A stretch of 63,562 nt of DNA, filler included, from Perkinsus chesapeaki ATCC PRA-425 (lineage: Eukaryota > Protista > Perkinsozoa): NCBI GenBank assembly GCA_013115145.1. It is 12 parts of 12 records of this genome, joined end to end, with 100 filler letters (N's around TTAATTAATTAA, not from the genome) between each part and the next. Parts side by side here need not be neighbours in the genome. Positions count along the whole stretch, not along the records: positions 5,342 to 8,798 come from JAAPAO010001407.1; 11 more parts are not named here. One strand, written 5' to 3'. The position numbers and the translations under genes are program-made. Positions 1 to 63,562 of the stretch are shown here, piece by piece. Within the stretch, counting starts at the first letter, position 1. Each line of letters opens with the position of its first letter. Under the pieces are notes generated by a model, which was not told the origin of the DNA, searched no databases, and saw only the letters and a program-made list of their open reading frames with translations.

Positions 1-985
1 TGATCTAATACGTGAAGGTAGAGCATGTCTCGCTACTAATCTTGCTACATACTCCTACTATATCGTTTATGCTCTTATTCTCACTGTAGGTCGTCTCTTC
101 TTGACGATCCTCGGTAACTTCAACATCGGCGAATGGATATTCATTATGACAGACCTTCTACTCGGTGTTGGTATGGTATGGACGTCTACTCTATCTGGCC
201 CCGCTAAGACACTTGCCCCTTACCGCCCCACGGCTTCCCTTTTAGGCTGGCGTACTGTACTCTGCTGTATAATTCCACCTTGTATCGCCTTTATAGCCCT
301 AATAATCGCATACGCCACTTTGTGGTCGTCATTTGCATCATCCTGGTACTACCGAGTTGACACCCTCGATATGAAGGTGCCACCTAAAGACTGGATGAAA
401 AAGGGTGACAACTACGATACAGCTGTATTGGTGTTTATTATGTTTACGGTGTTGGCTAATCATGTTTTCACTGCGACATTTGGTGGCGATTTCAGGTGCA
501 ACATCTTACGCAATTGGAGTGTCACGGTGTTCTATTGTATATTCATTGGTTTATCATTTGCCTTATTATGGGTAAACCCTTGTGATCTATCATGTGTTTA
601 TAGAGTATCCTGTGACAGTGGGGCATCATTAGCAACTGGATCAATACCATTTGTTAGTGAATTCTCAGTTGGTAATATTGGTGGTTGTTTTTTGGGACCA
701 CAAGTTCATCGTTATCAAGAATTAGGATATTCTGATTGGACACCATCACCTGAATTTAATTGTCTACCACCACAAGAAGCATTACAACTTTTACCTTATG
801 ATAGCCCACAAATATCAGCTCTTGGCTATGATGGTCCTAATAACGTATTTTCATTCGGCTATCGTATCTTGATGACTGTATTACTAGTCGTTGTGACAAT
901 TGTTATGTATGCATTCGTCAAGGTTGGCCTCCTTGGCCGTGGCGCCGCCTTCTTTAGATCGAGGGTCCGGGGTGGCAACCACTAG
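1..985 (+). CDS. P5-type ATPase (ATP13A-like), C-terminal membrane part, 5'-truncated
   Basis: Multi-TM ORF containing GEWIFIMTDLLL, LAPYRPTASLLG and FGGDFRCNILRN, typical of P5 TM5-10. GT-AG intron at about 18-89. A tandem paralog follows downstream. Confidence 0.8.
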   Translation, partial: DLIREGRACLATNLATYSYYIVYALILTVGRLFLTILGNFNIGEWIFIMTDLLLGVGMVWTSTLSGPAKTLAPYRPTASLLGWRTVLCCIIPPCIAFIALIIAYATLWSSFASSWYYRVDTLDMKVPPKDWMKKGDNYDTAVLVFIMFTVLANHVFTATFGGDFRCNILRNWSVTVFYCIFIGLSFALLWVNPCDLSCVYRVSCDSGASLATGSIPFVSEFSVGNIGGCFLGPQVHRYQELGYSDWTPSPEFNCLPPQEALQLLPYDSPQISALGYDGPNNVFSFGYRILMTVLLVVVTIVMYAFVKVGLLGRGAAFFRSRVRGGNH

Positions 986-2479
986 TTTGCATCTCGAGGG
1001 ACGCGTAGAGCATTACCTTGTCAGCACTTCATTGTGGCCGTATTTCACTAGGGGCAATCCCCCAGATTCTCCCTAAAATGGCCTCGGTGTTGTTCTTCCT
1101 AGTATGTATACTTGTAGCCAATATTGCTGCCTTTGCGGGCTACTGCTGTTTGATAGCAGCGCACTTTGCTTACTTTTTCTCAACGTTACAAAATGTGTCT
1201 TTTTGCTGAGTCCAAGGGTGGGTTCGTTCGATAGCTAGAATCCAGGACCTGGATTCCTGGTCGAGCTTAAGTATCCCAGGTTAGTTCGTTGGACGTTTTT
1301 CGGACTCTTTCAATTGCAGCCATGGTCGCCTTCCAGCATGCTTCCAACCCAGCAAGAAACGGTTTCTAATTTCTTCTGAGTTTTCCTGACGCTTCACGTG
1401 TCGATTGGTTCCGCCCGGCTACGGTAGTTTCAGCTTTCGCTTATGATTTTAGAATCCGACAAGGTTTTGGGAAACCGTGCCACCCACATGCTTGAGGGTT
1501 TCTAACACACTCGACGGTTTCTGATTTTCACAGATCCGGTCGGACGTACTCATATTAATGTAACTTGATAGAATGCGAGATCATCAACCACTTTCGATTA
1601 GACTGGAATTCCTTAGGTGGGAACGTCCACAGCAATCTTACCCACGGAGTCGATCCGAAAACGAATTGGTTTACCTTTTAGTTGCCTGTGTACCTGGTAA
1701 CGCGGGGCTTTTGATTCTTTTGGTTCTACCTATATCTTTTTCATGTTCGGTCATTTCGAGGGCTCAAGTGGAATGTACGCGATTCAACGTATGCGTGCTG
1801 CGGGAGTGCCCGTTCATCGCAAGGAGCACAGTGATCTGAGTGTGTGCAAAGCCTTACCAGATCGGCATGCTTCCAGTCCATGTGCTTCCAATTCTACGGT
1901 ACCATGATACATCATGTCCAGGCAGGCAGCCCGTGGAATTCAGTCCCATCAGAGATTCGGCGTGTTTTTATCCAATTGCCTATATCAATTTGTTATCATT
2001 CGGCTTCTCAGAGCGATAGGTCAAAGTGTAGGTCTATGTTACGGTTAAAGCGTTTGGGAACTGCCGCAGTCGGCTGGCGACCTTGTGAATTGGTTATGGT
2101 TCGGCTAACTCATCGCAAGTTGAAGTAGTTTTTAACGCCTCAGTTTTTTCATCAATGTAGGTTTAGGTAAATCGCTTGCGCGAATAGGGGCACTAATTAA
2201 GTGGTAAGGGTCGGATAGGGAACTCAATTCCGCGGATAAGGAGAAGAATCACAAATCCGCAGACATCGAATTCGGGCTGTACTTTTAGCTACGCAAAAGA
2301 ATCTTCGTAGTGCTGAAATTTTGTTCCTCGGCCATGATGTAATGCTTCACTTGACCGTTTTCCTATCCTCGTTCAATTGTTGTTTTTAGTATTCCTCAAT
2401 GGTGGTCACTTGTAAAGGCAACTAGACCTCGTTTTCAGTTTCCGTGTTATTTACCAACAACGTCTTCCCGCAGATTCGT

Positions 2480-5241
2480 ATGGGCTTCGTCGATTGGGTT
2501 CTATTCGGCTGGTTGCTCACTTTGGGTCTTCTTGGCCTCACGACATGTGGTGTTGTGATCTACAGTCGTCACTTAGCCATGCCCGGCCGCAACAGCGACA
2601 CTGCCGACGGGAAGCCTTCGTCTTCTAATGGTCCACGCGAACTTATTTTTTATGCGGCGGAAGGGTGCCCTAAAACCCTCCTCCAGCGGGGCTATAGACA
2701 TTTCTTTTTTGGTCGTCTTCTCACTGCACTGTGGGTTTTTGTCATGGTTATATCATTTGTAATGATGGCCACCCTGGCAGTGTGCACTTATTTCCCCGAA
2801 GTTGCCGAAGCACTTGATACTGACTGGAATGGTATCACTGGTGCCTTCATAATTACCTTTTTCATTTTTCACACTATGGCCATCCTCCTCATAGAGCTCT
2901 ATAGCACTATCGTGGTATCTCTCATGTTGCCTTCCTCCCCAGCTAATGCATCTCATCTTATGATTGAGGAAGCCCTTCCAGCAGCCCTCATCGATGATAA
3001 GTTAGTTGGTCCAGGCGATACTGACGAGGACCCCACGCCTGGGCTTGCCAAGCGTTTCCTTGCCAAGTTCAGGCAGATAGTCGAAGCATATCGTCGAACT
3101 AGATGTCGAACTCTTTTGCGTATTGACGATGATCCTATCACCACCGTTCGCACCGTCGAGTACACCTGTGTTCGTTATCGTTACGACTCAACGATCGAGG
3201 CTTTCGCTCCAGCTGCTGAGGGAATGAAGGTCACCCCTGCTCAAGCCAGGCAGCGGCTACTTAATGGTGGTCTTTCTATGGAAGAGTGTAGCAATTTACA
3301 GCGCCTTATCGGCCGTAATGAAATTGGAGTGCAGCTACCGTCAGTGTTTATGTCGTTGGTTGACGAGTTCAGTACAGTTTTTTATGTTATTCAAAGTATG
3401 GGGTGTTGGGTGGATCTTGGTTACAGTCTCTGGAACATCGGTGGTATATGCTTCACTGTGATGCTTGTGACAGGCGCGGTCAAGGCCCTTGTTGTGATAC
3501 GGCCACAGAAGAAAAAGCTTCATGAGCTGGCTCAGCACAAGACCAATGTCAATGTTCTACGAGATGGCCGATGGCAGTCGATCGAATCCACCCAGGTTGT
3601 CATAGGCGACGTGCTTCGTCTTCAAGAGCAACATGAGCTCGTCTGTGATGGTTATGTTATTGATGGCACTGCGGTGCTCAATGAGGCTGCGCTGACCGGA
3701 GAGCCAATGCCAGTTCAGAAAGTGGCCGTTGAGAAATCCTCTACTTTGTGGGATGCGAGGAATATAGTTCACGCAGGTAAGTTATCTCGACTTATCGTTT
3801 ATGTTGTTGATGTTCATTCGTTTTGCTATCCTTTTAAGATTCCCGTTTTTTGATCTAACACGACTGATACATCCGTCAACTGAATCAACACTAGCTTGCG
3901 ATATACCATCTGTCCCTGCCGACGGTCACTGTCACTACTTCCTATCAAGTCTGTCCAATTTGCAGTTCAGCTTCTCCCGATCGAGTGTGTAGCTCAATAT
4001 TATTCCTCTATGCTTAAGCGCGATATCTTTCATCTCACAGAACTTTGTGCCGGCCCGTAAAAGGGACAGCATTTGTGTCACGACAGATGTGCGGTAGGTA
4101 CTCTGTGTGTGAAGTCAAGCGGGTCTTCCGATGACGAAGCTGTTATGATCGTATCAGCCATCGGTGGCCTAACAGCAAAGGGCAAAATGGTTAGAATCGT
4201 CATGTTCCCAGAGCCTGTCAGGTAGCAGGAGCTGATGTTCGCCGTTAGAGCTTCACCTTCTCCTCAGATTCAAGTATCATGACCAGCTACCTTTGGTGTA
4301 CTTGGGACTGTTTCTCTATGCACTTCTGTTATCTGTTGCCTATTTTGTGTTCACCCGTATAGGCAATTGGGTTGTTACAATACTACAGGTTATGGTAGCA
4401 GTTAAGCAATCTATCAATCCAATGTTACCAGTAGCAATGGTAATGGGACAGACTGTAGCTGCTAAACGATTACGTAATCATCATAAGATATTCTGCCTTC
4501 AACCAGAGAGGATACCAGTTGCTGGTAAAATATCAGTTATGGTATTTGATAAGACTGGTACCATTACTAAGGATGGTATGGAACTTGTTGGGGTCCTCCC
4601 TGCGCAAGGCGGCAAGCTCGGCAATCGTCTAGATATGGCATCACCTTCAACTCCCTCAACTTTGGCTGGAACCTTGCTCAGCAAATGTGGTGATACTGAC
4701 GGTCTCACTGAAGAACTTCACCGAGGTCTCGCATGCTGTCACAGTGTGATCCGTTTAAGGGATGGCAGCCTCAGTGGAGACCAGGTTGAGATCGCAATGT
4801 TTAATGCGTCCGGCTGGACCATATCCGACAAAGGTGAGGTCGTTATTACTTCACCGGACGGTTGCACGGAACTCTCCGTTCTTCGCCATATGCATTTCCA
4901 GAGGGAAACGATGACCAGTGGATGTATCGTCCAAACAGGGATTACCTCTGATTGCCACAACAGCCGCAGTTTGACTGTGTTTGTTAAAGGCTCACCTGAA
5001 AGCATAATGAAATGCTGCACCACGGTACCTGATGTGTACATGAAAGCCTGCGAGGAGCTTGCGGCGGAGAATCTTTACGTCTTGGCAATGGCATCGAAGA
5101 ATTTGTCGGTGAAAGTTACAGCTGGTGATTTAACGGATATGAAACGAAGTGATCTCGAGACTGGTCTGAGTTTGGTAGGATTATTATTGTTCAAGAATGA
5201 AGTTAAAAGTGATAGTGCATTAGCAATTAAAATGTTAAAGG
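2480..5241 (+). CDS. P5-type cation-transporting ATPase, multi-exon, 3'-truncated
   Basis: A-domain LNEAALTGEP, phosphorylation motif FDKTGTIT, VKGSPE, LLLFKNEVK. Introns between about 3778 and 4270. Confidence 0.9.
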
Positions 5242-5341
5242 NNNNNNNNNNNNNNNNNNNNNNNNNNNNNNNNNNNNNNNNNNNNTTAATTAATTAANNN
5301 NNNNNNNNNNNNNNNNNNNNNNNNNNNNNNNNNNNNNNNNN
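5242..5341. other. Artificial contig linker (N-run + TTAATTAATTAA + N-run); one of 11
   Basis: The same 100-nt construct recurs at 8799-8898, 10532-10631, 11879-11978, 43819-43918, 50805-50904, 51944-52043, 55313-55412, 56699-56798, 59456-59555 and 61877-61976. The 12-mer places stop codons in all six frames. Confidence 0.97.
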
Positions 5342-5355
5342 CATCTTGGCTCAAG
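5342..5355 (+). other. Spliced-leader exon relic (3' 14 nt), cut by contig edge
   Basis: CATCTTGGCTCAAG equals the 3' end of the Perkinsus SL (ACCGTAGCCATCTTGGCTCAAG). It is followed by ATTAG, not a GT donor. Confidence 0.8.
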
Positions 5356-5407
5356 ATTAGTTGATCTAATCGTTTTCTATAAGAGCTCCCAAAGCTCCCA
5401 ACTCCTT

Positions 5408-6484
5408 ATGTCACCCCCGTCACGTCGTTCATCGGAAGTTAGTGCGCCGCAGATCGACGAAGAAGCCGATAAGTCTTTCGCTGAAGCAATGAGCAGCTTA
5501 GAGGAGATTTTACATCATGAACCAAATAAACGACTTACTACTGAGCGTTGTGCTCTAGGTAATGAAATGCTTTGTACTATTCGTAGGTATATCTGTGATC
5601 TACTTGAAGAGAATCGAGATATTAGAAAACAGCTTATGGAGTCCATCCTGAACTCTAAGACTCAACCCCATGTCTCGTATAGGGACGTGGCTTCTAGAGG
5701 CGTACAGCCTCTTCCAGCTGTGCAAGCTACTCAAGTCTTTACTCCTAATATTAAGAACAAATCGATTATTTTGAGGCCGACAAGTGAAGGAATGGATATC
5801 CAAGGACATGTTTCGGCCCTAAGAGATGCTCTAGATGGGCTCGAGATTGTCCGCATCAAGCCCCGTCAGAGTGGAGTAGAGGTTATTACTAGTCCCTCTA
5901 CACTCGTTGAGGACATTCAGAACAAGATTACTGGTGCTAATTTGCCATTTACTGCTGGCAATGCCCCTAAGCTTCAACCTGAAGTTCTGGTTTTTACTGG
6001 GGATTATTTGGGAAATCCTGAAGATCTCTTCCAGGATATAGTATCCCATAATAATCTGCTAACTCCAGCCAGTTGGCATGTGGTTCGTACTAATACTCGT
6101 TTTACCATTTATCGTATGGACCCTGAACAACGCAAACACCTACTTGCTAGAGGCGGTTGTTTTGTTAAAGGCCAGAAGATTAAATGTAAGGACGTTGTTA
6201 CTATAAGAATTTGCTTTACCTGCGGGAAGGCCCATGCCAACCCAGCGAATTGTAATGTAAAACCAGAAGATAGAGTCTGTGTACGCTGCTGTGGAAAACA
6301 CTCCCTTAAATTGGGAGAATGTCCCATAGAAGGTGTACCAGAAGTGTTGAAGTGTTGTCTATGTGGGGGTGAGGGCCACACCCCTTTTAGAGGAGATAAC
6401 TCTCTTTGCCATAAAACGATAGAATTGAAACAACGTAAGGTTAATATGACAGACTATGGTGATGGCCCCCTCCCCTGTCAGTAG
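5408..6484 (+). CDS. LINE ORF1 (gag-like nucleic-acid-binding protein), intact 358 aa
   Basis: Coiled-coil N-terminus, SYRDVA motif, and knuckles CFTCGKAHANPANC, CVRCCGKHSLKLGEC and CCLCGGEGHTPFRGDNSLC (about 6212-6410). Confidence 0.9.
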   Translation: MSPPSRRSSEVSAPQIDEEADKSFAEAMSSLEEILHHEPNKRLTTERCALGNEMLCTIRRYICDLLEENRDIRKQLMESILNSKTQPHVSYRDVASRGVQPLPAVQATQVFTPNIKNKSIILRPTSEGMDIQGHVSALRDALDGLEIVRIKPRQSGVEVITSPSTLVEDIQNKITGANLPFTAGNAPKLQPEVLVFTGDYLGNPEDLFQDIVSHNNLLTPASWHVVRTNTRFTIYRMDPEQRKHLLARGGCFVKGQKIKCKDVVTIRICFTCGKAHANPANCNVKPEDRVCVRCCGKHSLKLGECPIEGVPEVLKCCLCGGEGHTPFRGDNSLCHKTIELKQRKVNMTDYGDGPLPCQ

Positions 6485-6636
6485 TTTTGGTCCTCTATGA
6501 TGGTTCCTATAATTTGCTTGTAATATGTTCTATAATACNNNNNNNNNNNNNNNNNNNNNNNNNNNNNNNNNNNNNNNNNNNNNNNNNNNNNNNNNNNNNN
6601 NNNNNNNNNNNNNNNNNNNNNNNNNNNNNNNNNNNN

Positions 6637-8798
6637 TTTTACAAATTAATTGTAATCGTTCTAAAGAATGTCTTAATTTAGTTGCTCACATGTATGATCC
6701 GGACTTCATTTTAGTCCAGGAGCCTCCTCAACGATATCATGTTGATAATTTTATGTGTTTTCGATTTTCTAATAACTCGAAATCTTCTATTTATATTAAA
6801 CGCAGTCTGTCTGATCGTTTTGCCTTAATTCCTAGTATTTCTTCTATTGAGGTTACTGCAGTTAGCTCAATTGAGCTTACTCTGATATCGTTTTATATTT
6901 CGCCAAGCTCCTCAGACATAGGATCTTTATGGCGTCTAAGTGAGAAGCTATTGCAAGAGGATAAGGTTATTATGGCTGGTGACTGTAATGGCTATCATAT
7001 GGATTGGGGTATCTTGTACCCGGATAGAAGAAATGATATAGCTTTTAATATTGGTAAACAAGTCTCTGAATTCACTAAGTTATGTCTCTTGGAATGTATT
7101 AATAATAATTCAGTTTTATTACCAACTTATGCGCATGCAGATGGCATACGCAAATCTATTGTTGATGTGACTTTTCGTGGCTCTGGTCTATTTACCTCGG
7201 ATTGGATGGTACGTTTGGATGACAGCCTTAGTGACCATAAGGCCATTACTTTCTCTGTTAAACCCTATGATGATATCTTGGTTGGAAATGATGATAACGA
7301 CAATGCTTCGAATTACAGCTATTTCAAGACCAATTGGAAGGATTATACCGATTATCTAAAGTTGCACTCTGAAGAATTGAAACATGAAGAAATATTATGT
7401 TATGAGGAGTTGTTGGAAAGAGAATCGACTCTAATTTCGGTATTACAGAGAGCTATCTCCTTTTCTACACCGGTAAAGAAGTCTAAAACACTCACTCGAA
7501 GGAATACTTGGTGGGATCAAGAATGTCGGAAGGCTCGCAGTGATCTTAAGAGAGCTGAGCGAGTGGTTGGTCGGCAAGGTGTCGAGTATAAAGAACTCAG
7601 AAGTGCCTATAAAGCTCTTATTGCCAGAAAGAAGGCAGCTAGCTTCGAGGACTTTGCCAATAAGTTGGAAAATGATAAGCACTATTTCAAAAAAGTTAAA
7701 TCTCCGACTAAGTTCGGAGAATCGCTTTTGTGTGGTGATGTCTCTCCGGAGGAGACAGCCGAGAAGCTAGCGGATGCTTACTTGGGTCCGAGGAGAAATG
7801 ATGATGTTATGGTCACCGGAACGCCAGTTCAATTACCCTATCCCTTAGCTGACCTTCAGAATTTTGAAAAGGTTGCTATTACACCTGAGGATGTCTTGGT
7901 GGCTCTCACCTCAAGAAGGAAGAATTGGAATAAGTGTGGTGGTATTGATGGCCTTAGGTGGAAACACTTAGCTATGGTCCCTAAATCGATTACTGAAGAG
8001 CTCTCTCGTATAATCTCAGCTAGCATTAATTTTGGTAAGGTACCGCCATCTTGGAAGCATTCAAATGTGAAATTTATTCCTAAGGGCCGAAACGCCGGCC
8101 AACTTAATGGTTATCGGCCGGTATCATTAACTGTGGTTCTATGCAAGCTGGCAGAGGCCTGCATACTTGATAAACTGCATGCTGTAGAAGATGAGCTACT
8201 CCTATCAGAGTGTATGTACGGGTACCTACCAAATAGAAGTACTACTAAACTGGTTGGTAAAATCAAGAATAATATAGGCCGAAAGGGCCCATGGGGTGTT
8301 ATTGCTCTAGATTGCTCCAATGCTTTTGGAGAAATCACCCACCAGCAAGTTCTAAAATCATTAACTGAGCACCATGTTAATGGATATCTTATTAATTGGA
8401 TTTCCTCTTGGCTAAGCACACGGACTAATGAAACTAATTTCCTTGGAGTTAACCTTAGAAGATACGCGCCTGAGGGAAAGGGCACGCCTCAAGGAGCTAT
8501 TTTGAGTCCCTTCTTGTTCAACCTAACCTGTTTTGATGTCTTGGTCAAGCTTCAACACAGACTGAAACTTGAACTCCGAAACCATACTGTTGAAATATTA
8601 TCTTATGCAGACGATAGTTTCTTGACTATTAATTTTGATGCTCGTGTGTCTACAGAAACGATGGATGGTCTTATCTCCAAATGTATTGAACTTTCACAAG
8701 AAGCTATGATGGTACTTGGTCTACACATATCGGTTGAAAAGACTGCAGTCTTGGTGAACTATAAATCTACCCTATATCAAGAAGAGATTATGACAGTT
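6637..8798 (+). CDS. LINE ORF2 (AP endonuclease + reverse transcriptase), start lies in the N gap
   Basis: APE motifs LQINCNRS, LVQEP, AGDCNGYH, SIVDVTF and SDHKAI. RT motifs YRPVSL, PQGAILSPFLFN and YADD. No stop codons over about 720 codons. Confidence 0.95.
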
Positions 8799-9289
8799 NN
8801 NNNNNNNNNNNNNNNNNNNNNNNNNNNNNNNNNNNNNNNNNNTTAATTAATTAANNNNNNNNNNNNNNNNNNNNNNNNNNNNNNNNNNNNNNNNNNNNCT
8901 CGTGGGCGGGGTTGGATCCACCGAACCCATGCCAGCCTGAAACAAAGCTGCGAGTCACAGCCTGCGACGATGTATTCCTACTAGAAATTCTAGCGTAGAA
9001 AAATTATGATATAAATGTACCACTTAGGCAGAGCGCATTCCCCAATGATAGCTTGACATTACATGAGATTTTAACGTACAATTGCGCCTTGGTCTCGTCG
9101 GTGTTTGGAAGCTGCTCTCAGAAGCTCCCTCCAACCGATTATGCTGCATGTTAAGACGGCTATTCAGCGCTATGTTCGTGCTCGTCAGCTTTTCAATATC
9201 TTCCGACTGACGCCGATTCTCAGAAGTAGCATAAGCGATAATTTCCTACAAGAAGAATATTATTGAAGTATAACCGGCAAAAACACGGG

Positions 9290-10040
9290 TCTACATCTTT
9301 TTCATTCAATTGACTGGTAACAGTTTGCTTCAAACAAGCCAACTCATCCAGAATCTCCGATGCAGATTGTTGTCTCTTCTGAGATGCACTTAGCAGTGTA
9401 TCATACTAACCGTTTAATAACCTCCAATTTAGCAATTTCCTTTTCCAAGTCGGATATCCGACTCCTGGCGGCAGTTAGGGCCTTGTCATCAGCTTCTTTT
9501 GTGTCCTTCATAGAGTTTAATTCTTTCTGAATCTCTAAAGTAGACAGCTTTTCCTTCTGAAATGAAAAATACATATTTGACTGCACACAGCTAGAGCGAC
9601 AGAATCGTGCCTCCAATCCAGCAACTTCCTTTTCCAAGTCGGATATCCGACTCCTGGCGGCAGTTAGGGCCTTGTCATCAGCTTCTTTTGTGTCCTTCAT
9701 NNNNNNNNNNNNNNNNNNNNNNNNNNNNNNNNNNNNNNNNNNNNNNNNNNNNNNNNNNNNNNNNNNNNNNNNNNNNNNNNNNNNNNNNNNNNNNNNCGTG
9801 CCTCCAATCCAGCAACTTCCTTTTCCAAGTCGGATATCCGACTCCTGGCGGCAGTTAGGGCCTTGTCATCAACTTCTTTTGTGCCCTTCATTAAGTTTAA
9901 TTCTTTCTGAATCTCTAAAGTAGACAGCTTTTCTTTCTGAAATGAAAAATACATATCTGACTGCACACAGCTAGGGCGACAGAATCGTGCCTCCAATTCA
10001 GCAACTTCCTTTTCCAAGTCGGATATCCTACTGCTTGCAA
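9290..10040 (-). CDS. Coiled-coil repeat protein, partial multi-exon
   Basis: Repeated 45-aa exon KEKLSTLEIQKELNSMKDTKEADDKALTAARSRISDLEKEVAGLE. After a GT-AG intron it continues as KRQQSASEILDELACLKQ. Confidence 0.65.
9421..10020. repeat. 189-bp tandem repeat (135-nt exon + 54-nt putative GC-AG intron), at least 3 copies, interrupted by an N gap
   Basis: The anchor TTTTCCAAGT occurs at 9441, 9630, 9821 and 10010, 189 bp apart on each side of the gap. Confidence 0.9.
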
Positions 10041-10829
10041 CTGTTAACTCGCTAGACGCACATTGCCGGCTTATCCTTAATAATCGATTATCCTCCTAGG
10101 GTGAATTGATGCCACCCACAACAAATTAAAGAAACTACCCTCACCTTTTCCAATTCCGTGCAAGACTCTTGTACTCCACGAACAAAGTGCCCGGCGCCTC
10201 GGAAACGTTTTGCACACGGCGTCGCCTGACACTTGGTTCACTAAATCACCGAGAAGTTCTCGGTAACCAGTACCTCAGTGTTCAACTGATTGTTATGCTC
10301 GCAGCGAAGCAGTTCTCCCCTTCTACCAGCTTCTATCCGCCTGACAAGAATAACTTCTTTGTAAACCAATGGGAGACCGATGGTCTCAGACCAATACTAT
10401 GATACTCACTGATGATTGTTCTCAGCTATGCCGTTTGGCGACATGTTAGCCTGAAAATCAGCTCATTAACTACGGTATCCCGAAAGTTTTGGCTTGAAGC
10501 TTCCGAACCAAAACCGCCGCACTTTCGCGTTNNNNNNNNNNNNNNNNNNNNNNNNNNNNNNNNNNNNNNNNNNNNTTAATTAATTAANNNNNNNNNNNNN
10601 NNNNNNNNNNNNNNNNNNNNNNNNNNNNNNNGCTGGCAATGGGCTGAGGTCGTTGGAGTATTAACTTGTATGTTAATGAGATAGACTAGCGAAACGAATG
10701 ATATCATATAAATATATGTACTTTATTATATTATCATTTATTATAATAAGTCTTGGTTTATTCCCATTTATCAATATTATATATCCACTATAATATTATA
10801 TATATATTAATAATACCTGATAAACTGGT

Positions 10830-11443
10830 ACTCCCAGTCAAGGTTGAAGTCCACCACCCCATTCCTCTCTGTACCGAATTGTTTAACCGCCGGATTCAGG
10901 TCAGCCACCGATGAAGGGATCCAGGAGCATGGGCTTGCCGACGGCCTCAGCTCTTCAAAAGTATGCGAAGTTATCGCCAGGATTTCGAGTTCTCGACAGG
11001 TCTGCTAGAACAACTCGTCGAGCCCGGAGCTGTGACTCTACATTGGCGAGCCGTCGTGGAGGTCCTAGGCCCCAGATTAAGACTGATCCCATCACCCTCG
11101 GACTTCATGGGCAGACGAGATTACCTGAGGTGGCATCCCTGCCCAACTTCTTGGCGAGGAGAATCATCTGCAGGTGTTCTGTATCGGCACCCCTGATGTC
11201 ACTCCTGACAGCAGTTCGAGGAGCTCCAGGCCACGCTCGGCTGAGGGACCAAGAAGGCCTCAGAAAGTCACACTTGGATTCTCGGAGGAGGTTACGATTC
11301 CTAAACGGAAGAAGCCGGCAGTGGAGACCGTGGTCGATCATCCCACACCGGAGGCCGACATGTCGATCAGTATTCTTGCCAAAGAAGTTGTCTCAGACAT
11401 CGTTGCCGTTGTCCAGGAGAAAACGGTTGTCATTAGTAGCTAA
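10830..11443 (+). CDS. Hypothetical multi-exon protein, 3' part
   Basis: Coding-like segments LFKSMRSYRQDFEFSTGLLEQLVEPG.. and ..EVTIPKRKKPAVETVVDH.., flanked by plausible GT/AG sites. Confidence 0.35.
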
Positions 11444-11978
11444 TTCGAACCCATGTACAGTTTCATCCATAATCGATTTATTTTTCTGCGTCTGGATGAG
11501 GACAGGATCCTCCATCTTGAACAATCGAAACATCACCGTCACCCCCTTGTTGACGTCTCGCATGAAGTTTAATGATTCTCCGGTGTGTGTCGAGTTGGTC
11601 AAACAATACTGGAGGGTCCCAGTTGAGTTGGTGATGTCCTCCAACAAAGAGTTCGCATTTCTTAAACCGCCGTTCTCCCGCCTCCAATACTCCTCAGGTC
11701 GACTGCAGGACTCTGGTGATTACCACTGCTACTCGATACGAGGGCCTCGTCTAGATCGTACCAGGGTTGATCCAGCGACTCTTCGTAGGTTTAGTAGATC
11801 CTTCAGTGCCCATGAGACAGTTCCTTAGGCACGGCCAATGTGTCCATAGAGGAAGTTCGTAGAGAGCAACGAAGTGAANNNNNNNNNNNNNNNNNNNNNN
11901 NNNNNNNNNNNNNNNNNNNNNNTTAATTAATTAANNNNNNNNNNNNNNNNNNNNNNNNNNNNNNNNNNNNNNNNNNNN

Positions 11979-12040
11979 CATTGTGCCAATTGTCCCATAA
12001 TATAGTTCCTGTCCCTGTGGACACAATTACGCTGAGGCTG
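11979..12040 (+). repeat. 62-bp exact duplicate of 61815-61876 (contig-end overlap)
   Basis: The identical string CATTGTGCCAATTGTCCC..GCTGAGGCTG starts one contig and ends another. Confidence 0.95.
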
Positions 12041-12370
12041 CTTCGGTAGCTAAGTTCCATTCACTGGAGTAGTAAGTTCTTTCCTGTACTGCCTGACTGT
12101 TGCGTCATCACTACTACACCCGGACGCAGCAACTAAATGAAAAATTTGCGAATGCTCTCTACGGTGGTCAAAGTTATTAATCATTAAGCTCATGAGAGGA
12201 TATTCTGCAACTGCCCAAGGTGGCGATATCCGCTGATCCCATGGCGAGATCCATATTATAAATATTGAAATAATACTATAGCACCGTACTGCTCGGATTC
12301 CAGCACTCCCACGAGCCAGCCCAAATTCCACAGAAATATATCTCAAGTGCTACAAGCTAGATCTTGCCAA

Positions 12371-15180
12371 CTAAACCAATGTTATAACCTGATCAACTCT
12401 GGCTTCAGCCTCCTGACTTCTACGTTCCTGTTCCTTGAGCTCCTTCTCCATCTCCTCCATCGCCTCCTTCAAACCAGCATTCTCCTTCTCATAAACCTGC
12501 CTTTGCCACGTCTCTCTAACTAGTTCATTCTCCTTTCCTATCAGCTGCCTCCTCGTCCCAGCCAGCTCCTCAGTGGCCTCCACCGCCTCTCTCTGCAACT
12601 CCTCGTACTTTAGCTCCCTCTCATTGGACTCCTCCTTCAGCCTCTTCCCCTGTTCCCTACTTTCTTTCAGCAGCCTCCTGGCAGCTTCCAAATCCGAAAC
12701 CGCAGCCGAGAGCTCCGCTTTAGCCTTTACGAGAGACCCTTCTAACTGACTAATACGCTCATCCTTCACCCTACTAGCCCCCTCCATCCCCTTCACATGT
12801 TCCTCAATGCCGCTTCGCTCCGCCTCCAACAGCCTGCATTTTTCACTGAGCTGCTCGATCATACAACCCTTCTCCTCTACCTTCTCCTCAGCCTCCTTCA
12901 AATCCTTTTTAACCAGCTCCTCTGCCCTTCTGGCATGCTGTAGTGTGGCCCCAAGTTTCTCTCTCAACGCCACGCACTCCTCAGCCATCTCCTGCCCCTC
13001 TGCACTGGCACTATTCGACGCCTCTTGCAGCCTACTTTTCTCCTCTACCAGTCTGGATATCACCTCCCTAGCCTCCTCCAACTCCTTCTCTTTCATCTCC
13101 ACGGCGCTTCTGAGCTCCCTCAGCTCCACCTTAATCATCACCAGCTCGCCCGAGAACCTCGCCTCTTTCTCTGCTATCGCCTCCTCCAGCGTACCCCTCT
13201 CCTCCTCGACCTCTTCTTCCTTCATTCTCACAGCTTCCAGCTCCTCCGCCAACTCCTCCTCCCTGTCCACCAGCTCAGCAACCCGCTTTTCGGCCTCTGC
13301 AGCCCTCTCCTCCGCTGCACGGTACTTAGCCACTTCGTGCCCCAGCTTATCCCTAAGTGATTCCAGTCTCTCTGCGGAGATGGCTCTCTCCTTCGCCAAC
13401 TCCTCCTTCACCTTGTCACATGCCTCCTCCGCTCTTGCCTTCTCTTCTGTCGCCTCCTTGAGTGAGTCCATACTCCCCCTCATCATTTTCTCTCCTCTCT
13501 TCACAGCATCCCTTGCCACCTCCAAATCCCTGTTCAACCTCTCAGCAAGTTTCTTCAACTCTTCCATCTCTCCTTCCTCCCTCTCCGTGAGCCGTAGTAA
13601 GTCCTCAGTCGCTCTGTCAGCCCGATCCGCCTCAGCCTCCAGTCTCTCCCTTAGCCTGTTGATCTCTCCCTCCATCACTTTAAAATTCCCTCTGGACTCA
13701 CCGACTTCTTCCATTCTAGCAATGGCTTCCTCCTCGGCTGCCTTCAGAGCTGCCCTCAGGCTTACCATCTCCTCCCGAGCCTCCTCGAATTTATTCTCTA
13801 TTATCTCCTTCTCCCCCTTCAGTTGCGTAGTTTCCTCCCAAGCCCTTACATCGTCCTCCTCTTTCTGCTGTCTCATCCTCTCCATCTCCTCCTGGACTTC
13901 AGCCAGGGCCGCCACTTGCTCCCTCAACTCCTCCAATTCTTCTGCCTTCTCCTTGCCAATCTCAGCAAGGAGCGCACTTAACCTTATCACCTCTCGCCCG
14001 GCCTTATTACTCTCTCTGTTAGCCTCCTCCAGCTCCTCTGCTCTCCTCAATAGCTCCTCCTCTCTCATCAACGTCTCTCCCTCCATAGCTCGCCACCCCG
14101 CAATCCTCCCTTCTAGCGTCTCATAAAATTCTTCTGGCGTCGGCCTACAAGCCATACCCAAGTGCCCCAAAATATCCTCCGGAACACGATGCGCTTCCAA
14201 CTCAGCCTCGAGCCCCGCAGCCTTCTTTTCCAGTTCGGCTGATCTCTCCTTCAACTCCTCCGCCAGGCATCTCTGCTTCTTATTCTCCCTCTCTGCCTCC
14301 TCCGCAACACATCTTATCAGCTCGACCTCAACCAGCAGAGAGTTCTCCGTCTCCACCGCCGATTGCTTAACCTCGCCCATCTCCCTCTCCAACGCCTTTT
14401 GCCTCTCCTCTGCCTCCCTCAGTTCCTCAACTACCTTCTTTGGTCCTCCGCATTCCTCCACCACCTTCATCAATTCGGCCAACTTCTTCTCCACTTCCTC
14501 CTTGGCTGCTTTTTCCTCCTCTACTCTATCCTTCAGATCGTCATTGACACAGCGGTAGTGATCCATCTTCGCCCTCAGCCTGTCGGCCTCCAGCACTAGA
14601 GCCTCCAGGTCACTTTCCTTGTCTTTCTCGAGTTCTCCTGCTGTCTCAAACAACTCTTCGCTTATTCTCAGAGCTCTCTCAGCCTCAGCCGCCTTCGCGT
14701 CCGCCTCGGCGCGACGAGCCTTTTCGATTTCCAAAGCCTCCCGAAGCCTCTCCGCCTCCTCCACTCCACCTTGGTTCTCCCTCTGATTCCCAATATTGAC
14801 ATTCTCATCATTTGCCTTTACTCCCTCCAGCTCCTCGCGCAGTCTAATCACTTCCTCTCTAACAGCTTCATCGGCCGCCAGCAACGACTTCAACTCCTCC
14901 CGGACGGCCTCACCCTCAGCCAAGGCCTCCTCTAGCTCCCTCTGCTTCTGATCACAAGCAGCCTGAGCAAAAATCCATTCGGGGAGAAATTTCACGAGCA
15001 ACGTATTCAGTTCCTCAGTCCCCATCCACCTTAAAGCCCTCCGACGCTCCCTCAGCCTCCTTCTCTTTCAATTCCAGTGCTTTCTCCGCATTGGCCAGCT
15101 CGCACTTCGTCACCTCAGCTGAATGCTGAGCCTTCCTCAATGCCGCACGGAGATCTACCACACCCACCATGAAGTGACGC
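12371..15180 (-). CDS. Large E/K/A-rich coiled-coil protein (cytoskeletal, myosin-tail-like composition), multi-exon
   Basis: 884-codon ORF with heptad-like composition. An upstream exon (..ELKEKEAEGASEGFK) can be spliced to AACDQK, and a donor at 12388 leads on to the exon at 61479. Confidence 0.8.
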
Positions 15181-17205
15181 CTTCCAAGCAAACCACTCGG
15201 TGTTAGAACTAACGAAGATGTTAGAGAATGACTCTACGTAGGTGAGGTGAGTAGAAGATCTAGCGGAAGTATGGTAGAAATAATGTTAAATAGTCGATAG
15301 TAATATGTCTAATGACCGAGTAGCGCTTTAGTTATACAAGGCGGGCGAAACCCTTCATGGAAGGAAAAGCGACTTGATTCGAATTATCTTCACTGCGAGA
15401 AAGGAGTCCTCGGAGGAATCCTCCAACACCGATTGTTCTCTCATCCCAGCTCACCTTCCCTCTCCTTTCCTAGCTCGGCGTTCCTCTCCTGCAACCCCGC
15501 AGCTAGATCCTAAAAACAACTTCTACAGTACAAGCTTATCCGCCTTGCCCACTTCATTGGATGACATTAACTCACGAGCCGGGGCTTCCACCAGTTTAGT
15601 CGCCAAAAAGCAGGCGCCTCCAATCAAGAGACTGGCGAGAGTGAAAGATAAGATCTGAGTACGGAGCAGTTTCCCGGACCGAGATCACCACATAACCTAC
15701 CCCGACGCCCAGACAACTGATAATAGCTGCGAGCCCAACGGATGAGGATATAAGTAATACGGGGAGGATAGGAGTGACCATCGGTAGAGTGAAGCGATAT
15801 CCTCTGAGGAAGGACAATAGAGACGCGTTTTGCCATGGTAACTCACTCAGTCGCATGAGCCGGAGCATGTGGGTCTAATTTTGCGACGGACATCTGCTTA
15901 CGGGATGGCATATGGTAAGTATAACCAAAGCACTAAGAATCCAAATGTAAGAAATAGGTGTGCATTTCTCTGTTCATAAGATAGCCCCCAATGGATGGAC
16001 CGGTCACTGTGAACTACCCACGATTCTACAGAGTGCGATGAGGCAGAGCGAGCGATTCTCGAGTCTTATCCGTTATAGAAAATCTCGTTACAGGTCAGGG
16101 TCAAGAGTCGGGTAGGTGATTTGAGATGTGCGCGCGCCCCCGCGCGTTTTCGAGTACCCGCTCGGCTGCTTGTTTGCCAGGCCGTTTTGTATTTTTTAGG
16201 TTTTTATTAAGTGAGTTGGGTGACGGAATGATCTGTTGTTGGTAGGTTGCACATGGCAGTTTATATACTCGAAGCTACGAGCGATTCCAGCGACCGCGGC
16301 TCGGTGGGACACAGGTCTTCACCCCTACATACAACCGACCGACTCAATGGAGAGTACGATGAGGTTACGAGAGCACTATGCGTACGGAGCGACTATTCAG
16401 CTTGAGGGCCTCATTGGGTTTCGAACTGCGCTAGTTAAACTGCCTCATGTGTCTCACGCAGTTTTACCCAACACACCTTATTGTAAATAGGCTATGCGTG
16501 ACACAACTCGTGTCTCCACCAGAAAATCCACGCCTCCTCTTCCTGGCACCGTAACTACGATGCTTGTTGATGAACGATAGTGCATTTACACTCGAGTGCG
16601 AGTAATGCTGCATTGTTAGGTCGACTCGGGCGCTCTCGGAATCATACCGTGGAACTCTTCGTCTAACTTCGCCTTGTTGAAATGGAGCTGCTGAAAATAT
16701 TTCGTTGCGTGACACCAATATGTGCATTCTCTGCTTGACAGAGTCAATCGAGGACATATTAGGAGCATCAACCTAATGTATGCTAGTTAGAGCGCAAACA
16801 GGCACACAGCACGCCGAGTCGACAGCATCATCGGCTTTGTAGTATTCCTAAGTAAACTCGGGAATTGTCATTCGCTACACTTGGGCTTTCTGCGCCCTTA
16901 ATAAACCTTGTGCGGTCTACGCCTTGAGCCCGGCAGGCTCTGGAAGGGCTACTTTCATGGAGCCGATCGATTGATCGCGCATGCCTAGCACGTGTGCGCA
17001 CAGCGGAGAAGCTTAGTCCATGCGTGCTACCGCAGCGGAAACACTCCAAGATCATTGGTTCTGGCGTTCGGGATGCACCAGTTTCAGTTTGCTTTTGATC
17101 CCCATGTACCAACCTGAGGTCTATCTGCTCTCGATCGCTAGTAGACTTGTTGTTTACCCCATTGTTTATACCATTCTCCTTCAGTTTCAACAGTATTAAA
17201 CACTA

Positions 17206-17610
17206 ATGCTAGTATACGTCATATTCTTCGCCTCTATCGAATGGGTCCTCGCCAGAATACTCAAGCCTTCCCCGCCTACGGGAAAGTACTTCAGTATGAT
17301 TTATGATATGTGTGTTGAAACCAATTGGGTCAATGAAGCAACCCAAAACTCTATTGTCCTCGGGGCACGCTGCGACGGAAAGAGCATGATAAATTCAGCT
17401 AAACTAAGTTATTACGAGGAGGATACAATGGCCTATATCATCAATGAGAGTAGTTGGAAAGACCATGATGACTTCGCTCAACGTGTTCGGGATCAATGCG
17501 GAGTCTTAGTCAAACCCTCCGATCTCAATTTTTTCGTCGAGCAGGACGGAGACCAAATATCAACGAGATTCGTCCGTGCTCGAGTGACCCTCAACCAGGG
17601 AGGCTGCTAA
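17206..17610 (+). CDS. Small secreted hypothetical protein (134 aa)
   Basis: Hydrophobic N-terminus MLVYVIFFASIEWVLA, four Cys, intronless ORF with ATG and stop. Confidence 0.65.
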   Translation: MLVYVIFFASIEWVLARILKPSPPTGKYFSMIYDMCVETNWVNEATQNSIVLGARCDGKSMINSAKLSYYEEDTMAYIINESSWKDHDDFAQRVRDQCGVLVKPSDLNFFVEQDGDQISTRFVRARVTLNQGGC

Positions 17611-18175
17611 ATATAGTACGATCAGTGACCATGACCTAGTTTGGTGCTAATAAGCTCGATATTAGTAGATTAGTGAAGGCATGCTTCCAGTCTCTCGAGT
17701 TAGTGTAACATCATAGTGTAACCGACATATCTCGGGCCTTCACATTGGAGCCGTTGCAATAGTTTAACTATTGAAGAGTTCAACTGGGAGTTAGCAAATA
17801 GTTTTCATTTCAAGCCCACTGATTTGAGTTGGTATGCACACGTCAATGATGACCATGCACAAAGTCCAAAGCCCCGGGCTTGAACCGCCTCTCAGGGAAG
17901 CAGTTATACAGGTGCTTCATTTGAACACGTGAAACGGGCTCACAACAGCCCCCCCCCACCCCTAAAAATCACTTTTCACCTTGTCTATCGCCATCTACAC
18001 CGTAACTGGGGGACCCCTACCACACTGATTTAACTGTCAAAGGTTAACCCCTCTTTCAAAACTGAGTGAGTTATAGGGAAGGTATCACTGATACCTTTCC
18101 TGAGGCTCCTCTAAGAACACCGAACACCAGGCATACGCGTACAAAAACATGGTGAAACACAACTCGCCATTGTAC

Positions 18176-18930
18176 TTAACCATTATCAACTTGCACTGGT
18201 GGCATACCGTCCAATCTGAGGACCTTGCTCTCATTCTCCCCGCCTCCATCCTCCCTCGAACGCTTGAGGCCTTTACGATCTTCCCCTATCATAAACACAT
18301 ACGGTTGAGAAAACTCGCAGACCTGACCCTCAGCTCGTGGCCGCCGATATGCTCTGAAATCCTCCACTTCGAAAAGATACTCAAATTCAGGTTGTGGCGT
18401 CCTTCGCCCGAATAATATAACGTCACCTAATCTACCACTAATACACCCAAGAATCCTTCCGTCTTACCCGGAGCCAACGCTTGGACTTCGCGTACGGACT
18501 TCCCATTCACCGACACTCCGTTCACACTGCGGAGATCTTTTAAAACGTAATCACAAGGGCCTAAAGAAGATGAAAGCGTCACGCGCCTCGAATTTTATTT
18601 GAGTGCAGAGAACAAAAAATGGAAAATATAGGACCGTTTACACTTGATCGCGCGAGTTTAAATCATCACGGTTTACTGCACTACAGATTTTGACAAAATC
18701 ATTTTGTGGCGCGCGGTCGTTACCTCTTCTCTCTATAACAGCGTGTTCTCGACTAAGTGTCCGTGGGTAGGCAACAGAGTCTAAGTAGACGTCAGATTCG
18801 ATGGCTCGTCCAATGGTACACCTCTGACGGATTAACAATAGTCACCCTGACAGGTCCGTGGTGGGACGCTTACATCTTTTCCGAGATGGACTATGTGTGG
18901 CACGTCCATCGTCGGCCTGCAGCTTGACAG
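18176..18930 (-). CDS. FHA-domain protein, multi-exon
   Basis: Spliced reading HIVHLGKD|RCTIGRAIESD..LSREHAVI..|..LKDLRSVNGVSVNG contains the FHA GR, SRxH and NG motifs. Confidence 0.8.
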
Positions 18931-19049
18931 TAGAAGAAGATGCGCTTCACAGTTGCCTGCGAATACACAACTCTATGAGCTTACAGGTGGATGGCTCACG
19001 TTGAGATAGGAGAGCACAACAGCCCAGACGACATGGGTCATTCTCAGGA

Positions 19050-19660
19050 CTAAAGCGACCAAAGGCGGGCGACTAAGGTGACTCCATCCTTGAGAAAATC
19101 TGTTACCTTAACGTAGCACTCCGTGAAAGGGGATCTTCCAACCCATCTGAGAGTCCAATGATTGAAATATAATTCAAATAGGCTTGATGATACATTCAGA
19201 AGATGTCTCGTCGTCCTCCTCCGCTCCAATAGATTCCTCCAGATCCCTTCTTCTGCCTTCTTCACCACTCGAACTGGCATCCAACGCTTGAGTGTCATCC
19301 AGAGCTGGAATGAACGTCATTGAATGGAAGCACCATCTCGCCAAGAGACTCTTTTGAGGTCTGACCTCCAACGGAGTAAGAGACCGCAATGTGCGCCCCC
19401 CATACTCTATGGGCCACACAGCGATTCTACAGCCTGCGGGCTACAGGTTAGTCGTTAATCTCAAGTGAATCAACAACAAGAGCGATACGGAGAGAAGATA
19501 CTCCACGCCCCGTGACTCTGGGAGTGATATCGATTACGAGTCGTAATTTACGATTGGGAATGTCCGCGTAGTGACTGCGATAAGTAAAGCGGACTGACGA
19601 CTCGTCAATGGCGTGAGGCTCGCCCTACCCGGAAGCCAACCCGTTGGGCATACAGTGTAG
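19050..19660 (-). CDS. Hypothetical exons (acidic segment)
   Basis: RIAVWPIEYGGRTLRSLTPLE and DDTQALDASSSGEEGRRRDLEESIGAEEDD segments with GT/AG borders. Gene structure is unresolved. Confidence 0.3.
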
Positions 19661-20379
19661 GCCCCTTCCAGAATATGGCGCTCAACTCAATACATCTATG
19701 ACAAACTTCATGTCATCAACTTCAATTGAAAACTACTCGGACTTACGCAAGGCTACGCTAGCGCTCGCGAAGTCTTAGGTCCAAGACCTAAGGTCTTTCA
19801 CTGAGAGGCTGTCAAGCAGTAGTTCTGGGGTTTTCTGGACAAGTTTCCACATCCCAGTGCTCTCCCACAACGATCGTTGATTCTCCATGTTCTTCGTTAC
19901 GATTTCTAACGTGTCACCCCTCATATCGATGGCCTCTATGTGGACTACCATATAGCAATTTTGACCAATCGTCCCCACTAGGCTTGCTCCGAATGGACTA
20001 GTTACGGGACCCATTTCGAAAAATAACCAGTTATTATGCATTTCAGCTCAGAAAGAGGTCATGAAATGCAAATACATACTTCTATAATGACTAGAGTCAA
20101 GTAGCTCTCCTCATCCTCCCTAGGAGCTGCCAGATTAGCGGCCCGCCACCGGTTGATGAACTCTCATGTGAGTGCCGTCCACAACGGCCCATATTCTACA
20201 AGTTCTATTTACCCAGAAAACCGCCGAGGGATCTCTGTAGATCTGTAACGGGAGGTAATCTCCAATTCACAGTTTATTATCGCACTCTATAGCGCACTGC
20301 GATGTTACATCGCCCATGCACAAGGGTACCCCTTAAAGGATCTTTGTCAAAGGCTCTTTGGGGCAGAACCAACTAAAAT

Positions 20380-20400
20380 CTTGAGCCAAGATGGCTACGT
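20380..20400 (-). other. Spliced-leader exon relic, near full length
   Basis: The reverse complement reads ACGTAGCCATCTTGGCTCAAG, a 20-nt exact match to the Perkinsus SL 3' part, then ATTTTAGTTG with no GT donor. Confidence 0.9.
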
Positions 20401-20434
20401 CTGTTCAGAACAGACGAAGATGTCTATATGTTCC

Positions 20435-21438
20435 TTAGAATCTAAGGACAACTCAGAGTCAAAGGTTCTTTGAGGCGGCGACGTCGCGATGTCTCCCTCA
20501 TCGGAGGGGCACATAGTCTGCACTGCAAACACGAACGTCATCTTCACACTCGCTTGCTGTTGCTCGCATCAAACAGTCTGGTTTACAAGACTCGCAAAGT
20601 TCATTTTCATAGGTATGATATGAGACGCAGTTCTCTGAAACGATAGCGACCCAAGACTCACGGCTCGCTGCAGCCCAATCCAGGAACAGCCCTCCGGCGC
20701 CCCCAGCATCGCCTGCGTCTGCTGTAAAAGCTCCCACAGCTGTACTAGCTACTCCCGGCAGCTCATCCGCGGCTTGAGGAGGAGGTGGCGCTCGAGGCCT
20801 AGTAATTACCATTACCACTTCCTACAGAAACACCACCTCACCTCGCTGGAGTTTCCGGAGTTGTGATTCCTCCAGCGCCGATGGCTCCCCCGGCCGGCAA
20901 CATGTCATGTGTGGCTGGTGAAGAGCGGCCGCCGCCTACATAAAGTATCCTAGCCCCAGCGAAATGCGAACCTTCTCTAACAGGCGTTGCCGGCACCTGT
21001 AAGAAGCTTCAATGTCAAACGGTGCCGCATTAGCTCACCAACTGGGGTTCCTCTTCTTCCGAGCTCTCCGATGGCGTAGGGCTCGATATAAAATCTAGAT
21101 CAGGACGATGACGACTCATCAGTCACTGCGCCACGAAATAGCGACTCTTTGATTGACTATCACTACACGCAAACCATAGTTTATCCAGTACATCGTCATG
21201 ACTTTGGAAGATCTTGCTCTCTTGTTATATCTTGCATTTTCTCAACGATATGACTACCATACAACCTATCCCTGTACTTGGGCATGAGCATGAGGTAGTT
21301 CCGATTATGCGAATTAACCAGATTCGACACTCCAAATGTGTATCTTCGCTTCACCGCAATGTCTGGCTCCTTCTCCACAACCTCCCTTATCGACGCCGCG
21401 TAACTCGGGACATTCTTGTTCATCAAATTACTATCCAA
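20435..21438 (-). CDS. One or two hypothetical multi-exon genes
   Basis: ATG-initiated segments MDSNLMNKNVPSYAASIREVVEKEPD.. and MSRHRPDLDFISSPTPSESSEEEEPQL| with short GT-AG introns. Confidence 0.35.
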
Positions 21439-21515
21439 TTTTAGCTTTTCTAACGCGACATCAGAGCTTCTGAAGAAACCTGCCTAATTCAGAGCATACC
21501 ACACTCCATGCAACC

Positions 21516-22847
21516 CTAAGCACCCTGAACTGCTGCTGATGCTGATGATGCAGCCCTGCCACCGTGCAGCAGTCTACGGTCTATCGCGCCCTTGACCACG
21601 TGCAAAGAGTCATCCCCCAACTCCTCGAGCAGCGTCAAAACTAAGCGCATGTCCCATAGCCTATCTGTCTGCTCCCCTACCGGCAGATAGGATATTATTT
21701 CCAGCGCTATCGTGGCCCTCCAGAGAGTCATCCTCAGGATCCGAGAGCATCTCTTCCTCCTCTCGCTTCACTACAATGAACAAACTCAACCGTGCTTAAG
21801 TCACATCACCAACCATCTAACACTACATCGGATCCTCTCCAGCTGCCAGCACCCCTTGCCTAAGGCACCCCTCTAGTGTCTCGAATCCCCAAAACCCTTC
21901 TCCTACCTTCCCTGGTGACAGGAACGAGTCCCTCGGAAGCAGCTCAGATCCTTGTGGTCCCACCGCGTAGGACACAGAGAGATCATATGTATCGTCCACG
22001 CCGACCGGAACACTCGACTCTAACATCAGTTTTCAGCATAACATCAGCTCAGACCTACCCCTTAATAGGCCCTCCCATAGAGGTCCCCCACCTCGGGAGA
22101 TGCTCGATGGTCTGACGCTCGCCTTCGCAACACCACCAATCGCCGAGGCCTCCCGCTCTTCCTCATCAATCGACTCCCTAAAGACTGCATCCCTCCAGTT
22201 CCATACCGATGTCCATATATGACCATGATTCCCGACGATCATAGCTGCTGCTGTCAGCCACCGACGCTCGTTGACTAATTAAGGACCACATCTCGAGACT
22301 GTCCTTCCCAGTGACCGCACCTAGGCCTATTAGGAGGACCTTCGTCGGCACAGCTCAAAAAAGAGCAGTCCGGTGATGCCAGACTAGGGCCGCCTGACCA
22401 CCGTCGCTCTGCCCCTTCCAAAACTCACTCGTACCTTCGCCGCACCTCCGCTTTTCCTCCTCACTGACCTGCCACTGACCTCCCCGCGAATCACCCTTCC
22501 TCAGCACTGACCTCTACATTGTCCAGAATCCTCAGTGACGGGAGCAACCTAGATATAACGTATTCCCTATACTGTGGAAGACGACTGCAAGGGTTGTCCT
22601 CCAACAACAGTATCTGCCTCACCATCTCCAACCGTACAAGTAGAAGCAGTACCTCCAGACGAGGGCAGTGACACTTAAGGTGCTCTACCTCACGTAGATC
22701 ACCAATTAGATTCCTTCGAAGATAGAGCTCTCGCAATTGAGAACCTTGAAACACAGCAGCCCTATCCATTCTACACCACCCCCACGCCGGGAGCGACAGG
22801 CTCCGTAATCTCAATTCTTCCTCCGCTTCATTTAAAACTCGACACAC
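21516..22847 (-). CDS. CFAP410: Cilia/flagella-associated LRR protein CFAP410 (C21orf2-like)
   Basis: N-terminal LRR/LRRcap LRELYLRRNLIGDLREV..EDNPC..YREYVISRLLPSLRILDN. Spliced C-terminal NNILSAVLTLLEELGDDSLHVVKGAIDRRL matches the CFAP410 C-terminal helix. Confidence 0.8.
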
Positions 22848-23841
22848 GGTTTGTTATCTCCACCGCTCCCTCTTCCCTCCACTCTCTTTACTATTATCGA
22901 ACAACATATATTAATCACCGTCCCACATTAGAGTTAAGTCCTAATGTCAGTACGTGAATACAGCAACCAAGCTAGCAGTTAATATTAACAAACATGCAAC
23001 CAAAAAACCATTTATATTAAATATGATCAACGCTCTTTGATTATGGCTCTATAAAGACAGAGCCATCTTTACTATACATTCCAGAAACGTTTTTTCCGCA
23101 ATCACATTCCCTTAATTCATGTAGCTATAATCATATATATTTACACTAAGTATGATCAACGCTTATTGAACGTGGACTCATTAAGATATATAACTAGCCA
23201 GACAAATGGCCGCATCGCCAAAGTTATCAACCTAGTGGTAATATATTACTGACACACTACTATTAGTCCGTCAATGCCCTCCCCAATGCCTTTACTACAT
23301 CCTTTAAATCCGCCCAATGTATCTATACTATTTACACTTAAGCTGCATACCTCCAGCGCTGGCATAGCCTCACCAATCACACTCACATCTGCCAGCTCAC
23401 TTCCCTACAACCGCAACAGTTACTTCAACACTACCACGCAGGCGCACTTAACCAGTAACTCACCCACATGTTCAACTTCTTTATTATATCCAATCTATCC
23501 GATCTACACCTCAGCTGCAGCATGTGCCTCGTAAGCACCTTCCCCCCACTACCCCCTCCAGCAGCTCTGGAGGGTGAAGGGGTGTCATACCGGAAGGAGG
23601 AGGTTGATGAAGACAGAGAACGATGATCTTGACGAGGAATAGGCATTAACGAGATTACTAAAATCTCAAGTTGTCCTAGGATGCCACCCAAAAATGAGTC
23701 ACTCGACGATGGCAAATTATTCCAGCGCTGATCTTGTAGAAGACAACGGAGATACATCCCAAACTAGATCACACCCAGTCCCATCTCAACGAACCAACAG
23801 GTACACCACTCCACACAAGAAACTGAACAAATTATCACTCT

Positions 23842-25519
23842 TCAGCCACTGAGTGTACAAGTAGTAGTGAACCCCCCATCAACACTTAAACAGCTACCAG
23901 TAGTCATCGATGATGCATCGCTCAACAAGTACATCACTGCCGCTGTCACCTACCGCAACAACACTCCCCAATCTCCATGGTATCCTTATAAAGTACCTCG
24001 CTCATATCCGCGAATCGTCCCAGTGGTATCCTATCACGCATCGGCTTAGCCTTCTCATCCAAGCCCCAGACTCTCGTCCCCATTGGTGTCATTACAACAG
24101 TAGGACACACAGAATTGCACCTTATACCCATCGGACCTACCAATGAATACTCCGACCAATCTCAAAGGCTACACCACTGCACGGGATGGACATCGAGGAA
24201 GCCGCGATGATAGCGCAGCCACACCTAGGACCTCACAATAGGATTTCATTAATGAGACCTCTGAAAGATGCAGTGCGGGAGTTAGTAACTCACGATGACT
24301 TCGGAGGTTCGTCGAAGACCACCTAATCGTCGCACGCATTTAACCTCCCCTAATACCCAGCTCCAAAGCAGTCATCTTGGTAAGCATATCCAGCCCAGCC
24401 TTCGACACACAATAGCCTGTATGGTATGGCAGGGCTATTGAGGAGGCCTGGGAGCTTATATTAACCTATTACCAAAGATACTCCCTATACCATTCGATGC
24501 CCCCTCACTATAGACCCCTTTATCCCTTGCTTCTTCATAATCGCTCCTACCACTTTAGTGGCTACAAAAGCACCTCCAACATTCGTATCCATATGCTCAT
24601 CGAACTTCTCACTTGTCATCTCTAATAAAGGGTCCAATCTCTGACAGAAGCATCACAGTCGACAACGCCGCTGTCCCCGACCAAGCACTACTACCGCGAT
24701 GCCCGCACAGTTCACAAGACCATGAACCTTCTCCACCTCATCTAGCTGATCTCTAAGGGCCGCTTCGAACACATTATGATCGGAGACATCTGCCGCCAAA
24801 TGGGAGAGCTTAGCGGCTGTGTCGTGCTCTAGTGTCGAATACTGACATTTACAGCGGCAGCATGGTAACCCGCAAAGTGCAGTAATTATAATAAAGGATG
24901 GAACGTCACAAGTGACGACTCGAAGCACTTATAATTACTTCGCGTCTTGCAACAAAGGTCGGTGAGGGCATAGACGCCAATATTACTAACCATCACCCGA
25001 GCAAGCCAGTAACAGTTATTAATTATCGAAAGGAGGAAATCAAGTATCTCATCAAGCTCCTCAGTCCTGCAGCTGCTGCAGCTGCTTCAATTGAATATGT
25101 TCATTACAGCTTGTCATTACGCTTCTAATTTATAACCGTTACCATGCTCACACCACATTCGATATCAACCATAACGGCTGTATCTTAATGACAGTAAAGG
25201 CATCTATAGTGGTAGACTACAAGTATGGTAATATGCCCGCGAACGACGACAGAAATGACACCTCGGTGATCGGTTGTACCAAACTGAGGTGTATCTGCTC
25301 TTGACTGCTCTAGACGTGTTGTTAACCGCCTTATAAATTCCAGCCTAACTACAACCGCCCCCTTAGACGTACCAAATCCTCCAAGTCGGTCCTCGTCCGC
25401 GATACCGCGAGGACTCGAGCGTTGTTGCGCAGCAATGAGACCGTTATGTCTCTACCGATGCCTTTGCCGGCGCCAGTAACAACGAAGGATCTATTCAGAA
25501 AATCATACGCCACAGACAT
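23842..25519 (-). CDS. DCXR: Short-chain dehydrogenase, L-xylulose reductase-like
   Basis: [10 protein letters not shown] Rossmann motif, [21 protein letters not shown] (YxxxK), [14 protein letters not shown] and [21 protein letters not shown]. Confidence 0.85.
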
Positions 25520-25722
25520 GGTCTAAAAACACTAACTGTAAAGCTTTTCAGACTGACCATGGATCTTTTGACAACGAAACAATGCAATTGATAGAAGAGG
25601 CCTCAGTTATGTTGGTGGAAGTAAATCTTAGCAACGATTAGACAGGCCTCCAGTATAAGAGCCTCCATGGGCGATGAAAGCGGAGAGAGTGACGTGGGGA
25701 TGATGATGATGACGCCACGGAC

Positions 25723-26664
25723 TTAAGCGTAGTTATCAATGATAGACTTGTTCACATCAGCCATTGTAGCTCCCTCCTTTCCAGGCTCCTCCTTTGAGAA
25801 CTGCTGAAGCTTGAAGATACTCTCAATAACAGCAACCTAATATGACAAGTAATGCTTCCCTTCAGTCCAGCTAGACCACCATCCAGTAGTACCTCGGTGG
25901 CAGTGGTATCCATACCACAGAAGGCAGCCCAATCATTTGCCACCATACCAGCACCAACAGCATCGGAACCTCTATTAACAGTACCAGCAGTGAGAGGAAC
26001 CTGACCAATGATTGCGATAACTAGACTAAGGAGCAACTTATGTACCTGAAGGAGCTGACTAAGCTCGTCCATCTCCTCTACAGTAGTCTTAGGGTGGACC
26101 AATCCTCCTTGGTTGGTAAGAGTAAGGTAAGTGCCGACTAGTACATTACCGGCAACCGCACCACGGAACACCTCAACCTATATCGACCACGGTAATCATC
26201 TCAAAACAAAGACACTACTACCTGTAGAACGTCCTGAATGATCTCTTCGGTTTCCCTATCAAGATCAGGGTGGACCAAGGCTACATAATCGTTACATACT
26301 ATGCAATTGCCTAGGGCCGACAACCGCTCCTCAACCCGTTGGATCTGAAACATCCGTAGCAGCCTTCGCTCATCCTCTAGACTACCTTCACACTATCAGG
26401 CAATGCGTTCCTCAAATGTTGCAATTCATTGTCTGTAGTAATACTCGGGACCAAGAGACCGTGTCGGTTACCAACGCACACCCGACCGGGGATCCTTGTG
26501 CCCCCAATAGTAGCGTGGACCACTGGGATATGAGGCTTCAACTCGCTCTCAAAGGCCGAGTAGAAGTTCTCACTCCCTCCCAGTGCTACGATACAGTACG
26601 AGTTCGTCAGCGTAGCAAAGACGCCGACTTCGTTCGAGTTTTCGAAGGCGCACCTTACGGCCAT
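25723..26664 (-). CDS. EIF6: Eukaryotic translation initiation factor 6
   Basis: [23 protein letters not shown].., [41 protein letters not shown] and DTTATE. Four short introns. Confidence 0.97.
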
Positions 26665-26987
26665 TCTTCAATAAACAATGGTCCAACAACTACAGTAATC
26701 GATCTATCATCACAAACCTTCCAAGTGATGTCTAATACCACGCTAAACGCTAGTGAATCAAACGATATTCAATGCTTGTGCAGAAACCAGCATCACGGAG
26801 CTAGATAGATCAGTCGGATTAGGAAGTGTTGATAAAAAGGTTTATGTACAGCGGACAGAGAAATGATAGAAAGTATCGAATAAAGTTTAATAATTGAACA
26901 AGTAAAACGCCTGCCAAATTCGGTAACGTTTTCGTGTCGGTTTTGGCAATGGGATATAGCGAAGAGTACGATAAAAATGCTGTAAAA

Positions 26988-27059
26988 GGGCTGAGCCGAG
27001 AATCGAACTCGGGACCTCTCGCACCCAAAGCGAGAATCATACCACTAGACCACACAGCC
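26988..27059 (-). tRNA. tRNA-Pro(TGG)
   Basis: 72-nt cloverleaf GGCTGTGTGGTCTAGTGGTATGATTCTCGCTTTGGGTGCGAGAGGTCCCGAGTTCGATTCTCGGCTCAGCCC. Anticodon stem CTCGC/GCGAG, TTCGA T-loop, TTTT terminator immediately downstream. Confidence 0.97.
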
Positions 27060-27184
27060 GATACGAAAACACAATCAAACAAATGTTGGATACGTGTACG
27101 CACATAACAAAACTTAACTCAACCCGTACAAACGTCATAACGTCTTGGTTTATGCATGCTACACAACTGTGTATAACCTATTGG

Positions 27185-27927
27185 TCAACTATTTCCCACG
27201 AATACATTCAGGTCTAGTAACATCGTCCCACCAGCTTGACGACTCCTCATCAAACGTGTCATTTTGGGGACCCTCCGCCTAGCCCAATATTTATGAGCTC
27301 CTGTAGCCTATGTGCAGCGATCAATGTTACCAGTATAACCGTGGCAACCAGCAATACCTGTCGTCATCATCATCGTCTATAGGCAAAGTCCCACTGTACT
27401 TACACACCATGACCTGTCACTGATGCTGTGCCCCACCCTAGCCGCCTTTTGCAGCTCACGAACGGTCTCTGAGCTACATCTCAACCAGGCCTGCCACCAC
27501 TGCCCTGCTCACCCTTGCTATCGTTCACTGTCGTCTCCACTGTGTTCTCAACGCTGGCTATTTGCTGCCCTTGATCCGATACCATCACCGCCAAGTCCCG
27601 AAACATATCCGAAACTTGCTGAACCTGCCGCTTCAAGTCCATGTCAAGCCCCTAGCGCACGCTCCTTTAACCTGTTCATGTATCCGAGATATCCCCACGT
27701 GCCGCTCATGCGCCACCCTTTCATCCACAAACGCATGGGACTTCTCACCAGAAGATGCCTGCAAAACGAAGCCAACCTATAGACACCAACATCGGGCGGG
27801 TCCTCACCGGCTTGCGATGCTCCAACTCCTGTGCGAGAAGGCCATGACTCTCCTCCAGATGTTCATCTGTCGCATCGCCGTAGTGACTCAATGGCGGCTG
27901 GTGACGCCCCAGATGCGATGATCTCAT
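27185..27927 (-). CDS. Syntaxin-type (Qa) SNARE, short, multi-exon
   Basis: Spliced reading GISRIHEQ|VQQVSDMFRDLAVMVSDQGQQIASVENTVETTVNDSK|..ETVRELQKAAR..WC|VLLVATVILVTLIAA gives a SNARE motif with layer-0 Q plus a C-terminal TM helix. Confidence 0.8.
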
Positions 27928-28062
27928 ATACACTAAAGCTCTAATCGCGCCCTCAATTAGCCAATAACCCAAAACTCCATTGACCACAACAAAGCCTACC
28001 GCTTCACAACAGTGTTATGTTACATGCTGCAGCTGTTACTGCTGCACCGACATCTACTACGA

Positions 28063-29720
28063 CTAGTACCCGAAGGACGTCAAGTTGCTCTTATAAGAGC
28101 CAGGCCCTGGCACCTTAGAGCTCCACTTATTAGGAACATTCCAGCCCTGAACAGGAACCTCTACAACTACCATCACCACCACCACCGCACCGCCCTCCTA
28201 CAGCTGGTCGACTGGACATGCTGAATGCTGGCGAGGACGTCCCGGTACCTTTCACGTTCTGCAAACTGTACCTGCCATTGAATCGGCCCCTACGGAGCTT
28301 TCTCAGTAGCATTTGCCTACGAGCCCGGTCCTGGCACTTTGAAGGCCCTTTTTAGTGACCCACCACTATGAGGAAAGGAGTAACCATGATGCTCTGCCGA
28401 CACACCCAATATTGTGGCGCGTGACTCTCAACCTCACCTTTAAGGATGCTGCTAGGAGAGTAGGTGCCCGGTCCCGGATTCTTCAACACGCCTCTGGAGA
28501 CCCCCAACGTATCCTTCTGAACCACCAGACATCCCCCATCACCACCCACTACCGCCGTTGCCCACTTACCGAAGACCGCGACCGTAAGGTGTAGCTAGGC
28601 CCACTGCCCAATTGGTCAGCAGTACTGCTGTAAGTGCCAGGTCCAGGCATTAAAGCCGCTACAGGGACACCATGGCAGTGAATCGGCAAGGCTATCTGCT
28701 ACCTGAGCGGCTACTAGGGCCACCGATAGGCGGTCGAACACTGGTTCCAAAACCGTAGCTCAGACTAGCAGCTAAGACAGGGTCCTTGGGCTGGTACCTG
28801 CCCCCGACATCGTACCATCATGCAGCCACAAACCAGCTTAATAAATCACAATGCTAGCGAGCGTCAGAGTCCAGTCGGCGCATGATCTAGCTGACACCAA
28901 AGGCGATCCATCGGGTTTGGGCGAGAGAAGTTCCGGTCGGCTGAGGCAGCAGCCTCAACGAGATTTCTACAGTATTGTTAGACTACTAGCAAAATCATCA
29001 TCAACTTTCGAAACCTTCCAGACAGTTCCTCTAAGCACTACCACCTTAAACCACTTGGTGAGGAAGTTTTTTACAGAGGCCGTAACTCGAGGAATATTTC
29101 AGCGCCTCATTAAGTGGAGGTACTAACTTTGCCCTAGTATCCCCCTCCTCCTCCTGCCGCACTACTTTCCCGGTCCAGGTAGCTCGTTCTTCCGATTCAT
29201 GAACCTCTGACTGTTACCAAATGCATATCGCGGGGCACCCTGAGCAATCCCGTCCCTTCACAGACCCTACACCGACTCCTTCTACCTTCATCTTGGGGCT
29301 GCTGTAGAGTATAGGAGGATCGTACGCTCCGGGACCAGGATTGGCGGCGTTGCAAGAGTAACTGCATCACAGCACTCCAACACTACAGCCATCTCGCCTC
29401 CTACAAATTCCTTCCGCCCATGGTCCACTTTGGTGCCTTGTTGAAGTTGGACAGACTCACCATATACGAGCCATTTCCCTGGAACATTTGAGACCGGCAA
29501 GACGATTGGGTTGATGCCATCATAATGTTGTGGGTAGGAGAGGTCCGACTGATCACAGGTGAACCTGCACCACCACCCCAGCGATGACCAACTCCTTCTA
29601 ACAACACCATTTACTCCTTGTTGTCTTCAGATGGTCTCCTTCGTCCTCGACTGCCCGGAAGCTCGACCCTACAGCCGGCGATACCGGTGCAGTGGCGGCT
29701 GCCCCGGGAGGATAAGCGGC
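28063..29720 (-). CDS. SHIPPO/PGPGxY-repeat axonemal protein (ODF3/STPG-like)
   Basis: Repeated PGPGAY, PGPGTY and PGPGSY motifs with KWTMGGR and AFSMSSRP linkers across many short exons. Start uncertain. Confidence 0.8.
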
Positions 29721-29906
29721 AGTAGCGAGCATGCTGGCTGCTTCGGGCTCGGGGACAACTCCTGAGAAAGCCTAAGCTCAGGCGAAGGAGGAGGCCTTAC
29801 CAAGCAGGACTTGTATTTCACTGCTAACGCTACCGCCACTACCCGAGTTAATAACGTACCTAACACGGGATCGAACCGGAGACCTTTTGATTACCCTCCT
29901 TTGGAC

Positions 29907-30688
29907 CTACTCAACCCCTATTGACCTATCCGCCTTCGCCTCCAAGAAGGCCTCGACTATAGTACGGTCCGTCGGTCGTTGCTGTAAAGTGCTGACCAGC
30001 CACGGCACACCAGACGGATCTGAAGGAGCCTTGCCAGGCAATACCTCCTTCGTGCCTGCTTGTAATACCATAATGGTCGGGATGAATCCTCCCCTCCGCG
30101 AAGACGGCCTTAACCACATCCCGCCGGCCCTCCGAAATAGACCATGCCAGTAACTGAACATAAGCTGGATGATGCCACTAGCCCAACTATGCAAGGACCT
30201 GTTGTAGGTCTTCCAATGAAGCTTGGGCGAATCTAGTTGCTTCCAGAGGGTGGTCTGAAGCCTTTTGGTCGGTAATAAGGTCATCACCAATGTCGGTTGA
30301 GGCCTACAAAAGTAATGGAGGATATATTCTTAGATGACCGGATCACATGTTCCTCCATAATAGTGATGGCTTCCTGTCCATCTGGTTGACCTTCTGGAGC
30401 AAGCTCTACACTAATCCCGGCACCACTAGCCTCTCCTCCCTCCTCCACAGCACCACTAGCCTCTCCTCCCTCCTCCACAGCACCACTAGCCTCTCCTCCC
30501 TCCTCCACAGCACCACTAGCCTCTCCTCCCTCCTCTACAGCAGGGTCTTCTCGAGTACCTATATTGAGGTGTTGTCGATGATATTCGTTATTATCACCAA
30601 TACCTTCATCTTCCCTTTCAAAATCATCATCATAATCATCCCCGGCATGCGGGGTGGCAGCAACTGAGGGCTCCTCGTGGGGAGGCAT
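29907..30688 (-). CDS. Hypothetical protein with acidic N-terminus and 10-aa repeats
   Basis: ATG at 30688, DDYDDDFE motif, (AVEEGGEASG)x4, further exons downstream. Confidence 0.5.
30421..30540. repeat. 30-bp coding minisatellite, 4 copies
   Basis: CACCACTAGCCTCTCCTCCCTCCTCCACAG x4, with one substitution in the last copy. Confidence 0.95.
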
Positions 30689-31376
30689 TCAAACGCAACG
30701 GAAAGAAAATAATTTCCTATTCTGCGCACTTCCGCTCTATTTCGTGGCGCGCGACAAGAAAACGGGTTTTGAAAACCCAAAACCCGTTAACATTTGCGTC
30801 TCGGACCGTCCAATGACGCCACGTGTTTCATTCATCTACGCGATTTCAACACATCTTCTGCTCTACTATTTATAAATTCATCTTACGTTGACGTAGCTTT
30901 AACCTCCTCCCTCTTCCATTTATAAATTCTTCCTAGTAGGTGCCTTTCTACTATCACTGTTCCTAGTGGACAAGATAGGTTAATTAATATCATAGTCAAT
31001 CGTGGTGTAATTCATACCCAACACCCAGAGTCAATGGACTTACTTCAACCCTTTTTACATACATCTTTACATATTTTTCCATCTTGTGGACGATGATCTT
31101 TACAATCCACTTGCAACCTAATGCTAGCAGTACAGTTCTGGAGAGTGGTGTCACCATCGATGAAAGATCTGGAAGTGTCGAATCATGATCTGATGTCGCG
31201 TCAAGGAGAGGGAGGCGGGTGTGAGAAAATCCTTTTTATCTTGAGCTCTTCCCGGCGCTGCTTTGTGCTGGAAAACGTGTGTGGTAGCGCTGAGGCCCAA
31301 AATATGCCTGTGTCTACTAAATCACTAATCTGGCTAAGGCGTATCATCAGTAATTGGATTCTTAGTCCCTCTTTAA

Positions 31377-32367
31377 ATGACGGCGACCTCGCCCCAGAAG
31401 AAGGGCGCTGCTGCTGTACATCCGCCAAGACACCCAATAGAGGTATCGGAACTGGGGCGGAGGTTCAACCCGTATGAGATACTCGGGGTCACTAAAACGG
31501 CAACCTCTACTGTGGTTAAGAGGGCATACAGGAAGCGAGCTTTGAAGCTGCATCCTGATAAAAATCCAGGGGAAGAGCAGGCCATCTATGCTGCAATGTT
31601 CAATAACCTTACATTAATGTAATAAGGGGGTGGTTTAGGGCAGGATTTGGCGGAAGTATGGTATAGATACGAGGCGTTGTTGGATCCTGCTACACGGCAA
31701 GCAATAGATGATAGGATAGCAGCTTCTGAAAGAGAGGAGGAAACTCGGCAGATGCAGAATGCCCAACAGAGTCGATTAAGGGAGGATCTGTTAATGAAGT
31801 AATATACGGCTGAGGCGCTAACACTGCCTCGGGGGGACTTTTGAATGGTCGACAGAAAAGTGCTTTATTATTGATTGTTGATTCTGAAGCTTTCCTCCGT
31901 GTACCTATAGTTCTGGTCCGAAATGATTCTACTTTACAGCGAGATTCGTAATTGAGAATCCCCACCTTCCGGAAAGAGCCGTGGGATTTTTGTGCGCGAA
32001 CGGGGACAACTTCCGCAATGCCTACATATAGCCTGTAGATATAAATGACATACCGGTTTCCTTCAGAGAGCGGATTTGGAGAGAGAAGTCTGCGGCTAAG
32101 GATGAGAAGGATCGGATCAAAGCTGCTAACCAGGAGCTCTTGGATGCATTGAAGGCTCGACGAGAAAAAGAATTGCTAGCATCACGCCGCACCCACACAG
32201 CAGCTGCATCACTCCTCGGCAAACGGCCTCGGAGCCCCCCAAGGTCCAGGACAGTGGCATCCTCGGGGTCTTTGGACGGTATTATCAATAGTGTTTGGGA
32301 GGAGCTTGTGCACGCGGCTGCCGTCCACGATCACGGAGGAGGACCCCAGGTGAGAGTGCAGGTATAA
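31377..32367 (+). CDS. J-domain protein (DNAJC17/Cwc23-like layout)
   Basis: [25 protein letters not shown] (HPD motif), then [21 protein letters not shown] and a charged helix. Multi-exon. Confidence 0.8.
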
Positions 32368-32451
32368 AGCGTTCATTAATGTAAACTTTCTTATCGATAA
32401 GTTGCTGTTAAGTTGCTGCTGGGCCGAATCAGATTGCTGTAGCTTTTTAAA

Positions 32452-33465
32452 ATGCCTCACTGTACGGCGTCGCTTCTGGCAGGGCTGCAGCATAAGACAG
32501 CCGATGAGGTGATCCCTCAAGAATTAACAGCATTGACGTGGAAGTATTTAACACGTCGAGTATTCATACCGACATTATCACCGACGTGTTTGAAGACCAT
32601 AGAGACGAGACTTGATCGTCTGGTATTACAGGACAAGCAATCGATGGATCTTGTGGCTGACAGCGGTGTAGCATATTTTAAGTCGGAGGATGACTCGAAG
32701 ATATTTGTACTCGACAAGCTGGGCAAGATGCTTCATCCACGAAGTCTCCAAGGGTCGGGTTTGATGATGCAGCTTGCCGGGATCGAACCGGAGTCTGCTG
32801 CTCTGTATACATTCCAATGGAATAGCTCTAAAGGAGTTATGGAGCTACACGTGGACAGCTCTGACCGAAGCGATGAGCCAGAATGTTGTTGGTCGGCTGA
32901 TGGCTTACTTCAAGCCCGGCCTTTATTCGCTGCCTGCGGGCGTAATATTTTCGTGGCTAATTGCGGCCTCCAGGGTTCGAACCCGGTCGCGGCAATCGAT
33001 GTGAAGTGTTCTGTGGGGAATGGTGATGATGATCCAGATAAGTGGATCAAGATTCTAGCGCCTCTGCCGGGTGAGCTCATTCGAGCTATCTCTGTTCATG
33101 CGTGCAAAGATACTAGTAGGATCATTTGCGCGATGGAACACAGCATATGGGTTACCGATCTTTGCCTTACTACTCTGTCGCACGGCGCACCGATTGTTTG
33201 GACTAAGATCGGTAACCTTGCTGAAGGCGAGCGAGTATCACAGTTGGTTGGTATTTCTGATAACGTTGTTGTTGGTCTTTTCACACGTTCTGGTGGTTTG
33301 CGAACTCTACGAAGTATCGACTTAGTGAATGGTGTGTTCAAGGACATTATGAGTATGAAGGAAGAGCAAGTTAGCATGTTCCTCACGAAGGACCATATTT
33401 GGATGGCTTCTATGATAGATGAAGGCGTCCCTCAATTTGCCGTAGTTGATCTAGAATGGATATAA
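32452..33465 (+). CDS. Intronless hypothetical protein, F-box-like N-terminus + beta-rich domain
   Basis: 337-aa ORF with IPQELTALTWKYL resembling a degenerate F-box, followed by beta-strand-rich repeats. Confidence 0.6.
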   Translation: MPHCTASLLAGLQHKTADEVIPQELTALTWKYLTRRVFIPTLSPTCLKTIETRLDRLVLQDKQSMDLVADSGVAYFKSEDDSKIFVLDKLGKMLHPRSLQGSGLMMQLAGIEPESAALYTFQWNSSKGVMELHVDSSDRSDEPECCWSADGLLQARPLFAACGRNIFVANCGLQGSNPVAAIDVKCSVGNGDDDPDKWIKILAPLPGELIRAISVHACKDTSRIICAMEHSIWVTDLCLTTLSHGAPIVWTKIGNLAEGERVSQLVGISDNVVVGLFTRSGGLRTLRSIDLVNGVFKDIMSMKEEQVSMFLTKDHIWMASMIDEGVPQFAVVDLEWI

Positions 33466-34806
33466 AGTTTGGTGGTGTAGTGGTAGTGGTTGGGTATGAA
33501 GGTATAACTAGTCAGCACCATTAAGTGCAATATAGCATGTCATTCAAGATATATCCCACAATTTTTCTTATCAGGTCCTGTCTGGTCTCGGTATTCCTTT
33601 ACAGAGGCCAATAATATTTTTCTACAATCTAGCACCAGCGCAATCGCTATGAAGACGCTGCTGGATGCCCGCTATGCTACCGACTCTGTTCTGCTTTAAC
33701 TGTCCTCGATTGGTTGCTGACCTTTTCGGTGACTCGGGTCTCGATGCATACTATGCATAGGGACCTGAGGTTAAGTGGTGGTTGCAGCCTTTTTCACACG
33801 ATAACGAAGGCTACTTATCTCCTAAACTCTCCAGTAGAAGCATTTACAATCTCAAATCAATGTAATGGTAAGGTTCTTGTGTTTGATAGTACGATGAGCA
33901 GTGATACGGATAATAACGTCTGGGCAGCCTTACGCAAAGGTCACCTGCTTTCTGTGAACGCCCAGCTCATTTACTGGGCTAAGATGGATATACCATTCTG
34001 GAAAGTCGACCGTAGTAGTTTGAGATTCGTGTAGTTCCAAGCGTGCCCTGCTCCGAAACCGGTTACATGCAAGTAGATTCTGTATGCAGTCTTAAATATT
34101 AACTATTCGACTATCAACTAATAACTCCATTCAATTACTATTCATTATGTAACTCTGTAAATATTAGCACTCACCACCTTGCTCCTGCCTAGCTCTCTAA
34201 CTGATATTAGCTCGGGTCATTGCACGGACATAGAGCAGCATATGAATACTGTATATACTCGATATTGTACACACCATATCCTATTAAGATTGATTTACAA
34301 CCAAAGACTTGAAGAAATACTGATAACACGACGGCTCAGCAGCAGCAATGTAAAAGCTACTGTAGACGATCAGTGAGAGAGGAAAAAGTGTTCTTTATGC
34401 CACAGTCATCTCTCTCCGTTAGAGATATAATAGAATGGAACCACTCGTAGATGAAAACAGTGACTTCCCAAATAAGCGAGGTAAACAACTGAATTCACCA
34501 AGAGGGCAATTCGGTGAAGGTAAAATGAGCCTTAGTCTCTACAACATATTATGTTCTTCCCGTTGGGCAACTGTTGTTGTCAATAATACTAAACAGGGAG
34601 ACAAGTATCAAGTTAAAGACGGTCAGGTAACGATAAGTAGAGAACAGCGCATATTGTAAACGAGTAGTTTCGAAAGAATACAGTTGGATTATATGTAGGG
34701 TTTCACAGTGACGTTAAAGATTAGTGGTCGACCCGATAAAACTAATCGTAAAGGACGATATAACAAATATTTCACCAGTAGGTGTATCTTATATAACAAC
34801 AACAAT

Positions 34807-36402
34807 CTAAGCCTCCGTATCCACGGCCTTTTCACTCTCGGCATGTTCACGGTCTACCTTATTGAAATAGGGTAGGAGCGCAAGGCAACAAACAGCACCA
34901 ACAACGCAGATGCCAGCAAGAAGCATGTAGTAGTAGTCGTAATGAGAACCAGAGTACATAACAGAGCTGGGATAATCATCAGGGTCGAAGTTGGGCATCC
35001 AAGGCGCGCAAACCTGGAATACAACTCCAGCTAGAAGATTGGCGATAGAGAAGAACAGCAAGTTGAGCGCGGAGGAAACAGCCTTGAGTTGACCAGGGGA
35101 GTAAGTGAAAGCGACTTCGTAGGAAGTGGAGGTAAGGAAGATCTCGCCAGTAGCAATGAGGAAGAACTGAGGTATCTGCCACCACACGGAAACCGTGTTA
35201 AGTGGACGATCCATCACAGCGTACTCGACACCCAAAGCACATAGAAGAGCAGCACAACCCATCATAGAACCAATGAACATCCTGAAGAGGGGGGAAGGCA
35301 TCTTGTTATGCTTTCGGAGGGCTTTGTATAGGATGCCATCAATCCACAGCGAGTTGATAATGATGGATATACTATCGATGTTCTGCATCATAGCGGCGGG
35401 AATCTGCCATCCGAAGGTGTCACGGTTCATCTTCTCGGCCTGTGTTAAGAAGGCAGTAGTCATCTGCGCGTAGGCGATCGTGAAGGGGATAACCAAGGCA
35501 AAGAGAGGAATGAGACGGAAAATAGCCTTAGCATCCTCGATGAACTGATCCTCAAAGCGACCACCTTTGCTCTTCTTGCACTTCTCCAAAGAGCAGTGAA
35601 CAGCAGCATCACCCACAACCTCAATGACTTGGAGAACAGCAGAACCCTGCGGCTTTGGCTTGACGAATCTATCCATAACTCCACCAAGTAGGAAGCAAGA
35701 GGTGGCAACAACAAAGGCAAAGAAGGGTACCAGATAAGCGATGAAGAATCCTTCCTTTTCGACCAAGATTGGAGTAACCAGACCGCCTATCAAGCCACCC
35801 AGGTTAATAGAGGCATAGAAGTATGTGAAGAACCTGGTAATCTGAGCCTTATGATGCTCAGGATGGAACTGCTGAGCACCCATCACATTCACACAGCTCT
35901 TGATACCGCCGCTACCCAAAGTGATAAGCACCATAAGAGACATATGGACCATCCAAGGCTGGGATATAGAAGGAACCGAAGCCAGACATAGTAGAGCAAG
36001 TCCTATAGTGTAGATCACAGAGAATACTAAAATAGTATTGTAGACGCCCAGGAGAGTATCTGCCAAGATAGCCGCGATCAGCGGAGTCACATAGATAACA
36101 GCTTGGAAGGCTGAAATATAGGTGTTGGCAGCAGTATCATTGTAACCGAGGAACTCCTTCAAGAAAGTCTGCAAGTTGGGCGTTATACCGTAGAATGCAA
36201 GACGCTCACAGAGCTCCTGGACCAGAACAAAGATAGTAGCGTTCATCATTGGGTGCTCGTAGTAGTGGTAGACGTTGCCTGAGGCATCAGTCCAAGTAAG
36301 TGGCTTCTTGGAGTTAGTAGGAGATGACGAGGACGATTTATCATCATCTTTGACGAGCTCCTCAATACCAGAAACAGATTCCAGTTCAACGGACTTTGTC
36401 AT
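34807..36402 (-). CDS. POT/PTR2-family proton-dependent oligopeptide transporter
   Basis: QELCERLAFYG (ExxER), LGSGGIKSCV, FYASINLGG and WQIPQFFLIATGEI. About 12 TM, intronless. Confidence 0.95.
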   Translation of the reverse strand: MTKSVELESVSGIEELVKDDDKSSSSSPTNSKKPLTWTDASGNVYHYYEHPMMNATIFVLVQELCERLAFYGITPNLQTFLKEFLGYNDTAANTYISAFQAVIYVTPLIAAILADTLLGVYNTILVFSVIYTIGLALLCLASVPSISQPWMVHMSLMVLITLGSGGIKSCVNVMGAQQFHPEHHKAQITRFFTYFYASINLGGLIGGLVTPILVEKEGFFIAYLVPFFAFVVATSCFLLGGVMDRFVKPKPQGSAVLQVIEVVGDAAVHCSLEKCKKSKGGRFEDQFIEDAKAIFRLIPLFALVIPFTIAYAQMTTAFLTQAEKMNRDTFGWQIPAAMMQNIDSISIIINSLWIDGILYKALRKHNKMPSPLFRMFIGSMMGCAALLCALGVEYAVMDRPLNTVSVWWQIPQFFLIATGEIFLTSTSYEVAFTYSPGQLKAVSSALNLLFFSIANLLAGVVFQVCAPWMPNFDPDDYPSSVMYSGSHYDYYYMLLAGICVVGAVCCLALLPYFNKVDREHAESEKAVDTEA

Positions 36403-36915
36403 ATTCAGTTCAAAGTAATAAAATAAGAGACGTCACTGACTGAATAACTGAACAACAGTGTTTATTTACAGCCTTGATTTACGCTAGGATCGCCCCTGTG
36501 TCGCAGCCACGATGACACAGGTTCTGTCCCCGTACTGGCTAGTCGGCACCTTCTTTAGCGGTGCAACAGCAGCAGGGCTCTCGAAGCTCAGAGATCACTA
36601 GAAATTGACTCTTTGTCGAGTAGCGTATCTCTGAGTAAAGGCGAAAATGGTATCCTTACTGCGAGGCACATTATCTCCAGCTTAGTGAGCAAGTCTCGGA
36701 TAAACGATGCGTGCCGTGTAGAGTGCTTGCACAGGATCTGTCTCTCATTTTTTGTGACCGTGCTTTGGCAGTTCTAGCTCCAACTGCATCTCTAGAGTAT
36801 CCATGCTATCTAAATACGGACTAGTTCCCGATAAAAAATGTACAGGGATCGTTCTGGGTGGAACTATGTGCGAATTTGCAGGTTTTGAGTGTTTTTGTTT
36901 GAGGCCTTCTCCACA

Positions 36916-38526
36916 ATGTTTCATCGGAAAGCAGTAAGTTCCGAAAGTGTCGATGATCCCAGGAAGCCTCTGGTGTGGACGGATCCTTCTGGCAACACGT
37001 ACCATTACTTCGAGCGCCCCTTCTTCAAGGCCACGATCTTCGTTCTCACGATGGAAATGTGTGAACGTCTGGCTTTCACGGGTCTCCTTCCCAATTTGAA
37101 GAACTTCCTCAACGAGTTTCTTCATTACGACGATAGTACTGCCTACTCGTATATAAGTGACTTCCAGGCAATTATGTACTTCACCCCTCTCATCGGTGCT
37201 GCCATCGCTGATACGCTTCTGGGCTTGTACAAGACCATCATAATATTCGCTGCCATTTACATGGTTGGTTTGGTATTCGTTGTGCTTGCCGCAGTTCCTT
37301 CTATATCCGAGCCGTGGATGGTTCATTTGGGCCTGATGGCTCTTATTGGTCTCGGAAGTGGTGGAATTAAAAGTTGCGTTAATGTGATGGGTGCCCAGCA
37401 GTTTCATCCGGAGTTGCATAAGTCTGATATCACCAGATATTACACGTACTTCTACGCTTCTATTCAAATTGGTTCTATCATTGGTGGTATTGTTACTCCC
37501 TTCGTAGTGGAGGGTGTCTCCTACTTTGCTGCCTTCTGCATTCCGCTAGCGGCTTTCGTCGTTGGTTTCGCGATATTCCTTTTCGCCAGCTTCAATGGTC
37601 GCTATGTCAAACCGAAGCCGCAAGGGTCAGCTGTTATCCAGGTGGCCGAGGTTATCGGATCTGCGTCGATGAAGTGCTCCCTGGAGAAATGCAAAAAGTC
37701 ACATGGTGGTAAATATGAAGATGGTTTCATAGAAGATGCTAAGATGCTCTTCCGTCTCATACCACTTTTCTGTCTTATTATCCCTTTTATGATCGCTTAT
37801 CAGCAGATGACAACTGCATGGGTTACTCAGGGTTCTAAAATGGACCGTGACACGTTTGGTTGGGATATCCCAGTGCCACTAATGCAGAATGTTGACCCCA
37901 TCGCCGTTGCTTTGACTTCTGTAGTTGTAGATGGTGCCTTATATCCGGCCTTACGCCGATGGGGCCTTATGCCTTCTCCTTTAGTTCGCTGTGCTATAGG
38001 CTCATTCTCAGGAGCGGTTGCATTGGTCTGTTCCTTGATCGTGGAATACGTGGTCATGGCCAATCCCGTCTTCACCGTCTCTATCTGGTGGCAGGTGCTA
38101 CAATACTGGTTCATCGCTGTGGGTGAGATTTTCTTAGTGTCAACTTCCTATGAGATTGCCTTCACAAACTCCCCTTCCTCTCTGAAGGCCGTTGCCTCTG
38201 CTATCAACCTGTTATTCTTCTCTATTGCCGGGTTAATTTCTGGTGCATTATTCAATGCCTGTTCGTCTTGGATGCCGACCTTTGATCCTTCCAATCCGAC
38301 AGAGGCTACTGTGAAAGGTGCTCACTATGACTACTTCTTCATTCTGCTTGCCTGTATCTCCGCTATTGGTGGCGTATGTGCCCTGTGCTTAATACCATAT
38401 TATAACAAGGTATCACGGGAGAACCAGGCCCACCTGGAGGAGGAAGAGGAAGCAGTCAGCTCTAAAAAGAGCAGTGAAGAGCTCTCCATGAAGGAGTCTA
38501 TCGACACCGAGCCCTCGAATGTATGA
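36916..38526 (+). CDS. POT/PTR2-family oligopeptide transporter, paralog
   Basis: MEMCERLAFTG, LGSGGIKSCVNVMGAQQF and YWFIAVGEI. Intronless and divergent from its paralog. Confidence 0.95.
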   Translation: MFHRKAVSSESVDDPRKPLVWTDPSGNTYHYFERPFFKATIFVLTMEMCERLAFTGLLPNLKNFLNEFLHYDDSTAYSYISDFQAIMYFTPLIGAAIADTLLGLYKTIIIFAAIYMVGLVFVVLAAVPSISEPWMVHLGLMALIGLGSGGIKSCVNVMGAQQFHPELHKSDITRYYTYFYASIQIGSIIGGIVTPFVVEGVSYFAAFCIPLAAFVVGFAIFLFASFNGRYVKPKPQGSAVIQVAEVIGSASMKCSLEKCKKSHGGKYEDGFIEDAKMLFRLIPLFCLIIPFMIAYQQMTTAWVTQGSKMDRDTFGWDIPVPLMQNVDPIAVALTSVVVDGALYPALRRWGLMPSPLVRCAIGSFSGAVALVCSLIVEYVVMANPVFTVSIWWQVLQYWFIAVGEIFLVSTSYEIAFTNSPSSLKAVASAINLLFFSIAGLISGALFNACSSWMPTFDPSNPTEATVKGAHYDYFFILLACISAIGGVCALCLIPYYNKVSRENQAHLEEEEEAVSSKKSSEELSMKESIDTEPSNV

Positions 38527-39202
38527 ACCATCGATCGTGCTCCTCCTTTGTAATGTAACATATCCTTGATCGTTTAGTTTTCGTTCAACCTGTTGTCTCA
38601 AGCGCATCACTCGCGTTTTTGCTGTACCGACTTCCCTTTATGCTTAAATATGTGCTGACCTCTTAAGTGTCAGTCATGTGATGTGTGTGCCTGTAGGAAT
38701 GTTAATGTGAATAGTTTGGCCCAAGGCTGTATGAGAGCGTTTGGCCTCAACCAATTATAACACTTTGTTATATCCAATTTCGTTACTATTATCTACGTCT
38801 TAGTCTCCTTTGATCTAGTTGTTTAATTTGAATCATTGGAGCATCGTTTGCTCATCTCTAATTGCCTTTTTTTCTTGTCTACCACTCTGGCTATTTCAGC
38901 ATGGGTGTTTGTTGCGTTTCTCATTATGTGGTGAATTCACTGTACGAGACGTACGCAGATATTGTCGAGAGAATCCTCCTGGGGGGGCGTCTCCATTCCT
39001 ATTAACTATCTCGGAACATCGCAATAGGCTTTCCGCGTCGCATGGGCTGTTGTAGATGTAGGCCTCGACAATTCGAGATATGACTTCTAATAAGCAACAG
39101 GATAACAGTGAAACCAGAAAAGTAGATCACGAATGAGTTGTACCCTTCGTGGAGCCGCCAAGGTAAAGAGCTTAGCAAATTGTATGGGCAACTAGACCTC
39201 CA

Positions 39203-40261
39203 TTAGGATTCAAGTGCAAGCACTGTCCCCCTTCGAGATCCATTGCGTTTCTCGCTCACTAATAATATGTACCATTCTTCTGTAACCTTTATATCGACCA
39301 ACCACGATGTCCTCATATAGTCGACTTTATAGGAAGATACACAGTAGAGATTCTCAAGGTCAAAGATGACGATATCATAGTCAGAAAAAGTTGAGCGTAA
39401 ATTCACGCAGTGCGTTTGGCGCAAAGTTAAAATGATATAGTCGTCACAGTTGGGTATAAAGTGGCACTTTTCAATCCGCGGCATATCGATTGCAACTTCA
39501 TCTTCATCTATAGTTCCCAGAGATGATATTCGCAGAATGCCGTCCGTGTACGTCTTGTCGCTCCAGAAGACATAGGCCACCCGTGTTTCAGCCAGCCGCT
39601 CCATCGAAGCCGATACGTCGATGCTCATCACTGGTTGTCTGAAGCGAGCTTCTTGATAGCAACATGATAGGCTTTTTGAAAGGACTCGAAGATCCTGGTC
39701 GTTGTGTTTCAGTACAAATAGGTAACCACCGGAGCTGATTAGCTCTCCGACGGGAAAGTCGACAAGTTGAAAGCTTGCGACAAGATCACACGCTGACAAC
39801 GAAAACGATAAAATCTCGGTGGAACCAAGGGCGGCGGTATAAAGGGTATCTTCTATACGGCAGAATACCAACGGGAAGATTTCCCTGTTCAAGAGCGTGC
39901 AACCAGAGGCATTTCGTCGGCTAGATTTGTACAGTTCTGTGATGCTTGCTGAAGTAACGTAGAGGGTTTCAGGCGGAACCTCCCCCTCTCTAGCGTGGAC
40001 GAACAGCAAACGACCAGGACCACCACCAAGGATATTGTGACATCTCAACATACTTCCATCAGATTCAAAATCTGGTAGCTCCGTGAGCCCGATCGCCTTC
40101 ACGCTCGTTGGTAAGTAAGGTTTTGCCATCCACCAGATCAAACGTTTGAGTTCGTCCAGTATCAGAGCTGAACCAAGTAAATACAACGCCAGTGTCCCTC
40201 GATCGTGACATCTACCTGCCGGAGAGAGTATGCTGGTCATCAAAAAGAAGCTATACAACAT
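39203..40261 (-). CDS. Intronless hypothetical protein, F-box-like + beta-propeller-like
   Basis: 352-aa ORF with ILDELKRLIWWMAKP near the N-terminus and a beta-rich remainder. Confidence 0.6.
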   Translation of the reverse strand: MLYSFFLMTSILSPAGRCHDRGTLALYLLGSALILDELKRLIWWMAKPYLPTSVKAIGLTELPDFESDGSMLRCHNILGGGPGRLLFVHAREGEVPPETLYVTSASITELYKSSRRNASGCTLLNREIFPLVFCRIEDTLYTAALGSTEILSFSLSACDLVASFQLVDFPVGELISSGGYLFVLKHNDQDLRVLSKSLSCCYQEARFRQPVMSIDVSASMERLAETRVAYVFWSDKTYTDGILRISSLGTIDEDEVAIDMPRIEKCHFIPNCDDYIILTLRQTHCVNLRSTFSDYDIVIFDLENLYCVSSYKVDYMRTSWLVDIKVTEEWYILLVSEKRNGSRRGTVLALES

Positions 40262-40649
40262 TCAATGGTGGTCATTACCACTGGCAATTGATATCTGCAT
40301 CCTTCAACACAACAGAGCAGTGGTGCGATGAAAATGGCGAATTCATGATTGTCATGCCTTTTAGCATTACATAGATGACGAATAAAATAAAGCGCGATTC
40401 GAGTAAAGAAAGAATGATCACTCTCTCTACTCTGCTGTGATTAAGCGATGAGTGATTGACGAGACGAGATGATTGTCCGAGACTACGAATACGAAAACTA
40501 GTATAATATATAGTATCAGTTTCAAGCAACCGCAATAGAAGGATATACGTGTGAATGATGATGAAAGTTCGGTTATGTACTGATTAATATAACAATACTA
40601 TAAAATGAACTTTGAGTGATATGCAGTGAAATAAGCTACTCGAGTTTTA

Positions 40650-42645
40650 CTAACAACCGTTACTCAAGCACTGATGCATGTCATTAGGTATCATAGAATA
40701 TGGCAAGAAATCATAGTGATATATTCCTTGCGACTTCATAGCAAGCTTGCTTTTAATTGCTCTAAGGAAACTATTGAAGGGAGCGGAATCCCAAGTGCCG
40801 AACTCATGGTTATATCCGCATTTGCCGGAGTTCAGAGGATAAACACATTCGTCGGTTTGATGCTGCATCGACCACATGAGATGCGCTCGGCTTTGATGCT
40901 CACGATGAGCTGCTTGGACCTTCTTGTCGACTGCCTCGTTCACTATATAATCAACCATTTTGGAATAATCATTCTCGTAGACAAGGAATCGTGAGTCGGA
41001 CGTTTGGTCAATGTAAGGGGTTGGGCGGAAGAAGTCATACCTGAACAGGTTGTAAGTCTATCGAGCCACAGGTTACAGAAATATACATTTCAAGGTAGAA
41101 GTTGTCAATCCAAGGCCACTCCTCGAATCTTCCAATTTGGTCGAAGCCAATGGCGACACCAACTTCGAAATTGGTGCCATCTTTAAAGTCTGATGCTCCA
41201 TTGGGGTCCCAGAACAGGTCGTACTCGGCAGGTAGGTGTTTCATTTCCTCATAGTCGACGGTAATCTGATACGATAACAGTCAGCTCGGTCAAGAAGGTT
41301 GCCTGTCACTCCCGAAAACTTGATAGACGATAACTGGGTGTTGTACTCCTCCAACAGGTGAAAGACGCCGGACATGACTTTGCCTTTTGTCGGTGCGATG
41401 CTCAGCCAGCCTTCTCTAGACACCGAATCAAATACGTAAGGAAGCATGTAGATCTCGCCTGATAACTACAGATGAACAGCCAGTAGACGAAAACCACCTT
41501 ACGGACGCTAGTTTGCCCGAGCTTAGTGAGCAGTTCCTTGTAGATAATGCTCTGAGTAACATCACCGTCCGGGTACCTAGAAGCATCTTCTAGAATCTCC
41601 GCTGTACTCGGCGGCGGCGGCTTACCAAAGTTTGCCGCTCGATGAAGCGCCCGGAGGAAATTGAGGATGAAGCACTCTAAGAATGAGCTTGGTGACTCTC
41701 ATGTATGCGCAATTGGTGGTTAGCAGACGGAACAAACGTTGGTAGTATCTACTCAAAGAGCGAGTCCGTTTAACATGGTCGATGAGGCTACTGAGTCCAT
41801 TGAGCTTCCGTATACAGGCCAGAAGGCCATTCTGTCCACCAGAAAACATCTTCTTCACCGTCGGGTGCATCACCTTCGCATCCAGGCCGAGGGTTGGCTG
41901 AAGCAGTCTTAATGCCCAAGAGTCAAGAATAATTTACCTCCATTGTTGGGAGCAGACGTAGTCCGTATAACATTCCTAGTGGTTTTCGGACGAGTCTCTG
42001 AGGATGCTGATGCGGAGGGATTATAATAGCCTAACAACCGCGCGAGTAAGCTCCTTATTTTAATACTGTCACTCACCCGTAGTGCATTCTTGACTGGGAC
42101 GACAGAGTTGGCCGCCATGCTTGCACGTTGGTGGATCCATCGACAGTTTGCAGTATGTGACAACACCGGGGTTGAGCTCCCGGCAATACGAGTCGCAGCC
42201 GGTGAGTCCATCTGCAGCTTGAACTCTCGCATCTACGGGCTCCTCTGAAGGAAACAAATAATCCGTCTATGCGGACTCGGAATTCCACCTTGTACTGACG
42301 ACTTCACGGGAGCAGTCACAGGATCAGACGCGCCGGATCCTTCAACCGCACCTGCCAAGGAACAACAAGTCAAACAACAGGCTTGAGTCGGCGTACAGTC
42401 GACGCGAGGTACGCAAGGGTAGCTTGAGGGGAGTCCTCCACGACAGTAATACTGTTGGTTGTGATATCGACAGTATGAATCAACGCCAAAAATTTCACGA
42501 CAGTAACTGACAAAAAGGAGCCGTTCTGGGCAGGTGTTGCCGGAGCAGTGTCAACTTACTCGTGGCATTGATCGGCAACTTCAACAGCTGCAAACGACTG
42601 CGCAATAGGCAAGAGAGTGCCAAAAATACCGAGACGCAAGGTCAT
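40650..42645 (-). CDS. Secreted modular protein: signal peptide, two Cys-rich modules, large C-terminal domain
   Basis: MTLRLGIFGTLLPIAQSFAA signal, spliced CHDYCREIFGVDSYCRYHNQQYYCRGGLPSSYPC and CDSYCRELNPGVVTYCKLSMDPPTCKHGGQLC, then FWWTEWP..YYQRLFRLLTTNC..KLILRV and EWPWIDNFYL. Confidence 0.65.
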
Positions 42646-42733
42646 CCACCAACAGGTGATTCGCGGCAACTGTGGTTTGACAAATCTAATTGACGTATAC
42701 TCAACGCGGCGCCGGAAAGTGCTGGAGTAACGA

Positions 42734-43600
42734 CTAGACATCGGCTTCACGAAGTATCATGTCCATCAGTTCCTCATCATCATCGGAGAAGCGCTTGTTG
42801 CAGAGGGAATTTGATGGGCTCTGGGATACTAGGGGAGCCGGTGAACCTGAGAAAACTGGGATGTACTGAGAAGTCTGCTGGAGGACTTACTGTGAAATTG
42901 TACACTATCGGAGAAGCCATCTAAGGCAGAAGCCAACATTCTGTAAGCATCATCCACATCGCTTTGAATCTCGTCGATCGGCGGGTCATTCCGGACTTGG
43001 TCACTGCAGTTTCGGGACCTATTAAAGTCCCATCTGGCTGACTGAAAGGCTCTTGCTTACACTCCAGGAGAAGGAAATACTTCAGAGACAGTTGCCGATA
43101 TAGAGAGTAGCCTAGGAACCCAGAAATCGACTTGCAAACAACGAAGCTCTTACCTGGAGCTCAAATCAGCGGTGGTGTCGCAATAAGTACTCGCAGCCGC
43201 AACTTGCAGACGAGCAAAGCCGTCAATATCCTCTTCAGGCCAGTGAGAAAAGGTGCTCCTTACTCCCACGTCCATGCTTGACGTAGCATTGTTGGATGTA
43301 GCAATGCTAGAGTTCGGAGAATCCGCAATATCCCCGCTGCGAACCTGAGCATGAAACGGTAAGATTCCCAAAGATACGCCTCAAAGATACTCCCAAGATT
43401 CCTTTCGATCTCATGAACTGCGTGCGTTGCCTCCATAGCTACGTGTAATCGCTTTATCAGTGTACGGTGACAGTTTTGCCAAATGAGAACAGCAGCCGCT
43501 CTCCCTATCGAAGCCCTCTACCTGGTTGTTCCCTCCTATCACTTCCCCCTCCTCTATGGTATGCCCTCCGACTTCATCGCCTTGACTGAGTTGTTTCCGT
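42734..43600 (-). CDS. Hypothetical multi-exon protein
   Basis: Terminal exon ..KRFSDDDEELMDMILREADV* with plausible upstream exons. Confidence 0.35.
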
Positions 43601-43918
43601 ATTGAAACAAGCCGCCAGCCGGATAATAATGACCCAGAAGACCCCATCAATAACAATGCTCAGTCACCACGACAACACCACAAATGAAAATGCACTTTTC
43701 TTGCAACTGCATGAACACAGCGATTACGACCTGTACGTAGAGTATGGCATCGTCGCGCGCCGCCCGCAAAATCTCTGCGCGCGCCCTCAAAAACTCTTAA
43801 TCCACCCTCAAATTTCTANNNNNNNNNNNNNNNNNNNNNNNNNNNNNNNNNNNNNNNNNNNNTTAATTAATTAANNNNNNNNNNNNNNNNNNNNNNNNNN
43901 NNNNNNNNNNNNNNNNNN

Positions 43919-45128
43919 CGGTACCGGCGTGCGGCACGCGTGCGCCCGCGAAACGGCTGAGCGGCACTGCGGCTTGCCTCCGGGTTTATCAAGATGTTCA
44001 AAAGCTGGTAAGGACCATTCAGAGTATATCACTCTTAGATGGCACATGTCCCTCAAGGAGAGTAGTTCTAGGTTCTGGATCATGTTTACCCTTTACATGC
44101 TTCTTCCACGGATGCAGCATACGAGCGTCTCGCGGAATCTCTCGCCGAAGAAGTGCAAAAGTCGTCAGGCGTCGGCGCGGAGTATCTACGAAACACGCTT
44201 GACCCTGGGAGATATGGATATCCTAATATATTCTTAGATGACAATGGTCTTCGCGGTTCGCAGGTACAGCATAATTTCAGGCTGAACATTTCAAAGTGTA
44301 AAATCTTGCTGACCGTATAGGTACTCACGAATATCGTCGAAACCTTTAATAAGACCATGACGTACAGCTTGAATCGGAAAAAGTACGTTATTTCCAAGTT
44401 TGTAAGGAAAATTAGAAGTGTAGGACTGGTTACATAAGGGAGTAGCGAGATTACTATTTCGCACTTAGGTCTTAAAAACCGTGCCAAGGTTTGCACGAGG
44501 AAATTTCGTCATTCCGTCCGAGCCCATCGACGTCCGAGACTACGAATCGGACATGAAAGTCCGTGGCACGACCCTTTTTGAAAGCGGGGGATATAAGGAG
44601 GTATTCCAGTGAAGTGTAGATACCTAAGGTACAGTAGAAGATGTGCCTGATGTTTAGGTGTCCGATATCGTATCGATCATAACTCGTGCTGCAGAAGGGA
44701 AAACTAAACCCCCCCTGCTAAATAATAGAACAATCGGATACTTCATTGTCCCAACATCCGGCACCCTGGGGAGAAACCGGCGTCGTGACGACGAATCAAT
44801 CGAAAACTTCCTAAGGACGCTTCTGTGCGATGACTTCGATAATGTATTGCATATCAATGCGATTAGTAATATTTGTACCCATTCGTTGCTGCATTCAGGC
44901 GTTGAGGACTCTGCTGTGCTTCCGCTCGAAGCACTGATGAATCGTTGCTTCCCTTTCCACCTCGTCACATTCACCGAAGCTGTTGACAGTGATGCTGAGT
45001 CTGACGTTTCGGGAAGGTCAGAGATTGCACCTGCAGTGTGTATCTGTACTTGCAAGGAGAGCCGCGATTGGATCTTTTGCCAGCATTGCTACTGCGCCGA
45101 AATCGATCTGAATAGGAAACCCCGGTAG
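43919..45128 (+). mobile_element. Intron-containing MULE/Mutator-like transposase-derived gene with SWIM finger, 5'-truncated
   Basis: Spliced reading ..HASSTDAAYERLAESL..YLRNTL..GLRGSQ|VLTNIVETFNK (TNxxExFN motif at about 44321) and C-terminal CTCKESRDWIFCQH (SWIM CxCx8CxH). Confidence 0.55.
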
Positions 45129-45370
45129 TGAATAGCTGAATCGAACCGTTAGCTACTACCTTATTGTTTTAGATACCTGCGAGACGGCCGTCTCCTGCCC
45201 ACCGTTCGAACTGGGCCACAATCACGGTATCGAGGCAGGTTACACATATCAAATACTCCCAGACCGGCGAGACCTAGTAATATATACAATATATGAATAT
45301 AGATATACAATATATAAGTAAAAACTCTGGAAATTGAACGCATGAGTCCCGTTGAAAGCTCAAACGCCTT

Positions 45371-45949
45371 TTGATGGCGGGTACTGTACGTAATCAACAT
45401 TCTTCCCACTACCTTGATGGGCAAAATCATTTTCACGCTTCAGGCCGCGCAGGAGCAAGCCGAGTTGACCGGACCGATGACGATAATATTAGTGTCATAA
45501 GTGAAGCGGATCCCCCACCGGACAATGATACTACTGAGAGCATCATCAGTAACGCGGTTGTAGATCATTTACTCCCTGAGACCTGCTCCATAACTGACCC
45601 GTCATCAGGAAGTGGGGAAAGTATCGTTAGAACGGGATATTGCGAGAGCATATGCAGTGAAATATGTTCAATCGCAGCGACGGAGGTGTCTTACGTGTCT
45701 GATTGTCGTGAAGCTCTCTCGAACAGTGACTCGGAGTTGAACAAGAGTTCGAAATCTGCTGAAAGTGTAGTTAGTGTTTGCGACACGGTTCCAAGTGTGG
45801 TTTCATTCGCTGAGTGTCCGAGTCGCTATGAAAGTAGTACCAGCAGCAGTGCCAGTAGCGCGTCGGCATCTAGCCGGTATACGACTAGCTCATCGGACTC
45901 ACGTTCTATGAATAATGACTACGGTCGCAGTAAGAAAATGAGAAGCTGA
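45371..45949 (+). CDS. Ser-rich hypothetical ORF
   Basis: 192-codon open frame, low complexity. Confidence 0.35.
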   Translation: MMAGTVRNQHSSHYLDGQNHFHASGRAGASRVDRTDDDNISVISEADPPPDNDTTESIISNAVVDHLLPETCSITDPSSGSGESIVRTGYCESICSEICSIAATEVSYVSDCREALSNSDSELNKSSKSAESVVSVCDTVPSVVSFAECPSRYESSTSSSASSASASSRYTTSSSDSRSMNNDYGRSKKMRS

Positions 45950-46387
45950 CAATGCATGATTATCAGATATTCCTAATATGTACAGTTTCTGAATGATGGA
46001 GTAACTCCATTGGAGTTGAGTTCATGAGTCGTATAAGTAGTGCAGTACTTGTTTGAATTAAAGAGGATTTAAGTTGTAACAAACTTGTAAATGTTATGGT
46101 AAATAGACAAGATTAGCAAGATCCAGAATACAGTACTACAATAGCAAGGGACTATTGTGTTAGCAAGACTTTGTAGTATTAGCAATATTAACTAAGAATA
46201 ACAAGTTTATACTGGAATAGACCCAATACGCCTAAATACCCCCTACCGATACGCACTTTCAAAAACCATTGATTGACGAACACAACGAAAAAGATGTTGC
46301 CTTTACAGCAGGCCTAAGATAAGAAAGTCTGATATTCTCAGATTGAATCTATCTACAGAATAGAGAGCATCATGCTTGGAGGTGGTC

Positions 46388-47314
46388 TTAGCATGGTGTA
46401 AAAATAACATCGGGAGGAGTTGGCCCAGAATAGCTAGTAGTCCATTCCCCATAGCTCAGCGTCATCCTTTGCCTGACTGGATCCCAACTGAGAGCTTGGC
46501 CACGACTCCAGAAATATTCATACGAAGCTTCAATCATTTTCGGCATGAGATCCAGGAGACCATCAAGATGCTTGTCAAGCGACTTAGACACCGAAATTTT
46601 CATTGGAACCTCGTCGGTGTCCAACAGCCATTGTCCTACAAAGACCAGTTTACCATCGGCTCGAATGGAAAGCTCTTGAGAGAGTCCCACGCGCTGGGCG
46701 TTGATGACTAATGTACCATGAGGTTCGAGTTCCGCACAAAAATTCACGTTAGTGAATGAGGGCTGGCACGCATCGTAGGTCAATACCATTGGGCCATTGG
46801 AAGTATTGACTTGAATACCATGCCCGCTGCGGTAGCTCATAAGAATTAGATCTTCCGATTGTAGCCCCATTGCACCAGAGAAGTGTTCTATGAGGTAGTG
46901 CGTTGGCAACTGAACATTTGTACGCACAGTAGGCTCGGCGATACTTCCCTCGGGAACGGATACATAGCCGAGCCTATTCTCATCAACTGTAGCATATTCG
47001 CCGTTCGCTGATAAACCATACGCCTTGAAGCCTCCGATATCCACCGGTACTGGCGTTAGAGAGACCCTCTCAGGAGCGAAGTGCATAACTAGAGTAGGCA
47101 GACCATCACTGTTTGCTGAATATGAACAATACATACCACGCGGGCCATAGACCACTCCTTCAACCAGATAAACGCAGGGAATATGAATCTCATAGGAATA
47201 GTTTTCGAAAGAAAAGCTGCGAACTTGAAACGTAAATTTAAGTAGCTTCTCATTCTTAGAGGGCTGCATATTCGAGATCTTTGAGTAGAATCTTAGCAAA
47301 GAAGCTTTAGGCAT
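46388..47314 (-). CDS. Intronless hypothetical beta-rich protein (308 aa)
   Basis: Long ATG-to-stop ORF with composition similar to the 32452 and 39203 ORFs. Confidence 0.55.
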   Translation of the reverse strand: MPKASLLRFYSKISNMQPSKNEKLLKFTFQVRSFSFENYSYEIHIPCVYLVEGVVYGPRGMYCSYSANSDGLPTLVMHFAPERVSLTPVPVDIGGFKAYGLSANGEYATVDENRLGYVSVPEGSIAEPTVRTNVQLPTHYLIEHFSGAMGLQSEDLILMSYRSGHGIQVNTSNGPMVLTYDACQPSFTNVNFCAELEPHGTLVINAQRVGLSQELSIRADGKLVFVGQWLLDTDEVPMKISVSKSLDKHLDGLLDLMPKMIEASYEYFWSRGQALSWDPVRQRMTLSYGEWTTSYSGPTPPDVIFTPC

Positions 47315-50300
47315 AACGCAGTGAGGGGATCGATGTCTAGAGCGTAAAAAGAAACAATTAGAGTAGCACGCATGCTCCCTACTCTATCACGGAGCGAGCG
47401 AGGCCCGGAGGGAGCCGCTGCCGAGATGCTCGACTGTCTAGGCCTTGGGACCTTGGAACCTACACAACTAGAACTAGTCCGGCAACGAGGTCATTGGGCG
47501 AAAGGAGTTCGCAGACTGTGTAAGGCATTATGGAATACATTTTTAGATCTGTTGATCAAACGTGTGAGATGATCTCGCTCGAATTTTCATTTGTCGGAGC
47601 TCCAGAGCCGAGAGGGAGCGAGTTGGGGAGCCTCAAAACAGAGGACGCCGATATAGTGATTTTGGCGTTACAGAAGCCACCTAACTTGACGAGTGAAAGA
47701 CTTGATTTAAATTATGCCTTCCAACTCTTTTCAGTCTCAATTGCAGTTTACGGAGTATCATCGGGTGTGGCGCTCCGCCCGATAGGGCCCGACTGCTGTC
47801 CACTCTTTCTGCTGTGGTTGTTGAGGTCCTCAAGAACGTGGGACTGACCTGAGGAAACTCCGCCAGCTTTTTAGACCTCGCGATAACTTTTGATTTCTTC
47901 TCGTCTGCTAATTGAGGCCCGGATTGTCGAGCCGCGTTGTTGTCAGAAGCGATAAGTGCATGGAACCTTCACTGCACGTCCGTACGCGCCATGAACTAGA
48001 CGGCATGTAAACTGTATGTGTTCACCAGACTATGGGAGAGCAAGCGGCGGCCCAATATGAGTACCCTAGGCCAAGCTTGACCGAGCCAAAGTAGAAACGC
48101 CCTTTCCGCCTCGAGATTCCGTTGATACGATAGTAACAGAGTGACTATGCATGAGCGCAGCGGATGACAGTCGACGTGTTTTTAATACCCACGTACTTAT
48201 GGCGAATATTTCATGCCAGCAAATGACTACTATACCGTTTTAGGATATAAATGTCTTTTCAGTAATGTAATGCATGTGGATTCTTGAGAAGTTAACAGTA
48301 CATGTGAAGTAATTCGAAATAAGAACTTCTAATTCAACATCATCATAAATATCAACAACAGGAACATTCATTCATGGAGAGGAACAACAGGCTGTTAACA
48401 TCTTCTTACCTTACATCGTCAAGTTGATTATCTAATGATATGATTATACACAATATGACAATATATAAATTATCTATATCTATTAGTATATAATAATAAT
48501 ATTATAAGTTTATCTATAATTTAACATATCCAAGTCGTCCTCTTGTGTAATCTTCTTAACAATGGCGCCTTCATTGTCAATCATGAATTCTTCTCGCAAA
48601 TCCTCACAGTTCACATGATCGTCAGATTGCTTGAAAGATTATGCAAACTATTCATCATTTCCCAAGAAAACGGTATTAGGTTTCCAATACGCTCAACATT
48701 TATTCGCATTACAACCCTCTCCGGGTAGGATAGAACTGCGCGGCGCAGTGGCCCGAGGTCTGGCACTGCCGTTGTGCCTCTTTCGAGTTTGATTTCATAT
48801 GTTCATGCATTGGAACAGTGATAAGACCACTAATGCAGGAAATTCTATTAAGTCTGAATCAGACAGTCTGATCTTCATTAAGGCGATATCAATTCTGTCA
48901 TCGGGACAATCTGTGCCATGCCACGGTATAACCTCGTCGCACTGTCCTAGAACTGCATCGTGCAATGTTCGTTTATGACGTGTAGCACACTATCCTTTGT
49001 GCAGCACAAAATAGGGACCACAGTTCGAGGAGTGCTAGTGGGTGAGCTGAAAAGGCTCATTGTAGACTTGGCTGGATCTCTGTCTCCCCAGCGCGCTGCG
49101 ATATGCCTGCTAGTATACTCAGTATACTATACTGGGCTTGTACGACACTTCATTGTAGTGCCCCCCGCGGCGGGTTTATCGCGGGTAGTGAACTGTGGGC
49201 CGCCATATCGCGGCATCCATCTAATTCCTCCGTTATTATGTTAATTTATCGTTTCCATGAATACGGTGCGGAAGCGATGCGGAGTTAATAGCTCACGGGC
49301 TGAGAATTGGCTGACCAAACCTCAGCGTGTCTGTACTCCACTTCCCATAGACCATAACTGAACGTTTTAAAATGTCATCTCGCAAGAAAAAGCCCAATAG
49401 TGGTCCAGACGATTATGTTAAGGATCTTGAATATCGGAGCCTTGCGCATTCTGAGATCTCCAAGCGTCGAGGGGAACTCAACAGTGTCGCGAACACGCAT
49501 TGAGGCAACTTCGCATTGAGACGTCGGATGTGATCTTATTGCGACCATGGACAAAGCCTGAGAGGGATGGAGGCGAGGACTCCAACTTGTCCGGGGAATG
49601 TGGGTGTTCCACTATTCGCACCCTCTTCAGTGCGCGTAGAACTTCTACGCGCAAAAACGCTTGGGAACATTTTTACTGGTATGCAGACCGAGGTGAGAGC
49701 TCGCGAAAGATACGAGTGCGTGATATTATCTTATTGGGAGGAGTCATCCTTCATTCAATGACCAACCAGAATGTTGGGTGTTATGTCACGTTCACTGGAT
49801 AGTCCAATCACCCAGGCTGGTGGCCCGGCGGGCAACACTGTCATCACGACAGAGTCGGTAAAAGGAGGACTGATCTCGGTGGGCAGCTAGCAGTAGTGCA
49901 CTCCCTGGCCGGCTGGATCTCCTAGGCCCGGCACTAATCGGTTTCCAACTACCCTGGTCGACAGAGGAAAGCGTACATCCGTTCAGCTTTCATAATTAGT
50001 AGTCTATTTGTCAACTCCTGGATAGTGCATGTGATACGTCAAGTCTCGTGGTGCTTGTGTTGTAACTCAGCAGTAGAGGGTCGGCAGCTCTCGACAGGGC
50101 CGGAACGCTCTTAACGTCAAGGGAAACTTTGTTATTAGAAACTAGGTAGCGGGCTCAAATATCGTGATCGACAGGCACCCATGAAGCTGCTTCCAACGAC
50201 GGTGCTCACGTATTAGCTCGTACGCTTTAAGCATTCCCTAACCACTTTATTAGGAATGTAAAATACTTCACTATCCGAACTCAACAGAGCAAGCAGGTTG

Positions 50301-50399
50301 TCACATACAACGAACATGTACAACAAACATGAACATCTTATTCCTTACCATTTCCAGACCTGATAAGGAAAATGGGGGAAGAGCAATTGGCATTCCTCA

Positions 50400-50583
50400 C
50401 GTCCCAGGTAAGCCCTGGATAGCCCTCTGAAACCAGTTGGGTTTTGCTGCGGCTTCTTGTTTCTCTTTTTCTTCCTTATCTAATCTTTGTCGACGTTCCT
50501 TGCCTGCTTCCTGCAACTGTTTAGCAGTTCCAACAACAGTCAGTGTATTTTGAGCTTTACCCTCGGGAGACTTGCCAGGAATC
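50400..50583 (-). CDS. Internal exon of a hypothetical gene
   Basis: AG|IPGKSPEGKAQNTLTVVGTAKQLQEAGKERRQRLDKEEKEKQEAAAKPNWFQRAIQGLPG|GT. Confidence 0.4.
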
Positions 50584-50904
50584 TAAGCAAGTACATTCGA
50601 ATGAGATAGGTAATAGCTTACTTTAATAGCATCTGTGTTATGCGTTATAACGAAAGCCAATACAACTATACGAAAGTACTTCATCATGTCTTAATCTGTT
50701 GCGTACGGAACTGTCCGTAATCAATAGGGCGATGTAGCGATCGCTTCGCTCCGCTAGGCAGTTTCATATGTTGAAAAGCTTAGGATTACTCTCAGATTAG
50801 AACANNNNNNNNNNNNNNNNNNNNNNNNNNNNNNNNNNNNNNNNNNNNTTAATTAATTAANNNNNNNNNNNNNNNNNNNNNNNNNNNNNNNNNNNNNNNN
50901 NNNN

Positions 50905-51943
50905 TTAAATATTGCGCCAAAATGTCTAACGGAAATAATAGCGTTCTGTTTAAAAGAGGACAATATACAAGATTTAGTAGAGTTTTATGTTGATGATGGA
51001 GCAGTCGAAGAAAAGAATTATCCAATAGTAAAGAGGTGTTTACAAAAAAATGATTTCACACTAAAAGAACCGGAGGAATTGTATCAAGCTCGAGTACTCG
51101 GTATACAAATGAGAAATGACAAACCCGGATATTGGCAAAGAAAAGGAAGCACGCCACAGTTACAAAGAAACAATAAAAAAGAAATCACAAAGAGTCAAAT
51201 TGGATCTTGGGTAGGAAAGTTAGTAGCCCATTATCCAATTGCAAGATGGTTGAGAAGTGCATGTGCAATGCTTACAAGACTAACATCAATAGATACAGAC
51301 GATAAGGATCAATTGGTATCGAACAGAATAGTAAGAATATGTGATAAGTTGGAGGACGATATACGAACAAAAGGCGATCCTGTGAAAGGAAAATGGAAAC
51401 TCAATGTAGATGATGAATGGACATTATACGTTGATGCGAGTAGATTGGCCTATGGAGCTTGTTTATATATAGGCGAAGTGAGAGCAGAAGATGCTTCGTG
51501 GATAAGAGCAAAAAATGACCATAGACATATTAATATTGCAGAACTGGATAGTGTATTGAAAGGACTTACAATTGTAATGCAATATAGGAAGGTAAATAAA
51601 ATAAAAGGTAAACAACATATAAATATAAAAACAGACAATAAAAGTGTCGCTGCGTGGTTGAATAGGAAGAAATCAAGTCATTGGATACCAGTAAAGGGCA
51701 TATGTAGAAGTGCAGTAGAGTCCCGTCTCCAGTATTATGATGATACTATTAGTTATAATGAGCTTGATGTTGATGTACGATGGATAGCGTCGGCAGAGAA
51801 TTTAGCTGATGAGTTATCAAGGGTACCACAGTATATGATAGGCAGGGAAGATACACAGGTGATAGATGCATCTAATCAGCAGTTTGGCATTAGTATGCAG
51901 GATGAAAGTAATCAAGTATTAGTAACTGCGGCACATAGAAATT
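50905..51943 (+). mobile_element. LTR-type retrotransposon pol fragment (RT C-half + RNase H), open frame
   Basis: LNIAPK..FYVDD RT core. RNase H motifs LYVDAS, HINIAELDSV, KTDNKSV and AENLADELSR. Ends at TAAHR. Confidence 0.9.
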
Positions 51944-52043
51944 NNNNNNNNNNNNNNNNNNNNNNNNNNNNNNNNNNNNNNNNNNNNTTAATTAATTAAN
52001 NNNNNNNNNNNNNNNNNNNNNNNNNNNNNNNNNNNNNNNNNNN

Positions 52044-52113
<70 letters not shown>
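52044..52113. repeat. (TAA)n microsatellite, about 23 units, at contig start
   Basis: Uninterrupted TAA/AAT run, apparently within a GT2 intron. Confidence 0.95.
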
Positions 52114-52146
52114 CGTAACCACAGCTGTTATCCGTATTGTTGTTAG

Positions 52147-52995
52147 GCAGTACATTTTCCTATTACTGCAACTACACCTGATGGTAAAAGAAATGAACTA
52201 GTAGAATGTCAAGATATCGAATATAAATTAGCTGGTTTACATAAGCTATTCCAATCGACATTAAGTAGTTCATTAAGTTGTCATGGTGCGGTAGCATTAT
52301 GGGATAGGGAAACATTAGATGAGATATTCTATCAACATGATACTGTATTTAATGGTGAAGATTTATATATGGGTTTATCATTATTACGACGAAGAGATAG
52401 CTCTCGTATATATTCATGTGCTGCTGATGTTGTACCAACATATGCACCAGATAATTGGGGTATGTTATTTAGACAACGTGTTAAATCATGGGATGTAACA
52501 TCACATAAAAAGACATTTACTTATATATGGGAAATTATTAATCCTAAAAGTTGGTGTCATGGTCCTAGTTGGGTGCTTAAACCATACTTTATACAGGAAT
52601 TATTAACTATTCTATTAGATTGGTTAAGAGTATTCCTATTAGCTGGTTTATTAATAAGAGATTGGGTATCATTAATATTAATGTCTGCTGTATTTACATT
52701 AATATTATATATTATGGTATTATTATTTGAATATATAGTATTACGTGATAGACATGATCTACGTTCATCACCATTGACTATATTCCTATTCCCATGGTAT
52801 AGATTATCAGCATTATTCTTTAGATTAGGAGCCCTATGTCAGAATATATTATCATATTCAAAAGATAGAAAAGGCATTAAAATAAGGGTACGTGAAGATG
52901 AGATAAGAGATATACCACCAGTACCACCATGTCCTGATGTTGATTGGTTTACAGTATGGACTGGTGATGATGATGATACTATTAAAAATATGTAG
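52147..52995 (+). CDS. Processive family-2 glycosyltransferase, C-terminal exon
   Basis: QDIEYKLAG, CHGAVALW, GEDLYMG (catalytic ED), RQRVKSW (QxxRW-position motif), then TM helices. Confidence 0.75.
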   Translation, partial: AVHFPITATTPDGKRNELVECQDIEYKLAGLHKLFQSTLSSSLSCHGAVALWDRETLDEIFYQHDTVFNGEDLYMGLSLLRRRDSSRIYSCAADVVPTYAPDNWGMLFRQRVKSWDVTSHKKTFTYIWEIINPKSWCHGPSWVLKPYFIQELLTILLDWLRVFLLAGLLIRDWVSLILMSAVFTLILYIMVLLFEYIVLRDRHDLRSSPLTIFLFPWYRLSALFFRLGALCQNILSYSKDRKGIKIRVREDEIRDIPPVPPCPDVDWFTVWTGDDDDTIKNM

Positions 52996-53456
52996 TAGTA
53001 ACTCATTATTAGTTATTCTTGTCTAGTTATTGTTGATAATGTTGTACATAACGTCATTGTCGTTGACACTGTTGTTGTTCTTGTTCTTGCTGTTGTTTTC
53101 TCAAACCATATTTGGGGTATTATATGTCAACATTATCATCCGATATATCCATCACCACCATCACCACCACCATCCATCCATCATCATCATCGCACTAGCC
53201 ATAATATATGGCATAACTGTTGTTGTTGTTTCTATAGTTACTGTTATTTGTTGTTGTATGTATTATTATTACTAGGTATTATTAGGGTATAATAGAATGA
53301 TATATACCTATTATTGTTGTTGTTTCTATTATATATTATTATTGTTATTATTGTTATTATTATCATTATTATTATTATTAGTTGTATATTTCTTATTATT
53401 ATTCTTCTTCTTCCTTTTACTACTAACTCCTATTCCCAACAGCAGCCACCCTTGTA

Positions 53457-55312
53457 ATGTCAAGAAGGAATAATAACCAACAACAACAAGGAGGAGGAGT
53501 AGTATCGAGTAGTAGTCCTATTGATGATTCTATAGAGGCACCAGAACCCCATTATGTGGTACCTAAGGTTAAGGCACCACCAATATTACCTATATTTGGT
53601 AGAGTATTATTCTTAACTGTTACCTTAATAATATGTTTAATAATAGCTGCTATATGGTACTGTTACGGCTACAGTTGGGTATATGATAGTACTACTAATA
53701 TATGGCCTATTTATGAGTGTCCATCATTACAGAGTTCCTTTCACTTTAAAAGTAAAGATTTATGGGGTCCAACATGTTCAATGTCTATTAAATATGATTT
53801 CCTATTGGCTGATCGTATGAAAAGGAATGGTATTACAGTACCGTATGGTACACCACCTGAACAAGCATTAGAACGATGTATATTACCACATGATGATGAA
53901 GGTTATATTACATGTTTCTCGGTTAATTCATGTGATTATATGTGTCGTGAAGCTGATAATAATGGTAGATGTCCTGCTGGTAAAACATTAAGTAAAGATA
54001 AAACTGATATGGATAATAATGTACAATGCAATATATGGTTAGCATCCCAAACATTCACTGATCAACTAGCCTGTTATAAAATAGAAGCAGCAGCTTATTG
54101 TGGTAGAAAGTTTGAAGTAACACCATCTAATATATTAGCTATTAGAGGTCTTATTGTTGCTACTGCTGTTATGATAATATTCTGGATTATAGCTGAATTT
54201 AGCTTACGTAATACTGACAAGGGTTTACGTCAGGAACAAGCTGAAGGTATGGCTAGAATGGGGGTTGAATTACCAGCTAAGAGAAGATTCTTAAGACAAC
54301 AAATACTTGACAGATGGTCTGCTGAAGCACGTTTTAATTATGAACATGGATCACAAGCTGGTTCTGTATGGGCTGCTGGTACAACTCCTGCTAACTCAAT
54401 AATAATACCACCAGGAAGTGTTATTTCATCATCACAATATAGTGCCAGCGGCGGTACACCTCAAGTTGGTGGTGCTGGTGTTAGTGGTGTTGATTACGAT
54501 GATATGATTCCTGGTGTTAAAAGTCAGTTACAATCACGTAACCCTAAGAAGAGATTTGAATCTAATGCATGGAAGAGGAGATTAGATCAATATAGGAATC
54601 TAAATCAAGATAAGAAGAAGGCATTTGTGAATAAAGAAAGGCTTAGAACAGCTTTATTAAATATATTCTTCTTTATATTGGTTGTATGTACCGAATGGTG
54701 TATTATTAGATTCTCACCACAGCATATGAATCCTGATGATAGCTTATATGATGCATTTGTTGGTGTTGTATCTATTTGGGATGCAACATCAGCATTAGAT
54801 TGGATTATATTCTTGGATGTACTGTTGGATATATTCCTATTTGGTTGTGCTATGTTTGTGGTTAAATGGCCTAAAAAACCAGTATTTGCCGAACATATGC
54901 AAGAAGAGCTAAAAGCAAGTATACCAAAAGCTATTGAAGATGATGATGAGGATGATGAGAAGAAGCCGTTTGATGTTGATGAGGATGATGACGATACTAC
55001 ACCAAGGTCTATGTTAACAGCACCTAGTGATGAATCTGAAACGGTTGATTTCGTATTAAGTCAAGGTATGACCAGAGATGTATGCCTTATGATAGCTTGT
55101 CATCAATCTACAATGACAGAAGAAAGATATGAGACATTTACTGGTACATTGAGAGCAGCATTGATGGTATTCCCACCAAGTCATATATTTGTATGTGATA
55201 ATGGTGTATCGTTAACACCTGTTGATGATAATCAATGGGCAACACAACAGGTACATCCAGATATTAATTATCTATATGTACCTGAGGGTAATAAAACATT
55301 TGCATTTTATTG
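53457..55312 (+). CDS. Second GT2 copy, N-terminal part, 3'-truncated
   Basis: TM, Cys-rich loop, TMs and an acidic linker lead to a GT-A fold start VCLMIACH..IFVCDNG..YLYVPEGNK. Confidence 0.7.
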
Positions 55313-56102
55313 NNNNNNNNNNNNNNNNNNNNNNNNNNNNNNNNNNNNNNNNNNNNTTAATTAATTAANNNNNNNNNNNNNNNNNNNNNNNNNNNNNNNN
55401 NNNNNNNNNNNNGGATCTCTTGTCACAAGTTACATTGTTTTGAGCGAACCATACAGTGACAATTGCAATATAGGCCTTAAACTCTAGTTTGGAAGCTGTA
55501 CAGAGTATGTATAGTCTAACTCGGCTTTCTCCGGCTTTGGGCGATAAACTGACACACACAACAACTCTTACCACAGTACTGACTGTAGGGTTGCTATGAC
55601 GTTATAGTATATTACTGTACTGAACACCATACGGATGAAGAAATGAAACCTATTTCTTGCACTGCAGAAACAACCCTAATTGATCAAATCATAACCACGT
55701 TACTGGCATGACCGGCCCAAGGCCACCATCAAACAAAGATCCGTAGGCTAGCTGCTCCCGACGGAGCGGAAAGAAGGGAGCCCGTGACAAATTCAAAGGA
55801 AACATAGATGTCACTTTGCCCAACTTCTTGGAGGATCTTTCAGACCGCGCGCCACAAAAATGCCGCGTGCGCCCAAAAACCGCCTTTGCGCGGATTTTCA
55901 CACGGTAGGAAGACAAAACTACAGAGAGTACTATATCGACCATATGTGTTAGCGATGAAACCTGAGGGTCACTGAGGAACATGAGGAGGATAAGCGGGCC
56001 GAAGGCCCGCTGAAAATCTTTACTATATCTCCCATTTCAAGAAGTGCCTACGTTCGGACTGCTTTTAGCCTACGCTAGGACAAGCGGGCCACGACAGGTG
56101 TT

Positions 56103-56678
56103 ATGCGCCTTTCCAGGTCTGATGCCGAGCAGCTACTGCCCGACAACGTTGGGGCTCGCCTAACCTTGTTGTCGGTGGTCGACGCTCTACGTGCTGGGAC
56201 TTCCTCGAGTACGACAACCCTACCCTCCATGCCCGGAGCACCTCCTGCCTCAGCTCCTGCGGCAAGTACTCTGGCCGCCGCCTACGCGTCCCGACAACTT
56301 TAGGGGCTGGATGGACGACTAGTCCCCTCTGCATCCATTTTGGGCGATCTCTTTCGCTCAACTCCTCATACCCCGGTTCTGGTCAGTGTCCTTGAAGCTC
56401 CTTTGACGCTTTTCATGCCAGACTCCACGTCGGGCTCAGCTGCCGGGATTACCCCGCAGCCGATCTTGTCTGGTTCCACGGTGGTCGGTCGGGATACGCG
56501 CCCCTCTTCTCGTGCATCGTTCAGACCGGGGGTGTTCTTCGCCGCTTTGCTGAGTTGGGGCGTGGGTGCTCTCCTGCGCAGCAACATTCCTCTGGCCGCC
56601 ATTATCGGGCACTGGAGCTGGTGGGCAGAGCTCTGCAAATGTCGGGTTCGGGACCCGACCACAGAACCCGAACACTAG
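56103..56678 (+). pseudogene. Disrupted ORF, possibly a retroelement gag-like remnant with a SAM-like start
   Basis: Two ORFs in the same frame separated by a single TAG at 56301. RLSRSDAEQLLPDNVGARLTLL resembles a SAM helix pair. Confidence 0.25.
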
Positions 56679-56798
56679 GAGTTGAAACCCGAGCCCGCNN
56701 NNNNNNNNNNNNNNNNNNNNNNNNNNNNNNNNNNNNNNNNNNTTAATTAATTAANNNNNNNNNNNNNNNNNNNNNNNNNNNNNNNNNNNNNNNNNNNN

Positions 56799-58260
56799 TG
56801 CGACTAGCCCCTGAACTATATTAGCTAAAAAAGGTTATTAGAGAAGATTGATTCGGTCATGAGTAGCTCAAGGGTTCCTAAGCGGGTACAGTAACTCATA
56901 TGAGCCTTGGAGAGCCTATATTCGGCTGAGGGAGTGTGATGCTATTCGTTCTTTCACTGTAATGATCACTCATCACATATAGTGACAGTAATCATACTCA
57001 TACCGTTCCTTTGTCATCTACGTTAGTTATTGATGATATAGTATTGAATAATTTGTGCGGGAGAGACAGCCTTGCGCATGCGTGCTAAATTGTTGTGCGA
57101 ACTATGCTTCACTGTCTCCATTGAACTGTGCTATACTTGAAAGTGTTGAATCACATTAAAAGGTAAAGCTTTTATTACAGCAGCTCTTCCCTCGTGATCG
57201 TGTGCAAGGGCCAACAGCTAACAAGGGCCTGCTCCCGTGACACTGCCAGTTTATCGTCGTGTATCTCGTACTCTCAAAAAAACGCATCGGGCGGTGTCTT
57301 GGGTATATTTTGCGAATCACAAACCTGCAAGTGCCTTAAGAACAAGTTGCGCAACCCTTCAGGAAGCCTGGATGGCTCGTCTGCCTCATGTTCAGCTAAA
57401 AAGCACATTCCGAATGAATCACACACATCATCTACTACTTGGAGCCGGCCCTCAATCGCGCCTTTGCTCATTCCGTTAATTTTACGCCATTGCCTGCCTT
57501 CTTCACGTGTCAACCAAATTATCCGTGCACAAATGAACAACCTGTTGTTTCAGCTCGTACGCTTCCATGTAATCGGTTATAATATTGTGGCGCGTACAAC
57601 GGCTTTTGTTTCGGTTATATTTATGTGCATCTTGCAGCCTCTCTGTCGTAGCCAGACCCGGTCTTCGACTTTGACCTCGCTCATATAAAATACGGTCGCT
57701 AAACCTATAGGCGACGCGTCGGTAAACAACTTCCACTCAGCGTTTATGTCAAACAGCCATGTACAGCCACGGGTCGCCATGGTGTGCGATGCGGTGACAC
57801 ACTGCAGTCAAAAAGTGTTGCAAAGACTGCGGTAATGGGAATTGTAAACAAAACTGTTGGCTGTTTGAAATGCTGAGGCGACACGGGTGAGCATAGCGTT
57901 ACACAGTCTTAGCCATCCAGCAGTGGGATTATACGTGGACAACTTGCCCGCAAGAGATGCGAGATCAGTTCTTGTAGAAGTAATGGCCAGTAAATCGAGT
58001 GAAGTTCAAGATCCCTCGCTGATAATGTTTATTCCGATAACTTTGGACCCGAGCAGTGGTTGAGGTTCTTTGACCACAAACCCATCTTCGGCCAAGGTGC
58101 ATGGGACTAATTCAGCATCGTGTTTGTGATCAGCCATATCACCTACGTACTTTCGAACAGGACTAGAGAGCTGGCTGGGAATGCTGTAATCAGTACTAAA
58201 CTCCAAAGCTTTCCCTGAAGCCGCGAAACCAAAACCCAGCTCGATTCATAGCGTATGTGA
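56799..58260 (-). mobile_element. Degenerate LTR retrotransposon pol (RT-RNase H-integrase N-terminus)
   Basis: YAMNR/LGFG (frameshifted), YVGD at the YxDD position, GWLRLCNAMLTR, LFTDAS, HINITE and a residual HHCC-like segment (KHSSH..TICDE). Multiple stop codons. Confidence 0.8.
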
Positions 58261-60639
58261 TGTTTCCTGTCGCGAGATGCGAACAAACTGCGCATTACCA
58301 GTACTTGAGGTCCTCTGCAATATGAATCTGCATATACGCAAGCTCAATGTCGATCGCGCAATACTCGCGTGGATATAGTGATCTCCGTTCGCGCAGCTCC
58401 GATGGGCACGTTACTGGACATCCGCGGTCATTGGGACAAGACTCGATAAGTTAGTTAAGAATCTTGTAATCTATAACAACTCGCATGGGGGTACTGCGAC
58501 TCAAGAACACAACATGAAGCATAGTCGTGACGGTTGCCTTGACCTCGCGTGATGCAACCGGCTCGAAATAACAATTGTCAGTCGTAGTTTGTATGGAGTC
58601 GTGCAACAGCTTCGTTTCGTGCTGGCTTAGCTCCTCTAACGTCTGTTTGTAATGCGAAACGTGGCCAATAGGTGCCTGTGGAGCTACACCGCACGGTGGC
58701 GCCGAAAATTAATATGCCCTATGCAGTTCTACATGGCCATTTGACCGAGCAGATTGAACCTCATCTGTGATCGCCTGATTACTGTGTTCAGTACCGAGTG
58801 TATTCGCTCAGACAATAGTTAATAGCCGTAAGCCCTGACTGCTTTGTAGCGTGTATAGCTCGACTGCTTGGAACACCAATAGATGAAAAACCAGACTTGG
58901 ATTGAATCCAGCAGAAATGTACGCACTTATGCAAGTCATCAACGCAACGTGTATACGATATAATACTCGGGATGTTAACGATTGGTACACGTGGCACTCT
59001 ACCGAATCCGCAGCCATCAGTGTCTGCATGAGCAAACTTGTAGCTGCCAAGACCTTGCACGCATCTTCCCCCCCCCCACTTGAAACCTCCAAGAGCGGGC
59101 GCAATAGTATCCAAGTTGTCAAGCATCCTTTTGCAGTCTTTCCCGGTGTAGGCTACACCGTTGAGTGCTACACCGTGTAGCACAAAACGTTGGTCTTTTC
59201 GAGAATGCTTCCTGCAATAGGCATGGTTGGAGATATATGGAGTTTATGGGCCAGAGGATTTCCCAGTTGTTTTCTGCCTACACCAACGTCTGGTGTATGC
59301 AGAGATTGGTCTGGTGACCAGACCTTAGCAAGACGTTGCGTATCACTTCCATTAAGATGTGGAGCCAAGTAGTAGGGAATCGCGAGACACTAAAGGCGGA
59401 TGCTTCTGACCATTTACGTAGGCAGGCTCTCTCTTGCGCAGAGCGCACTTTCATTNNNNNNNNNNNNNNNNNNNNNNNNNNNNNNNNNNNNNNNNNNNNT
59501 TAATTAATTAANNNNNNNNNNNNNNNNNNNNNNNNNNNNNNNNNNNNNNNNNNNNCAACACATCGTATTTGTTATGAATCTTCAGTCAGAAGATGCCCCT
59601 ATGGAGGGTGCTTCAATGTAGTGCAAATTCAATGTCTTTGTTTCGTGCATTGTGTCTGAAATTATTTGGGGGTGTGCGTGCGGTACTTCCTTAATCTCAG
59701 GAGATTTCACAGCCGCTAGATTCGCAAGCTCAATCCGCTTATCAGAAAAACGTTACAATTCCAACGAAACCGCCGCGATGGATGAATAGTTTCGAGCAAA
59801 AAAGCGAAACATTAAAACTGAAAATTGAAACCACAAAATGTTCTTACACTCAAAACTTTCGTGCCTTAAAAGTTCCGGGCACCAAAAAGGTTAGGTTAAG
59901 AACGTGAGGGTTAAAATACTCGTTGCCGAACCGTGACAAGTTGATGGCCAAAGGGATTTGTAACGTATCATAGACGAACAGTTTGTTTCAGTTCGTTACG
60001 ACTGTTAATATTAGCAGTTTACCTTTCTCACCTCACTCACGTGAGAAGAAGAAAACTAGTGGCCTTCCAACAGTTCTGATGGTGCTCTCCATCTTAGAAA
60101 TGACCATGCCTTGTGAAGGCAGCAGGCTTCATCGGCTATACAGGGGATCAAGGTCACTGCACTGTGGGCTGGTGGCGTAGATCATCCTGCGAGTAGTACC
60201 ACTCACTGTTGAGGTCGCGGATATGATTTACCTCTCAAACTGTAAATACCGTGCCAATTCGATCAGCGGAGTACCGTATATCAGTATAGCACCGTTACGG
60301 TATCTGCTACCACATAGCCCTTAGTGCCACCTCGTTGCAACCCCTCTATTAAGCTGCCAGCAACACACACCCCTGTGGCAGAGCAGGTTGACAAGAGTGT
60401 AGATGACATCAAAGAAGTGGATGTACGCATTTCATGCATTGCGGGAAGAGTGCACAAAAATAACATTCAGGGGAACGATCGTCGCCATGCCAGCAGGTCT
60501 GGTAACTTCACCAACCCAAGATAGAGCAGCCCCACCACACACAAGAGAAGACTGTCGGTGGAAATAGATGTATGAAGATATATAGGGGTCATACATGCAC
60601 ACGGTAATCACTCATAAAAATAATCTATCCACCGGATTT

Positions 60640-61479
60640 GGTGGTTCCTCGGAGTTCCTCATTCTCCTTCCTGGCGACGGTCAATGCCTGCCTCGTTGCT
60701 CCCAACAAAGCCTTGGTGGCCATCAATTCAGTGCGGGTACTTTCCAAAGCATTCACACTCTCACGGCCGTTCTGACACAGACGAGACTACGCTAAGCCAG
60801 CACGGGCTAAGAACCACAACGCGAGTCATTCCCCGAGTGCCAGGAATCTACTTCCCAGTCAAAAAAGTCGCCTACCGTCGATGATGCTGAGAGTTCATGC
60901 TTCAGCTCGGCTAGAAGATTGTCTTTCTCGCAGCTTCGTCTCTCCGCCTCCTCCATTTGACTTTTGTACTCTTCCATCCTGTCCTCCAGTCTCTGTCGCT
61001 CCATGCCGAGGAAAGCCAGTTCGCTCTCCAGACGAATCTTGTCGTCACTCAGTTCCGACGCTGCTTCCTCGGAAGCAAGTCGGCTGCATCGGAACAATCA
61101 AATTCCCCAGCTGAACCGCTCTGCCTACGCTTCCTTCTCCAAATCCCTCTCCTTCTGAACTTCCTTCACCAGCTCATTAAGTCGTCCCAGCGCCTCCTCC
61201 GTTTCCTACCGCTCTCGCCTCAGTCATCAACACAAAGCTCCGTATACCCACCTCGGCTGTCCTCCTTAGCTCCGCCTCTTGCCTAACTAGCTTCTCCACC
61301 TCCTCCTTACTTGACGCCAATTCCCCCTTCAATACCGTCACGTTCTCCCTCTCTGTTCCTAGGTCGACTGTTATCCTCTTCAAATCATTCTCGGCCTTCT
61401 CCAGCCTTTCCTCCACTGCCTTCCGCTCCTCTCTGACATCCCCCAGCTCTCTCATCAACGATTCCTTCTCAAACCGGAC
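60640..61479 (-). CDS. Downstream exons of the coiled-coil gene at 12371-15180
   Basis: VRFEKESLMRELGDVREERK.., ELSDDKIRLESELAF.. and RTELMATKALLG... In frame with the donor at 12388 through the 62-bp overlap. Confidence 0.7.
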
Positions 61480-61976
61480 CTGAGGCTCTTTTTACAAGGA
61501 ATACACCAGGCTCAACCAATTGGCTCATTATGTATCAGGGATACATAATGTATATGATATAACAATGTGGCCAAAGCGCCTAGTTCCGACCACCAACGTT
61601 AGCCTACTCCTGTGGCCAGATACTAGCAGTACCGCACTGCCTGGCCGGTGGTACTAGCCGGTTTACCACCACCCTGGCCGAAGAATGACCGCCTACCGAT
61701 ACCCGATGATACATTCGAACAAATGTGTTTCCTAACAAGCCGAGTGCTTCAATAGACATTAGAATGACTTTTATAATCACCCCCAAAGCCTACTAGTCAT
61801 GCCCGTGTAGGCGACATTGTGCCAATTGTCCCATAATATAGTTCCTGTCCCTGTGGACACAATTACGCTGAGGCTGNNNNNNNNNNNNNNNNNNNNNNNN
61901 NNNNNNNNNNNNNNNNNNNNTTAATTAATTAANNNNNNNNNNNNNNNNNNNNNNNNNNNNNNNNNNNNNNNNNNNN

Positions 61977-62250
61977 TATCATAGATTTCACTATCAGTGG
62001 AGAACTTGGTGTGACTGCTGCTCCAAACAACACTATCACGGTATACGGTAAGATCGGGGTAAGCCACTCGATTCTGATAGCAGGTGCGAGCATCTACTTA
62101 GACATAGTTGCCGCTACTGCTGATCATCTTCCTAATAAGTGGCAGTTTTCTTCTGGCGTCACATTGACAGCTTGGGTCAACCTAATAGCTTGGAGGCATC
62201 GCTGGCAGCATCGCTGTGTGATATGGTCTATCGGCCCCGTTATCTTCTAA
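61977..62250 (+). CDS. C-terminal exons of a beta-strand-rich lineage-specific protein
   Basis: IIDFTISGELGVTAAPNNTITVYGKIG|GASIYLDIV..WQFSSGVTLTAWVNLIAWRHRW with a short GT-AG intron. Confidence 0.4.
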
Positions 62251-63562
62251 ACGACGTAGCAATCTACGTTCCAGAAGCGATGTTTTTAGTGATTATATTT
62301 GATGATTCTGCACTCCCAGGAAGCTCTGCTTGTGCTCTCAGCAGTCTACTAGCGAATGATTCTTGGGAGGAATCTGGCACTCACCATTATGAATCATAAT
62401 TTATGATCGTACTTCATTTAATATATCATTCACCTTTGCGGCCCACTGATCAGTCGGACATTATTCAAACAAAGTCTTGTCCTATCTCCTTAGTAGTTCT
62501 GGTTACTTACCTCATCGTAGCCTGCCGGCCTTAAGCAGCCGCAAAGATCTCAAGGACTCGATAACGTCCAGTCTGCTATACACTTAGCGTGAGCCTCGTG
62601 TTGCGTTCTCAGTGTGTGAGAGATGGTTCAAGCGGCTGCCTTGTGCATTTTCGCGGTCATAACACGCAAAGTCGATTGTGCATTCCTGTTGTCATGGCGC
62701 CATTGTGTGCACACCATGTCATCTCCGTGTATTCTTACCATTCAACGTCTAAGTAGGGCTCTATATCTTTTGTTCTAGTAATCACATACACCCGAATCGA
62801 ACTTTTCGAGCCTCGTTCGAGCGTTCCACTAGTATCTAAGTCGTTTACACCAAGAATCTGAGGGCCTCAGGAATGCGCTGCTCCCAACGGCATAGTTCTA
62901 CCATGGAGCGCAAGCTCGCTGACGAAGAATGGGATTTCGGAGACACCTCCAAGAAGAGATCCGAATGGGGAAAAATAGTTGGACTCCAGTGAGGGTAAGC
63001 TTAGCCAAGTTTATTCGTGTCTTCGTCGGAAATTTTCCGCGGAAAAGTCCTGGCGCACAGTTTCCTTGGGGGGCTTCCCCGTTCCAGTGGCTCCGCGCAA
63101 TGTTGATCGAACTCCATGGTGGAGCCGAGGTGAATGGTGCGACTCCCGAATTAAAGTCTCCCTTTCCGATATATGAAGCTGATGATGATTTTCTTACGGG
63201 AGCAATACGGTTACTCTCTAGCTGAATAGTCAAAAGTGGGCTGCTTCTCCAAACACAGTTTGAGGGTACGAGAGCATGCGGGAGGTGACGCGCACAGACC
63301 CGCTCCGCTCACAGGTGACGTGACGCCGCAAACGGCTTCCTCGGATATCCCTAGTCTGTGAGTATCCCCCCAGAAAATTGCTGCGGTAATCTCGCTAGGA
63401 GAATCTTCTATACCGTGACACCATAATTCGAGATAGTTCTCCCTTCCTCAGTATACTTGCCATGGGCATATATTGGTTATATCCTCTCTTTTCTCTCGTA
63501 ACGATCAGCGCTACAGAGATCAACTATTACTATGACTTCCAAGTAGAGACTACTCGACATTG

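What the first reader, a model, noticed from the sequence alone, without database searches (positions are those of the whole stretch)
5342..8798. LINE retrotransposon capped by the host spliced leader
Seen: the contig starts with CATCTTGGCTCAAG, and 52 nt later the ATG of an intact CCHC ORF1 begins, followed by an open APE-RT ORF2. The base after the leader is A, not the GT donor of an SL-RNA gene. Established: Perkinsus mRNAs carry ACCGTAGCCATCTTGGCTCAAG by trans-splicing. SL-associated non-LTR elements in trypanosomes (SLACS/CZAR/CRE) and nematodes (NeSL) use restriction-like endonucleases and insert into SL genes, whereas this element has an AP endonuclease. Inference: a junction exactly at the exon end, followed by a UTR-sized gap, fits an element whose RNA is trans-spliced and then reverse-transcribed through the leader. 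Such a copy would lose its original promoter and outron and depend on host read-through plus re-trans-splicing at the SL's terminal AG or the ATTAG 5 nt downstream. The alternative is an APE LINE that targets SL-RNA genes at the splice junction. A 14-nt match alone is only modestly unlikely by chance (roughly 1e-3 in this window); its position is the stronger evidence.
Basis: partly seen in the sequence, partly recalled or inferred. Interest (0 to 1): 0.85.

Follow-up and report, generated by a model that had tools for sequence, protein, structure and literature searches.

The report
LINE whose 5' end is a spliced-leader tail
A probably intact LINE retrotransposon of the oyster and clam parasite Perkinsus chesapeaki starts with the last 14 letters of the host's mRNA spliced leader, and eight related elements in three Perkinsus species start with 4 to 14 such letters, which suggests these elements copy themselves from trans-spliced mRNA.

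Summary

**What the piece is.**
- It is the whole 3457-nt contig JAAPAO010001407.1 of Perkinsus chesapeaki.
- It starts with an exact copy of positions 9-22 of the L-type Perkinsus spliced leader (SL).
- A 52-nt leader follows, then an intact ORF1 (coiled coil, RRM-like core, three CCHC knuckles), then an APE+RT ORF2.

**The N gap is spurious.** Independent contigs join its two sides directly and in frame. ORF2 starts at ATG 6525.

**Relatives.**
- Eight related elements from P. olseni, P. marinus and P. chesapeaki each carry 4-14 nt of the SL 3' end.
- The tail ends exactly at the exon boundary and sits 26-52 nt upstream of the ORF1 ATG.
- The upstream flanks are Thr-codon-like ACTACC repeats, never an SL gene.
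- In L011 the SL tail lies inside an 11-nt target-site duplication.
- The 3' ends are a conserved stem-loop plus a (CAA)n tail, not an SL intron.
- The related L009 (P. marinus) and L006 (P. chesapeaki) carry different SL types, joined 6 nt apart. Each junction follows an AG.

**Verdict.**
- Trans-spliced LINE mRNA is most likely the transposition template, probably recurrently.
- SL-gene targeting is rejected.
- No element keeps the first 8 nt of the SL.
- No RNA evidence was obtainable.

The parts
5342..5355 (+). Spliced-leader tail: exact copy of positions 9-22 of the L-type Perkinsus SL. It is the first base of the element and the point where independent assemblies branch.
5356..5407 (+). 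52-nt leader (5' UTR). It starts ATTAG-TTGATCT. It is 87% identical to the P. olseni relative, against 68% for ORF1 DNA. The TAG|TTG is a candidate second trans-splice acceptor.
5408..6484 (+). ORF1, 358 aa, intact. It has an N-terminal long helix or coiled coil with the LEENR motif, a central double beta-alpha-beta (RRM-like) core, and three CCHC-type knuckles.
6485..6524 (+). 40-nt spacer between the ORF1 stop and the ORF2 ATG.
6525..8798 (+). ORF2, with its N-terminus at ATG 6525. It is open to the contig end. It holds an APE domain (about 6879-7247) and an RT domain (about 8079-8756). Independent contigs continue 1532 nt further.
6539..6636 (.). Spurious assembly gap. Its real length is zero, and one flanking base is redundant, with a C/T difference between samples. 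The reading frame is kept.

Best explanation
This is a full-length APE-type LINE (ORF1 + ORF2) belonging to a Perkinsus-wide group of families. I think its transposition template is its own mature, SL trans-spliced mRNA.

**Shown:**
- The element and eight relatives begin with the 3' part of the host SL, 4-14 nt long.
- The tail is joined to a conserved leader exactly at the SL exon's 3' end.
- The tail lies inside the target-site duplication in L011.
- The upstream DNA is not SL DNA.

**Inferred:**
1. A genomic copy is transcribed, probably by read-through from the host gene it sits in. Several copies lie in sense orientation inside Thr-rich coding repeats.
2. The SL is trans-spliced onto an acceptor AG at the element's 5' end. 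That AG is either the AG of the relic ...CAAG or the TAG a few bases downstream.
3. The SL-capped mRNA is translated and then reverse transcribed by target-primed reverse transcription at ACTACC/CAA-type repeats.
4. cDNA synthesis or 5' joining ends inside the SL, at most 14 nt from its 3' end in these nine elements. This may be because the 5' half of the SL is heavily modified.
5. Each new copy therefore carries an SL tail that restores the acceptor for the next round.
For: **SL match and piece.** Exact 14-nt SL match at the very first base, followed by A.

**Closest relative.** The P. olseni relative L003/L004 (ORF1 61-64% identical) has the same 14 nt plus a homologous leader, but ACAATGTG upstream instead of the SL's ACCGTAGC.

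**Other relatives.**
- L009 and L011/L012/L013 start with TTGGCTCAAG.
- L006 has TCTGGCTCAAG, the S-type SL.
- L008 and L005 have CTCAAG.
- L007 and L010 have CAAG.
- The TTGGCTCAAG 10-mer occurs 8 times in 99.6 kb of fetched Perkinsus DNA, against 0.19 expected. Seven of those are at these junctions.

**Insertion anatomy.**
- L011: TSD ACTACCACCAG at 4515-4525 and 9477-9487 brackets the SL tail and the element.
- L010: TSD CTACGACCACA.
- 3' ends are a stem-loop plus (CAA)n.

**Recurrent capture.** L009 and L006 group together in the RT tree (aLRT 100; ORF2 51% and ORF1 65% identical). They carry L-type versus S-type tails, joined 6 nt apart, and the second junction lies right after TTTAG. The SL+TTG leader class is polyphyletic in the RT tree.

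**Independent assemblies.** Contigs from two studies break exactly at 5342 with two upstream branches.

**Literature.**
- P. marinus ESTs never held more than 13 nt of SL. The authors attribute this to 5' modifications that block reverse transcriptase (PMC2868825).
- The dinoflagellate SL is heavily methylated, including m1A (10.1101/2024.02.20.581179).
- SL relics mark retrocopies in dinoflagellates and occur in P. marinus (PMC3101222; PMC12014239).
Against: - There is no RNA evidence. The only RNA-labelled runs of the species held none of the sampled words, so trans-splicing of this element is inferred, not seen.
- The window's own upstream flank and 3' end were not readable.
- The identical 14-nt start in two lineages that are only about 48% identical in ORF2 also fits a fixed, inherited 5' end set by an internal promoter.
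- The L006/L009 difference could also have arisen by a 6-nt and a 1-nt deletion during their considerable divergence.
- Zhang et al. report intron-less SL copies in P. marinus that seem full length, so a hard reverse-transcription stop at position 8/9 is not universal.
- L005 and L006 share CCGGCC just upstream of the tail. I cannot explain this.
Confidence: 0.72

Rival explanations
1. Inherited relic. One ancient ancestor captured an SL once, by trans-splicing and retroposition. Since then the tail has been an ordinary, vertically inherited part of the 5' UTR. It is transcribed from an internal promoter that starts at the element's first base, with no further trans-splicing. The differing tail lengths are ordinary 5' truncations or erosion.
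For: The window element and P. olseni L003 have the same 14-nt start despite about 48% ORF2 identity. The whole leader is conserved, 87% against 68% for ORF1 DNA, as expected for an internal promoter. Many LINEs work this way (general knowledge).
Against: The SL tail stays letter-perfect against the host SL in families whose ORF1 is only 24-29% identical and whose leaders have diverged. L-type and S-type tails occur at different junction points in L009 and L006, each after an AG. The SL+TTG leader class is polyphyletic.
Confidence: 0.2
2. Site-specific insertion. An APE LINE targets SL RNA genes or SL-exon arrays at the exon/intron border, so the SL letters are target DNA rather than part of the element.
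For: SL-gene-specific non-LTR elements exist in trypanosomatids and nematodes (general knowledge). The window's own flank is unseen. In L005, L008 and L011 the letters after CAAG are GTAG, as at the start of the P. marinus SL intron.
Against: In all eight relatives the upstream DNA is not the SL's first 8 nt or an SL gene, but ACTACC-type repeats. In L011 the SL tail lies inside the TSD. The 3' flanks resume the host repeat, with no SL intron. A multi-copy SL gene upstream would move the assembly branch point to about 5326, not 5342 (inference).
Confidence: 0.02
3. Template switch. At the end of cDNA synthesis the LINE reverse transcriptase jumps from the 5' end of an unspliced LINE RNA onto a free SL exon or another SL-bearing RNA, as in U6/L1 chimeras. 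The SL tail is then appended without the LINE RNA ever being trans-spliced.
For: LINE-1 makes such chimeras with small RNAs (10.1101/2025.02.02.635956, listed). Partial copying of the second template would explain tails of variable length.
Against: A jump lands on the 3' end of the second template. For SL RNA that is the intron end, and for an mRNA it is the poly(A) tail, not the exon's CAAG. The free exon exists only inside the spliceosome. The junctions sit right after AG acceptor-like sites in the leader, which a jump would not require.
Confidence: 0.04
4. Artefact or chance: a cDNA contaminant, a chimeric contig end, or a random 14-mer.
For: The match sits at a contig end, and the contig contains a false gap.
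Against: The same sequence is assembled independently from runs of two studies with the same end. The exact 14-mer recurs in a P. olseni genomic contig with 418-823 nt of flank. Relatives lie inside 65-68 kb genomic contigs. The chance expectation is far below one.
Confidence: 0.01

Closest known systems
SL-relic retrogenes of dinoflagellates and Perkinsus (Slamovits & Keeling 2008; PMC12014239; PMC5585692; PMC3101222)
   Same: A partial spliced leader is encoded in genomic DNA directly upstream of a coding sequence. It ends at the exon boundary and has no SL intron. It is explained by reverse transcription of trans-spliced mRNA, and re-trans-splicing can happen at an AG in or near the relic.
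   Different: Here the tagged sequence is the retrotransposon itself, across several families and three species, and not a host gene copied as a by-product. The tail is at most 14 nt (positions 9-22) in the copies seen, rather than the usual 15-nt relic preceded by a new SL. Tail plus leader behaves as the element's standard 5' terminus. I found no paper describing this.
SL-gene-specific non-LTR elements: SLACS, CZAR, CRE1/2 (trypanosomatids) and NeSL-1 (nematodes)
   Same: These are non-LTR retrotransposons physically associated with spliced-leader sequence.
   Different: Those elements use a restriction-like endonuclease and insert into SL RNA genes, so SL-gene DNA flanks them on both sides. 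This element has an AP endonuclease. Its relatives sit in ACTACC/CAA-type repeats with about 11-nt TSDs, and the SL letters are part of the inserted cDNA.
Repeat-targeting, tail-bearing stringent LINEs (elements with a 3' stem-loop and a short-repeat tail that insert into matching simple repeats)
   Same: There is a conserved 3' stem-loop directly before a (CAA)n tail. Insertion is into similar ACN-type repeats, with short TSDs and 5'-truncated copies (L001).
   Different: This comparison rests on my general knowledge. The RT clade was not determined here. None of those elements is known to me to carry a host spliced leader.
Trans-spliced transposon transcripts in Hydra (PMC12220107)
   Same: About 30% of transposon Iso-Seq reads carry the host SL, so transposon RNAs can use host trans-splicing.
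   Different: That is RNA-level evidence, with no report that the SL is copied back into the genomic 5' end of the elements. Here the DNA footprint is seen and the RNA evidence is missing.

Membership tests
APE-type non-LTR (LINE) retrotransposon | AP-endonuclease domain N-terminal to a reverse transcriptase in ORF2 | tested here: met
   Pfam Exo_endo_phos_2 (E 4e-12) and RVT_1 (E 3e-28) in the window's ORF2. Relatives add RNase H.
APE-type non-LTR (LINE) retrotransposon | ORF1 encoding a nucleic-acid-binding protein upstream of ORF2 | tested here: met
   ORF1 is intact at 358 aa with three CCHC-type knuckles conserved in 8 homologs. The model shows a long helix plus a double beta-alpha-beta core, with weak matches to tandem RRMs. 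There is no Pfam hit.
APE-type non-LTR (LINE) retrotransposon | Target-site duplication, 3' tail and 5'-truncated copies | tested here: inconclusive
   Met in relatives: TSDs in L010 and L011, (CAA)n tails and a 5'-truncated copy, L001. Not testable for the window element itself because both flanks lie outside the contig.
SL-relic retrocopy (product of reverse transcription of trans-spliced mRNA) | SL fragment ends exactly at the SL exon's 3' end and is not followed by the SL intron | tested here: met
   ...CTCAAG is followed by ATTAG in the window. The junction point is the same in eight relatives. In three of them the next letters are GTAG, which also start the SL intron, but a homologous leader follows.
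SL-relic retrocopy (product of reverse transcription of trans-spliced mRNA) | SL fragment is part of the inserted DNA (inside the TSD) and the upstream DNA is unrelated to SL genes | tested here: met
   L011's TSD brackets TTGGCTCAAG. The flanks of L003, L005-L011 are non-SL. The window's own flank is unseen.
SL-relic retrocopy (product of reverse transcription of trans-spliced mRNA) | The transcript of the locus is trans-spliced | not testable with these tools
SL-gene-specific elements (SLACS/CZAR/CRE/NeSL) | Restriction-like endonuclease C-terminal to RT | tested here: not met
   The endonuclease is N-terminal and AP-type.
SL-gene-specific elements (SLACS/CZAR/CRE/NeSL) | Insertion within SL RNA genes, with SL-gene DNA on both sides | tested here: not met
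   The relatives' flanks are ACTACC/CAA-type repeats on both sides. The window's flanks are unseen, but the assembly branch point at 5342 argues against a shared SL gene upstream.

The most novel reading that the evidence does not exclude
Perkinsus LINEs may be promoter-less, SL-dependent retrotransposons.

1. They land in sense orientation in transcribed Thr-codon repeats.
2. They are cut out of host pre-mRNA by SL trans-splicing, at an acceptor that their own SL tail recreates.
3. Their reverse transcriptase stops at the hypermodified 5' half of the SL, so every daughter copy is reset to an SL tail of at most 14 nt.

The same machinery would be the long-sought engine that produces the SL-relic retrogenes of Perkinsus and dinoflagellates.
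Probability: 0.3. Interest if true: 0.85.

Novelty: new variant of a known kind. Interest (0 to 1): 0.72.

Why it matters
- **Candidate engine for SL relics.** SL relics in front of host genes have been taken since 2008 as proof of massive mRNA retroposition in dinoflagellates and their relatives. The responsible reverse-transcriptase source has remained a guess. Here a LINE group carries the same footprint on itself, which makes it a concrete candidate and implies that its mRNA passes through the host trans-splicing pathway.
- **A promoter-free way to propagate.** A retrotransposon could do without its own promoter by landing in transcribed DNA and being capped by trans-splicing.
- **A natural read-out of RT stops.** The tail lengths may show where a reverse transcriptase stops on the modified SL.
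- **Testability.** P. marinus is transfectable, so the model can be tested.
- **Practical use.** The 14-nt start, the stem-loop plus (CAA)n end and the ACTACC target allow clean annotation of these elements. They are currently mis-modelled as spliced host genes in the Perkinsus assemblies.

Tried and rejected
- **Prokaryote genomes.** A scan for the SL+leader 25-mer gave 0 hits. That collection holds only bacteria and archaea, so the result is uninformative.
- **Exact-product look-up and word-index search of ORF1.** Nothing found, because ORF1 is not annotated as such. The exhaustive profile-free search then found the homologs.
- **Metagenome scan.** The pattern was TTGGCTCAAG-RT-N0-3-TAGTTGRWT. 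It gave 20 hits, about the number expected by chance, and none has ORF1 or ORF2 homology nearby. Rejected as chance.
- **RNA evidence.** The only RNA-labelled runs of the species held none of the words, so there is no verdict on expression.
- **ACCGTAG repeats upstream of L005.** I first read these as SL heads. They are more simply part of a TACTACCGTAG tandem repeat of the usual target type.
- **Pfam on ORF1.** No family.
- **RT clade assignment.** Not attempted, because no reference set was available without typing sequences from memory.
Full report
**Identity of the piece.** The 3457 bases at 5342-8798 are the complete contig JAAPAO010001407.1 of the Perkinsus chesapeaki assembly GCA_013115145.1. 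Its first 14 bases, CATCTTGGCTCAAG, are an exact copy of positions 9-22 of the 22-nt L-type Perkinsus spliced leader ACCGTAGCCATCTTGGCTCAAG (SL sequence from PMC3101222). The next base is A, not the GT of an SL RNA gene.

An intact ORF1 (5408-6484, 358 aa) starts 52 nt after the SL tail. ORF2 carries an AP-endonuclease domain and a reverse transcriptase.

**The gap.** Contigs of 4890 nt, assembled independently from four runs in two studies, join 6537/6538 directly to 6637/6638 with nothing between. The 98 N are therefore an artefact and one flanking base is redundant. The two samples differ there by C/T. Ninety-nine positions drop out, so the frame is kept. ORF2 begins at ATG 6525 (MFYN[T/I]LQINCN...), 40 nt after the ORF1 stop.

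The NCBI gene model on this contig (P0001) wrongly splices ORF1 residues 61-282 onto ORF2.

**The contig edge.** The independent 4890-nt contigs end at exactly the same base, 5342, and run 1532 nt beyond 8798. Two short contigs (58-60 nt and 69 nt) overlap 5342-5371 and continue 28-39 nt upstream. In three of the four runs their depths add up to roughly that of the main contig.

In a word-graph assembly this means the 30-mer starting at 5342 has two different predecessors. So there are two genomic contexts, either two copies or two diverged alleles, that become identical exactly at the first SL-tail base. If a multi-copy SL gene lay upstream, the unique path would start about 30 nt before the first non-SL base (5356), near 5326. 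This is inference, because the tool did not show the upstream letters. The short reach of both branches fits repeated flanks.

**Relatives.** ORF1 had no hits in the word-indexed search. An exhaustive search found 25 relatives, all named ones from Perkinsus. I fetched their loci.

The closest relative, P. olseni L003 (identical to L004:406-5770), is 61-64% identical in ORF1 and about 48% in ORF2. It has the same 14-nt CATCTTGGCTCAAG at 419-432, followed by a homologous leader (ATCTTAGTTGATCT...) and the ORF1 ATG 51 nt later. It is preceded by ...CACAATGTG, which is not the SL's ACCGTAGC. The leader is 87% identical between the two elements, against 68% for ORF1 DNA.

More distant families (ORF1 24-29% and ORF2 about 30% identical to the window's) show the same anatomy:

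| Locus | Species | SL tail | Leader start |
|---|---|---|---|
| L009 | P. marinus | TTGGCTCAAG | ATTTAGTTGG |
| L011/L012 | P. olseni | TTGGCTCAAG | GTAGTTGAATC |
| L008 | P. marinus | CTCAAG | GTAGTTGG |
| L005 | P. olseni | CTCAAG | GTAGTTGA |
| L006 | P. chesapeaki | TCTGGCTCAAG (S-type) | TTGTTTATT |
| L007 | P. chesapeaki | CAAG | TTGTTTTATT |
| L010 | P. chesapeaki | CAAG | TTTGTTTTATT |

- Contig L013 begins exactly at the TTGGCTCAAG of the L011-type element.
- In every case the tail ends at the SL exon's last G and lies 26-52 nt before the ORF1 ATG.
- The 10-mer TTGGCTCAAG occurs 8 times in the 99.6 kb fetched, against 0.19 expected. Seven of these are at such junctions.

**Flanks, ends and target.** The upstream flanks are never SL genes. 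They are Thr-codon-like tandem repeats or simple repeats rich in ACTAC/CAA.
- In L011 the motif ACTACCACCAG occurs at 4515-4525 immediately before the SL tail, and again at 9477-9487 immediately after the element. The host 33-nt repeat then resumes in register.
- L010 is bracketed the same way by CTACGACCACA. So the SL letters are part of the inserted DNA.
- The 3' ends consist of a conserved stem-loop (GTCTGAC...GGCGTCGGAC) followed by a (CAA)n tail. The fold z-scores are -2.8 to -4.9, and the upper stem differs in sequence between elements but still pairs. L011 has a (CAC)n tail instead.
- L001 is a 5'-truncated copy.
- Full ORF2s add RNase H.
- The ORF1 model (mean pLDDT 71) shows a long N-terminal helix, a double beta-alpha-beta core weakly matching tandem RRMs, and three CCHC knuckles. 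The RRM call is tentative.

**One capture or many?** In an RT tree the window element groups with L003 and L001. L006 and L009 form a pair (aLRT 100; ORF2 51% and ORF1 65% identical). Their leaders are homologous from TTG onward (79% mean column identity across the aligned stretch). But L009 reads L-type tail + ATTTAG + TTG, whereas L006 reads S-type tail + TTG.

The SL is therefore joined at two points 6 nt apart, each directly after an AG, and with two different host SL variants. The short-leader class (SL+TTG) also appears in an unrelated branch, L007+L010. The simplest reading is repeated trans-splicing to alternative acceptors, each followed by retrotransposition. Two precise deletions would be the alternative.

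The tail also stays letter-perfect against the host SL in lineages whose leaders and proteins have diverged strongly.

**Why at most 14 nt?** None of the nine elements keeps SL positions 1-8. Three published observations bear on this:
- In more than 31,000 P. marinus 5' ESTs the longest SL stretch was 13 nt. The authors ascribe this to 5' modifications that hinder reverse transcription (PMC2868825).
- The SL of the dinoflagellate Amphidinium is heavily modified, including m1A and 2'-O-methyl groups (10.1101/2024.02.20.581179).
- Zhang et al. mention seemingly full-length intron-less SL copies in P. marinus, so the block cannot be absolute.

A stop of the LINE reverse transcriptase in the modified half of the SL is a plausible explanation, but it is untested.

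**Mechanism proposed.**
- Shown: the anatomy described above.
- Inferred: copies are transcribed, at least partly by read-through. Several lie in sense orientation inside open Thr-rich reading frames. Examples are the ORF at L011 3000-4565 and the L010 gene model that fuses the repeat to ORF1. The SL is added at the CAAG| or TAG| acceptor. The capped mRNA is translated and copied at ACN-type repeats that can pair with the (CAA)n tail. The cDNA ends inside the SL.

**Rivals.**
- A single ancient capture that is now inherited with an internal promoter remains possible (about 0.2). It is favoured by the identical 14-nt start in the window element and L003.
- SL-gene targeting, template switching and artefact are unlikely, for the reasons given in their entries.

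**Literature.** SL relics on host retrogenes are well known. Intron-less SL copies in P. marinus are reported without explanation. Two of the primers in that paper, PmaSL-L1-like (CCATCTTGGCTCAAGATCTTAGTG) and the S-like primer, resemble the leaders described here. Hydra transposon transcripts carry SLs. In five full-text searches of the held library I found no description of LINE elements whose genomic 5' end is an SL tail.

**Limits.**
- No RNA data.
- The window's own flanks were not read.
- There is one copy per family for most families, so tail length within families is unknown.
- The RT clade was not assigned.

Noticed in passing
window 6538-6637: The assembly gap is false. The two samples also differ by C/T at the joint, which changes codon 5 of ORF2 (Thr/Ile).
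   Followed up: yes
window 5342-8798 (gene FOL47_001680, P0001); also L003, L010, L007 gene models: The deposited gene models splice ORF1 to ORF2, or a host Thr-rich repeat to ORF1, with invented introns. These LINEs are annotated as hypothetical host proteins.
   Followed up: partly
L010:5925-6010; L011:9405-9476; L001:3835-3913; L004:5650-5770: A conserved 3' stem-loop (GTCTGAC..GGCGTCGGAC) sits directly before a (CAA)n tail. Its upper stem differs in sequence between elements but still pairs. L011 has a (CAC)n tail. It is a likely recognition site for the element's reverse transcriptase.
   Followed up: partly
L008:1-235; L009:7013-7099; L010:1-1026 and 6011-6408; L011:4400-4525 and 9477-9600; L001:1-212 and 3914-4100; L005:1340-1405; L007:3960-4170: All insertions sit in ACTACC/CAA-type tandem repeats, several of them open Thr/Ser-rich reading frames in sense orientation, with about 11-nt duplications. 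This suggests a repeat-specific target that matches the (CAA)n tail.
   Followed up: partly
L005:1415-1426 and L006:81-98: Two distant elements from different species share CCGGCC immediately upstream of the SL tail (CCGGCCCTCAAG and CCGGCCCTCTGGCTCAAG). It could be a longer relic of an undescribed SL variant, or a coincidence. It remains unexplained.
   Followed up: no
PMC3101222, Table 1 primers (P. marinus): The 'SL-like' intron-less genomic sequences studied by Zhang et al. (PmaSL-L1-like ...CTCAAGATCTTAGTG; S-like ...CTCAAGTGTTGTATTTTT...ATG) resemble the two leader classes found here. Part of their more than 100 unexplained SL-like loci may be LINE 5' ends.
   Followed up: no
L011:84-1115: A second, 5'-truncated and divergent LINE fragment lies 3.4 kb upstream of the full-length element on the same P. 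olseni contig.
   Followed up: no
L007:6020-6029: There is one extra TTGGCTCAAG inside the ORF2 region of a degenerate element, not at a 5' junction. It is probably chance.
   Followed up: no
L003/L004 ORF2 (L003:1558-5200): The P. olseni sister element has ORF2 split into three overlapping frames (frameshifts). It is probably dead, whereas the window's ORFs are open.
   Followed up: partly
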